Under the pieces are notes generated by a model that was not told where the DNA came from, ran no database searches, and saw only the letters and a list, made by a program, of their open reading frames with translations. From assembly GCA_036172245.1 (NCBI GenBank), contig JAYWIR010000010.1, positions 3,472,001 through 3,536,000 of the forward strand: a stretch of DNA of 64,000 nucleotides, read 5' to 3'. Source of the stretch: Raillietiella orientalis. Its lineage: Eukaryota. The position numbers and the translations under genes are program-made. Each line of letters begins with the position of its first letter. Within the stretch, counting starts at the first letter, position 1. This document shows, piece by piece, positions 1 to 64,000 of the stretch.

Positions 1-830
1 AGGAACAGATATTAGCTCTTTCGGTTCTCTTAACTCCAAACAGTTTTGAGGATTCAGGCACCTCGCACCCTTAGTAAAGTTACAAATCAAAAACACATCC
101 AGCTGGCAAATTCAGAATAACAGGGAAAATGGAGTTTAAAAAAATGCATTAGGTATCAATGACACAAATGTACTTCCGCCAATTCATTTTCTTCACTTTT
201 AGTGATACCGGTAATACAAAGTACGTTGTGCAATTTGGATTATTGAATCATTTTTTTTTTTTCGATAAAATATCATTGGCTACACAAATTCCTTTAGTCT
301 GCAGGCTGGCAACGCCATTTATACAGTGTCACTATCCTACATAAACTGCAATCTGTGAAATTGTGAAAAATTGCAAATTCTGTGAAATTGGAATGACACA
401 GTACACTTCTATTGACAGTATTCGAGATTTCCCTCACTGCTAGAAAGTAAATTAAAAAAAAAAAAAGAAAGAAGCAAAAATACGATAGCTTTAAAGAATA
501 CACACATAAAGTATCATAGCCTCAAACATGGCCTGTGAATAAATCACAACAGGACGTTTCTTCATAGCTACAGAAGACACTTCCCAGGCATCACAGATGA
601 TTTTAAAAAAAAAAATTACACACAAAACGTGAAGCTGCGGACTTCATTACCAAACCCATGAATGATCAAATTGGTAAATTGATATGAATTGCTATTCATG
701 GTTTCGAGGAAACTTGGAAAAGATTGCGTTTCCAAAGTCCGAAGTGCTCTGCAGGACTGCAAGAGATTTGGTTTACATATTGTGTCCACGATCACCACAA
801 TTTGGTTTCGACTTCCCCAATTAGGAAGTT
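1..830 (-). pseudogene. Decayed CFAP61-like (cilia- and flagella-associated protein 61) gene fragment, antisense and head-to-head with POP1
   Basis: Collinear minus-strand peptides QIVVIVDT..SFLETMNSNSYQFTNLIIHGFG (~820-645), VSSVAMKKR..(frameshift)..TGHV*GYDTLCV (~590-500) and IAVYVG**HCINGVASLQTKGICVANDI (~355-270) resemble my recollection of CFAP61 RIVVVG..SFLETL..FNNLTLISTHGLPG, IDR..KHV..PYDHLILC and IIVYG..TLLNLGV..I. There are stops, frameshifts and a missing AG acceptor near 600. The family assignment is from memory only. Confidence 0.45.
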
Positions 831-899
831 GGCGCGGCCACGTGGATCGGTGAGGCATCCATGGGTTGGGTCTGATAGCGGCGCCGCCTCGTGTTGACC

Positions 900-3800
900 A
901 TGGACCTGCAAGCAGATGATCCTTCATCCCTGGAATCTATACAAATTGCTCAATATGTAAAAAGCCATGTTAAGGAGATATCTCTTTTGTCGTACTTGTT
1001 AGGTAAACCAAAGTTAAATCCTTGTTCTCGTATCACCGAATTACGTTTGTTTCCGAGAAGGAGCACAGGCATTTTAAGGTGTAAATGAGTATTTTTTTCC
1101 CAACTAAATTTTGACACACGGTGCAGGGGTACTGTCATGTGGTATACGTCTCAATAATAGATTTCTTAAAGTCCTGCAGATGTACGACAAAGTACAAAAT
1201 TAAAGCTCGCATAAAAAGTGCAAAAGGCTTTTCTAAAAATTTTGTTCCATAAAAAAGAAATAGATGGTTTCCTTCGTATTAATTATTGAATAGTTATGAG
1301 TATATAATGTAATAATTGAATTTGAAATATTTGTTTATGCTTCATCATGTCAGAATGTGCTCGACATCCACGAATATGTTGCATCATATTAGTGCAGCAT
1401 ACATTAACAGAATATTGCACGTGCTTAAGTACTGATACCGGATTTAATTTTTCAGAACACAAAGATGAGGGACGTTGCTCTCTTCAGACAATACCCCGTC
1501 ACATGAGAAGAAGAGCTGCTAGTAATGATCCCAAAAGATTGCCCCACAAGTGGAAGAGTCTTCAGTCAAATTGCAATAAGTCAAAGTAAAAAGCTAGTAA
1601 TACCAATGTTAATTTTTTATTCATGAAAAGGAATCTCTTTAATAAACAGCTCAGCCAAAACTAAGAAGAAAAAAACGAAAGTTTCGTGTGAAGCACAGTT
1701 GAAGAGGAGAGAGAAAAATCAGTGGCTGGAAACACATTTGTGGCATGCTAAAAGATTCCATATGATTTATAAATGGGGTTTCAAAGTACCTAATTTTCCT
1801 TGTGATAAGAGTTATCATGCATGCTATAGAGCAGCCAAGAATTACTGTTTGCTACAGGTAGTTACTGTTGAAATTCATCAAAACTTTGCAAAAGACTCAT
1901 TTATTTTGAATAGCATTTCTCGTGTACTTGCTTCAAGGTCTGTCCCTTGAGGAGCTTTACTAATTACATGCAGTTTGTTCCTATTGTGATTCTACCTAAG
2001 TTGCATTGTTCAAATTAGTCTAGTATGGTTTAATTTTTTTTTGTCCATTTACTCAATATTTTGTACCCCGTACTGGAAATTTCATCAATGAAATGTCTTT
2101 CAGGATATTTCCTATCTTGGATGTATTGAAATATCTGGACCCCAACAAGTGTTAGTTAAGCATCTGAATTCTCTTTTGCAACCTGATGCTGCTTTTACTT
2201 TTAATGCAAAGATGTGTATTTCCGGATCTCGGGAAGGTTCTTTATTTTTATATGCACCTGGCAGTTATCCATTTGGTTGCATTGGCCCTGTGAAATTCTT
2301 ATGGCAGGCAGTTCCAGTTCCATACAGATTACCTGAGGTGCACAAACTATGGATCTGGTGCCATCCTTCTGTCTACTTGCGCATTGCACAAGAGATTTGT
2401 ACTGTATTTGGTATAAACTTTTCTGAATGTGATTCCAATACTATAGAAGAAACTTTTCCCACTTGTGAAGCATTCGTACCACCTCATTATACAAACGAGG
2501 CACTTGAAGTTCGAGTTGTACTTCTCAGAAAGCATTTAAATCGATTTGCTCTAAGAGGGTCTCTTTCTCATTCTGTTCTTGTTGAAAGTCTTAGAGTGTG
2601 GAATCAGGATGGTGCTAATAGGAATGTACCAGACTGGCTGGTAGACCATAAAAATGAAGTACTTCTTCAAGCTCAAAAATGGGATGTCCTGAAATGTTGC
2701 CAAAATGTAGCAGAACTTCCTGCTCACTTAGTGTTTGGCTTGTTGGTTAATGACCCACGTAAGCATTTGCCAAAGCAAAGGTTAAATATGAACAAAGCCG
2801 TTGTTTCTTCCACAAACATATCCTGGGATGCATGGGGTAAGCATTTATAGGATTCTCTTTAAACTGTTGCTTTTCTATATCTATCTTGAAAAGACTAGTT
2901 ACTTTAAACTTTAGGAGATTTTGCTTTTGTTTACATTTGAGAGAATTCCTATGTGATAAAAGCAAATTTAGTTTGAATTTCCCTTAATTATTACCTTTTA
3001 TTGTTTATTTTTTGTTTCAAATGTTTTTGCATGCTACTTGAAAATAATGCTCCCAGAATGGATGAATCTCACAATGGATTCATCATCATGAAAAATGCTC
3101 TCATTTTTCATGATGATGAATGGGAATTCGATAATGAGTATCAAAAAAAAATCAATTTGATTTTATCCTTTGATGTTGAAAAGAGATATGTGTTTTAACC
3201 ATGTGCTCAGATATTTGGCATTGAAAAACTAGACCTGCCCATTACTGATAAACATTTCACTCTGAGAAAGCAAATACTTTTATTTCCAAGGGAATGCTTT
3301 TGTCATCATCTAACATTTTAGTAAATGCATCACAAGCAACCACTGTATCAATTATATGATGTGAAGGGCATGACAAGTTAGAAATCATTAACTAAAGTGT
3401 AAAGTAGATTCCACAGAGACTTTATTTGTGGGCAGGAAGCTATTGCTTGTTTGTTTCTAATGCTTCTAGAGCCCTATATCTGAGAATCCAATATTTCCAT
3501 TTCATTACTATTGGATAGTTTTAAATGAAGTTAGGAAACATTTGAAATACACCTCAAATGTATTTTTATTTTTAGCCCCTATATGTATAAAAATGGGCTA
3601 AGTTAAAAGAAAGTAGATCATGCTAAATGAGAATTTGAGCATACACTTGCTCAGTTACAAGCTTACACAAGCTTGTAACTGAGCAAGTGAATTTGATTTG
3701 AGATGAATCAAAGAGAGCATACTTTGCAACTTGCTAATTAAATGAATAGGTAAAATTTCTTTTCCAAATAAATATTTTCTACGTACTATTCTTACAGAAA

Positions 3801-5599
3801 ATGTGTAGTGCAAATGCCTCCCAAACTTGCTGTGATATCCTTCCAAAGCTGGTAGACCTTGTAGTAAAAGATTTGTTTGCTTAGTTTGCAATTATAAATG
3901 TACATGTGAAACAGAATTAGCACAGAATAAACCAAGATTTGACATTTAAAATAGCATTTCTCCATAATGACAGCATTGTGACAAAACTTGCTTGATATCT
4001 GCTCTTGAATGCTTCCTAATCATTGTCATTGAGTGCACAATAATTGTAACTAAATGTGAATGTGCAAAAAAAAGAAAAAACAGAAATTCGAGTTACTTTG
4101 CGGTTATAATTAGGATTGAACCTTATATCTAGAGCACAGTGTTTATCAGCTCAACTACTACCAAGTCAGCTATAGCTATAAAAGTCTTAGCTAAAGTTTT
4201 TGTGAAAAGTTGAAATCACAAACTATTGTGTAATCTTAACCTGTCTATAACTAATGACTAAAAGGTTGCCCTTTTGTCACCATATGAAAATTATTTACAG
4301 TGGCAGAGACAACTTCTTTTACTTATGGACACAGTTGGTCTCCACTTTATGATTCCATAGTAAGGAAGAGTGTGAGTGAATGTTTGACGAAACATAGAAG
4401 TACATGTGTGGATTTTCCTATTCCCATTATTTTGGTACAGCAGCCTGGAGGAGTACAGCAAGCAAAAGATTCCTTGAGAAAACCAGGTATTAATGAATAA
4501 GATTGGAGTTTTCAAAAGCGGTGTTTAGGTTTTGCTAGTGGCTGGGATTTAATTTTACCCAAAAATTGTGGTATGGCTTTTTGGATTAGTTTGATCTACA
4601 GAGGTGCTAGAGCAGGAGGCTTACGAGAAAAATATAGTTTGGACTGTGAACAGGAACGGCCGTCTTTTCCTCTTCTTTTTCCAAATTGCCCAGGAGTAAA
4701 GGCAGAAGAAAATGCAGATTCCCATGAGATTGAGGAAAAATATTGGAGGTAATTCTTAGGGACTGATTTTGTATTGTATCACCTATGAATTTTTCAGGCA
4801 CCCACCTAGTCAGAGACCAAATTTCATTAAACTTGGCATCCAGTCTCCTTTCTGTTTCCCTTGGGATACTTTATTCTCATCAGAAGCCAATAGAAATAAG
4901 GATTTTTTTGTACTTACTGATAATATAGTGCTTGAGCAGTTGCAAAATAGTTTCAGATCAGTAGAACAAAAACCAACTAACTTTACTGATTCTATATATC
5001 AGTTTCTTGCCAAGTTCCCTTGTGCTCTTGTGCCAGTGGTGATTGAAATGATTTCAAAGGGCACACCAAAAAGACGAGCATTTATTTGTGCCCCACTTGA
5101 CTCGGATTTGCTTGCAGACAATGACCTGTGTTTTGTTGAAAATAGTAAACCTGATTGTAATGCTAAGAAAAGAAAGTTATTGCATGCAGAACATCAAATC
5201 CAACTGAAAAGGACTAGAAAGATTCGAAAGCATAATCAGCAGATTGTTTTGAAAAACTCATTTGAAAATTCCGTGAGTTCAAAAACTAAAGAGAAAGAAG
5301 ACACCTCGAATTTGATGCAGTGCATTTACACCAAAACCATGCAGAAACTGTGGCTTCTTGATTCAGAAGCTGAAGAAAATTTCTCCAGAACTGTTATAGG
5401 GTTTTTAAAATACGGGCAGTTCAGCTTCGTATCACATCATAATAAAGGAATAGGCCTGTGTTCATTGATTAGCCTGGTTAACGTAATATCAAAGCAACCC
5501 AGTAGACGAATTCCAATCGTTTTAGTGAGAAATGTGCATGAGCTTCATTATAGACGGGCATATTTACGTATTTTATCAACTGCCGATGTTTCGTTTTGA
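900..5599 (+). CDS. POP1: Ribonucleases P/MRP protein subunit POP1; 7 exons approx. 900-1002, 1456-1579/1585, 1650-1857, 2104-2836, 4301-4486, 4529-4748, 4798-5599
   Basis: POP1 motifs: [109 protein letters not shown], and C-terminal [22 protein letters not shown] introns have consistent phases. Confidence 0.95.
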
Positions 5600-5649
5600 T
5601 GGCACACGCTAACTGGTTTTCATTGGTACGTTATGTACAATGCATAAGT

Positions 5650-5655
5650 AATAAA
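5650..5655 (+). terminator. Putative polyadenylation signal of POP1
   Basis: AATAAA about 50 nt downstream of the POP1 stop codon. Confidence 0.5.
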
Positions 5656-6269
5656 TTCAAGCCCACAGCCTTGGAAAGTAGCTTACTGGTAACACTCTGA
5701 AGTGCACTTCCCTGGGAAAACTGATACAAAAATTTATATCAGAGACTTCTGATTGCCATTTTGTTGTTTACTGATTACCGAGGAATAGCACTCCACCAGG
5801 TGCATTACTCTTAGTTTCAGAGTGTAGTTTTTCCGTGTCTTTTTCCACCACATGAGACCTAAAAGGCACGTTGACCGATTCTCGTTGACCACCCTGAATA
5901 AAAGGATGATTTGATTTTCAGATTTAGAATAACGAATACGGAACTTGCGTATGTGCTGTCTGTCTGTTAGGAAAGGGATCGAACATAGTGATACAAGCAA
6001 CCATTTTTTGTGACTTGCTTGGAGACTTGAGCAGCTGGCACAAATCCTGTGCCTGTACAGTACAGTTACGATCCATCCTCACTCACAATCATTCGTTTTG
6101 AAAAATCCCACGGCAAAGAACAATCCGTGATTCGATGTGATTCGAATAATGACTTCATGAATAATGTGAGAATTTCGAACTCAACTGGAAACGAGGTTCG
6201 ACGTCCCCACGAGAACCATGGAGCATATCGGTTGCTGCTGTTAAAATTATTACATGACCTGATTGACAC

Positions 6270-7110
6270 ACTTGGCAAATCACATTACTGGAGATGATGC
6301 AGGATCGTTTGCCCTTGCAGCACGGTTTGCGTGCTGCTTCTACTCGGGAGCTGACGCCAGTCGGCATTGACTGCTTTCAAAGCAAAACGTATATGGAATG
6401 AAAGTCCGAACACTTCGGTTCCCGAGGAATAAAAGAGTCGGCGTGATCACGCGTCCTAATAAGGCGTAATTGACGTGTCTGACCGATAAGAAGGGAACAG
6501 ATGACAGTCCATTAGCGAGTCATGAATCCTAAATCTTCCACTGTTCACGCATTTTCGTGTTTCCGAATGTGTCTAGAAGAAAAGGGTGTCCTTAGTTTAC
6601 TTCCTTGTACACGCTAACATCTGAAAGAAGAAATCGTGATCCATGGTGATGCTGCAGTGACCGAGGTCGAATTCCAAGAGCACTTGCACGTACAATCAAA
6701 CCGAGATTACTTCAAGTACATGCTGAGAAGAACTCGATCAGGTTTTGCTGTAGTTTTGAGACAGCCCACACGAACTTGGATGTTTTGGTACGAGAACAAG
6801 GAACCTCTTCCGGTTACCATCAACAAGGGGTTGCAGAATGCAAGACGACCTCAGGGAAACGCTACTCAAGGAATGAGAAAGCAACACACTGATGTCACAG
6901 GATAAGTGCACCAAATGAACACCGCGTGCGGCTGGGTGCTGCTGAAAGTTAAACTTCGTTTCTACCATTAGCAAAAAGGGAAAAGAACCTGGACATGTGG
7001 ATTCCCTGGATAAATAGTTGTACGCGTCGTTTACTTTGGACAAAAAAACTGGCACTTGGCAAACTTGTAGTGAAATTGTGGTGAAAGGAGAGCGCATAGT
7101 GAAATGTATC
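6270..7110 (+). mobile_element. Highly degenerate Ty3/Gypsy-like integrase remnant between the converging POP1 and Piezo 3' ends
   Basis: Interrupted + strand peptides DDAGSF..DASRH, LLP..EEIVIHGDAAVTEVEFQEH and LQNARRPQGNATQGMRKQH..GWVLLK follow the order of a Gypsy integrase core and C-terminal region. The stretch is locally CpG-rich and has multiple stops. Confidence 0.4.
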
Positions 7111-7754
7111 GTAAACTGCCTGGGCTAAGGATGAAGGACGGGGAAGTCGGTCTTTTACCAAAGTAATCATACAATACGATGGGAACTGCGCGCTGAGAAC
7201 TATGAACCCTTGCCACTTAGAAAACAAAAACAAATTTGAAGGATTCTCACTAAATTGGGCCCCGAGAAGCACATTTGTGTAAATTTGGAAGTCAGAAAAC
7301 AAATCCTTTTTTTTTTTTCTTTGATATATACATGTATGTGATATAGCGATAAGATTACACTTTTCTGAATGTCTAGATCAATGGAAACAGTTTTTATCGA
7401 ACAGTTTTTATTTTTTCACATACACACTATCCCAGAGTATCACATCTAGGAATGATTTTTTTTTTTTTTTTTTCCCTGACTTTTACAAATATGAATATCA
7501 AATAATGATTCACGCTGAAACAGCACCTCGAGTAAATAGAACTTTTTTTTTTCTTTTTTTTTCTACAAATAACTAAACACATTAATATGATTGATACAAA
7601 AGTGATAGAAAAATAATAGAAAATTCCCAATAATCATCATGAGCTTGAGTTACAAAAAGGGTGATCACTGCAAAAATGTGTGAGGACCCAAAAGCTATTT
7701 GGGAATCCCTGATTTCGAATTCTTGGTGGGGTAAGAACATAATTCGATAATAAT

Positions 7755-10700
7755 TCAGTTATTTTCACGTGCAGGAGGACGAGTCCACTGGATAATGGTT
7801 TCTGGAGACCGATAGAGAAATAAAAGTTTGGCATACAAATCTTCTTCCAGTGTCAAGTCTCCACATTCTCGGACCAAATATATATCCATGCACAGCTAAA
7901 AAGAACAGGTAATGCAAATCACTATAAAAAAATTTAACAAACGTTCACCTGATGAATTCTATCCACATATGGCATTTCACGAAACATAATGGTATATGAC
8001 ATATTCGCGAAAAACTGTCGAACCAGTTTGCTAGCCAACAGCACCAAAGTCGTGTATAAACCTATAATCCTTAAATACATGGGATAATGCGTCAAATTCA
8101 TGTAGAACATACCCTCCTGCTGAAAGGAAACTCAATTCGGAAGGGAAGACTCTGTCACTGAATAAGTACATTTCCAAGAATTCACATTCCTGACTCAAAG
8201 GCAACCATGAGTAAGCATCATCAGAGCAATCTTCTAAGACTTCCCACCACTGAATGTCTTTATTTCTTCTTAAACGTATGGAAATATTACGATAAGCGTC
8301 AAGATCATGATCTAAAACCATATAATTAGCATCAGGTGCATGGGACAGTTGATACATTACCATAAGCTAGACTAGGGATGTACTTGGCTTGTGCATTACT
8401 AACACGAATAAACTTAGGAAGGGCATTTCTGATTAACACTGATGTATTTAGGGATGCACTACTGAGTACTGCTGCTAGCATTAATCTTTCTTTGCTTTGA
8501 CTTTGCAATTTGATTAAGTTATACCCAATAGCTGGTGGAAGGGCTGCTGCATCCCTTGTTACGCGAGAAATTGTCCATGTGACTTTTACATTGAAGGAAT
8601 AAGAAGATAGAAGATCCTGTATCAATTCGGTGTGACTAGGAGGTGAAATATTCCAAGTGTTACTAGAATTTCCTTTTAGCTGGGACAAAATCACATTGTC
8701 CGCTTCGTAATTTGCAAGAAATGTCTGTGCTTGGCGGTCTAACTGATAATGTTCTCTCAACAATTCATAATCCGTATCAGAGAATCTAAAACACTGAATT
8801 AGAGTATATGACTGCTTACTTGCATCTACCTTAAAAGGGAACCTTTCTGGGCAGACACCGAATAAATTGGATGATATCCTCCAAGAGCTACTTCCAGTGT
8901 GACATCATAGGGCTTGACGATTTGACCCACTGTTTTGTACATAGAAAACAATATAAGAGGGAACCATATTATAGCAACAATAATTAAAAATGATCCTCCT
9001 CCAAGAAGATATTTTTTCCAGGATCTTACTGCTTCCCCCCTAGGATATGGGTACTCTTTTTCTGCCCATCTTTGGCACTGCAAATAGAATGACGAAATTA
9101 CATAAATGAAAACATAAACAAGCCCTGCCGTGTACCTTTAATTCAAAAATGTGAGCGTATATATCTTCCATCTTTAACCACTCACTTAGTGACATACTTG
9201 TGTTAGTCCACATCCAATCCGTCAAGGCTCGTAGTTCGAACAGAAAGGGCACAGCCATAAAGCTAGATTTAATTTCAGCATTAGCCATCAGTCCTTATTA
9301 ATTTATAGACACAAAAGGAAAAAGATACCATACCCTTTAAACAAAAACATATTGCCATAATTATATTTTTTGCACAATACATTCCCATGTATGCGTGATG
9401 GATAACCAAAACGTATCTGATAAGCTGACAAAAGTAAGTATATGCACTTTATAAAATACCACGTCTGTGGGGCCCAGGAAGCTGTGAACTCCCTGTAAAA
9501 TGCAACCTGTGAAATAGCATCAGAATCCCATTTAATCAACCTACCGTTCAGTCAATTTGGGAAGAAGAAAGAACATCCAAAGATGAATGCCCACTACCAT
9601 GACTAAATGAAAAATAAGCTTCCCGAAAATGTACTTCCTCAAATATATAGCACGATCTACTACAATAAGCGCAAACTGGACGATTAGCATAATTAAGAAT
9701 GGTACAGGAATTCTGTTTTCTCTCAAATAAGATGATATCCCATGATCGCCTTGGACATTCTGTTAGAAATTGCAGTTTACGCGAATGATGCCTCCTCTCA
9801 TATACTTACTTCAAAAGAAGCGAATCCAAAAAAAATTACTAGAAAATTCAAGAAATCGCAAAAGAACATAGCTGCATACAGATCAACGGGGGTTTTGTAT
9901 TGAGTATCCAGAGCATCTCTGTAAAGATTTATCCAAGGCGCACAGTATCTGCTAAAACAATAGCTGAAGGAATAAATCTATATTCAATGAAATTTTACTT
10001 CAAGATGGACTTAAAGCGATGTTTTTCCTGCACAGGCGCAAAATCCATTTTAACACTTGATTCTTCTAACTTCTTGGGCAGAATAGCAGACGATGAAGTA
10101 CTATGCTTTTTGTCATTCATCCACAAGCCCAAATTCTGAGACATCGGAAATTTAATGATTGAAGTGTCTACACGACATTACCTTCTGCATGAAACGATGG
10201 AAAAATATCATCAATAGTACTAACAAATCATAGATGGCATAATTATCTTTTTTTTCTATTCCTAGTATTTTTGGTGGCCAAAAAGGATCTGTCACGTATG
10301 GGTTACGATTCCAATAATAAAAATCAAACTGAAACATGTACTTTACAAGAATAACTGCCTGAAAATTTGATTACTTTCCCTAAATTAAATTGAACCATTC
10401 TTACTTCAACATATGCTAACACTGTTATCCAAAATGTGCGAGATGCCCTTGGTACACAAAGGCTACCCCAGAGAAATACCATTAAAGGCAAAGGAAGAGA
10501 CAAGATGCTAGCTGATTTCATCTGATTGATGCATATCATTATAAAGCACAATAACTCAGAATGTGAGAGGAATGTGTACCAAAGAGACATCAACAGATGG
10601 TACATGACATTATTTCTTTTTGAAGATGCAAGTGGTAATCGACAGGCCTCAGTTCTGCTTACACACATCTTATTACAGATACTCTGATGACTATAACTCA

Positions 10701-13700
10701 CGAATCAGGTAAACTGTCCTGCGAATGACTATCTGTAAATTCCATTTCCACTTGGGTTTCCCTAGAATAAATGACAATCATAAAAACCATATACATATTT
10801 TGCAGGGAATTTCGTTTATTTAGAACTGAACCTTCATTCTAAAAGAATGATATGACTGTCAAGTGCATCACAGCGAACACTTAAAAGTATAAAAAAACTA
10901 AGAAATATGATTGATTAGGAGTTCCGTAAATAAACAGAAACAGTGTGACACCCTACTAATTCTGACAAGGTATGACTAAGAAGTTAATGCCTTTTTGGTG
11001 TAATTAGGTATGGTAATTAGTTGCAAATCAATATTTTAAGAATCTGGTATAAAAAGCAAAAGAACACCTGGGAGCATAAAGTGCGAATTAAAGGGAACCA
11101 GACACAATATTCACATAAACTAAACTGATAAAACGTATCATTTAAGCAAAAATGTAAACTCTGAACAAGATAATTACAATATTCTGACGATGAAAATAAT
11201 ATAAATAAACGGCAGGAGCTTTAAAGCAGGCTAAAATAGAGCAATGCTATTTTAAATATACCTGAATAAAACGAAAACATGCTAAAACAAAGAGAAAAAT
11301 CATCTAATTACAGATCATGAACAAATTTATGGATCTTGAATGGATCGATGAGTTTTACTCTAGGAGTATTGAGCCCTGAATCGAACATTTTCGCACTGAA
11401 CTTAACTTTACCTTGGAACATCTGCTTGCCCTGAAAACTCCTTTAAAGATTGATGGTCATGTCCGCATAATCTGGCCTAAAGACACACATTAGATCACAA
11501 AAATCAAGTATGAAATTTTTTGAACTGAAAATTTTTATATATAGGACTTTGAAAACATTTGCTTGTCAAAGAAGTACAGAAAACTGACAATAAAGAGGCA
11601 CAAAAACCTTCAACTCCTTTTTTTCTAGGGACAATTGGACAGCGATGTAGCGATAATTTCTTGATAGCTGATTCAGTCGTTTGATCAGGCTTATCATTAT
11701 GCTCCTCAAAAAATGCATCCCAAAACTGCACCACTTTTTCAACTTGCTTAAACTTTTCACTGCATTCAAAAGCTACCAATGTATCAAATGAGAATTGACC
11801 TTACCAGTTTTTGGAACTTCTTCTTCACTGTCTTTGGAAAACTTTTGTGGTAAACTATCATCTGGAGTTATGGGCTGAAATACACCAGCATTTGAGGAAC
11901 TAGGAAGAGAAGCCTACAAAAAAGTGGCACTTGGCAAATAATATTTTAAGAGTCAAAAAGACAAGACAAGACAAAAAACAAAACAAAACAAAAAGCATAT
12001 CTGCTTGCTATTAAAAATTTACAAATACAAACACTTGAAAACAGTATCAAAATAATATCCAAATTCCTATTTCAAAAATTGTCATTCTGTAAATGTTTAA
12101 GATTAAAATCATAAAACTCCAAAAAACATTGTCATAAATTATGATTATTTTTAACATAAAAGTATTCAATACCTGATCTTGTGAAAGACTACGACTGGAA
12201 ACCTTATCAGCTATTTGGGCTGCTGCCACAGTTTTTTTTAAATCCTGTGTTTTCATTGCTGTATCCATCAACTAACCCCATAAAAAAATAACAATGTTGA
12301 CATTCACTCAGGGGTACCTCTGTGACAGTCATTCCAGGAAGTTCATCACATGCTTCTTTCACAGTGCTGTCTTCTTCTAGCCGAGAATCATCTATACTTT
12401 CAAACATGTAATAATCTCCTGAGCGTATGGCTGAAATTATTGAGAATTTATTGCAATGATTCAATCTCTACCTATGAAAACAGATACACTAGGTGATTAT
12501 TAATTTAGTAAATCTGACTAGCATACTCCTATGAATTTCAAGGTATTTCCTTATGGTACAGCCCTTTATGAAACAACCAGAAAATAATGTCATTGGTCCA
12601 CATACATGATAACACTAATTCACAAATGAAAAACAGATCAGAGATTCCAAGATCATTTTTTTTTATTGTGCAAACACTTGTGCATGACTAATTAATTACG
12701 TTTGTACTAAATTTGTAGTTTTTAGTTTAAAAAAATAAGAATCCAAAAAAGATTTCACAAAAAAAAATTAAAAAAAGGAAGTGAAATCATTTTCGGCAAA
12801 AAAATTTTTATTTACATTTCAGAAAAAATTCTCATTTATGTGTTTTTCGCTAGCCTTACCAAATTGGATGTTCATCACCATATACAATGCTTTGTGCAGT
12901 AAACTTTAGTTACATCGAGCAGTAAATAAAAGCATTAATCAAAAATATTTTTGAAAAATAGCTTATACTGGTGTTTGAAATCTGAAACATAATGTTTACA
13001 AACAAACTGTCCAGAAAACATTAGGAAATCAACGTAAATCACCCAAACTCAATATGCAGACATCAAAGAATTGCAATACGGTAAATTTCATGTGCTTTGA
13101 ACTGTTAAAGCTAAACATAACGTAGAGAATACACAATAAAAAAATTAGGTAAGAAGTGAATTTCCATACCACAGTTAAAATGCCAAGCTTACACAATAGA
13201 GAGAGATTGTGAGAGTAATGATACACAAGTTTTTATGGATATTCAACTATACTTCGAGAACAAACAAAAATGTCATGTGCATATAGATCATTTCAACTAC
13301 TGGACAACAGCTAAAAAAAATAACTACATACACCTCTATGTATGGTGAAAAACAAATGTATTATGAGTGCTATGAGAGAAGGAATTGAGTTTTTTAGAAA
13401 GAAAGTGTAATCTAAAGTTGGACTAAACAATTACTGAAATCATTTAAAGTAGAATTAAAATTAATTTAAAGTAAAAAAAAATTGATGAACATTATTCATA
13501 ATTTATATAGATTTAGTAAATCTATCTTATATAATGTTCTGTCCTATTTGATATCTTGAGTACACAAGATGTTCACAGCTTCTACATTGAGAGGCCTATA
13601 ATACAAAATTTTTTTTTTACTTCCTTAGTGATGATTAAATATATTGTTTACGATAACGATCTTATGCTTAAAAATTATTTACCTTCAATATGATACTGTG

Positions 13701-16700
13701 ACTGAACTGCAAGGGATTTCTGGAGTCGTGCTTGTATTGCCCTAATTCTTTCAATTTTGTCTTTGATTCGAGTTAAAATGAGCTCTTCCATTTCCTTCCG
13801 TCTAGCAACCTTAACTTTTTGCAGTTCTGCTATTAGCTGGGCACCACTAGTTGAATACAAAGTAAAATTGACATAAAGTTAAGATCATATGATTGGTAAG
13901 GTGTTGATATAGGAGAGAAGTGTGATCATACCGTGAAGCAAGAAGAGATTGAGCTTTGATGTCAATTATCAGATGCTGAAAGTAATAACTTCGAAAAAAA
14001 CGTCTTGCCAACAAAAGGAAGGAAAAACAAATGGCATCCCAACCCAGCCCTACTTCAGAATGGGGTACAGCACAGGTTTCTGCATAGTCCTTGGCAAGTT
14101 CTGCAAAACAGTTTACCAAACTGATTTTAGCAAACTGAATTTACCTGGTAACCATGAAATCCCTGTTAGATCTCCAATACAAGCAATACCAAGAAGCTGC
14201 ACAAGCCAACAAAACTTTTCAAGTAAGGCTTTCAAGAAAACACAACCAATAACTTGCAAAGAACACTTAATCAGGATGACCATAACTGCATAACCAATTA
14301 AAAAGTTCCACCTATAAACTGTAGTGTCACTACAGTAACTAAGATGCAGCAAATTTACTTTTTAATTATGGTTTTTAATGGCTCCTGATATAAACTGTTA
14401 CCAATCCACAAGAAATAAAAACTTCCAATCACGTATCCCATTGCAAACAAACTGATCCGATTAGTTCCAGCCAGGAATACTGCTGCAATGGTAACCCAAT
14501 AGAGGGAAAAAAACAAGAACACTTTAATCATATCCAGGAAACTTCTAAAGCAAACATAAAATACAGAACAATCTTATAGACTATACTTTGTCTCTGTGAT
14601 ATAATCATGAATATGATTGCAGTTTGCTAACTCTTGTTCAGAAAGCTGCTTATTGCTGCCACCAGCAAAGTCATTTACTTCAGCAGTTTTTTCGATGTGA
14701 AATACTTTCCGCTGACAGGAAACCAACATTAGAAGTAGAAAATCAGCTTAAAATGAAACATAAAAACCTATTCCACCAAGTGAAACACTTACCTAGTAAT
14801 TTATACACAGATAGGGAATGTTTAAGATTAGGTAAGAATAGCCATTTCTGTAAAGCAACTGGTAAAGCATGGCTCCATGGATAATCTGCAGATATAAAAG
14901 CACTTTCATTTTTCAAAATACATCATTTATCATACCAATACAAAGTCCTGGAGGGAGTTGGACACACAGTCCATACTGAACAAATACACAAAATGCAACA
15001 AATCCATTAAAATATATCCAAATTTTGTTCAAAGCAGCTCTTCTGGGTGAAAGCAAAATACAGAGCCATAATCCATATAAAACAGAGTAGACATCCATCC
15101 GTACACTCATCACAATAACCAATCCAATTAAAGTTATCTAATCAAAATGATTGCAATTGTAAAAAAACGTCTTCTATAAATCTTACTTCCACACCAAATT
15201 TATAAAACCCATAATTGCAAAAAAACTTTAGACAAGATAAGCATCCAGTATCTGCATCTGACCGAGTAATATGAGGAAACATGACTGATAATTGGCGATT
15301 TTGGCCTTCATGCTCCAAATTTCTATACTTTTGATGTAGTTTAACGAAAATTCGCAGGGTAAGCAAAAACAGAAGTACTACAGAATACACTATAATAGAC
15401 TGAATAAAACAAATAAATACCTACTCGTATATGCACTGAAATACTTTATAAGAGTATTAGTTTTTCGAAATCCAAACCATTCTGCATTATTTCGTTTATC
15501 CTCTGGATATATCTATGAAACATAAATTTAATACGCAAATCCTTGCAAATTGGGATCAAAAAGTAAGAAAAGTTACAGTAATTACAAGTTTGTACTAATT
15601 TTGATTGCTGCGAGTTGGAGTGCGAAAAATGTCATTGCATTTAACCAGACAACCAGACTTATTTTTCCATGATAATCACATGACAATAAATAACAATTAT
15701 TACCAGATTTAATCACAGATTAATTTTAATAAAACTGGTACTTACAATACACAAATGCGAATTTTTATTTATTCTCATGTAAAAGTGTTTGCAATTTATT
15801 AGTTTTCCAGAGACATGAACATGATATTTTAACTTACAATTCGCATTCAAATTTAATCACTTTTTGTGTAAGGTTTCTCTTGAAAAATTGAATGCAGAGA
15901 CAGATTATAATTAATCCTACCGTACAATTTGTATTCCAAACAGAAGCATTAAAGAAAGTAAACTGATAAATCATTTTGGTGAGAACAAGGGCTGATATTA
16001 TGGTCGAGCAAATGTGCATTGCTAGCAGATGAATGTAATCTCCCAGAGTTGCCCCAATAACAGCTATGCATAATAGCAGAACATGTACAGCACATACCTA
16101 TAAATTAATTACCAAACACAAGCTGATTTCAGTGGACTCTCTTACATCATATACAGCAGCCAGCATAATGCACAAAGAAAGGATTTTATTTATATGAACT
16201 ACTAAAATACACCAGGCTGCTTCCTTTATCAAATCATAAATCAATTTTATGTAAGTTAGTAGTTTATCAAGAAAAAACTTTTGAGGGCCTAAAACTAACA
16301 TAAATCAGGTTCATACTACATCATTCCAAAATGCACTTTAATGCATTACTATAAAAACAGATGCATATTACCTGTTACATCCTGAAGGTTTGCATTTGCA
16401 GGTTCACTTTCCAAGGCTTCACTCCTTTCAATATGCGAATTTACGTTACTCCCAGTTGTATTACTGATTAAAAATGAAATTAATTCTACATACTTTTTAT
16501 TGTTATTACCTGATGTAAGCATTAAATTTTGAAAGAAACGGTTTATGAAAATAATGGAGCTGAATAGCAGTTACTACTATGAAACAGGTTGGAGTCAGCA
16601 GTTTCACGAATAACACTTTTGTGTCATACACTTCTAAACCCAAAGCATGTTGGCTATCAAAGAAATTCAACATTATGCCAGAATATGATGACTTACTTAC

Positions 16701-19700
16701 AAATACAAAGAGATACCACAATATGACCAATATTGAGGAAAATCCTTAAACTGATATGTGTAAATACCAAGAAGAACTAGTACAGAAAAGCTTATAACAC
16801 ACATCAAAAATACGTACATAACACGAAGCCAAATTCTATAGGAAAACTAAAATAGGCATATTTGTGATTGAGTTATAAATGAAACAAAAATATCTTACAT
16901 GAAACGTCAATAAAAAAAAAAGGAAAAGGCAGACATAAACAACACGATAGATGACAACTCCACTTAGACCAATGAAAAACAGCATGAGAGCCACAACCCA
17001 AATTAGATATTGGGTGAGCCAGTCACGAATCCATTTACCTAAACGATCTTGCAGACCATAACATAGTGATCCTGAAATGATGGATGGATTTATAGCAAGA
17101 TCAAAATAATTTAAAACCATTCAAGTAAAATATTTGATATGACTAAGATGAAGTACCTGTTGTCAAAGGATACATCATAATTTTTTCAGGGATTTTTTCA
17201 TTTTTAATATGAGCATGTGTTTTCGTATACTGATATAAGGTCAACCAAAACACACACATGTATAAACTCTGTAAAGCATTTAAACAATTTAATGTAATCA
17301 TATAAATTCGACTTAACATCTTTACCTTAACTGCTAATGGGATAAATGCATTGTGCGAGTATTTCGTTAATCCTACTTCATTTAGATCTATGCTGCTGCC
17401 CACTTTTTGTGGCAGCTCTGTATCTGTCAAATTTAAACAATAAACATAGTTTCCTAATATCAGTAGCATGCTATATAGGACTAAAATAGGTGATGACACT
17501 AGGGTTGCTTTCTTCTGATGGGGGCTGACACACAGCAAACATGCCCATAATAAAAGTACAAATGTAAGCCAGCTATGATAAGTAATACTCCAGGTCTAAG
17601 AATGCATATAATACAGAGCAGTGCAAATTTCTTACTCACCATCATAACAACATTCGTCACAACATAACTGTAACGAATCAGCAAAACAGTTGGAAAAAAT
17701 AAAACCGTGTTTAATAAGTTGTATTTTTGACAACAGTCGGATCCTGTTTTATCTGGGCATGCTATACTAAATCACGGGTACTTCAAATAAAACATGTGTT
17801 AATGACAAATGCTAACCTTGTATATGACCAGACTCTAAATCATGTCCAATTGAAGAATCTTCAGTATCCTGAGATAGTAAAACCTCTTGATCCTCTTGAT
17901 TGGTGCTATCATCTGTAATCTGCAATTTAAAATGAATTCTTACTACATCTTTATAAACTGATACAACTTGCAACCAGGTTCTATCATTATTAATTGAAAT
18001 ATTTTCACTATACAAATCATGCATATTAATATGTAGAAAAGGCTTTCAAATTCATAATTATGTTTTTAAATCTCTCATGCAGTTATTTGCTTTCTAAATC
18101 TATTCATGCAATATCTGTAAAAAGATTTACATGCAGTAATCAGACTTTGTAGACTTAAAAAACAGATGATATAGTTGCACAACAGAAATCATTTGTGCAC
18201 ATTCTTACATACATCTCTTGAGCAATCGTTTTCTGATGTTAAATTTGTTTGGTCATGGGTAAAAACACTTATCTCACTGTTTTCTTCTGGGCATACAACC
18301 ATTAATCGCAGTTTCTTAAAGATTTAAAAAATTTTCAGAGGACAAAATTCAGATAGTATGCTGGAGCATCGATAAATAACTTGACACATTTTAGCAAATA
18401 AATTAATTGACTGATATGATGGACTGTTTTGTATATTCAAAAAAGAAAAATAAATAGTAAGCTTACTTACCGATGTGTATCGAATTTTCCGCCTCAAGCA
18501 TGAATACAAATAATAGTTCCCACAAAGAACCAATGGATAAATGAAAGATACAATCTCTTCATCTGAAAAATGTACTTTTCTCGGATCTGTACAGTTGACA
18601 ACAATTAAGGATGTAAAACCAAATAATCTATTTACAAAAAAAAGACCATTTGAAATATTTTGGCAATAGTATATGTTCAACACATAAGATACCTGCTTAA
18701 TATATGACTTGGTGCAAACTGTTGCTGTATCCATGGAATCTGATAAATATATAAAAGAAATAAATGGAATCCAGTTACACTCATCAAAAACTGGATGACT
18801 TTTATGAAATTTCCACCTATGCAGTGAAAATATGCCCACCAAGTTGCAGATCCAAAGAAACAAAGAAAATAAATAACACTAATTAATGATGGTCGTAAAA
18901 TTCCAGAAATGACCATGGCAAACAGACACAAAAATAAGTCTGAAAATATAAAATGCATAACGTGTTTCAGTATATACGCATTCTTCTAACCGATTGAATG
19001 GCATTTCTGATAACTCGGTGGTACAGTTTTCTTATCAGTTGATTGACTGAAACTACTTCGCTTTTCTAAGCAACACTTTAAACTGCTAACAAAGATGATC
19101 ACATCAGGCATTACATGCCTAATTAAGTCCCAGATGAATATATTATCCAAACGAATCCAACCAATATATCGCAAAACAGACTCCAGAAGACCACCTAATT
19201 AAAGTACATTAATGGAAATTGATATTGCTTATAAGCTAAACTGAACATCATGAAGACATAACACAAGTATAAATAAACACGTGAATGAAAATGTTTTAAT
19301 AATCCATAAGCATCATTTGTTCATTTTGATAATTATGAAAGTCTTGAATACTTATCAAAACAAACAAAATTAGAACAGTGTCACATTTTAAGTAAAGTTG
19401 CGACTTTAAAGTATCTCAGTCAACAATAAAGTGGTCTTGTAAACACAAAACAATCTACTTACAGAATGGAAGAAAGTTTCCATATGGCTGCTTAAGTAAT
19501 AAAATGCCTTGAAAAATGAGGCACCCAATAAGTAGTAAGCAACTATATATGGCAATTGCTTTGATCACACAGGCATTGTAGCCTATGAATTCATATTTAA
19601 TTATTATATGGCATCTTTAATATACTTACTGAATCGAGAATGCTGTGGAAGAGTAGGCAAAACCAAGAAGAAAAACAAGTACACAAGTGAAAATACATTA

Positions 19701-22700
19701 AATCTGATAAGACCTAAAAGAAAACGTCATGTAGAAATGAGTCACAGAAGATAACAATCAAAAAACAGTAACATGAGAAAATGTACATAGAAATGGTTCT
19801 CTGAGCACATCTACTCAAAAATGTATTACCTTCACTAAAAGTGCATTGTAAGTTTATAATAACTACACAATCTAAGTTTCTTGGTTACTGCTTTGAAAAT
19901 TTAAAACATAAAAACACAAGAAGCACTTGACTTCCATAAAATTTCTAATTTCATAGTTTGTCATCCTTAATAAATACTACATAATAGATCAGAAAAAGGA
20001 CCTTGGGAGAAGGACGCCATACCAAACAATCAGCAGAGATCACGTTTTACTGATTTTTTAATTGAATCTGTAAATTTGAAAATTAGGCTTATTAAAAGAA
20101 AAGGGCATCAGCAATTGATAATATGGATTTTAATATTATTAAAGTTACTATGTATTGTATTATTGTATTCTGTAGTTCGGTTCACACTAATGATCTCAAT
20201 GTAAGCTTAATTGTTTTGGTTTGAAATGCACTTATGTTTTCAAATAAATAAGTGTTAAAATTACTCCCCTAACATCTGGGATTTGAGATTCACTTGAACA
20301 TATGTGCAATTACTGCCGGATTAACATAGAAACTTGAGTATCGTGCTTAGGTTTAATGAACATATAAAAATAGTACATATAATCAATGCCCCAATACAAA
20401 TAGTACTTGATGCTGATTTGGTTTCAAACAACTTGGGGGTTCATTAACCTTATGCTCTAATATATCTTTATCTTTGTAGAATATGGCATGATTTTCCTCA
20501 ACACATCTACATTCAGAAAGATACTCACTCAGCAAGCAAAAATGGTAAGATTTAACATTTAACCAAATTTGCAGTACGTAAATGAAAATCAGATTTCAGT
20601 GTGCTGCAAAGGCAAAATAGAAATTTTTGTGGTACAAAAAATTTTTAATACTCTAGTTGGAACTATTTGTGCATGCTAGACAAAATGAAACTCCCCTCTT
20701 TGGTTCTATGTATTTACTCATATAAAATCTTGGGAGTCAAATTTAACTTGCTTAATTTCACATGTAACATATTCCCTTCACAAAACATAGACTTGAAAAA
20801 TATACCACATTTTCTCAAATTATGCTTGTTTCGAACTGCAATTCCTTTCAAACTGCAATTACTGTTTCTGTGCATTTATTATTCACAAGTAATTGCACAA
20901 TGGAATTTTGCATGATTGATCTTTTTATGACCAAGAAAGAATCTATCAAGAATGGCAGTAATTTATTTTAAATCTTTACAAATAGATTGCACCTTATAAG
21001 TTTATCCAAGAATATTTAGAATGTGAAAGAGTATTTAGTAATATCATATTCACGTAATACAATGGCAAACTGTAAGCAACACATTTGATCATGTACTGAA
21101 ACTTGCTATCAAGAGAATTTAATGCAGATGCTTAGTGCAAAGCTTTTCAAAATGGGATAATAAAAAATTATGAGAGTAAAAGCTATTAAGACCTTCAGGA
21201 AGGAAAAGAATAATCAAGTAGTTTCTGACTGGATTTTATGATTAGAGCCAACTTGTTGCAAATATCTGATAACAGAAGGAGACAGTATGTTTAATTACCT
21301 AAAAATAAATAAAACATATCACCAAGAAAGCCAATGGCAAATAATGCTATTTATTTTCCCTTCCATGTTTACATATATCTACAATCAACAGATATGAAAA
21401 CTACAGCAACTGCAGCATAAAACTGAAATAGCAATAAACTCACCATCCATTTACGGTTCCTTCTCATTACTCCAGCCACCTGATTTTTTTTCCCTAAGAC
21501 TAATGCGAGCTTTCAAAGAGTAATGCCCTTAAGGGATGCAATTTGTTGAGCTCTCAAACAGTGAATAATCACTCTCACAAGCATTCTTGATGTTTCAGAA
21601 TGAAAACTGGTTCATCTCTCTTGTTACATGCACTTTACACAGCGTAAGATGCACCCTCTATTTCCATGAACTCTTACCTTCTGCTAAGCTAGATACCTTT
21701 CACTACATAACAATTCTTCTAAATCACATCTGATTGATTTTTATCATTTCATTTCTGCATCATTGGAAACAAATTGGATTAAATAAATGTGTGCTATAGC
21801 TAATATGAATAAGTTTCCTGTAACTCTGCAATTACAGTTTTCTAGGATGGAAACAAGTTCTTCATATAACCTGTTTTGCAATCTCTGCCATGTGGTGTGT
21901 TCTGCTGGACATCATGAATACAAACTGCACAAAACATCACATTAGAACACTGAGATTTTTTGACAAAAAAACAAGGTTTACAATTTCTTCCTACTAAATA
22001 AAAACATGAAAAAGAGAAGTTGCACCTTCAATTAAACTGCAAACAGATGATATGAATTTTGTGTGATAGTCATCTATTTCAAAGGCTACTCATAGGATTT
22101 CTTTTTCATAAGAAAGTGTCATTGTGAATAAAACATCACCAAACAAGTGATGATCAACCAAAGATATTTGGTTCGAATATTTAATCAAAATGCAAAGATT
22201 GCATTAATTTTCTGAAACAGCTTTTGCCTAGAAACACTTCTGTTAAAAATGCAAGTACAGATTCTGTGTACCCAAATAATCTTGATATCACATTACTTTC
22301 AAACCTATATTATGTTTACACCAATGATGCAAAACGTGTTCTTTTTTTTTGTTGCATGTACAAAAAACACAGTGATCCACTAAAGTTAACATAAAAAAAA
22401 AAATCCTCCCCAAGGTTTTTGAGTGTAAATCTGAAAACTAAAATATGCTAGTTTGTATCTGGAGTTCTCTTAGCACCAGTAATTCAATGATTGACCGTGC
22501 TTTTGAAGAATTGATTGATCTAATTATTGTCTGGTATATTTCAAGTGTGTATCTGAGGGCTTCCATTTTTCAGGAGGATGAATAGTGGAAAACACTTTGA
22601 AAGTCTTCTTCAAAAGTGTTTCTCACTAAGTTAGAGATCAAATGAAGTATATCTGTCAAAAAAAGGTCCGAGTTTCATTTGAACAGAAACTGGATAAAAG

Positions 22701-23392
22701 CACTCATTCAAGGCACATATACCAAAACATGAAAAATGGAATGCATGGCACTACTTTACTGGTTTACTGATGTGTCTATATAAATACAAGTGAATACTGT
22801 TACAGAATAACAGATTAAGATATACACAATGAAGCAAGGACCCTCTGAAGAAAACACTTTCTGGTGCATACCTCTATCACATTTGAATTAAATCTTGTTA
22901 TTGAATGAATGGATACATATTCATAATATACAATTTATATATAATATATATGTGCAATTTTAATATTATGTATCTTAATAGAACACTCAAATGAGTTGAC
23001 ATCACTGACAAAATACCACCCGGTACGCATTAGCACTTCTAGCACTAGGATATACTCTAGATTCAATAAAGAATTTGAGAATTCAAGAAAGTAATCTGGA
23101 TTCATCCAAATAATCAAGCATATGCCCTTTCATCTAACTCTGAACACATGCAAGTTTAAGTTTGTTTGTCGATGACTGAACGCAGACTGCAATTCATAAT
23201 CATACACTTCTTTATTTCATCCATCAGAAATGTTCGCTTAAAGCTGCAAAGTCATTATTAAAAGCGCTTGAAAGATGGTATTCGAAACAACACAGTATTT
23301 ATAAAGCATTTTCAAGAAAAACATCCCGAAAACATACCTAGCAACAAGAATATAGGATACAGCAAATCAAAAATCACAGGAATTCCTTGCAT
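7755..23392 (-). CDS. Piezo: Piezo-type mechanosensitive ion channel, many exons (first coding exon 23338-23392, second ~19630-19713, stop TGA at 7755-7757)
   Basis: N-terminus [35 protein letters not shown]. Internal motifs: [98 protein letters not shown]-terminus [28 protein letters not shown] introns checked in phase at many junctions. Confidence 0.97.
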
Positions 23393-23399
23393 CACTGCA

Positions 23400-23950
23400 A
23401 TCTAACTGCATAAAATATGTACAGTGTAGATTTCTGAAAATACAACATCAACGGGTGTACAAAATAAGGACGTACATCAAGAATCACCGCAAACGCTCTC
23501 ACAACACAGAACCACCCCAAATGCAAATATTTACATTTGCCGCACTTCCCTCGCACAGGCACAAGCCACGTTGCCGAACAAATTGCACTTGAAGCACCGA
23601 ATTCAGCAGGTAACATTTGTTTGTGCACAACAGCAGCGATACCATTTCGAAAGTGCAAAATTGTATTACATTACCTTATGTTGCAAAAAAAAAAAAAAAA
23701 TTTCATATTTCAAATAGCCCCAAAGCGGTCATTTTGATCCCATGATTTCGGATTTTATCACAATTGGCTGCATTTAAACATAACAAAAACGCAGTTGAAC
23801 AACTTTGAAAATTCGATGCTTCGAAAACAAACCCCAAACACCTGTGAGAATCGACACCCAAAGGATTGATGACAACCAGCATGATTGTCAGCCAGTCGTG
23901 ATTTGCACTTGTTAGAGATAATTTCTTTATCATTGTGTGGATGCTAAAAA
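23400..23950 (-). promoter_or_regulatory. Probable Piezo 5'UTR/promoter region
   Basis: CpG-containing island upstream of the Piezo ATG, in contrast to the CpG-poor gene body. An acceptor-like ttgcag lies 2 nt before the ATG and a donor-like AAG|GTAATG near 23675. Confidence 0.4.
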
Positions 23951-24049
23951 AAAGCTACTTTAGCTATTCCTCAGTCTAAAATGAAAGCAATGAAGGCACT
24001 TTCACCATGATTTAAACTCTCATCACATAGTAAGAGTGCCGTTTGTGTT

Positions 24050-24310
24050 GTGAGCTTTTGGGGGTTACCGGACACAAATGATGACGATGTTGAGGAAATT
24101 TTCGAAAAGCATACAAGCAAGTTTGGAATGTGTATGCAGAGTATCTTGGAAGTGAAACGAGAACCTTTTAAAACGGTGTTGTCCCATCAATAACAACATC
24201 CAACAAAATGTTCATGAAAAACAAAGAAAGGCAGTCGTAACAATAAACTCTACAAGGTGTGGCCTATAGGTACTAACTATCTCCACAATAAAGAAAAGAA
24301 CTGGTGGATG
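24050..24310 (+). mobile_element. Possible LINE ORF1 (RRM-like) remnant
   Basis: Peptide WGLPDTNDDDVEEIFEKHTSKFGMCMQSILEVKR resembles the GLP-E motif of CR1/L2/L1 ORF1 proteins and is followed by stops. Confidence 0.3.
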
Positions 24311-25499
24311 CATGAGCATAAGACGTTTAAGGAATTTAATATAATATAATCAAACCCAACCGAAAGTATACTTATTTTAGATTAGACTGTAACAGGCTAA
24401 AAGACTGTTTCCATGTAATTTGAAAAAAATAGTACTTAGAAGAGCACTGTGACATTTTTTAAGTGAGCTCTTTAGAATATAATTACGAGAATCGAAATTC
24501 AAATTTGGAAAGCTCATAACAATAAACATATTGTCGCTATTCCCTGCTGACGAGTTCAATTTGCTCATAGATTCTCTCATTTTACTCCTATCCTGGAAAT
24601 GATTAATAAATCCCTCCTACTCCCCACTGAAGTTTCTCCAAATCCTTTAATTCAATTTTTCTACTTCCTTTTAACTAAAAAGTCTAATTATATGTAATTT
24701 TCTCTAAGGTGAGAAAGACTTTTCCATATCATTTAAGACAAATAAGACAGATAGAGGACGTCGGAGTCCGCATAAGCAAATATAGCACCGCTGTCTTTTA
24801 AATTTCGTACTGTTCTTATAGGCCACTGGCACCTTCCTTAGTACTTTGATTGTTCTCTTTCATGGTTCTCTGTCGAATTTTCACAAAGCGGAAGACTAGG
24901 TCTTTTAACTCAGAGCATTCATGTCTGTTGGTCTTCAGTTGCACAGCAAACTTCAGTTTAGAAGGCCAATTTTCGGTCGTCTATTCGGCATTAATCCAAA
25001 ACGTTGCTCTTCTAGAGCTTCCAAGAGACTCAGCACCTGCTGTGCTTTTGTTTCTGCATGTGGAAAAAAGGCACATCCATAATCTGCAAATGCGATGCGA
25101 CTCACCTGCTCATCCTACCAGGCCCTCTTGAAAATCGTGCTAACACCGAAGGGGATAGGACTAAGGGCATCTGCTGAATACCTTGGGTTGATCTTTCTAT
25201 TGCTACAGAACCAAACGCTGGTGCTTACGGCAGTCTCCCCGTTTTTTAAGTATGCATTGAGAGTTCCTGATATTGGATGGATCTTTCATGCGTATAGTAA
25301 CACCTTTGGATTGACATTATCGAACGTTTTTTTCCTTATCCACGATAGTTGCTCTGATTTCTCACTGATGTTTGATATAATCAGTTTTTGGACACAAATT
25401 GGTATTGTCTATTCTCTTAAGAGCTGCAGCTTTCCGAAACGCTTTTGAAATGACAATTTCTATTGATCACATCTAGATTTTGGAGGTGGTCTTCAAATC

Positions 25500-26250
25500 A
25501 GCATTCATCAAAGCAACAGGTGCCAAGTTACTGAACACGATTAGTTTGCAAACAGTCCGTTCACATTGCAATCTTCGCTTACTTATTTGGTGCTATCCAG
25601 TTATCCGCAACCATGCATTTCCTAATTCCCCGACATACAGAGCTGAGCACTTGTAAGCGTCTTTTAAGACTATGACGATAGAGACTCAGTTTCATTGAAT
25701 GAATTTCATATTTATTATTGCTTGTAGATTTTCCTCAAAATGTTCCTTCAAAAACTGTCTCGTATTTAATGGGAATTTGAATGCTTATCACACTTGGGAA
25801 TGGGTTCTCTGAAAAACTCCCATTTCATTTGTTGGAATATACATCTTATGAAGGACTCGGATTCTTTGAAAACTTCTTTTAAAAATTCTCCCACCCATTT
25901 CTTAGTCTCGGAAAACAGAAATATAATTGGCATTCTATCTGTCTTAAAAGAACATTTTATTGAATGTCACTAATCAATTACTTTATCTGGACCATCAACA
26001 GTCTATACTCCCGAATTTCAATGGTACAAAGCAATGAGGTTGGGAAACAGCTCTTTTACGTACACTTTTTTTTTCTCCTGTTTGCAAAACGTGCAACACT
26101 GAATTGGTGTCACCCAACAAAAGTAAATGCTTTTTTCCTTATTTTGAAAACTTCTTCATGCATCGAAAATGGCGTTACATTTAAATTCGATCAGAAGATT
26201 GAAATATGCAACGCATGCAAACACATGGCATTGCTTGATGAGGATGGTTT
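25500..26250 (-). mobile_element. Possible Penelope-like element remnant (RT thumb and GIY-YIG)
   Basis: Minus-strand KCSALYVGE..LR (~25650-25600) resembles the GIY-YIG C..YVGET.R motif. An upstream degenerate FSMHEE..VRK segment is also present. Heavily interrupted. Confidence 0.3.
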
Positions 26251-29200
26251 GGTGCTTTCGGCTGTTATTTTATCCCCGTTATTTTTATTTTGCAAATTTC
26301 ATCGACTGATGCAGCACCTTTATCGACTTATGGAGTACCTAGAACTTATTTTCCAAGTTACTGCCGCATGAATCATCCATAATCGGAAAAAATACTATCA
26401 GGGCTAACTTTACATGAATTACGTTTCCATCTCCACATGGCTACTTGGTAATCTTAAGCAAAAAGAACTCTTTGAAGCTGATTAACAAATCGACATTTGA
26501 TGCTTCCTGCGAAAAGTGGGGCATGAAAAAACATCCAGACACCAAAAATCCCATTTTAGGATAAAACATATAACAAACAGTTAATTGTTTTTTATATCCT
26601 TTTACCTCGCCATATTAGGAACACGAAAACACTTGATTAACTGTAACAGCATTCAAGTATTCAAAAATTCAATCTTTTATCAAAATGTGGTCTCTAACAA
26701 AATGCACCACACATGAAATGAATGTAATTTAAATTAACCAACAGTTGCAACATTTTTATTTAACTATAAATGGAACATAACTGAAGATTCACTTCTTTAT
26801 AATTTGGCATATCACATTCTAAACTAAATGATAAAGAATAACTTTCTGAAGGATCACAGGAGAACTTTTTGGTATTCAATTATCCAACACATTGCTGGTA
26901 GGAAGCAGGTTCCCATTAATTACCTTCCTCTTGTGACCAGCAACATCAAAAGGAATAGGCTTCTAAAATACAAAATGCTAAATATAGATAATGACAAATT
27001 AAAACATGACTCAAAATCTCCATATCAAGACATCAAAGGCAACAATTATTTAATTAAAAAAACATTGACAGTATTCATAATACACACAAAAAGTCTGATA
27101 TGCACTTTCTGAAGTTGCTCTGAAAGCTCTCATTCTATAACCCATACCGAAAAATTCATAAAGTCTTTCCTAAGTTTAAGGAAACTTTAGTGAATTAAAG
27201 TGTCTCATATGGATCAGTTATGCAACATTTATTCACAATGCATTTCAGCCTCATACATTACAACTTTTAAAAAAGAGCTAATGAAATTTCAATTTTCAAA
27301 TGACTTCAAATACAACTGACTGAAACTCTTTTGTCATCAATTCTATCAGCATTTATCGAATGTAGTTTATGCTCATTTTTGCTAATGTGACAGTATCAGT
27401 ACACGTAATATTTCTGTTAACATTCCTTTGACAATGATTCCATCATATTCCTACCTACTGACAATCGTTACACATTGCAGCATCAGTCACAACAATAACT
27501 TTTTATTGCTTAAAATAATAGTGTAACTTTGCCTAATATAAAGCATTCAATTATTATTTACGCATGAGACATTTTGATGGCACATATCCTGACAAAAGGA
27601 CACTCAATCTAGTCCAATCATCATGAACTTTCACTTTGCTGCTTCCGTCTATCTAAATACGATTTAGACATCGCTCATAATTTTTATTTTTAAAGCCACT
27701 AATTTCTCCTATTTTCCTAGTCGATTTTATAAAATAGACCTTTGGGCAGTATGTTGATACATAACTCCTACACTTATTCCAATTCATACTGACGAGTTTA
27801 GCAAACAGTCAATTCATGTACACATCGACTGCAAAAAAGATCGCGAAAAGACTCAAACTTGGCAACTGGAAAATCAAATAAAAAGCGGACATGGTTTACT
27901 AAACTGTCAGTTTCCATTATCTTGAGGAATTAAAAAAAACAATTTCAACATGCATGTGCATGCAGATTTTATACTTCATGTCATAAGCATTCATGATTTC
28001 TTTCTTTTAAGCATTAGTAAATTCAAGTTACATATAATAAAGTATTTAGTAAATGATGCAAGTTAAAAAATGCCACCATTCTCAATGATTTTTTTTTGTT
28101 TCAAATTGCTTGAGGACACCTAAACATGGCTTATTCTTCTGAATTCTACCAAAAAATCTTTATTGGCTAACAGATAATTCCCATTCTCAATTAACAATGG
28201 GGATCTTCAGATATATTTCCAAAGAACAAAATATGTGAATGTACATGAAAGGCAGCTTTCAGGTGTTAATAATTGTAAACACGTATCTGCTGACCCTCGC
28301 AAGCTTGAATATACTAGGTTGGCAAAGACAATATCATATTCCCTATGAATATAAAAAGCAGCACCCCAAATTCTGATAAAATGGAAATTTTCTACAAAGA
28401 ATGGAGTATTTTGAAAAATATTCAGTAACTTTTAAGAAATCATAAATTCATTGAATGAGAATTGCCTCACTTGATGTGAATTCAACATCAACTATGAAGG
28501 GTCCAAACAGAACCTGATTCACTCTATGACACTTCTTTAGAATTCATACAATTACACTGCATGTCAAAAAGACATCAAAATATCAAAAAAAAAAAAAAAA
28601 AGCACAATAATCTTACCTATTCAATATGAAAATTTTTAATAGTAATTCTATAATCAATTTGTGGTTGGATGAGAAGCTTCAGCACTGAAAATGAAAACTT
28701 GCAAAGGTAATAAATAAACAAATTGGATGATCATATTAATCTGCGATTTTATGGAAAGATGCTGATCCAAGAACATTTCTGCAATTGAATGGTCAAAAAA
28801 GAAGTCACATAGGCAATGTAACATATGTCTTATAATTGGAGTTATAAATGAAATCCTCTGGAAGGATCCCTAATCCTGACAGGAGACAAATAACTTATCG
28901 AATTATTTCAACCAAACTATTTGCTTATTGAACAAATAACAAGCTAGTAGGAAATAATTTTGAATTTAAATACAAATGTTTGAAGAGCACACCTGATAAG
29001 ACCTTTTGATAGAAAACGAAACGAATGGGCTTGAATTCAAGAGTCAATCTAGAGTAACCTATAACCAACCTATCATTGTAACTCATTTCAATATAGGCTA
29101 GAATTACGTGTCATAAACTAACAGCTTATGATAGCAAGCATCCATGAGGAAAAGTGAGGGGGAAGGAATATGAATTCAAAAATATGCATAAAATAACACA

Positions 29201-29882
29201 CATTCTATTTGATACAAATGATTACAATACAAAAGCAATTATCTGAAAACAAGTGAAATGAGAATATCAAAAGCATTATGGTACATAGAATGAATGAATG
29301 AATGAATTGAATGCAACTCCAAGTAAGAATGAAATAATTACTTAACTGAATGGACTAGAGGCAATGCACTCAACATGCTGATTCATGCACAAATAAAAAT
29401 GCTGCATAAAACTGTCATGCCAGTGATTAACATGGTATAGCATGTGGAATTGAGCATGGGTAAAATGTTTTCAGATTTACAAAAAGTATCTTCCAAAAAA
29501 ACATTGTAGGTATCACTACCCAAGCCTAAGAATCTGATTATAAATTCTTTCGTACACAGAATGAAATAATAAATATAGATAGAGTCAACAACTGAAATCC
29601 ATGCTTCAAGAGCTAAACTCATGCTACCATAAATTTTAAAATCCATCCATTCATCACTGCTCCCTCACAAATAAAAGTAAAACCTTTGAAACTTCAACAT
29701 GCATCCCAATAAGCACTAATACCACAAACAATAATTAGAAGCATTACTTCAATGAATGCTTAGTTACTATTGCAATATAAGAGTGAATAAGAATTAGTAG
29801 CTTAAACAATTAATAAATAAATATCTTACAGTAACGTATCCAATCAAAAATGATATATTAAATTACAGACATAAGCACGATG

Positions 29883-32010
29883 TTAAAGATACACAGGGTG
29901 CATGCTAGAAATTCTTGCCTTGTTGACAAGCTGAGGACAATTGTGTTCCACAATGTTCCAGCCTGTAGGAAAATGACATACAGTCTGCTCAGCCAATGCA
30001 AGCAAACTATCTCTACTGTACACTTTGCAGGTACCTAGCAAATGGAAGTTTAGACACACTAAGTATTCAAAAACTTACTTGGAGGAACAACTGCATCTTT
30101 GCTTGCATTATCGCATTCCTTGCTTGCACCTTGAAAAGAAGACTGAAAGCCAAATAGAATCATGCTCTCCCAACACACCTACATACTTTGCAATTTTCTT
30201 CATTGGCAGTTTGACTACTGCAAGAACTATCACTAAAATCATTAATACTAAGCTCTTGCAAAGTTGACAGTGTTGACTGATCTTGATCTTGTGAATTAGA
30301 GAAAAACTCATCCAGTAACAATTTAGCCATCTTTTATAAACACAAATCAAATCATGCTTTCCAACATCCATGCATCTAACCTTGACTAAATTATAACTGC
30401 TTCCTATAATACGCAAGGTATCTTCTCCAACAACAACTGTATATTTGTATTCACCTAAAGACTCTTCATGTTGCAAAGTACCATGAGATACTGACAAAAA
30501 ATTTTCTTCTGAGGTTCCGCTGTTCAAGCTGTTGCTGGAGCCAAACTCAACATGCTTTTCTCGTATGGGAGAAGCATTGCGGAAAATTGTTTCGTGTATC
30601 AGCTGCTTGGCATATGAAATGTTATCTTCTGACTGTCCTGCTATCTGCACCAATCTGTCCTTGACTTCAGGATTGACTAAAGCAAAAGGAAATCGCCTTC
30701 TCAATAGATGCCCCATTGCACAGGTTAGGAGAAGCAGCAGCGTTAGGATTACATGTGTGGTAAGCATTAGCAGAGCCACTCATTATGACATGCCAGATCT
30801 TGCCCACAAATCCCTTTACCTCGCTGAAAAGATATAATTGTATCGCTAAGCTTTTCGATCATGTGCACTCGTCTACCTTTAATGCCCATTACTGAAGACA
30901 CAAAAAGACACGTTAGAACATCTATTTCAGCCTGGCTCACCCAGAATTTAATGCACCAATTACCTTTGCCAGAGTCCGAATTACGGATGAAAATTTCATC
31001 TTTTAAATATCCTTTACCAAACGATTTTGCTGGTTTAGGGAATTTGCTGACTAATTTTCCAGCATCATTTTGAGATAAGACAGAATGATACACCTTAGAT
31101 GACTGTACTCCGATGTTAGATGCAAGTGTTTGTTTTGAGTGAAGCAACTGTGAGGCTGGCATAAGATTTTCCTCACTCTATAATTATATGTCATGACACA
31201 AGAATCAGTGTATTTCTTACTTGAAGAATAGCAAATTTCTGCTGATAATAGTTGATCATATTATCACTGGCTTGCCAATTTTTGGCTCTCATCTCAACCA
31301 GTTCAAGCAACTGGAGCCTGCTGATCATGTCGAGTCGTTCATCCCGGCACCCATTGCGAAACACAATGAATTGTCTATCCAAAGCATCTTTGTATTTGTT
31401 TTCCAAAAATATGCCCTTCAATTTCATGTGAGAACACAGAAAAGAAATCCTAAACTGTAGTCCACCATCAAACTGGCCAGCATTCAGAAGTTGACACACA
31501 ATTTCAGCTTCTTCCAATACTTGCTCCAGAGCAAGTGGAGCTGGAAATTACAAACTAGCATTTTGATTCAATTAAATTTTACAAACTGAATATTGCAAAT
31601 CTAGTTAGGTTTGTCTAATTGATAATTCATTGCATTGGATTTTTCTGAAGCCTGGAACTTGCACATTTATTACTGTTCCTAGAGGACAAATCAATTATCC
31701 CAGACAATCAGATAATGTTGGATGCAGTGAAATGTGAAACAGGAGCGAAATCTTCTCTTGATATGGCACTCTGCTTTCTCAATTATTAAGAAAGGCCATA
31801 CCAAAGATAAGAACTGTGGAAATGTCTCAAAACTTAAGTCAATGGATCTTACGCCAAACAAAAAAAACGCCAAACAAAAAAAAGGAAAAAAACAAATTTA
31901 TATTCCATCACTTTAGTTCTATGAAGAGCTGGGAATTGCTTACAATTACCTCCTATACCATCAGAACTCAAAGACGTTTTGAGTTGCCGGGGTCGTTCGA
32001 ATTTTCTCAT
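29883..32010 (-). CDS. mxt: eIF4E-binding protein Mextli (MIF4G-like, KH and C-terminal 4E-binding motif); exons approx. 32010-31950, 31540-31221, 31177-30964, 30891-30820, 30676-30381, 30331-30187, 30142-30079, 30034-29883
   Basis: MRKFERPRQLK start, KDALDRQFIVFRNGCRDERLDMISRLQLLELVEMRAKNW, KDEIFIRNSDSGKVMGIKGRRVHMIEKLSDTIISFQRVNP..RLVQIAG..ETIFRNASP, GEYKYTVVVG..MAKLLLDEFF and YSRDSLL..FPTGW..PQLVNK all match Drosophila Mextli as I remember it. Splice phases are consistent. Confidence 0.92.
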
Positions 32011-32056
32011 GGCTTTAATCGATTTAATGTCAAGGTTTACAGATCAGTGAGCCTAG

Positions 32057-32168
32057 CTGAATGCAAACAAAACAGGTTCGAATTCCTTAATAATGGAGGA
32101 GGTGGTCTATAGCGGATTACTATCCTACCACCTAATAAATAAGTCATTCTTAATACAGTTAATTTATT
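32057..32168 (-). promoter_or_regulatory. RBM39 poly(A) signal (32163-32168) followed by a 3' splice acceptor (AG at 32057-32058) upstream of the Mextli ATG
   Basis: The minus strand reads TAA, 24 nt, AATAAA, U-rich ttatttatt, then cctgttttgtttgcattcAG, 46 nt, gccATG. Confidence 0.6.
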
Positions 32169-32192
32169 CAGTGGCCAAGACATTCAAATGAT

Positions 32193-35131
32193 TTAGGCAC
32201 GTCGAGACCGTGGGTATAACAACTGTGTGGCCACCATGGCCTCCGGAAACAAATTATGATAATTGAGCACAGGTACATATGCTGCAGTAATAACTTTTCC
32301 TATTTGAGAAATATAAAATAAAAACAGAAATTTACAAATAAGAGGCTTACCAGCAAACCACCGACCGTGCAATGCATTGACTGCTTGTACAGCAGCAGAT
32401 ATAGATGGGCATTTGACATATACATTGCCCTGAGGTGATGCTTTATCTACATACACATGAACACAACCCCCATTGCGATTACATTCTTCAATCACATCAT
32501 CTCTGATTTCATCTGACCATGTAGGATTTGTTTCTCTAAAACGAAAAGTATAGATTCTAAATCATACCACACTTACGAAGATGGATCAAACATGTTTGAG
32601 AGCATAAAACACTGGGTAGCAATCGGAGGAGCCACTTGTTGTTGTGGAATTAGAGGTGCCATTTGTAAGGCAGCTGTGGCTGCTGCAGGGATCTCCATAC
32701 CAGTTCCTTCAGCCAATTTTGCCATTAACTGCAAACGGCCAGTAGCACCAAGATCTATGCCTGTACGGTCAAGCTCATCATTATCCAATAAAGAAGGACC
32801 AAGTGATGTATCGGTACGTTCAGTCACATGACCAACTTTCATTGGTCTACCAGCTAACTCAAATCCATTTAGCTGTTCCAAGGCTTTCTTAGCATCTTCT
32901 GCATTATGAAACTAAAAGACAATGTACCAACATTCATCCAAATGTCTTCTGCTTACTGTTATAAATCCATAACCTTTTGAGCGTCCTGTTTCTGAATCCA
33001 TCATTAACTGGATACTATCAATCTAAAAATCAACAGCTCCATTTAGCAATCAGTGTGCGGATATTGTCAATCAACTACTTTTCCAAAAGGCTCAAATATC
33101 CCACGAAGCATATCTTCTGTGATGTTAAAATGTAGAGAACCAACATACAGCCTCATTGGGCCAGTCATTCCTTGTCTCATGGAGGCTGAGTTGGCTGCAG
33201 CAATACGATTCTTTTCAGCATTAGTTGGCTGAACAACAATGGGAACTCCAAGTAACTTCTGCCCTGATAAACCAAGAGCCTATGCAACACAGCAGTGAAA
33301 TATTCATAAGATTTCCATTTTACCAGAGGAACAGCTTCTAGATTTGCAAATTCAACATAAGCAATGCCTTTTGAACGACCAGTTTTTGTGTCACTGATGA
33401 GCCGGACATCTCGAATCTAAATAAAAAACTTAAAGGAATGTTAATTGAAAACTGTTTCACCTTTCCAACAGCTGAGAAAAACTCTTCCAAGTCACGAGCC
33501 CGAACTCTCTGTGAGAGCTGCATGCAGAACACTGTTCGCTGGTCACGCTCTTCAGGTGTCAATATCTCTAATTCTTCTCTTGGTATACTATTTGCACATT
33601 CCTGTTATGAGCACTTTGCCTTTCAAACCTGATGGGACTGGGAGTACGGCGTTTTCTTCTAGGCGAGGGTGGACTCCGTACTCGCTTAATCTCAGGACTT
33701 ATCCTTTTTCTCTCACGGGACCTGCTACGCCTTTCTCGTCTTCTTTCCCGAGATCGCCTGCGTTCTCTGGATGTAGAACGTCGATCTCTTGAGTGCGATC
33801 GTTTTCTACTGTGTGTAGAATGTCTTCTTCTAGAACAAGACCGCTCTCTTGATCTAGAACGTCTATCCCTTTTTTTATCTTTATCTCTACTTCTTTTGTC
33901 TCGATCCTCATCTCGATCTCGACTCTTACTTCTTCTCTTTTTTTTACTGGAAAGAATTAGTTTACTAATGAGAATTACAAAATGTGAATTATTACTTGGT
34001 CTTGTTTCTTCTCTCATTCACATCTATGCCATTTTCAGTTGACTTTCTGCTTGGACCTTCCTACAAAACAGTACATTGGAACAAACAACAACAAACAAGT
34101 GATGAGGGGGAGAAAGAAGAACAAAATGATTAATGATGATATTACGTTAGTCAATGAGCAATTAATACATCATTAGATCAGCTGCACCCTTATCTAGCCT
34201 GAAAATAACGGTGTGCCCAATCCTCCCTAGGAAAACAAAGGACTACAATGCACAAACGGCTATACTTACTGCCAGGGAAGAGTGGTACAAATGGCATATA
34301 CCCTGGCTCAATTGTGAAAAAATCCAAGAAAGCCATCAGAAGTATCAAAATACATTGTGCGGAATCTACTTTACCTAAGAATGAAAGTTTCTTAGCAAGC
34401 TGATCAGCCATAGCAAGTCAATCTGCTTATAACTTACTAGATGCTGTTTTCAGAATCAAAAGACCGATAAGAGTGTTGCAAGTATTAGAGATATGTGCAT
34501 CTGAGAATAAAACATGTTTCCCATTTTACAACAACGTTTTTAATAATATAAGCCAATAATGACTTTTCTGTAAGACTCCTTGATGCTAAAGATTACCAGC
34601 ATCTTAATGAATCAGTGTAGTAGCTTTTTCAATCAATAAAAAACAAATCAACAAAGTGTAATGGACGACTCTTTCCCCATGCCTACAATGGAAAGTCTCT
34701 TTCATGTAGGTGCTGCAATCATCTTTCCCAAGTCAGCTGCACTACATCAACCCTACGTAATAAAATTTTATAAGATTTGCGAAACTACATGGCATACACA
34801 TCATTCATTTTAATCAATTCGACAAAACAATGCTCATTGTGATTAAATTTCCAAATTCTTGAAGTAAATGTGTATAATTATGTTCATATATTTATACCTC
34901 ATGATAGCAGCAGCACATGGACAGATATGCACAGGAGTTTCACTGAATAAATCTACGATATAAAGTTTTTTTTTTATCATAATATATACCAACATAGTTA
35001 ATTATGAGAAGCTTCAATGATAGATCAATTAAAGCACTAAAGCTTGTGATTATAAAATATTGAATAAAACTTACTCCTTTCTTAAATGGGGCTTCCAACA
35101 ATTCCTCAACATCTAAATCATCTGCCATCAT
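32193..35131 (-). CDS. RBM39: RNA-binding protein 39 (CAPER-alpha/Caper): RS domain, 2 RRM and UHM
   Basis: MADDLDVEELLEAPFKK start, RS-rich exon, TPEERDQRTVFCMQLSQR, RLYVGSLHFNITEDMLRGIFEPFG, EQLNGFELAGRPMKVGHVTER, GRLQLMAKLAEGTG, IATQCFMLSNMFDP, GNVYVKCPSI..LHGRWFAGKVITAAYVP. Introns are mostly 41-56 nt, plus a ~1 kb first coding intron. Confidence 0.97.
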
Positions 35132-36338
35132 TTATTTTTAATTAAAGTATTCTAAAAAAGATGAATTTCAGAGATGAAAATTTCTGTTTCTAAAACAAGC
35201 CATGTGGTAATTTCATTTCCCCAAGTTTTTGTTTTCCCTTGTATGTATGCAACCCTTTTGAAATTATCAAGGATGAATTAGTTAAAAGTTGCAAATTCAT
35301 TTTACTTTCACACATTTCTCATTTATCCATGAAAACATTACCATATGAAAACATTATCACACAATGATGACACAAGAAAATATGGATAAAACACTTTTAA
35401 CACACAAATACTGTAAAGCCATACCAAACTCATGTACATGCAAATCATGTATATTACATAAGTAACACAGACTAAAACTGTTTCAGTAAACCATCTACAT
35501 GTGTATCAGTACAGAACAATGCTAACTGACTATAATGTTGAAACAGTCATTTAAAAATGCCTGTTTTGAGCAAGTCTGGCATGGAATCATTTTTTTTCAA
35601 GTCCCAATTATTACAGCAATCAATCAGCCTTTATCCTTTTATATACCATTAACAGCTAACTACGAATTGAAGTGAAGTTGAAATTGAATTGAAGTTGGTT
35701 TCTGTTTAAGTAACAAAGAAATGTACCATTCAAATCTGAAAGCAATCCAATAACATCTTTGCTGTACAAGTGATGTGTTCCATTTACAAACTCTGGGTCA
35801 ATTTTCTTGACATCTCTACTCTTTGTTATTTAACCTTTATTTGTAATTACCAATTTTTGTGTACCACTTGATAAACAATGCACTGACACATTAAAATTTA
35901 TGACAAGAAAAACTTGCATAAGACTGATGATTCTTTATCATACCAGATTTACTTTCATGAATATTTGCTATTTTAGTTGAAGAGAAAACTAGAAGCCATG
36001 GAACAAATTGTAAAAATGTGTGCTTGTGCATTGAAAAATAAAAAAAAAAGCACCTAATTATGGAAACTTTTCATATTTAATTTAAGTGTTACCTTTATAT
36101 ATGGCCATGACATATATATATGTGATATTAATAAATATCTAAATGTTCCAAAACTATAACCTGTGACACTATATGCTGTAACAACAGACATGATAAATTA
36201 ACTACCACCACATATTGTAATCACATGCACACAAAACTTACACATGTAGTTAGATACAGTATAATCAAAAATATTTAAAAAATATTTTAAATATACATCG
36301 GTGAAATTCAACTTGAATGAAAAATTTCCAGAACTTAC

Positions 36339-36389
36339 AGAACTTGAACAAACTTTTCAACGAAGCCATGCATACACAATATCAGATTA
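36339..36389 (-). other. Candidate non-coding 5'UTR exon of RBM39
   Basis: Acceptor ttttctcttag and donor CT|GTAAGT flank a 51-nt segment upstream of the acceptor (~35152) that precedes the RBM39 ATG. Confidence 0.3.
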
Positions 36390-39300
36390 CTAAGAGAAAA
36401 AATTATGATCTAGAAAGATAACACACATTCAAATGGAAAGATTGGTTCTTTTCCTTCTGTTGCACACTGTACTCAGTTTGTAAACCGATTTTTAGAAAAT
36501 CATGTAAATGAACACTTTATATGGTCAGTTTTACATTAACTTTTTTCATAATATTTCGCAAAAATTGCTTCCTTTCATAAACATGTTCATGCATTAAATT
36601 TTGTTAACCCTATAACCAGTAGTGACAGACATACAGTACTCCTATAGCATCCTGAATGCTGCACTACCTTAATTCACTTTCAATTCTGTTCAGAATTTTA
36701 CTACAGTACATGCCTAATTTCTTGTGATGCGTTTTTCGCATTATAACTTTTTTTTTCAAACATAAAACATTCTGAATGAATAGATAGCTAATTTTTTTGC
36801 TCTTCATTTTGTTTTCATGAGGATTCCATACTCATGAAATTATCATGAACATGCAAAGATTAAATCAATACAATAACCATGCTTCTTATTTTTTTTGTTG
36901 CATTTTTTATACACCAAATACTGCTAACTGCAACACTCGGTTCAAAATCCGAATACTTTTAACTTAAGTCTACATACAATATGGAAGCTTTACTTTCCTG
37001 CTAGATATTTTTTATCCATGATTTTGAATTATCACGATTCTGAAATACTATTATTACATTAATGTTAATTCAAATTTGCTATATGCCAAATCATCGTCAA
37101 CACTTCTGGAGGCAATAAATACATGGCCACTCATCAAACACTAAATAAACTTATCTGCCCTTCCCCCCTCCCTCCTCCAAAAAACAATCGCTAGAATCAT
37201 CAGAGACAAAATAATGTGAATTACGACCTTCGATTTTGTTGCATAAGCTGACATGAAACTCAAGTTCTGAAAACAATGCTTTAAAGTTTATTTTTATGGC
37301 ATAGAATGTCAGCATTTTACTTTCTGATGAAAGATGCTACAATAAACAGCAATAATTATCTGTGCTGAATCAAAACTAGGATTTACGGAGGCACTACATT
37401 TTTTTTATTCAAAATTGTGTGTTAAATTAAGATTTTGAAATTTGTAAATGAATCAAAGCCTGACAACAGAATTTTCGCCAAATCTCATTAATCATTTACT
37501 GGTCAACCGGATTTGAAATATGGACAAAGCCAAAAGCCAAGACACTTTCTAAGTTGATCTAAATTATTTGTATATTCCAAATTTAACCAAACTGCCCAAA
37601 ACAGTTTTTACTAGGTCTCTATGAATATCTAAATTAAGCACATAAAAATTTGCTTAACTGCATACTACTATTTAAATAATTCTGCTTAATAATAATCAAA
37701 TTGAGAATTCAAGCATGCATTCTGACACTTCTACCAATAACTATAAAGGGCAGTTTTGCATGTTGGTACCAATCTTAACAAAATGCTAAAGAAATAAAGA
37801 CCTAACTCTTTTACATATTTGAATATCTGACTTATTCTGACACTTTACAATTTAACTCATTATCTGCACTCCATTCTGCACTTCGTGAGCTTTAATATGT
37901 TATTTATTAACGAGCCAAGATATATTTAAGGGCACTTAGATTCAAACAAATTTTAGTAACAGGGTTGTTTGAAAATAAAAAAATCCAATATAATTTCAAA
38001 AACTTGAGATGCTGAATTGATTTTACTTTGCACATATGAAGTTCTGCACAAATCTGCAATTTACTTTCAAATCAGTCAAAACAATATGTATGCATATTTA
38101 TACCTTGCATCTACATGCTTGTCACTTTTTTACCCACTGTTTCACAAACTAAGAATTACAAAAGTTATATACTTAATCTTCATACTTCAGGTGGATGTTA
38201 CAACTGAAGAAGACATTAGCAAAAAAACTAGAAACAAAAAACTTTTAGATTCCAATGCCTCAATTTTCTAAGGTTAAATTAGAAGTACATTGTTATATAT
38301 ACACTTAATTCGCTGACTTAAGGCTACAATTTAGTGAATAGCTTCGCTTAATGGTTTTAAATAATGAACAGCTAAGTAACGCACTTTCATCACACATATA
38401 ATGATGAACTCATAATGAACAGGATCTGCTTCATTTACACAGCAAGCAATAAAAAAATAGAATTTAACTATATTAAATATCACTTAGATTTATAATGACC
38501 ATGGACTCCATCTCGTAAATTCATCATTCCATTCAAAATCCAAAATGAAGCCATTTCACCTCACACTAACTTTAATTTACGTCACGAACAGATGAGGTAT
38601 ATATGCACATAAGGTACTTAATAACACTTATGCTCTTAAAGGAAATAATGCGTACTTATTTTGTAACTAGGTTAAGTTTAGATTTTGTTTTAGCATAACA
38701 GAAATTCAATACTTAATGTGCAAATTAAGTATCCTAAGAGCCACAACGAATCCGAAATTAATTTCCCAACAAAACATAGTTTTCACACAAGAATACATTT
38801 TTTAATGTCGCCAACATAAACGCAAAGGAAACGCATAAATGCAATATTGCCAACAAATAAGAAATAAAGCTAATCCGTTATTGCGTGAGACATGGATTGT
38901 TCTATATATGTATAGAAAAATGAGCTTGTCTTCAATAAATATTATCCTCTGGTAGCTTTAATCAATATTATCAAACCAAAAAAATGCATTTCTTCTTAAT
39001 ACCGAGAGTTGTGTTACTAAAATATTTAAATATTGATTTAAAAAGCAAGCTTAAAAAAATGATAACAAAGCGCGTGACTCAAAGTAAAAAAAAGTTACCA
39101 ATATGGTATATTCCTCATAATTCCTTCACTGCTAATACCGTTAGTGTGGAAATGCATTCTAAACAACTTTCGTGAATTTTTTTTAGGCAAGGAACATTCG
39201 TGGATATCGAATATCAAAATCGCAAAAAAAGATTGAGACAAAATAATCTATTTCTAACAATAGGATAAGTGATTCATAAATAACAAAATCAATAATTTTG

Positions 39301-41039
39301 GAGTTAGACAGGCGAGTTGACGGAACTGATGAGAAAAATGAACGAAACTGTAAAGGTGAGAAGTTTTGAGTTGTTCTAAGCTGCACAAATCCTTGGTGTA
39401 AACATACTTCGTACACTGGTCCACGAGATAGAATTATGGCATCAAGGCAACAGTGTGAAATAGAAAGGAGATGGGACACTGAATCAGACTTTATACTGAT
39501 AAAAATAATAACATAAAGTATTACACAATTACTAGATCGTAAAATTCAAGGAATGCACTTCATCGTTGTTGTATTCAGTTGAAATATTGTTGCTTAATGG
39601 AGAATTTCTTCGAGTTACATGATACATTAAATCATGCGTTTGAATATTATTGTCACTATTTAATGTAAGAACTTGTTTGGCACGCATTCAAATTATCTTC
39701 AAAATAAATAAGATCTTCAGCGGATTACTTCAACAAAATTTATATGCATTCAATTGATACCTTTACTCCTCCGTCGGGATAAAAATTTTGGATTGTTGCC
39801 TCATATTGTTGCTGGCAAAAATGAACATTAAAAATCAAAACATGGCTGAAAAAAATTAAAAGCAGAATACTTGCCATTTCTGTGCAGATAATAAGCACGA
39901 TTCAAAGATTTGCTTTTTACACCTTAATTTATAAAAAATTTTAAGACAATTCTCAAAACTATCAATTGCAGAGTCTGAATGAATTCTGAATGAACACTTG
40001 AAAAAAATGAATTAAATTTGTAAGATGATATCATCTCATTTGTATGCGGGGAGGTATGAATTTGTATTTTCCATATTTGAATTGTTCGTTGTTTTTTCAT
40101 TGGAATTAGGATGGAAATATTTTGAATACTTGAAGCATAGAGACAGAAATGGCCTTTGATGAGTATTACCTATATAGGGTGAAGTTTTCGACACAACTGT
40201 TTGAAAATGAGAAATAAAAGGAAAAAAATTGGTTTATTTGCAAACATAATATTAAACAACTGTCTTCATGCTGTACATTCTCTAGTTTCTTTGAATTCGA
40301 TAGAAAATGCTTGTAAAGTACTGCAAGCTGAAATTTTCTAGCTTAGATGTTTTGACTTGGCAATCTTATTGATAATAAATTTTGATTAGTATTTGATTCT
40401 CCATCATCCATGGTTTTTATTTGATTTCTTTGGTATTAATATCATTTCACAAATCTTCTAATATATTATATGTATCAATAGCTGTAAATACACGAAGGCT
40501 TACGGACCTCCTATTATGTAGGGATTTTGCATTTGAAAGTTAGCACAGAGCACTAACTTATATAATTTAAAGAGCCACCAATGAGCAAGATGCAGCTTGC
40601 CACAAGAAGTTGGAAATGGAAGAAGTGGTATACAGATTTTGTGTACGATACGCGCATCAGAAATATCTGTTCTAACTCCCCTGTTGTCTCAGGTTTGGTG
40701 CATTCTTCGCCTTGACATTAGCCCAACACGATCCCTGGAACCCAGAAGAGAGGTATTCGACAAGTCTTTGTGATTCCATCTTCCAACAGCGGCAAAAGCA
40801 ATGATCCAAGATGTGCCTGTTGGGATGCTAGAATATCTCGAAGAAAAGTATCTTGTATGCGTAGATTGATGTGCATCTACATAACAGATATGTGAATGTT
40901 AGTATACTTACGTTATTCAGCCTCTTTCTAGGCATTAAGTTCTAGAACATGGAATGGGCCCTATGACATCTGCTGCCCATGCGAAAATGGAAAGGAGACG
41001 TTCAGCACACCCAGAAAGCACAAAGAAGAGAAACACAAT

Positions 41040-41215
41040 GCAACTGGGAAGTGGTGGAAATCAAAGCAAAGTACACTCGTTCATCGTTGGCTCTCTGGGA
41101 ACATGGGACCCTGGTAACGAGAACGTATTGCAGCATATAGGGGTACCAAAAAAGAAGCTGGTGGAACTGAGAAGCCGGATGGTGGCTACGCGTATCCGGT
41201 ACTCAATGCCCATAC
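41040..41215 (+). mobile_element. C-terminal restriction-like endonuclease fragment of an R2/NeSL/Utopia-type non-LTR retrotransposon
   Basis: KVHSFIVGSLGTWDPGNENVLQHIGV..LRSRMVATRIRYS matches the typical F.VG.LG.W...N..L..LG C-terminal motif of RLE-encoding elements. Confidence 0.65.
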
Positions 41216-41539
41216 GCAGCCCACGTCAAAAGGAAAACCGATAACCAGCTGGAAAATCTAGACAATGGTCTCCCACCGAAAGAAATCGAGCAAGTGGAGG
41301 AAGCCCCGTAAAGATGGAGCTAAGACAACAACAACTGCAGGAGGGTGTCCAGAGCCCCCTACTAATAAGCTGTGCAATTGCACACAACAAAACAATAAGG
41401 TTTCAGAAAACAACAGGATGAACATTTACATTAACAAAAATATGAGTGCTGACTACAGTTTTGGCCTTTTAGAACGCATGGGAATCTGCACAGTATGAAA
41501 GCGTATGGCAGCTCATTCACTTCTGCGGGAAAGAAATCA

Positions 41540-41620
41540 CGAAACTGGGCTACCCACCAAAGCAGGTTATTGATTGCTGTGAGGCAGTTTCATGAGGGAC
41601 TCGTGTCGCAAACAATGTGC
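41540..41620 (+). mobile_element. RTE-clade reverse transcriptase fragment
   Basis: KLGYPPK..(frameshift)..RQFHEG resembles the RTE/BovB RT motif K.G.P.KFI..RQFH.GM. Confidence 0.4.
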
Positions 41621-41699
41621 ATCCTCACAGAGAAGACACTATGACTGAGCCTCCAAGCATCAGTCGACTCGCCTACTTCGTATTAAGCTACAAATTTAA

Positions 41700-42350
41700 G
41701 TCCTCAAGGTGGGATGGTGAAATACTTAGAGAACAGCATAGAGGGGCAGACGGGTCATGCTCAGGAAGATTACAAAACTGAGGAGTCTGAAAATTGTCGC
41801 GAGGGGCTTCTTTTCCCTCATGTGCCATTCCAGCTTGGAAGAAGAGATTCAAAAGACGGAGTTTAAGGTCTTCTTGGTTATTCCGGGCCGCCCACCATGG
41901 CTTCTGACTCACCTTGGCGACTGGGAAAGTATCGAGCCGTTTGCTTTAGGCCTGTAGTCTCGCGTTTTAAATGTGAGACGTCCTCACTTCTGTAGCCTGT
42001 GAGTCCAAAGGTTTTGAGCTGTGCCACATCCTCTCCCAGCTCATCAACAGGAGGTTTGATGAAAATAATGGGATTGTGTGCGACCGCATTGTCTTCGGAA
42101 GCTTTGGCAGCGTTTGCTTATTGAACAGTTAGAATTCTTCCTCCGAAGGGACGACCGATGCGTGGAAGAAAGCCGGGTTCAAAGTTTCCAGCAACTTCAC
42201 AGAATTTTTTTTGTGATTCTGTCCCTAAAAGTCATCAGGAGGTTGCGGACATGTTGAAACCATGCTAGAGTTGAAGAGCTGCACTTGCCAGGTGTGGTGG
42301 GATTGCTCAAAAACTGTAACAGCAAAGAGTCAGCAGGAATGCAAGTAATG
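41700..42350 (-). mobile_element. Degenerate LINE (RTE-like) linker/RT N-terminal fragment
   Basis: Minus-strand LFNK..KPPVDELGEDVAQLK..EDLKLRLLNLFFQA..EG..P resembles PPT.EE..AI..LK..KAPG.DGI..E.LK. Many stops and frameshifts. Confidence 0.3.
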
Positions 42351-42774
42351 CAACGGCCAGGCAAAGAAGAGAAAGCCTGCAAGAAAACCCAGTCCTTGCA
42401 TGTCAACTACAGGGTGGTTCTTCTTCGGACGCTCCAAGGCTCACTGAGGAAAACCGTTGGGTCCCCATTTGCTAGCGAAAGCGTAGCTACGAGCATATGG
42501 ACGTAAAGACTACTTACGTTCTTATCCTCATAGCTACAATAGAGAACGACTTTTCCAACAACTCGTGTTAATCACTTTGAGGGAACTTTCGAAGAGAGAA
42601 GACTGTCACATATGTTGCTCGAATGTCTCGAAAAGGTCCCTTGCGACCACCCAGAAGTAAAGCATGTAAAGATTGCTTCAAAAGCGAATCCTTCAATGAA
42701 TGCCAATGTACAAGTATATAACCCTTTTTGTGTTGTAGTTGTTTCTTTTTCACTTGAAGAGGTTTCAAGTTGCC

Positions 42775-42855
42775 TGACCTTAGCTCGTGGCGTCAATTCC
42801 ATTCGCCTCAGATCGGAGTGTTGGAAAGCTCAACGACGGGGCTTTGACTCCCTCC
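42775..42855 (+). mobile_element. Possible tRNA-derived SINE head
   Basis: A-box-like TAGCTCGTGG (42781-42790) and B-box-like GGCTTTGACTCC (~42840-42851). No cloverleaf could be built. Confidence 0.25.
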
Positions 42856-43989
42856 CCCCTCCCCTCTCTTTGCGAAGATGATGCCTCCATCTGAAAACTG
42901 GGACCTGTGGAAGTTGAGGCGAGTCAACCGGCTGCTGCCACATGAGAAAGCAGGGCGGAGTTTCCCCTACGTGGCAGAAATCCAGCAAAAGTAGTTGGAA
43001 TTTTCTGGCGGGTTTGTCATCCTGAAGCAGCAACCAGGCAGGCAGCGGTGGCAACAATGGCAGAAGCGCGCGCGGAGACGACGCGCGCTGCCGCGAGAGC
43101 GAGGCAAAAATAAAACGACCGACGGAGAGAAGAGGAAGAAATCTCCAAGGCACGCATAGGGAAGGCGAAAGGAGGCCGAGCAGGTGCACCTAGGGAGAGA
43201 GAGGGGGGGGGGGCACCATGCGGCGGCGTTCGAAGATGCGGAGGGAGAAAGATGGCGTCGCCCGTCTGCGTTTGCTTTCCTTTCGTTTTCCCCCCAGGAG
43301 ATGGTAGCGCGCACGCAAGGAATGGATCCCGTCAGGCTCCTTCCGAAAGCGCTTTGCTCCTGCACTCCTCTACTGGCCTGATCTCCTGCTATCTGGGAGC
43401 ACTGCAATCCTTCCCGATCCCGCAGCCGGGAGATCCACTCCCTGCGGTCCGGGGTCGCGAGAGGACCTGAGTCTGGACTTTGCAAGCGAGGGCGAGACCA
43501 GCACGTTTCTTCCGATTCGTTCGAACGGCGCGCCGGGTTCCGGGCTTGGTGTTCGCAGCATCCGGATGGAACCGATCGAACAGCAGTGTCTTTTCCTCCG
43601 ACCTGCGTCTCGGATCTCACGAGCGCGTCGCCACTTCCACTCGCGACCGCAGAAGAGCGGGCGAGACGGAACGCATCACCGCGTCTTCCCGAAAGGCAGC
43701 GGCAGCGTCGCGAAAGGATGCTGAGGAGGCCGTCGGAGTGAGCTCGGCTCGGCGTCCCGAACCGATGTTCCGAGAGGAGCGGCGTCGACGAGGTTCCGGA
43801 AGAGGGATGAAGGAGTGGACAGGAGTGGCGAAAGGAAGGAAGGGGGGGGAGTGCATCCGTTGCCGCCACTGGAGCGGGAAGATAGGAGTAGACTTCACAG
43901 CCATGAGCGCCAGGCTGTTGCAGCGGGAGTTTCATGGGGACGAGCTCAGAGATGGCAATGGAAGCGCCTGTCTGCTTACCCGGGACCGA

Positions 43990-45265
43990 GGCCAGGTGAC
44001 CTTATATTGGGCAGCCAAGGAAAAGATCCGTCCCCAATATACAACAAAAGTTGCTACTCGACCTTCTCCCTTCGGGAAGGGGAGGTGTTTTCGAGAGCTG
44101 TCGTCAGCGACGTCATCCAGCAAAGATTGCGCACCATTCCTCGGTCCGCAGGCAGCTGGTGGAATCTCCTCCATGTCTGGAAGCGGAGACATCCCGGAAA
44201 CATGTGCCAGGAGCGAGGTGAAATTATCCCACCTGGAAAAGGAAACAACAGCTGGTACGAAAACACCAACTGAAGATCGTCCCACGAAGGCAGGAAGAAT
44301 CCATCCTGGTGATCCCTTGGATGCTTTGCGTGCCTCCGGACACAAGAAGCTGGATCTACCAGCGGTCCAGAGTTACCCTCAAAAGAATCCAGGAATGGAA
44401 AAGAGGAGGATACCTTCAGCATTCTCGTAAACTCCGGTATATCGAGATGGTGTTGGGAAAATACACCCACGGGACCCGCGAGTTGTGGAAAAACCACAAC
44501 AACTTCACGTGATCCAGGATAGATAGGAAAAACCTCCGCAAGATCATTAAAGATGATAACAAGGACATCAGTGCCCTCCAAGAAGCTGCAGATCGCCACG
44601 GAAGCCTGAGGATCAACCTGTTGGCGATTGGCCCGACACTATGGAGGAATGACCTACCGCCGAACACTCAGGATGACCTCCTGATGTTCTATCATGGAGG
44701 AATCCAGAGTGGTTCTAAGATTATCACTTCACAGGGAACGCGGAAGACGGCAAATGCAAGGCGTGTGGCGACCGGGAAACAAGATTCCACGTCCTAACCT
44801 GTCCCACAATCCACCAGGACTGGAAGACCCTGAAAAGGGTCATAGGACTGCCCGACACCACCACCACGGAAGTCCTAGCACGGATGTTTTAGGGGAACAC
44901 CAACGTACCCCTGTACAACCCGTTGGTTAGGACAACCATTGCCCTCTTCATCACCGCCACGCTGATGCGATGGTGGAAGATGAAGAATTCCAGAGCGGTC
45001 GCACCCCTCATGGACATCCTCAGAGGACTCGTCCAGAAGGAAATTGGAATAAGGAACTGCGGTAAAGTGCAAGCCTGGACATACAAGTATATCCTACGTA
45101 GGATAGCAAGTATCGTCCAAGCCCAAACCCATAGGTAGTCCTTCCAAGTGCAAACTCACGGTAGACTTCCCCTAGTGACTTCCCAAGTGAAAGTGAAGTG
45201 AAGTGAAAAGTGAAGAACAATAGTTCTTTGGAGTGAATGTGAATGTAGTATGAATGAATGAAAAT
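43990..45265 (+). mobile_element. 5'-truncated L1/Tx1-clade LINE, ORF2 C-terminal part with a simple-repeat tail
   Basis: LYWAAKEKI..RPSPFGKG post-RT motif, CCHC domain DGKCKACGDRETRFHVLTC (~44750-44805) and terminal TIALFITATLMRWWKMKN. It is followed by a (GTGAA)n/(TGAA)n tail at ~45185-45262. Frameshifted. Confidence 0.65.
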
Positions 45266-45399
45266 AGATTTACCCCACCTCTTGTGGGACTTGGGAAAAG
45301 CGAGGTGAAATTATCCTAGAAAGAGTTTTGAAAAAAATGGAAAAAAGGAGGGTGGGGGAGGTGGGATTTCTTTCCACCCTTTGACAAGGGCATATCTTC

Positions 45400-46140
45400 T
45401 CGATGCCTGGCTCAGTGGGGCCCAAGGCGGCGGGTGCTCTCGGGAAGACAGATGCGGCCAGCATCTGCCGAAAGGATTTGCGAGTTCCCGTAGCCTTCCG
45501 GGGAAGACGAAGTAGACGAAGAACCCGGAAGGGTGCAGGGCAAAGTGAGCATGGGGAACCTAGCCAGGCAGGAGGTCTCCTTCAGGGACCAGGAGGAGAC
45601 CACGGGGACTGACCGGCCCATGGAGGGGTGGCGAAGCAAGCGGAGAACGAGGGCAGCAGGGGAGAGCAGGAGAGAGGACGGACTGAGAAATCGGTTTAGT
45701 CCGCTCTCCCGGACGGATCACCGACGCTTTTCCTGGAGTTCCCGACGGTAAGTGAACTCTTCCTCTAGCACCCTGGCTTCGCTGATGGTGCTGGCGGAAG
45801 CACCAGTGACGAAGGCGGCACGGGACCTCGCGGTAAAAATACCCACGAAGTGGGATGGAGCGAAACAAAAAGGTCTTCTCTGTGGACCACATGTCTGTGG
45901 AAGTGGCGCGAGCCCCCCTTGACTCTTGAAATCCGGTAGGTGCGGTGTCTTGCAGGGGTCCTCAGGGATCACGGCGAGAAAGACGAGACTGGCAAAGACG
46001 CGGGAGCGCTACCCTTCGCGTATGCGGAAGCAGGGGGCCGTCGCGATGAGGCGGCCTAGATGGAAACGATGGGGACACGGCAACCCATTGATTTCAGGAG
46101 TATCTGCAGAGGAGACTTCGTTTCTAATGGATAAAATTAG
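45400..46140 (-). mobile_element. Possible Tx1/L1 ORF1 remnant, opposite orientation
   Basis: Minus-strand ..HLPDFKSQGG..CGPQRRPFCFAPSH.. is followed by a low-complexity, charged tract, like a degenerate gag-knuckle ORF1. Confidence 0.3.
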
Positions 46141-46417
46141 GGATTGATGGATGACAATTGAAGCAATAAGTCATTGTTTCATCATATTTAACCCTTAACA
46201 TCCCAGTAGCGTCCAATGGACACACTTCCAAATTGACTTATATACAAAATCAAAGGTATTTATTTGATTGCGAAATTTGTCTAATTTATGCTCTTTGTGT
46301 AATTTTTAAAACACTGTTTTCTTTATTTTAATAATTTACCAAAAATACAACATAACTCAGATGTGTGCATTGGACACTGTTTGAAGTAATACAGATTCGC
46401 ACGTTTGAATCTGTTAA

Positions 46418-47823
46418 CGTGCCAAGCGAGTTCGACGTATATATACGTCTCGCAAAGGCGCCTCCGTGGTGAGTTTGACGGATATATACGCGGTGCGGCG
46501 GAAAACAAATTACTCCTTGCCATCAAAATACGAAATTCTTATAAAAAGTGAAAACAGTCCCCCTTATCTGTGTGTTTTACTTATATGCTGATAGGGACTG
46601 CAATGTGCAGTGACCTCATTAATTTTTTATCAAAGCATTTTTGAAGCGATGTAAGGTATGCCAACCAAACGAAAAATTCTTCCTTCTTTTTCTGGGTTTG
46701 CTTACACACGAGAAGTTCTGTCGATGAAGCTTCATCTGTTTTCCTCAATTAAGGCTTCGGATGATTCGTTTTGGCAAAAAGTGATCCCTGTAAGATAGTA
46801 AACGTAACTCCAGTTTTTCCTGTGGAGCCCGGTCCACAATCCAATGTGCCTAGAAAATCAAGGAAGAAATGCTCACCTCATTTGTATAAATTTTTGGATA
46901 AAAAACTAATATCCATAATTGTAATATCCAAACAATATCCATAATATCCAAGCTAATATCCATCCATAATATCAAACTAATATCCATAAACTAATATCCA
47001 TAATCCATTAAAAACTAATATCCAAACAGACTAATTAGTACGCAAGGCAATATACTGAAATTCATTCTTCAAGGAAGAGAAATTGGCATCCCAGAAACAC
47101 CACAGGAATGAAGTGCTTCATCTCACTATTGACATCGCAAGGGAATGTCAGGGAGCCAAAACTGGAGCTGAATTTCTCTGAAAGGGAAAGCGTGCCCACT
47201 CCTTTCTTGAGCAAAGTGATGTCTCGTCGCAGATTTTTGTTATCCTGCAGATGTATTCATTCTGAAGATGACCAAAGCAAGACCTCAAGAAGCAGAGTTT
47301 CCAAAAATGGAAACTGTTTGGAAAAATATTTTCAGCATGAATGCAAATCCAGAACAAGGCGTTGGCGTTGATGAACCCTTGTTGTTATGGAAAGGGCGAT
47401 CGTCTTGGAAGCAGGATATACCTTCTAGAAGGAGTCGTTTTGGAATGAAATTCTTTGTCTTATGCGAAAGTCAACCTGGACAGATTTGGAATTTCGGTGC
47501 ATACATTGGCAAAAATACAGAACGTGGTCAAAATTGCCCTCAACATAAGACCGCGACTCGCATCGTTCTTGAACTTTCTCGTGACCTAACAGCCATAAGA
47601 TGGCCGATTTCTAAAGAGTTTTTTTTGTTTTTTCTCATGTATGAAGAGGTTTCTCATTTTCCGTGCAATAACGAAATTTTTATGAATAACGTTTTTCTCA
47701 TTTTTACCATTGAAATTTACAATGGATGCATCTGTTGTGCGTCTGACGTATATATACGTTTTCGTCAATTTCATTTCCGCACCCACGGGTAGACTCTGTG
47801 GAAAAAAACGCACGCTTAGCAGG
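46418..47823 (+). mobile_element. Second piggyBac (PGBD4-like, defective) nested in the outer element
   Basis: TTAA at 46414-46417 and 47824-47827. Imperfect TIRs CGTGCCAAGCG and (reverse complement) CCTGCTAAGCG. Palindromic GACGTATATATACGT at 46434 and 47745. Transposase remnant MSRRRF..VDEPLLLWKGRSSWKQDIPSRRSRFGMKFFVLCESQPGQIWNF..YIGK (47220-47590). Confidence 0.8.
46903..47024. repeat. Imperfect tandem repeat of the (AACT)AATATCCAT unit
   Basis: About 10 copies of AATATCCA(T/A) inside the inner piggyBac. Confidence 0.85.
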
Positions 47824-48612
47824 TTAAAACCTAAAAAGTAAATAAGGTGAAAAATGCGTGCTGTTAGCATTTTTGTTTGTTCTTCCAATATTTACCGACA
47901 GACGCGAAGATTTTCTTATGGACGGAGCCTCTGACGGTGAGAGTAACTTCACAGAAACGGTCAGCGATTCTACAGTGACGGCGAAACTGCAAACGAGGAG
48001 GAACGAGCAAATAACTGTAATAATTCTATCGACGAAGGATATGTGGGGAAAGACTGTGGGAAGCGACAGGAGAAGAACTCCACGGCATCAGAGGCTGTTC
48101 TCCCACCAGAGAAAGGAATTCCTACCGGCAGTTCCCATTTACCTTCCGACCGGAATTTGCCGGAACTTATCGTAAGGCGTGCCGATTCCGAAGCTGAAAG
48201 GGAATTGGGAAATGGTTGGGAACCAATGGGTACGGCCGAATTACAAGCATTTATGGGTCGTAAGCAGAGCAACGTAGGCTTTAGAGAGGATTGGGATCCG
48301 ATATTTGGTAATCCGATATTCCGTGCGACCGTGGGGAGAAATCGATTTGCGTCTATTCCACCCCTTTTTAAGATTTGACGATAGAAATACTTGAAAAGTC
48401 AAGAGACAGACTAGCACTAAGAAAATAACTTGTGTTCAGTGCCTTCCTAAATAAATAATAATATTATTGAGGACTTGTCTAATTTGATAACAATAATAAT
48501 CTTTTCCAGATTACTTCATTTTAATATAATTTAGAGTAATGCGTCTATCGGACACTCCTGGTCAGTTTACGTGGGGGAAAGCATCATGCGATGTTAAGGG
48601 TTAATACAAGTA

Positions 48613-48973
48613 CAGTGGAACCTCGGTACTCATGGTGTCGGAACTCGTCACACTCGGTACTCGTCTCATTTCGACGAGAAACAACACGTGTTTCGACACT
48701 CGGCGCATGCTCGGAACTCGACATCCCACTCATGATGAAACGAGTGAACTCGCATTTCGTCTCACGGTAGCTCACGAACACTGCCAAATGCTTCCACAGA
48801 GTGATTCCCGAATTTTTCGTGCTTTCCGTGCATTTGAAGCGTTAATCGTGTGTCCTAAAATGGTTAAAAGTGATACCACGAAGCCTGGAAAGGAATCCTC
48901 TCGGTACTCGTCAGTTTCGGTACTCGTCCCGAGTTCCGGAACGAATTCCTAAACGAATACAGAGGTACCACTG
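48613..48973. mobile_element. Tc1/mariner (pogo/Tigger-like) MITE, 361 bp
   Basis: TA on both sides (48611-12, 48974-75). TIRs CAGTGGAACCTCGGTACTC and (reverse complement) CAGTGGTACCTCTGTATTC. Internal TCGGTACTCG/TCGGAACTCG repeats and no transposase ORF. Confidence 0.85.
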
Positions 48974-49399
48974 TATATTCCAAAGCTGCATCAATATTGA
49001 TTTAAATTTCAAACAACTAACACACAGTTTATGATATGCATATAATTAATCATAATTGTTATCAGACCCAGCCATAAAACGCAATATTTATAAAAGTGTC
49101 TCTGTGAGAAAATTAAAGATATGCTTTTGTTTACAAATACCATTAAAACTTGGAATATTAATAGATGTTTAGCATTCCATGATACAGTAAAGAAAAACCA
49201 AAGTCTGAAAAGAAAATAATCAATTTAATTCTGCTGAAAATTATTACGCATAATGTGATGATACTTGAAGTGTATTTAAGTAACTGATTGCTATCCAATT
49301 AAATGTATGTGTACCGCATATGCGTAAAGTGTGACCTTTATAATAATGCCTTCGAGAAGGAATGAAAACGCGCTTTCATTTATGAAAACACTTTGGCTT

Positions 49400-50340
49400 T
49401 ATCAGAATGATTGCAAATCAAATGAAGGGACAGAAACTATTTGGCTTTCAGCGATTGCTTGGGAGCTTGTGACAGAACCATGGGAAAGCAACACCGCCGG
49501 TCTTGCGAAGCTCGCGACGGTTCTGTTCCTGGAAAAGAGCAAAAGGGAAACGAAGCAGAAATGGGATCGAAGAGCACGCGTTTTCAGTCTTCCGAAGGGG
49601 GAGAATGGATCCCTGAAAGAAGTGTGGAGATCTCCATATCCCCGATCACTTGCACGTCTCGAAAGGAGTACATCCGCACACGAAAAGAGAACATCGCATG
49701 CATCCAAAACTGCTCCTTCGCACTCCCTTCGGATTTGTTGTAACTTTTACACCTTCCTTAGAAGAAGAAGAAGAAGGAAGGAAAAAGAGAATCGCAGGAA
49801 ATCGCTTTCCTTCTGGACCTCTGAGTGGAAGAAGGCAGGCAAGGGATTCCCATGTGATAGCAAAGAAGCCTGCTGGTCAAGCCTGGAACGGATCTTCAGC
49901 CCGTCATCTCACGAGTCCACCACGAGCTCCTCCTTCCTTCCGACTGCGCCGCCAACTATGGTGGTGGAATGCAAGCGCTCTGTCGACGTCCACCCCCCTA
50001 AGAAGCAAGGAGAGCTCCCATCAGAGCTCGTTTCACAGCCTAAAAGCTGGACTTTCGGCTCATTACCATTGAAGTCCTCTTCCGAAGATTCTATGCATCC
50101 TCTTCCAACTTACGTCAAGAGCTTATTCCAATATTTGTTCCTTGACCTTTCAGTTCCTCTCCCGCGTCTGAGTTGTGTCCAAATTGACCCCAGCATCTCT
50201 TGCTCGGTCTAGTATCCAAGCATATTCTAACGTTAAGAAAGCATACGTCATGCTTTGTAGAACAGCAATGAGGAGTTGCGTTGTCACAACGGACCGCATC
50301 TCCGCTCAAGATATGCTGAAGAAGTCAATTTTATATGCAT
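49400..50340 (-). pseudogene. Possible decayed paralog of the membrane protein at 54710-55189
   Basis: Minus-strand IDFFSIS*AEMRSVVTTQLLI(frameshift)LFYKA* loosely matches SFYANYDPNVGVRTAVTL..LLVYKSK. It is followed by a long Ser-rich frame with only 2 stops. Weak similarity, judged by eye. Confidence 0.25.
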
Positions 50341-51836
50341 CGTGTTTTTGTTGTTTTTTGTTTTTTTCAATGTTATGTGAGTGTCTCCTAATTTTTAGTT
50401 CCAGCTGTTAGTTCAGCCAGAGAATTTACATGAGCGGGTCCTAGTGAGCAAGTGAATCGTCATTTCAAAAAATTTTCCAGAGCCAAACACAAAGAAACAC
50501 TGTGGGATGCAGGTCCCTTGTACCTGTTCTAGAGTTGTGGTGGGCAGCCTGCGATCCGTCTCTAGAGAGAGGTTGACCAGCGACCTTCAATTCCAAACCT
50601 GGCTGCATCGAGCTTCACGTTTTGACCGAAAGACAGCGGTGAAACTGGGTGCATGAGTAGTCGTCACCTCTGGCTCGAGGGTGGCGGGCAATCTTGGGGC
50701 CCGTTGCGACGGGGAGATTGACCGCCGCTGGTACCGAGGGCGTACGGTGCGGTCAGATGGAAGCCATTTCGCCACCAAAGAGATCCCGTTCAAGAACGGG
50801 TCCAAGAGAAACGCGAGGTCCTCCTTTCTCAGGAAGCGGCGACCCTCGATTCCCAATTCCCATTTGGTGCACATCAGAGTGAACAGAATTTTCCGATTCG
50901 TGCATAGTTCCAGCTGCATCGACGGCTTTCGAAAAAGCGTACTCCCACGCACTACAGACGGCGATGCCTCTCTCTACGATGCAAGCAAAAAATGGATCAA
51001 AGAATGGTATGTGCACGTGATCGCGCACATGTGTTTCGAAAAAAAAAAAGAAACAAAAAACCAGATGCAGACCTATTTGAAGATGATTGGGTTTGTGTGC
51101 TTAAGATGGCGATTCGTTTCGTTTCGTTCCATTCCCACAGGCGATTCGTGCAAAAGGACACGGGGATAACGAGTACTCCTAACGGTTGTTTACGGGCTGG
51201 CAGCGAGTCATCACCGTATCCGTTGGTGCATCGGATCGGGAAGATGCGGCAGATGCAAAAAGCATCACGTTCTAATGACGCGTCGCGATTCTAAAGTTTT
51301 GCCAGCGAGCGCTTCTAAATTTTCTGCGGGAAGCTGCTGGGGCCAGGAAAACGTTTACTATTACCTTGGGGAATCTTCTGGGAGGGAAGTTCTAAAAATA
51401 ATTATAATGACGTGAACTCGAAAGTGTATCAACCGAAGTGTCGATGCTAATCGCGAAGTGTGTATCATCCTGAGACCCGCTGCGACAAAAAACTTGCCCA
51501 CCTCTCTTCTGGGGAGCGACTTCCGCGCACATCACCAGACGAACGCAGACGTTGCTTGCTCTTAGTGCTCTGAAATGCACGTCCATAAGCACTTCGGTCT
51601 GATTGCAGGTAGCGTAAAAAAAAAGGACCATCTGACAAGTAAAAGGCAACTGCGAATCACTTCTTATCTGAAACTTGCAGGATTCCTTCTTTCTAGGTAT
51701 ATGTAGAAGTGTATTTCTAGGTGGTGACTGGTGCCTGCCTTGAGGCGGCAACAGGAACTCTCATCAAGAGCTTCAAAGAGCAGTCGCGGTAAGCGTAGAA
51801 TGGATTCAAAGCACAAATCGCAGGTAAGACAAGAGT

Positions 51837-51889
51837 ACAAGGGAGAGTCAGAAGGACAAGGGAGAGTCAGTCACTACAAGGGAGAGTAG
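51837..51889. repeat. Three direct copies of ACAAGGGAGAGT(C)AG
   Basis: Copies start at 51837, 51856 and 51876. Confidence 0.8.
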
Positions 51890-53184
51890 GAAGATCACCG
51901 TTATCCTCAGGCCCATTATGAAAATCGCACTGGCGAGAAAAATATGGAAGAGTACATCATTTCATTATGGAGTCAAAAAACAATCAATATTATCCACATA
52001 AATGAATTTACTGCCTATGATGTGATTTAAGAAGACGAATAATAAACTTCCTGATCAAACCCCGTCGAACTACCCCTTACCGAGGTGAAGCAAAATCGAA
52101 AGATCAATTTTTCACGAGTCATTTTTTCCCTACTGCGTATCAACTTCAATCCTTCCTTAAGAACCCTTCTTGACACTCCCTCTCTTGTAAAGATGTCTAT
52201 TTTCTATGTCTATTAGGCTCTCGGTTTTCTAGGGGTGGAAGTTTCCGCCTCTGAGGAGAACAAGGCCGCCAAGGCATGTCTGTTGTTCTTGAGGTTCTGA
52301 TACTTTGTGTACTGTTTCCTAGTTGAAGAGTTCGCAGCAGGAGCTCGGCTTTTCAAAGAGATCCATTAAAATGAAATGAAATCCTCTTATGGATAGGATG
52401 GCACAGGATGCATCCTCATTTGTTCTAGTAGCCATTAAAAAACCAAAGATAAAATCTCTCCTAATCCACGGGTGGAAGTATCGCACTTCCAATCCGGGTT
52501 TTATCCCGAGTAAATTGTCTTGGGAAATTCGCAGGGATAACCAGGGAAGGAAGCAAGACCAAGGGCTTTCGTGACCGCAGGAAGGCCAATTCAACAAAAG
52601 GTGATCCGATCCCGAACCAGGGATTCAAAGCAAGAGCGTTCCAGGCACACTCAGGCGAAAGCACGCCTTACTGGAACTTTTCAGCCGGGATACACCAGGG
52701 AATCCTTGCTCGGATTTCGAATTCGCCTTTAGCTGGGGAATTCCGACAGCTCTCCTCGCCACCGCCACGGGAATGTAAAGAAACGTTTGCAGGTAGTGCT
52801 CAGTGAACTGGTACTGGGAGACGGGGAAACATACCGAAATGATCCCTTGCATCCGTTCATCGAATCTGATATGGAAATTTCAGCTTTCAGCGTAAGCAGG
52901 GCAGGCTGAAGGCGTGCCTGAGAACTCCGCTCCCCCTCAATGAAAACAACCCGTGAGGTTCCTCCCCCGCCATTCAGATGACTTTCGCTGCGATCTTTGT
53001 CTCTGGATCATAGCATTTTGAACACTTCCGAGCTCACTGTTGTTTCCTGAAATGTCAGGACGAGTGAGTAAATAATTCAGCCTGCAGACGAATGCGAAAG
53101 CGGTTGACACCCCAAGCAAAGACGAAAAAACAATCAGACGTCAAAACACGAGAAGGAACGTCACTCGCGTCAAGGGACAGAGAG

Positions 53185-53570
53185 GATACTTTAACGTGGA
53201 ATTTTCGAAATTGGGTGGCTGTAGCAGAAGAAATCGACGTCAAAATCATCCTGGAACGATAGCTAATGCAATTATCATTAGCAGTGGGACGTAGTGAGAT
53301 GTGCCGTTTGGGAATCCACGAAAACACGGGAAATCCACTCGGGAAAACAACGTAAAGGTGAAAGCGAGGAACGGCTCTGTACCATTCATCAAAGGAGATC
53401 AGGCGATTCAAATTGCTGACCGGAGAAGCAAAGTCCGATTGCAGCCTGGAAGAAAGGAAAGTCTATGGATGGAAAAAATGTTGAAGTTTCTAAAGACTAT
53501 GATTTGTGAAAGCAAATATGGAGCCGCGCATGCTGCATGAGCAGGACTTCAGCGGGAAGAAAGGAGTCTA
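53185..53570 (+). mobile_element. RTE-like LINE apurinic endonuclease remnant
   Basis: LTWNFRN..ILER..AVGRSEM..G, ARNGSVPFIK, IADRRSKVRLQ and SKYGA appear in APE domain order. Stops and frameshifts present. Confidence 0.5.
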
Positions 53571-54709
53571 AATTAATGGGTGGGATGAACGGATGAGACT
53601 AAAATTTTAGGGGTATCACTGCATCCAAGAGAAGGCGATCAGTTTCGGAAAGCAAACCTTGAGATCGAGTACACGAGAAGCAGTTTTTTGTTTCTGAAAT
53701 TCAAGAGTTCTGAGCAATCATCCGATCATGAAGGAAATAATGGAAAAATGATAACTGTATCACTTATATAGATCACTTCCGTATGGCTCATATTTCGAAA
53801 AAGCAGCTGCAGGCTAGGTTGAAAGCGGTGTTCGCAGGAAATCGTCACTCAAAATCTTTCCGATTCGATTTCCTAAGGCACGATGATTTGGTCCGGTTGC
53901 TGCGCTCAGATGAAGTGATGAAGCTGGCAAAGGATTCCTTTTTTCTTAGTACGCTAATATTCGCCGTGTGCCTAAGATGGTTCCCATACTCATGGAGGCG
54001 AAATGCTGAAAGCTATTTGGTCTATGGGTTCGCCATTCCTCATAGGTATCAGCGGGACAATCTAGAAAACACTTGCATTTCTATTTTCTTAATTTGCATT
54101 TCCTTCTTTTATGTAGAAATTTGTTACCTTCCTATAATTCGAAATCTCGTCTTTCGCCTTGGTGATCTTCCCAGGATCATTGGAAACTCCATGAAGCAAA
54201 CTAACGTCTACAAACGTTTAATTACACGATACGAAGTCCAAAGATGGAAAAAAAAAAAAAAAAAAAAACGTTTAGTGGATTCGGAATAAAGAAAAGGGGG
54301 TTTTCTGAAGACGGTGTCTGTGCTCCTAGCGATGATTACCTGATTTAACATGGAGGATTTTATGCAATCGATTCTAGTGTCCAAGGAGGAACAAAGATGC
54401 TTAACACCCCTTGTATCCCCTTCTCCAGAGAAGCTATTCCCAACCGGCTCCCTGTTATTGATACCAGTGTCATCCTCATACAGATTCAAACTGCAAGGGT
54501 GGTGCGTGCTTGACACGCCGATATGATGCACAAGTTCGTCGGTATGTACACAAAATGACACTACCCAAAGTCGACATAAGTTTCCTCTGTAGCAACGTGG
54601 GCGGGATATCCAACCCCGAAAAGGATTATCCCAGCTTATTTGAGTCCCCCTCGGTAGGGGGAAAGCGCTTCCTCCGAGCATCTTTTCAGCATCACCTCCG
54701 AAACCGCCG

Positions 54710-55189
54710 CTACAACTCTGGAGAGACGTATATGCTTTCCTCGTAATTCCCGCAATCGTTTCTTTGGAGTAGCACGGTTTGTCTAGAGTCCAGGCACCTG
54801 TCGACCTTACTCAGTTCCACCACCTGATCGCAAGGTACGCCGTGCGACAGTTTCAGATCGATCTCTTCACGTAACTGTTTGGTGTGTTTTTCTCCTTCAT
54901 TTTCCCCTTTGTTCTCAGAGTCGACTTTCGGGCCAGAACACACTTTGCAGTGCGAAAGCATCCTTTTGACGTACTTCTTACCTTTGCTCTTGTAAACCAG
55001 TAGTATCACAGAAAACAAAAGAAATCCACTTAACGTGACCGCAGTTCTCACACCAACGTTGGGGTCATAGTTGGCATAAAATGACCTTCTTTCCAGCTCT
55101 TTAGGATCTTCGGTGATCACACTGAAATTCCATTCGGAGGAGATGCCAGACCAATCCGCATCATCATTCGAGGTAGACGTGAGCTGCAT
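54710..55189 (-). CDS. Small single-pass membrane protein (159 aa if unspliced), uncharacterised invertebrate family
   Basis: Acidic N-terminus, FYANYDPNVGVRTAVTLSGFLLFSVILLVYKSK hydrophobic helix with a basic cytosolic flank. It resembles the conserved arthropod FY..YD...G.R.A.TL.GF...YKS motif as I recall it. A strong donor AAG|GTAAGA at ~54980 suggests possible splicing. Confidence 0.65.
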   Translation of the reverse strand: MQLTSTSNDDADWSGISSEWNFSVITEDPKELERRSFYANYDPNVGVRTAVTLSGFLLFSVILLVYKSKGKKYVKRMLSHCKVCSGPKVDSENKGENEGEKHTKQLREEIDLKLSHGVPCDQVVELSKVDRCLDSRQTVLLQRNDCGNYEESIYVSPEL

Positions 55190-56899
55190 CGTGCTCGTCA
55201 AATCTTCCTCTTTCTTCTTGGGAGTTTTCTTTCATGTTTCTGACTGCTGCCAAAAGAACTGGTGGTTCCTCACAAATATTTATCAGCTTTCATGAAGAAG
55301 AAAACCATGTGCTACGGCTTGAAAGTCTGCGCTTTCATAGGACAAACTTGCATTCATGATCATCTCATTTAATTGTCCTCATAACAGGCGAGAAGTGCGG
55401 ACTGGAATCATGGATGCTGAGCAAATGGACAAGAAGAGAATCCTGGAAAGAAAGGATATATTCAGAGGTTTTTCGGCAAGCAAAATATCAGGAAGATCAA
55501 ATACATTGGTAGTGTAATATGAGTGATTAGTGTCTTTGGAAATAGCATCCACGAAAACACATTCGAACGCAGACATCTCTAAAACCCGAAGCTCAGTCGT
55601 ACAAAGAAAAATATGTACCATACGTATGTATGGATGTTCTTTTGTGACGGGCGTTTTCGAGTTTGCAGAAATGTGCTGCAGTGGAACCGTCGAATGGCAT
55701 CTTGTGCTGCAATCGACTGTTGCGTTTACTAGAGGATTCTAAAGCATTTTTCCATGACAATCTCGAGAAGCCAGGACTCTAAATTGCTCGGAGTAAATCT
55801 GCTTCCAGTCTTTCCTCTTTTCTTTCCACAAACTTCTGATTGCCATGATAACACTATCGCACTGCTTCAAAAGATGAAGGAAGCTCAAAGGATTACACGC
55901 AGAACCTATTCGCAGACATGAACCATCATCGATGCTGCTGTTGTGTGCCCTTAGCGACGAGATACTTCTGTGGTCATCATCGGGCCATGAAGAGCTTCTC
56001 CAACTCTCTGGAGGCTTTTGAGAGGAACACAACCAAATATCTTCAGCAGACGAAGTGGTTTTCAGTCTTTCAGGCTGTTGGAGGAATTCGAATCATCGTG
56101 GCACCCGTATCCACAGAATTTTCCCGAAGTGACCGGATACTTTAGCACTTCCAGAGAACGATTTCGTCCTGATGCCGCTGTCGTCCTCAGAATCACTATC
56201 TTATCTGCACCGCCTCGCGCAAGAGGGGATGTTTCCGTAAGATTTCACAAGTGGAAACATTATCAGTTCTCACATTGGTTCCGACGACAACACTGTCCCT
56301 TCCCAGTCTGCCTGAAAGATGGGAGTTGACTATCAGGTCTAAGTTTTCCATCCCAAGAATCCCGTTTCCTCTTTTGAAGCCTTGAATGTTCCTCCTGACA
56401 TTCGTGACCGGAGATTCCGCTTCCTGCAGAACACCAGCTTAGTGGGAAGAAACTTCAACGTTTGCTAGCCAGAAATCAAGCCGTGATGGATTCCAGCCCG
56501 GAAGACAGTTGCCGCCAATCATCAGGCATCGAGAACGTTCTAGGAACGTTTCTTTATAGTCGTTTCGACGTTTCCGTTCCCTATCCTACCCCTCGTTTTC
56601 ACTTGTCCAGCCCTTGCAACACAAAAGGATAAAGGCAGCCCTGAGCATGCGGTTCAGTTAGCTTTTCGCACTCCTTTTTCACGAGACGCTTAAGGAGTCC
56701 CAAACACCACACAGGAACACCGAATACCGGATCAGTTGGCTCGCTGACGATGTGCACATGCCTCTGGATCCAGTTTCCTTGGAAAGGAGCTACACAAAAA
56801 ACCGAAAAAAAACAAAGAGAGAGGGAGGGAAGAGGGACAGGAATCTGCAATGGCGCTCGTTTCCTCTATTTACGATCCTTGCTGTTGACAGCCGACTCT

Positions 56900-59800
56900 C
56901 ATCTGCTCCCGCTAGTACACCCGCATTCTCCACGAGGAGCAGCATTTTTAAACAACATCCGACGTGGACGGACATGGGAGCGAAAGAGCTTCCTCCTCCC
57001 CGCTTCGGTGAAAGGACCTACTGGATCCTCCCTCCCTTCTTTGTGCACAGACAGCTCCCTGATCTCTTTCAAGGGTCAGCATGTGGCTGTCCGGGTTTCC
57101 CGTGCAACGATAGCCGGGACCTCTGGACGAAGGAAAGTGCGCCATCGAAACCGCGCCTCAGGCGCGGTGAAACCCAATCGTTCCCCGCATGCTCGTGGGC
57201 TGTGCGACGAACGATGCCTTGGCGGCTGCTCTGCCGTGTTGCATCCGGAGGACATCCTTTGGGAATCGCTGCGGCTAGGCTTCTTCGCGCAAAACGAGCC
57301 TGCACCTGCTGCAGTGGTCACAGCGTCGTGTTGCAGCCACTGCGCGGCGTGGCTGGGCATCAGCAGCCTCGAGAAGCAGCCACCACCTCCATGCAAAGGA
57401 GGGAAGCGGTACGGTCCCACCTGGATAGCAGGGTGAAGGAAGATGTCGCCAGAATCGCGAGCTCCTTTCCCTCCCTCGCACCGTCTTTGCTGCAGCCGAC
57501 CTTTGAGTCAACGGTTTTTTCCCCAAGGAGTTCCACGCTCTGATAGGAGCCAGCCAGTTCTTTACGTGGGAACGTTGACTGATGTCAGCAAGCACCTCGG
57601 CGGTAACCAGGTGAAAACTCTGAGATCTGGGGGAACGCGCGAACAGAAGCGCGTTGCAGAGGACTAAGGAGCGAACAAGTCACTTTACAGCTCCCTGAGG
57701 AGGGGTTGCGAGCACCGACGACCTAACGACCTACCGACCCACGAGCTCTCGTGAAAACGCCTTTGAGGAGAAAACCAACTTAACCGTCTTCCTGGACTCC
57801 TGAGCGTGTGAGCTTTTGTCACCTTTTGCTGAAATGCTGAGATGAGAAAGATGTTCCAGACGTCTCGCGTCCTCATCTTCGGGATGACATGGTGCCACGA
57901 GAGGACGCGTGCGCTCATGGAGCAGTATGCAAAACACACACGGAGGGGGGAGAGAGAGCACACGTGATTGGGATGACAGAAGGATGCTACGGGAGATCGA
58001 GGGATCAGGGAAGACCTGACTCTCCGTATTGTAATGGCAGAAAACTTCTCTCCCCCCCCCCTTCCCATGGAGTGCCTCCTGAGATTTCTTTTTATTTTTA
58101 TTTTTTTACCTTTTAGCTCCAGCGGCACACGAAGCCCTCTCTTCTCCCGACCGTCCGAAGCGCGTGCGTCCAGGGAGCTGTCGCCACTGCCGCCGCACCT
58201 GTTCTATCGCTTCGATAACACGGATCCAGAACACTCGGAATTAAGGGTGGGGGGGGGGATGAAACACTGCGCCCTCGAGTGCGCACTTTGCCCGGTCACT
58301 GGCTACTGCGCGGACGACCCCTCCTGCTGCTTCCGTTGCCGCCTCCGCTGGACCGCGAGCGCGTGCACCGTACGGGTCGACTCGGCGGGAGGAACAGAGG
58401 CGCGCGCGTTCCGTGGGGCGTGGGAGAGCGCCGGAACGGCGCAGGTTGGATGGCGGACGAAGCGGGGTGGAAGGAGGACGAGGAGCAGGCAGCCCTTCGT
58501 CTTTTCTTTTTTTTTTTTTCGTGAATAACGACGACTGCTTGTGCTTAGTGCACCTCCTGCAAGAGGAAGAGGTCAGGACCCACGATTGGCATCCCGGGAG
58601 AATGCGCGCCGCCGCGCAGCGAGCAGGGAAGCTGACTGCTGCCGCCTCCGCTGTTGCGCGAAACGAAGGGCAAGCAGTGAGAATGAGAAATGACTGGGGC
58701 GTTGTGATACGGGAAAATGGAGTGGGAAGGGGGGAGATGGAAGGGAATCTGCGGTCTAGGCATCTAGGCAATCTAGGTCTAGAGAGCAGGGCAGAGAACA
58801 CGGAGGAAGGAGGAGGAGAGAGGTGAGACGGCACCTCTGCTCGACCATGGACGACCCTTCGTTACCGTGGCGATCGATCGATAACGGGCGTCTCGCTGCG
58901 GCGGAAGCGACGTTTCCTTCCTCTCCCGCCGCATCCGGCATCGCGCGGGTGTGACGTTTTTTTCTCGCGACGCCCCGAACGCCAGCCCGGGATGCACGGA
59001 GGAAGAGCAGCAGGCTCGAGAATACCGCGATCACCTCGTCCCGGAAAGGGCGGATCGCGTGCAGGATATCCGAGAGGGAACCTGGAAGCGAGCTTCCGGA
59101 TGAATTCCCTCGCTCCCTCTCCGGCGGCGGCGTCAGGACGTTCGGGCTGCCGCAGAAGACAAAGGAGGCCGCGCGGCGAGCCCTGCGATTCCCGGAAAGC
59201 GGACGGGCGACAGCGCTCTTCCCCGCCCGACGCACGCTGCAGTTTCCCCCAGCCAGGAATAAGGATCGATGCGTTTCGCCCGGGAATGCTCTCGAAGCTC
59301 CGAACGTCAGAAGGGACGTAGCGGGAGGGATGCACGAGGGCGCTGCGCTGCCGCAATGGAAGCTCGGGACGGTCTCCTCCCTTACCTCGCTTTCCAGGGC
59401 CTCCTCCTCCCTCCCTCCCGACCCGGGGTATTCCGCTGCTTTTCTCCCCTGAGGCGGCGGGGCCGCCCGGAACACCGGTCTCCCGGAGTGATTATACCGG
59501 GAGGCGTCCTTTGCCACCCCAAGCCTTTTGTTCCCCTTTGGGCGAGGCAGCGGTCGCTTCCACTTTCTTGACGGCATCCCCACTGTTCTTGGAGGCTTCG
59601 GGCAGCAAGCACCCAACTACAGCCCTGTGACGACCAGGAGGGCGGCGCGGGTGGGAAGTGGTGGCAGAGAACGGAGGGGTGTCCCGGCAGAGAGGAATGA
59701 GCCGTGGGGATGTGAACAGGTGCTCCGGAGCCAGCGCCTACTAGCGGACATCCAAGGGATGACGTCACGAGAACCCAGTTGCATCGCTGTCCTCCACTTG

Positions 59801-61560
59801 CCTCTGCTCCCGATTCCCTGTGCTCTCCCAGTTCCTTCGCCTCCCTCTGGGAAAAACAGGTGAGGGAGCGCGCGGGAGAAGGGAAACGTAGGTAGTGGTG
59901 GGGACTCCGCGGCGTGGACGATGCTCCAATACCCTCCTCCTCGACCCACCCTTCTCTCCTGCCTCTTTCTGCGAGTGAACGAGCGGGAGCAGGATGCATT
60001 CAAGTATCGAGCTGTGGGACCTTCCTCCTCCCCTCCCTGCCCCCCCAAAAGGAATTCGTCCTTTTTTTTGTTGGGGTAGGAAGGAGGAAGAGGTTTTCAT
60101 CGATGATGGGGTCTGGGTGGAGCTGTACCAACCTTCCCGGATGTGTACCTGACAGGAACTCGTACTACCGCACCCAGCCGTTTCCACAGGTCGCTCATCC
60201 AGTCCCGCGCTGCAGGAAGGCGGCAGTAGGAAAAGAGGGAGGGAGCTGGACTGCCTCCGCTACTCCTACTTTCCATCTTTCCACCGTCGAGAAAGGGAAC
60301 CACCTCTCCTATGCATTCCCTAGTTGGTGCGCTTGGTGAGAGAGCCATTTTTCTCATCTTCCGCCTCCTCCCAGTACCTCCTGATGATGGTTCCCGCCTT
60401 TCCCGGCGGAGCCAGAGATGAAGACATGATTGCTTCACTCTCTCTTCGGGAAACCAGTTGTAATGGCGCGCACTGGTCTTACGAAGAGGTTGTTGCAGGT
60501 GGACGGAAAGTGTGGGCGTCGTTCCGAGAGGACGGGTGAAGGTCAGATAAGGAAAGGTCTTCGGGGTTCGCGTCCGGGGATGGAAGCTGAAGGCAAGTCT
60601 GGGACAGAGAAGCGGTGAGGGAGACCAGCGTCCCGAGAGACGCTGCTGCGTCTGGCACGCTGCTGGGGGAAACGACGTTCCCGCCGCGGCCAGCAGGAAG
60701 CCGCCAACAGGAAGAGCAAGAGGGCGGGACGTTTCGCAGCGCGGGAATCCCCCCGGCTCAGCGAAACGGACGCTGCTTCCCTCTCGCGGCGCTCCCGCCA
60801 GCTAAAGCGCGGGGGAGCCGACCGACTCGCGAGCTCGGTCGCAGCCGCTGCAGGAAGGTGGCTCTGAGCGGAGGGGGGCGGCCAACGCACCCGACGCCGT
60901 GCGCAGTGCGCCCTCCGCTTGTTCCCGCACGCAGGCGCCAGCCGCACGACGCGGAGTGCAAGCGAAGAAGCTTCGGCAGGCGGGCACGAGGCGTCACGCG
61001 TGGCCCGGACGCGGCACGCATCGCCCCCAGCAGGGCCCTCCGAGGTCCCGGGAGGAGGAAATGTCTCGCCGGTGGGGCCGCGCCATGCGGGCGAGTCGGA
61101 GTCCGGGATGGCTACCTTCCTCTCGTCGCGGAAGGGTGCGCAGCTCCACCTGCGCCGCTCGCACCGGAACGGTTCGGCCGCCACTTTCCACCGTCGAGGG
61201 CAGCTGCCGCACCCGGAAAGAGTGCCGCAGAAACTGCCCCTACCCCTCTCCCCCCCTGCGATGCAGACGACGTGTTTGGGAACCCTGGAGACGACGACGA
61301 CGACGTCGCACGGTTGCACCCCCCGCATACCAAAGGCCAAGGAACGTGGCCACGGAAGTTCGCGATCGCAGACGCCATCGTTGCTACCGCGCACACGCAA
61401 GCAACCAAGATAGAGAGGGACGAGTCGTCTGGGCGTCTCCCGAGCCATCGGGAGTGCCCGCGCGGGCGCCACGAAGAAAGACGGAGGACGCGTCCTTGAG
61501 CTTCAGTGCCTCATTCACGGTCGAGTGGAGTGACGTCACACAGGCGTGCGTTTCCTCTGC
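56900..61560. other. GC/CpG-rich island-like region with many overlapping spurious ORFs
   Basis: Visibly high GC and CpG content; long ORFs in several frames with no recognisable protein motif. Confidence 0.5.
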
Positions 61561-62249
61561 GTAGTCGCACTCTGCTGCAGCAAGAGTTTGCATCTCGGTA
61601 CGATGATGGCAAAGATGAGAAAACATCCTTCTTCCGGCTAAGTGATGTTCGATTCCGGTCTACTTTATAAGGATGCTGGATGCACTGTTAAAATCGAAAG
61701 ATCTTTCAGATCGTGCCATCACAGGTTGCCTCAGAGAAAGATTCAGGTCTAGTAGAAGAGGATCCGGAAGCAAAGAGCGCCGTGCTACTAAGTCCGTTGA
61801 ATCTTTTCTGTGAAAAGGCTGTCGCCGTCTCCGCCATATTTCCACAGTCAGCTGCCAGAGATCCCGAGGGATGGTATGTGATCGCGTTCCTGAATACCAA
61901 GTCATAGATGAACCACCAAGAAGAAACGAGGAGGTTGCGTTCATGATGGGTGCGCCACAGTTTGGTTAGTTCACTTCTGGGGTTGCGTTTGGGGGTTCAG
62001 CAGCAGGGTTGTCCAAACCCAACATTTTGGAATGTTTCTTGGGAACTCAAGGCTACTTTGCAGAAAAGTAGCAGTCTCGAAGGCAAGAAGCAGAAGAGAG
62101 AAGAAAGGCATTCGACTGAAATTTGGGAATTAAAGAAAACTGAGGGTTAGAATATCGGGAAATGTAGTGGTTTAACACCCGGGTGCTCCGGGGCGTTTAT
62201 TATATAAAATAAACATACAAAGTGTAGGGCCATGGGCCCTACAACGTCT

Positions 62250-62450
62250 GAAAGAGCTCGGAACTTGTCGAGTAACCGGCACGCAGACCGGCGAGGTTCG
62301 TGGGGGAGGGAATGTGGTGGTAGTTGCCACCTGTGTGGTAGCAGGTTCGTTTGTCCTGAATGCGCGCAATCCATTGTGGCCAATCAGCTGTTCGCCCTGT
62401 TCTGAGTACTTTCGTCACAGCGAACAGTTGCCAGATCCATGCCACGGTTT
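62250..62450 (+). mobile_element. 3' end of a Gypsy-like LTR retrotransposon (polypurine tract and start of the LTR)
   Basis: ARRPARF peptide, then GGGGGAGGGAA immediately followed by TGTGGTGG (~62313). No partner LTR in the window. Confidence 0.4.
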
Positions 62451-64000
62451 TCTATTCTTTTTTTTTTTCCAGCCAAGTAAATGCACTCAACTTTTTTTCC
62501 TCTGCGAAAACTTGCACGTGCTCCCATTTCCTTTTTTATTCGCAGATCAAACCTCTTAAGCGCTTCCGTCAAGAAGCACGCCGGATGTACAAAGAGCCAT
62601 ACCGTAATCGACTTTACGTCAACAGAGTTCCTTCATCTTGCCAATTATGAGACCCATGGAAGCGGAATAGGAAATGATTAAGGTCACATGGGAATGCACA
62701 GGTGTCTTAAGTTTTCGTTCCCTCTGCAGACCTCAGCGGCAAACAACCTGAGGGGGCCGCTTATAGTAGCGTGGATGTGGCTAAATTTGGATCACCCATG
62801 GGGGGGACCTGACAACATGCAACTTGCAGATCATAGTAGACCGTCAGAGCAAGCAAAAAATAGACCCACGGGTCTTTTACTATGCCAACAAACATGTAGA
62901 TAGGTGTTTTCAGTAGGTTAACAAAAGGTTACATAGGAAAGTGATCCCCAAATGCAAAGGGAGAAGGTAACATAAAATGTGCATTCCGGAGAGGGAATTT
63001 CCAAACAGAAAGGAGGAATCTGGAAGTAGGAATTGCATTTCTGTTTCATAAAGCAAGAGAAGTCGGAAGCTGACAATACAAGAGAACGGAGGTAAATGTT
63101 AGCAAAGGACAGTTTAAGAATGTGAGGCAACCCACCTTTGAGAATCGATGGACTGGACTTGAGATCCAGTTGCTGGACCAAGCATGCTGTTTCATTATTA
63201 ATTTTTATAAGCCTTGAATTTCATCTTAAAATTGTCGATGTCTTCCATTCTGACGCAAAAGGAATGCATGAGATCATTTTTTCAAGAGGAAAAAATTCCT
63301 TAAAACAAATGAAACGATTGCAAAACCACAGCATCGGTAAAGTTATGTACCTTCACGAAGGATTTTCCTCGAAGATTCTCATTTAACTCCTAGCATTGAG
63401 TCTTCCATCTCTGTGGCTTCGCAAGGCCTCTCGTTTTCTCGACATACTTTAGGTGAAAGATTTTCTGCCATTTTCTTTTTAATTGAATTGATCAGTTTTC
63501 AGAAGTCAGCCCTGCTGTCTCCCAAAGTAAAAAGGGATCATCGCAACAGCAGTATGATCCATCAGTCCTTGAAAATCCCTTTATACATTGGAAGCTCACT
63601 CGAACATGCCAGGAACGGCCACGGTAACTTTTGTGAAGGAAAATTCCAATTTCGTATACTCGCAACTTGAACAGACACTGAAAACTGTACGCGAATTTGC
63701 ATAGAAATAGAGGATGGGAGGGATTAGTTGTCCAGAGCATGATTCAAATGAGCACTGTGGAGGATGCTGGAAAAGAAAAGAGGAGAAAAATTAAGAAGGG
63801 ATTGGATGAAGATCCGTTCAAGTGCCTCAAAGTACTATCTTCAGAAAAGCGGCACGCTACTGATTTGCATAGCAGCCATTTTGCATTTTTTTTTTTTAAC
63901 TTGAGCAGCTTGATTTCTCCTTTGCTCTCCTTTGATCTTCTGTATCACCTCGCATTGATGATATGACATCATGAGGCGGCAAATTTCATCTCAAGGAGAA

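Follow-up and report, generated by a model that had tools for sequence, protein, structure and literature searches.

A Stem-Loop Shared by Short Gene Spacers Points to a Possible RBM39-Mextli Operon in Raillietiella orientalis

Results

The genes for RBM39 and Mextli of R. orientalis are separated by a short spacer with a predicted stem-loop that recurs at other gene junctions. At a probability of roughly 60%, we consider the pair to be an operon whose messages are separated by leader trans-splicing, the hairpin taking the role of the nematode Ur element. An operon-like pair had already been proposed in the initial annotation of the window, the 64,000 nt stretch of contig JAYWIR010000010.1 analysed here. 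The proposal gained from the stem-loop at 4 of 5 junctions, from a weak CpG mark at Mextli and from two clusters with a single CpG zone; against it stands that no leader gene was found by one Rfam profile, two patterns and scans around 5S and U1 genes. Among other things because of this last result, trans-splicing is a step that we infer.

Layout of the Gene Pair

Both genes are on the minus strand. The RBM39 stop codon TAA is located at 32195-32193 and the Mextli ATG at 32010, 182 nt away. The initial annotation had placed this stop, an AATAAA, an acceptor and this ATG in the spacer region, and all positions were confirmed in the sequence. The gene names were upheld as well: the RBM39 linker domain is PF15519, identity to arthropod RBM39 reached 87%, and the Mextli exon showed 49% to Zootermopsis Mextli (E 2.7e-21). 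By RBM39 similarity, the host groups with arthropods; a quick tree put it on a long branch deep among them. The features are as follows.

38400..40000, minus strand: CpG-rich zone 5' of RBM39, likely promoter of the unit (CpG o/e 0.89 over 1601 nt)
32193..35128, minus strand: RBM39/Caper coding region (tblastn; spliced model with one terminal stop; PF15519)
32168-32163, minus strand: AATAAA, putative RBM39 poly(A) signal (from sequence; 24 nt past the stop, 36 nt before the hairpin core)
32133-32100, minus strand: intercistronic stem-loop (fold prediction; common to three other junctions)
32057..32073, minus strand: pyrimidine tract and CAG acceptor, candidate trans-splice site (44 nt past the hairpin; score 7.4)
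32011..32056, minus strand: Mextli 5' UTR, 46 nt (in-frame TAG and TGA, then KSIKA codons)
31950..32010, minus strand: first coding exon of Mextli (MRKFERPRQLK..., matching the conserved K-L-E-[KR]-P-R-P-L-K block)
30350..31540, minus strand: Mextli exons 2-5, N-terminal helical domain and KH region (tblastn, spliced translation, homologue searches)

From RRM1 onward RBM39 has six introns of 41-56 nt, and the introns of Mextli include lengths of 72-73 nt. The spliced translation joined the first coding exon of Mextli in frame to the following three; the model covers exons 1-5, and the 3' end of the gene lies outside it.

AATAAA occurs in 16 of 344 46-nt bins of the AT-rich non-coding DNA of the window, and its distance to the CAG acceptor (32059-32057) is 104 nt. 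Another 46 nt, with no other ATG between, lead from the acceptor to the Mextli ATG. Two upstream ATGs (32183 and 32147) both precede the acceptor, and two in-frame stops follow it (TAG at 32055-32053 and TGA at 32046-32044). Because of these stops RBM39 coding exon 1 joined to 32056 cannot yield a fusion protein, and an RBM39-Mextli fusion was ruled out; long RBM39 database entries held no Mextli sequence. One correction concerns the start codon: ATG 32010 aligns with an internal residue of homologues, and the five in-frame codons upstream of it (KSIKA) are still Mextli-like, with 44 of 9166 stop-free background 5-mers scoring equally high.

The acceptor score of 7.4 was judged against 11 true acceptors and was reached by 22 of 792 AGs in the AT-rich non-coding DNA of the window. 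The site had been described as an unpaired acceptor. It is a good acceptor by score, but "unpaired" was too strong because two donor-like GTs 64-72 nt upstream, at 32128 and 32120, scored within the range of true donors (7.3 and 6.7; 0 to 9.0 for 12 true donors, leave-one-out). Cis introns from these donors would measure 72 and 64 nt, respectively. A comparable donor was present in 30 of 345 background 40-nt bins. The site at 32128 pairs with the 5' end of the genome's own U1 at -7.7 kcal/mol, compared to -3.0 to -8.0 for true donors. The GTs at 32131, 32128 and 32120 are buried in the predicted stem and were at most 10% unpaired in three sequence contexts.

A Stem-Loop Common to Four Spacers

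The arms of the stem-loop are GGTGGTAG and ACCACC; in the Mextli spacer the 5' arm AGGTGGT (32133-32127) is followed by an inner hairpin and by the 3' arm ACCACCT (32106-32100). A 51-nt piece folded with -13.8 kcal/mol (z -2.5), and the predicted pair probability of the stem was 0.76-0.99 in three contexts. Folding of whole spacers was no more stable than that of shuffled sequences (z -0.7 to +0.2). The hairpin in the CNBP spacer was weak (z -0.56).

We searched 982,327 bases of the genome, overlaps included (359 kb AT-rich), with the pattern G[AG]TGG[GT]AG-N9-26-ACCA[CT]C, whose definition drew on three of the four sites and whose loop limit was widened once the fourth was seen. Four distinct matches were obtained, all in head-to-tail spacers of 77-202 nt. 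Of the 5 junctions that we examined, 4 have the motif, and the rest of the DNA searched has none. The reversed and complemented control scans gave 0 matches each. All four spacers contain an acceptor, and the 3' arm ends 37, 44, 46 or 51 nt upstream of it (44 nt for Mextli). The acceptor of RBM39 itself (35153-35152, 23 nt upstream of its ATG) had no hairpin according to the acceptor list and the motif scan. As in spliced-leader (SL) operons, the same-strand spacers are very short, with 182 nt here and 77, 121 and 202 nt at the three other junctions.

The fourth junction, between a UCH-domain gene and an RNase_T gene (L124), had been picked as a tandem pair before the motif was seen there. It shares 12 identical bases with the Mextli spacer in the 5' arm and 7 in the 3' arm. 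In the alignment 24 of 28 cells were paired and one compensatory pair (G-C to A-U) was present; covariation was not significant (132 of 500 shuffles). The compact hairpin was absent from the Ku80-CHRAC1 junction. About 340 kb flanking the window and the Ku80 cluster, largely GC-rich and repeat-like, yielded no new strict match, and 94 kb near control genes yielded none. A transposon footprint was ruled out as the origin of the motif because it is missing from repeat-rich DNA and keeps a constant distance to acceptors. Three weak candidates were discarded on inspection: L117 (no surrounding genes; model E 0.09), L147 (no downstream ORF seen) and L092. The 5' arm was also considered as possibly CTCF-like; the upstream half of a CTCF consensus site is missing.

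The initial annotation had suggested that the pair may couple a splicing regulator to an eIF4E-binding translation regulator. The one observation in favour of this is an old neighbourhood of RBM39 and Mextli in some insects; the other junctions link unrelated housekeeping genes.

CpG Profiles and Homologous Loci

Promoters were judged by CpG o/e as a proxy. In the zone upstream of RBM39 the ratio was 1.14 over 38800-39400, with a gene-body mean of 0.35. The best 600-nt value at the Mextli start was 0.70, while 22 of 25 control loci had at least 0.73; the best 600-nt value of the Ku80 cluster was 0.38. In both the Ku80 and the UCH cluster a single CpG-rich zone precedes the first gene, and CpG stays low through the downstream genes. 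Two motif-bearing junctions had values of 0.18 and 0.32. A narrow bump at the RBM39-Mextli junction (0.86 over 31950-32260) was approached by only 9 of 88 gene-body bins.

The Mextli acceptor is at the same position as the 5'-UTR acceptor of Mextli in termite-like loci, with 64 nt to the conserved P of PRP here and 61 nt in four termite-like loci. In these loci a zone rich in CpG lies some 3 kb upstream, L058 has a short 5'-UTR intron, and in insects Mextli seems to have retained a promoter of its own. Synteny in relatives had been suggested earlier as a check. RBM39 and Mextli are neighbours in several polyneopteran insects; RBM39 was found in 0 of 47 metagenome Mextli loci. The motif was found in none of these 47 loci.

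Search for a Leader RNA

The Rfam SL1 profile (RF00198) and the nematode SL1 22-mer, searched with up to 2 mismatches, each gave 0 matches in the genome. A genome-wide pattern of a donor plus one Sm variant gave 54 matches compared to 53 in the control and no repeated family. No leader gene was found beside 5S genes (11 of 12 loci), in U1 arrays or, by Rfam, in the window. The best U1 and U2 matches have no common upstream element and resemble retroelement ends; for this reason an snRNA promoter could not be derived. A genome search for a processed copy of the Mextli 5' end returned only Mextli itself. The processed CNBP copy (L128) has lost its introns and shows strong A-to-G and T-to-C drift; the 5' flank of this heavily decayed copy had no match in 20 kb around the source gene or elsewhere in the genome. 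No common leader was seen by eye in 13 transcript-like Mextli contigs of relatives.

Discussion

Proposed Mechanism and Known Operons

RBM39 and Mextli would be co-transcribed, starting at the CpG-rich promoter some 3.5 kb 5' of RBM39. Cleavage and polyadenylation soon past AATAAA (32168) would free the RBM39 mRNA and leave an uncapped downstream RNA that begins a few bases 5' of the GGTGG...CCACC stem-loop. This stem-loop may be a dedicated intercistronic signal that stalls 5'-3' decay and/or masks the donor-like sequence and would thereby keep the acceptor at 32057 out of cis-splicing. A capped leader RNA could then be trans-spliced to 32056, giving the Mextli mRNA. The acceptor may be an old 5'-UTR intron acceptor that was re-used after the gene lost its own first exon and promoter. 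The ancestral site was most simply a cis site, and this counts against trans-splicing.

According to PMC7668243, the medians from poly(A) site to acceptor are 124 and 129 bp in nematode operons, and the Ur motif lies about 50 nt before the trans-splice site. The 104 nt from AATAAA to the acceptor resemble this arrangement, and the 37-51 nt between the 3' arm and the acceptor in the four spacers come close to the Ur spacing. As far as the cited descriptions go, SL2-type operons of C. elegans and Trichinella spiralis are also alike in joining unrelated housekeeping genes head to tail, with the poly(A) signal roughly 100 nt ahead of the acceptor, and in having a common element about 40-50 nt before this acceptor that is missing before the first gene. 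Binding of the SL2 snRNP to the Ur element is reported in part of this literature to block XRN-2 (PMC7668243, bioRxiv 10.1101/642082, PMC7725455). In contrast to the Ur motif TAYYTT, the element described here is a G-rich stem of 5-7 bp with a donor-like 5' arm; TAYYTT is absent from the Mextli spacer and occurs in one of the four motif spacers. The system also differs from nematodes in that no SL1/SL2-like gene was found in the searches with the SL1 profile and the SL1 22-mer and that the host is, by RBM39 similarity, an arthropod.

SL operons of Ciona, Oikopleura and chaetognaths share the short same-strand spacers (chaetognath cut-off 250 bp) and the housekeeping genes, and no operon-specific leader is needed there, in the accounts of PMC7986045 and PMC12460157 that cover them. 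They differ in that these accounts describe no common intercistronic hairpin, that Ciona operons are mostly without intercistronic DNA, and that leaders there were demonstrated by RNA. Amphipods and copepods are the only arthropod groups to which PMC5111886 and PMC7986045, in their relevant parts, ascribe SL leaders, and the review PMC7986045 states that leader-resolved operons had not been reported in arthropods, even for the groups with leaders. Drosophila dicistronic and shared-promoter pairs are likewise close same-strand arthropod genes at similar distances; they yield mature dicistronic mRNAs or are cis-spliced without a leader, and the portion of PMC4528330 on such pairs describes no common intercistronic element.

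More tentatively, and at somewhat less than even odds, a deep-branching arthropod may have independently evolved leader-resolved operons with a signal of its own, a stem-loop that hides a donor-like sequence some 45 nt ahead of the acceptor and takes on an Ur-like job; RBM39-Mextli would be an old neighbourhood that collapsed, lost the promoter and first exon of Mextli and kept the acceptor. If true, this would place leader-resolved operons in arthropods and add a second independently evolved intercistronic signal to the nematode Ur element, with which one could test whether the uncapped downstream RNA generally needs protection. The motif, with 4 matches in 982 kb that are all at junctions, would be specific enough for operons to be predicted across the genome from DNA alone, and for use as a mutation target in reporters. 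The insect neighbourhood of the pair would offer a before-and-after view of operon birth.

Alternative Explanations

Mextli could instead be driven by a compact promoter of its own, located within the 3' end of RBM39, from which a tiny non-coding exon ending at 32129 (or 32121) is joined by a 72-nt (or 64-nt) cis intron to 32056. The inverted repeat would then be a DNA promoter element or a donor with a chance partner; a hybrid of internal promoter and leader-spliced acceptor is included here. The two donor scores, the good U1 binding of one site, the 72-73 nt introns of Mextli itself, the local CpG o/e of 0.86, the shared acceptor position and upstream CpG zone of the termite-like loci, and the short 5'-UTR intron of L058 all speak for it. 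So do reports, in the parts of the papers that treat such cases, that Drosophila genes ordinarily show such overlap of a 3' UTR with the following 5' UTR (PMC4528330) and that internal promoters exist in more than a quarter of the operons of C. elegans, but the latter accompany spacers of at least 500 bp (PMC5025045). Moreover, the motif is also found at the two junctions with low CpG and at one without a usable donor (the REXO4-CNBP spacer has zero GTs with a positive donor score), it is absent 5' of all control genes with promoter-like CpG, and all three GTs are predicted to be paired. We consider an internal promoter unlikely.

It is improbable that RBM39 and Mextli share a promoter and a 5' exon, with a donor upstream of or within RBM39 cis-spliced across the whole of RBM39 to 32056 in transcripts that bypass the poly(A) site, both mRNAs being alternative products of one gene. 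Such splicing would account for the weak promoter mark without a leader RNA, in line with the failure to find a leader; donor-like sites were read by eye near the CpG zone, and the relevant part of PMC4528330 counts 130 Drosophila genes with shared promoters and 5' exons. However, every RBM39 exon would have to be skipped, coding exon 1 gives no fusion protein, and the motif at a fixed acceptor distance and the three-gene clusters are left unexplained. The unmatched flank of the processed CNBP copy also counts against it, from a copy too decayed to decide. There is a slim chance that the pair yields a dicistronic mRNA which either remains intact or is cut with no leader added; Mextli would then be reached by re-initiation or internal entry, and the hairpin would act as a translation or cleavage signal. 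AATAAA between the genes, together with the acceptor in the spacer, argues against this being the main product. Two upstream ATGs precede the acceptor, the acceptor would have no role although all four motif-bearing spacers have one, and such an mRNA would have introns 3' of the RBM39 stop, a situation that invites nonsense-mediated decay. The result of the leader search is compatible with a dicistronic mRNA, and the part of PMC4528330 on such transcripts gives 159 Drosophila pairs, with stop-to-start distances of up to 319 nt for obligate ones.

The RBM39-Mextli pair

The genome searched comprised 210 Mb in 491 contigs. Mextli starts 182 nt past the RBM39 stop codon on the same strand.

35128-32193, minus: RBM39 coding region (ATG at 35128, TAA at 32195-32193); the linker exon carries PF15519
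32059-32057, minus: CAG splice acceptor
32010, minus: ATG of Mextli

The AATAAA, the acceptor, the 46 nt gap between acceptor and ATG and the in-frame TGA named in the initial annotation were all confirmed in the sequence. Four Mextli exons were spliced in frame, and exon 2 showed 49% identity to Mextli of Zootermopsis. All named entries among the best 120 RBM39 matches listed were from arthropods. In a quick tree of 61 rows, RBM39 of the window was found on a long branch in no strongly supported group, with Strigamia nearest by path (81% identity). Since the matches are from arthropods and the long branch lies outside strongly supported groups, we take the host to be a deep-branching arthropod.

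Between the RS region and RRM1 (33631-33588, minus), the frame of RBM39 is kept only if an intron of some 44 nt, whose donor is weak, is assumed; otherwise the assembly has slipped here. The intron after coding exon 1 (34061-35074, minus) is 1 kb long compared to 41-56 nt for neighbouring introns and, by analogy, may be the site of a regulatory or poison exon; a poison exon is reported for human RBM39 (PMC10477243). The next gene downstream of Mextli on this strand is a Piezo gene (PF12166; 7900-19200, minus), separated from it by more than 10 kb with CpG-rich stretches at 23200-28000. It is faced by a gene on the plus strand (1300-5600) that is presumably POP1-like; the tested exon had no Pfam match.

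A probable stem-loop shared by tight gene junctions

Other tight junctions were found in the genome. The spacer between REXO4 and CNBP is 77 nt long, and Ku80, CHRAC1 and an EF1delta-like gene form a cluster with low CpG throughout the three genes. Where these names say more than the Pfam domains do, they are assumed; Pfam gave no match for the EF1delta-like ORFs. A further junction, picked by ORF layout, has a UCH-domain gene (presumably USP25/28-like) 202 nt before an RNase_T gene (presumably REXO2-like; locus L124, 959-1162; G000:C1 near 5946600). CpG is low in this pair, the single CpG zone lying ahead of the UCH-domain gene, and we consider it a candidate operon.

Reading the REXO4-CNBP and Ku80-cluster spacers beside that of Mextli revealed a common element. 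It opens with GGTGG or GATGG followed by [GT]AG and closes with ACCACC or ACCATC, and the part in between varies. The UCH-RNase_T spacer, picked by layout, proved to share 12 identical bases in the 5' arm and 7 in the 3' arm with the Mextli spacer. Since the UCH-RNase_T site missed the first pattern by one loop base, the loop limit was later widened. The widened pattern gave 4 distinct matches in 982,327 bases of the genome (overlaps included), all of them at four junctions (RBM39-Mextli, REXO4-CNBP, UCH-RNase_T and one in the Ku80 cluster), and no match in reversed and complemented controls or in the metagenome Mextli loci (192 kb). As Ku80-CHRAC1 lacks the compact form, the motif is present at four of five junctions. 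The distance from the end of the 3' arm to the acceptor is 37-51 nt, in three cases AATAAA or AGTAAA precedes the 5' arm by about 35-45 nt, and at REXO4-CNBP the 5' arm overlaps the stop codon. Sequence and position of the element are common to these junctions.

Folding predictions indicate that the element likely forms an RNA structure. Pair probabilities for the stem in the Mextli spacer were 0.76-0.99, with all three GTs buried, and a 51 nt piece of this spacer gave a folding z of -2.5. Whole spacers folded no better than shuffled sequences, and the CNBP hairpin was weak. In an alignment of the four sequences, 24 of 28 cells were paired, and one pair was changed on both sides, which was not significant. 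A covariance model run over 406 kb found no additional credible site. Looser hairpin look-alikes were seen at two other genome loci, L147 (2388-2410; AATAAA just upstream, downstream of an Sm gene) and L117 (272-321). With no gene seen downstream, both were taken as chance. The motif provides a testable marker for the operon reading.

Acceptor, donor-like sites and start codon of Mextli

The acceptor scored 7.4 with a matrix from 11 true acceptors, and 22 of 792 background AGs scored equal or better. It lies 64 nt before the proline that is conserved in the PRP block. The corresponding distance is 61 nt in four metagenome loci of termite-like type, which share 74-93% identity with Zootermopsis Mextli. 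Of the ten loci compared, another had its acceptor 93 nt away, two lacked a motif match and three did not pass any filter. By eye, an acceptor precedes the Mextli ATG by 7 nt in L073 and L074, and L058 has a short 5'-UTR intron. CpG o/e reached 1.1-1.3 about 3 kb upstream of Mextli in the termite-like L076 and L079. Judged from sequence, the acceptor is real and old. Because of the homologue acceptors, the L058 intron and the upstream CpG, ancestral Mextli was probably transcribed from a promoter of its own, with a first exon that was non-coding and the same acceptor.

The acceptor had initially been called unpaired, which is not strictly so: the GTs at 32128 and 32120 in the spacer score as donors (7.3 and 6.7, compared to 0-9 for true donors), a level also found in 30 of 345 background bins. 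Pairing of GT 32128 with the U1 end of this genome (-7.7 kcal/mol) was similar to that of true donors.

The N-terminal block, present in 44 of 147 Mextli homologues, is preceded by at least 7 residues in all 44 and by at least 13 in 42. The ATG at 32010 leaves 5. In-frame codons upstream of it (32043-32011, minus) still resemble the conserved N-terminus; the last five encode KSIKA, where ticks have KSVKA or KSVKG. Only 44 of 9166 background pieces did not score below this span, which was chosen after looking. There is no in-frame acceptor between the TGA and the KSIKA codons. Mextli has thus lost its old start or uses a start other than AUG.

Promoter signals

Gene bodies are CpG-poor (mean CpG o/e 0.35), and we used CpG as a proxy for promoters.

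38400-40000: broad CpG-rich zone upstream of RBM39 (CpG profile)

Controls were 25 of 44 loci from the LSM and histone-fold families, with windows anchored on the domain start; excluded were repeat exons of one gene, probable histone genes, and matches that were GC-rich or unverified. In 22 controls the best 600 nt stretch had a CpG o/e of 0.73 or more. The other three were lower: one locus at 0.58, the Ku80 cluster at 0.38 and, at 0.26, a locus whose window was anchored on an internal exon. Mextli reached 0.70 and CNBP 0.68. By contrast, the 311 nt around the RBM39-Mextli junction had 0.86, a level approached in 9 of the 88 bins from gene bodies. On balance, the proxy speaks rather against a full Mextli promoter.

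Of the 498 filtered ORFs flanking these loci, 300 were searched with Pfam; a same-strand neighbour within 1.5 kb was found for none of 19 LSM loci and for two histone-fold loci. Genes in this genome are thus not tightly packed as a rule. From loci L178-L212 (G000:C10 3272001-3472000; C56 680001-821747), the genome appears to consist of AT-rich, CpG-poor islands of housekeeping genes amid GC-rich, CpG-rich repeat-like DNA.

RBM39 and Mextli in other species

Accession numbers of RBM39 and Mextli are consecutive in Zootermopsis, Cryptotermes, Periplaneta and Gryllus longicercus, and the Coptotermes locus tags are two apart. In Hetaerina the numbers are nearby on one chromosome; in Homalodisca and Schistocerca americana they are further apart on one chromosome. 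The genes are on contigs of different size in two scorpions, a barnacle and five hymenopterans, and the Strigamia accessions are non-adjacent. Judged from such numbers, the neighbourhood may be ancient. RBM39 was seen in none of the 47 Mextli loci from metagenomes, of which the termite-like ones reach as far as 3.8 kb upstream. The 182 nt spacing has no counterpart in these loci.

Expression of Mextli

We favour, with a probability of about 0.6, a scheme in which a single promoter upstream of RBM39 would drive both genes. The precursor would be cleaved after AATAAA, the uncapped downstream RNA held by the stem-loop, and a leader joined onto 32056 by trans-splicing. The operon reading of the initial annotation is partly supported and has gained a marker element, while trans-splicing at 32056 is what we infer. 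The main evidence against the operon reading is the age of the acceptor, the homologue acceptors, the donor scores and the U1 pairing, all of which favour a plain cis intron. An internal promoter with a cis intron of 72 nt we regard as rather unlikely. A 5' exon shared by RBM39 and Mextli, or a dicistronic mRNA left unresolved, seems still less probable, each to the same degree.

The proposed scheme would work like the SL2/Ur operons of C. elegans, in which cleavage of the upstream message is followed by trans-splicing of the downstream genes (PMC5025045). There, the Ur motif is found some 50 bp ahead of the trans-splice site (PMC7668243) and, bound by the SL2 snRNP, blocks XRN-2 (PMC7725455). 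In contrast, TAYYTT is absent from the Mextli spacer and no nematode leader was found, and RBM39-Mextli is therefore not a member of the nematode class. PMC7986045 states that no operons have been reported in copepods or amphipods; further comparison literature was PMC5111886, bioRxiv 10.1101/642082, PMC4528330 and PMC12460157. Among the matches listed in our search, with most subscription journals outside its scope, there was no paper on operons or leaders in arthropod genomes, chelicerates or myriapods, and no mention of Mextli in related literature.

Leader search and small RNAs

No leader RNA gene was found with Rfam SL1, the SL1 22-mer, a genome-wide donor-plus-Sm pattern with one Sm-site variant, or in 5S and U1 flanks. 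The 5' flank of a processed CNBP copy (L128), examined for a leader, matched no other site of the genome. The U1 Sm site is AATTTTTAAG. At L014-L033 and L034-L044, the best U2 matches mainly keep the 3' half, behind A-rich ends, while U1 copies either form tandem arrays of 5-11 kb or immediately precede GC-rich DNA with an ORF-like character. These copies look like snRNA-associated retroelements. The 5S rRNA genes (L006-L013; G000:C24, C40) form inverted repeat units, each with a decayed second 5S copy, and L008 has a U4-like RNA 1.2 kb from 5S. L128 (1372-2130; G000:C22 near 3060300) carries an intronless CNBP copy in GC-rich DNA, preceded by a partial copy that is more decayed; the intronless copy shows strong drift (A-to-G 42/187, T-to-C 41/162).
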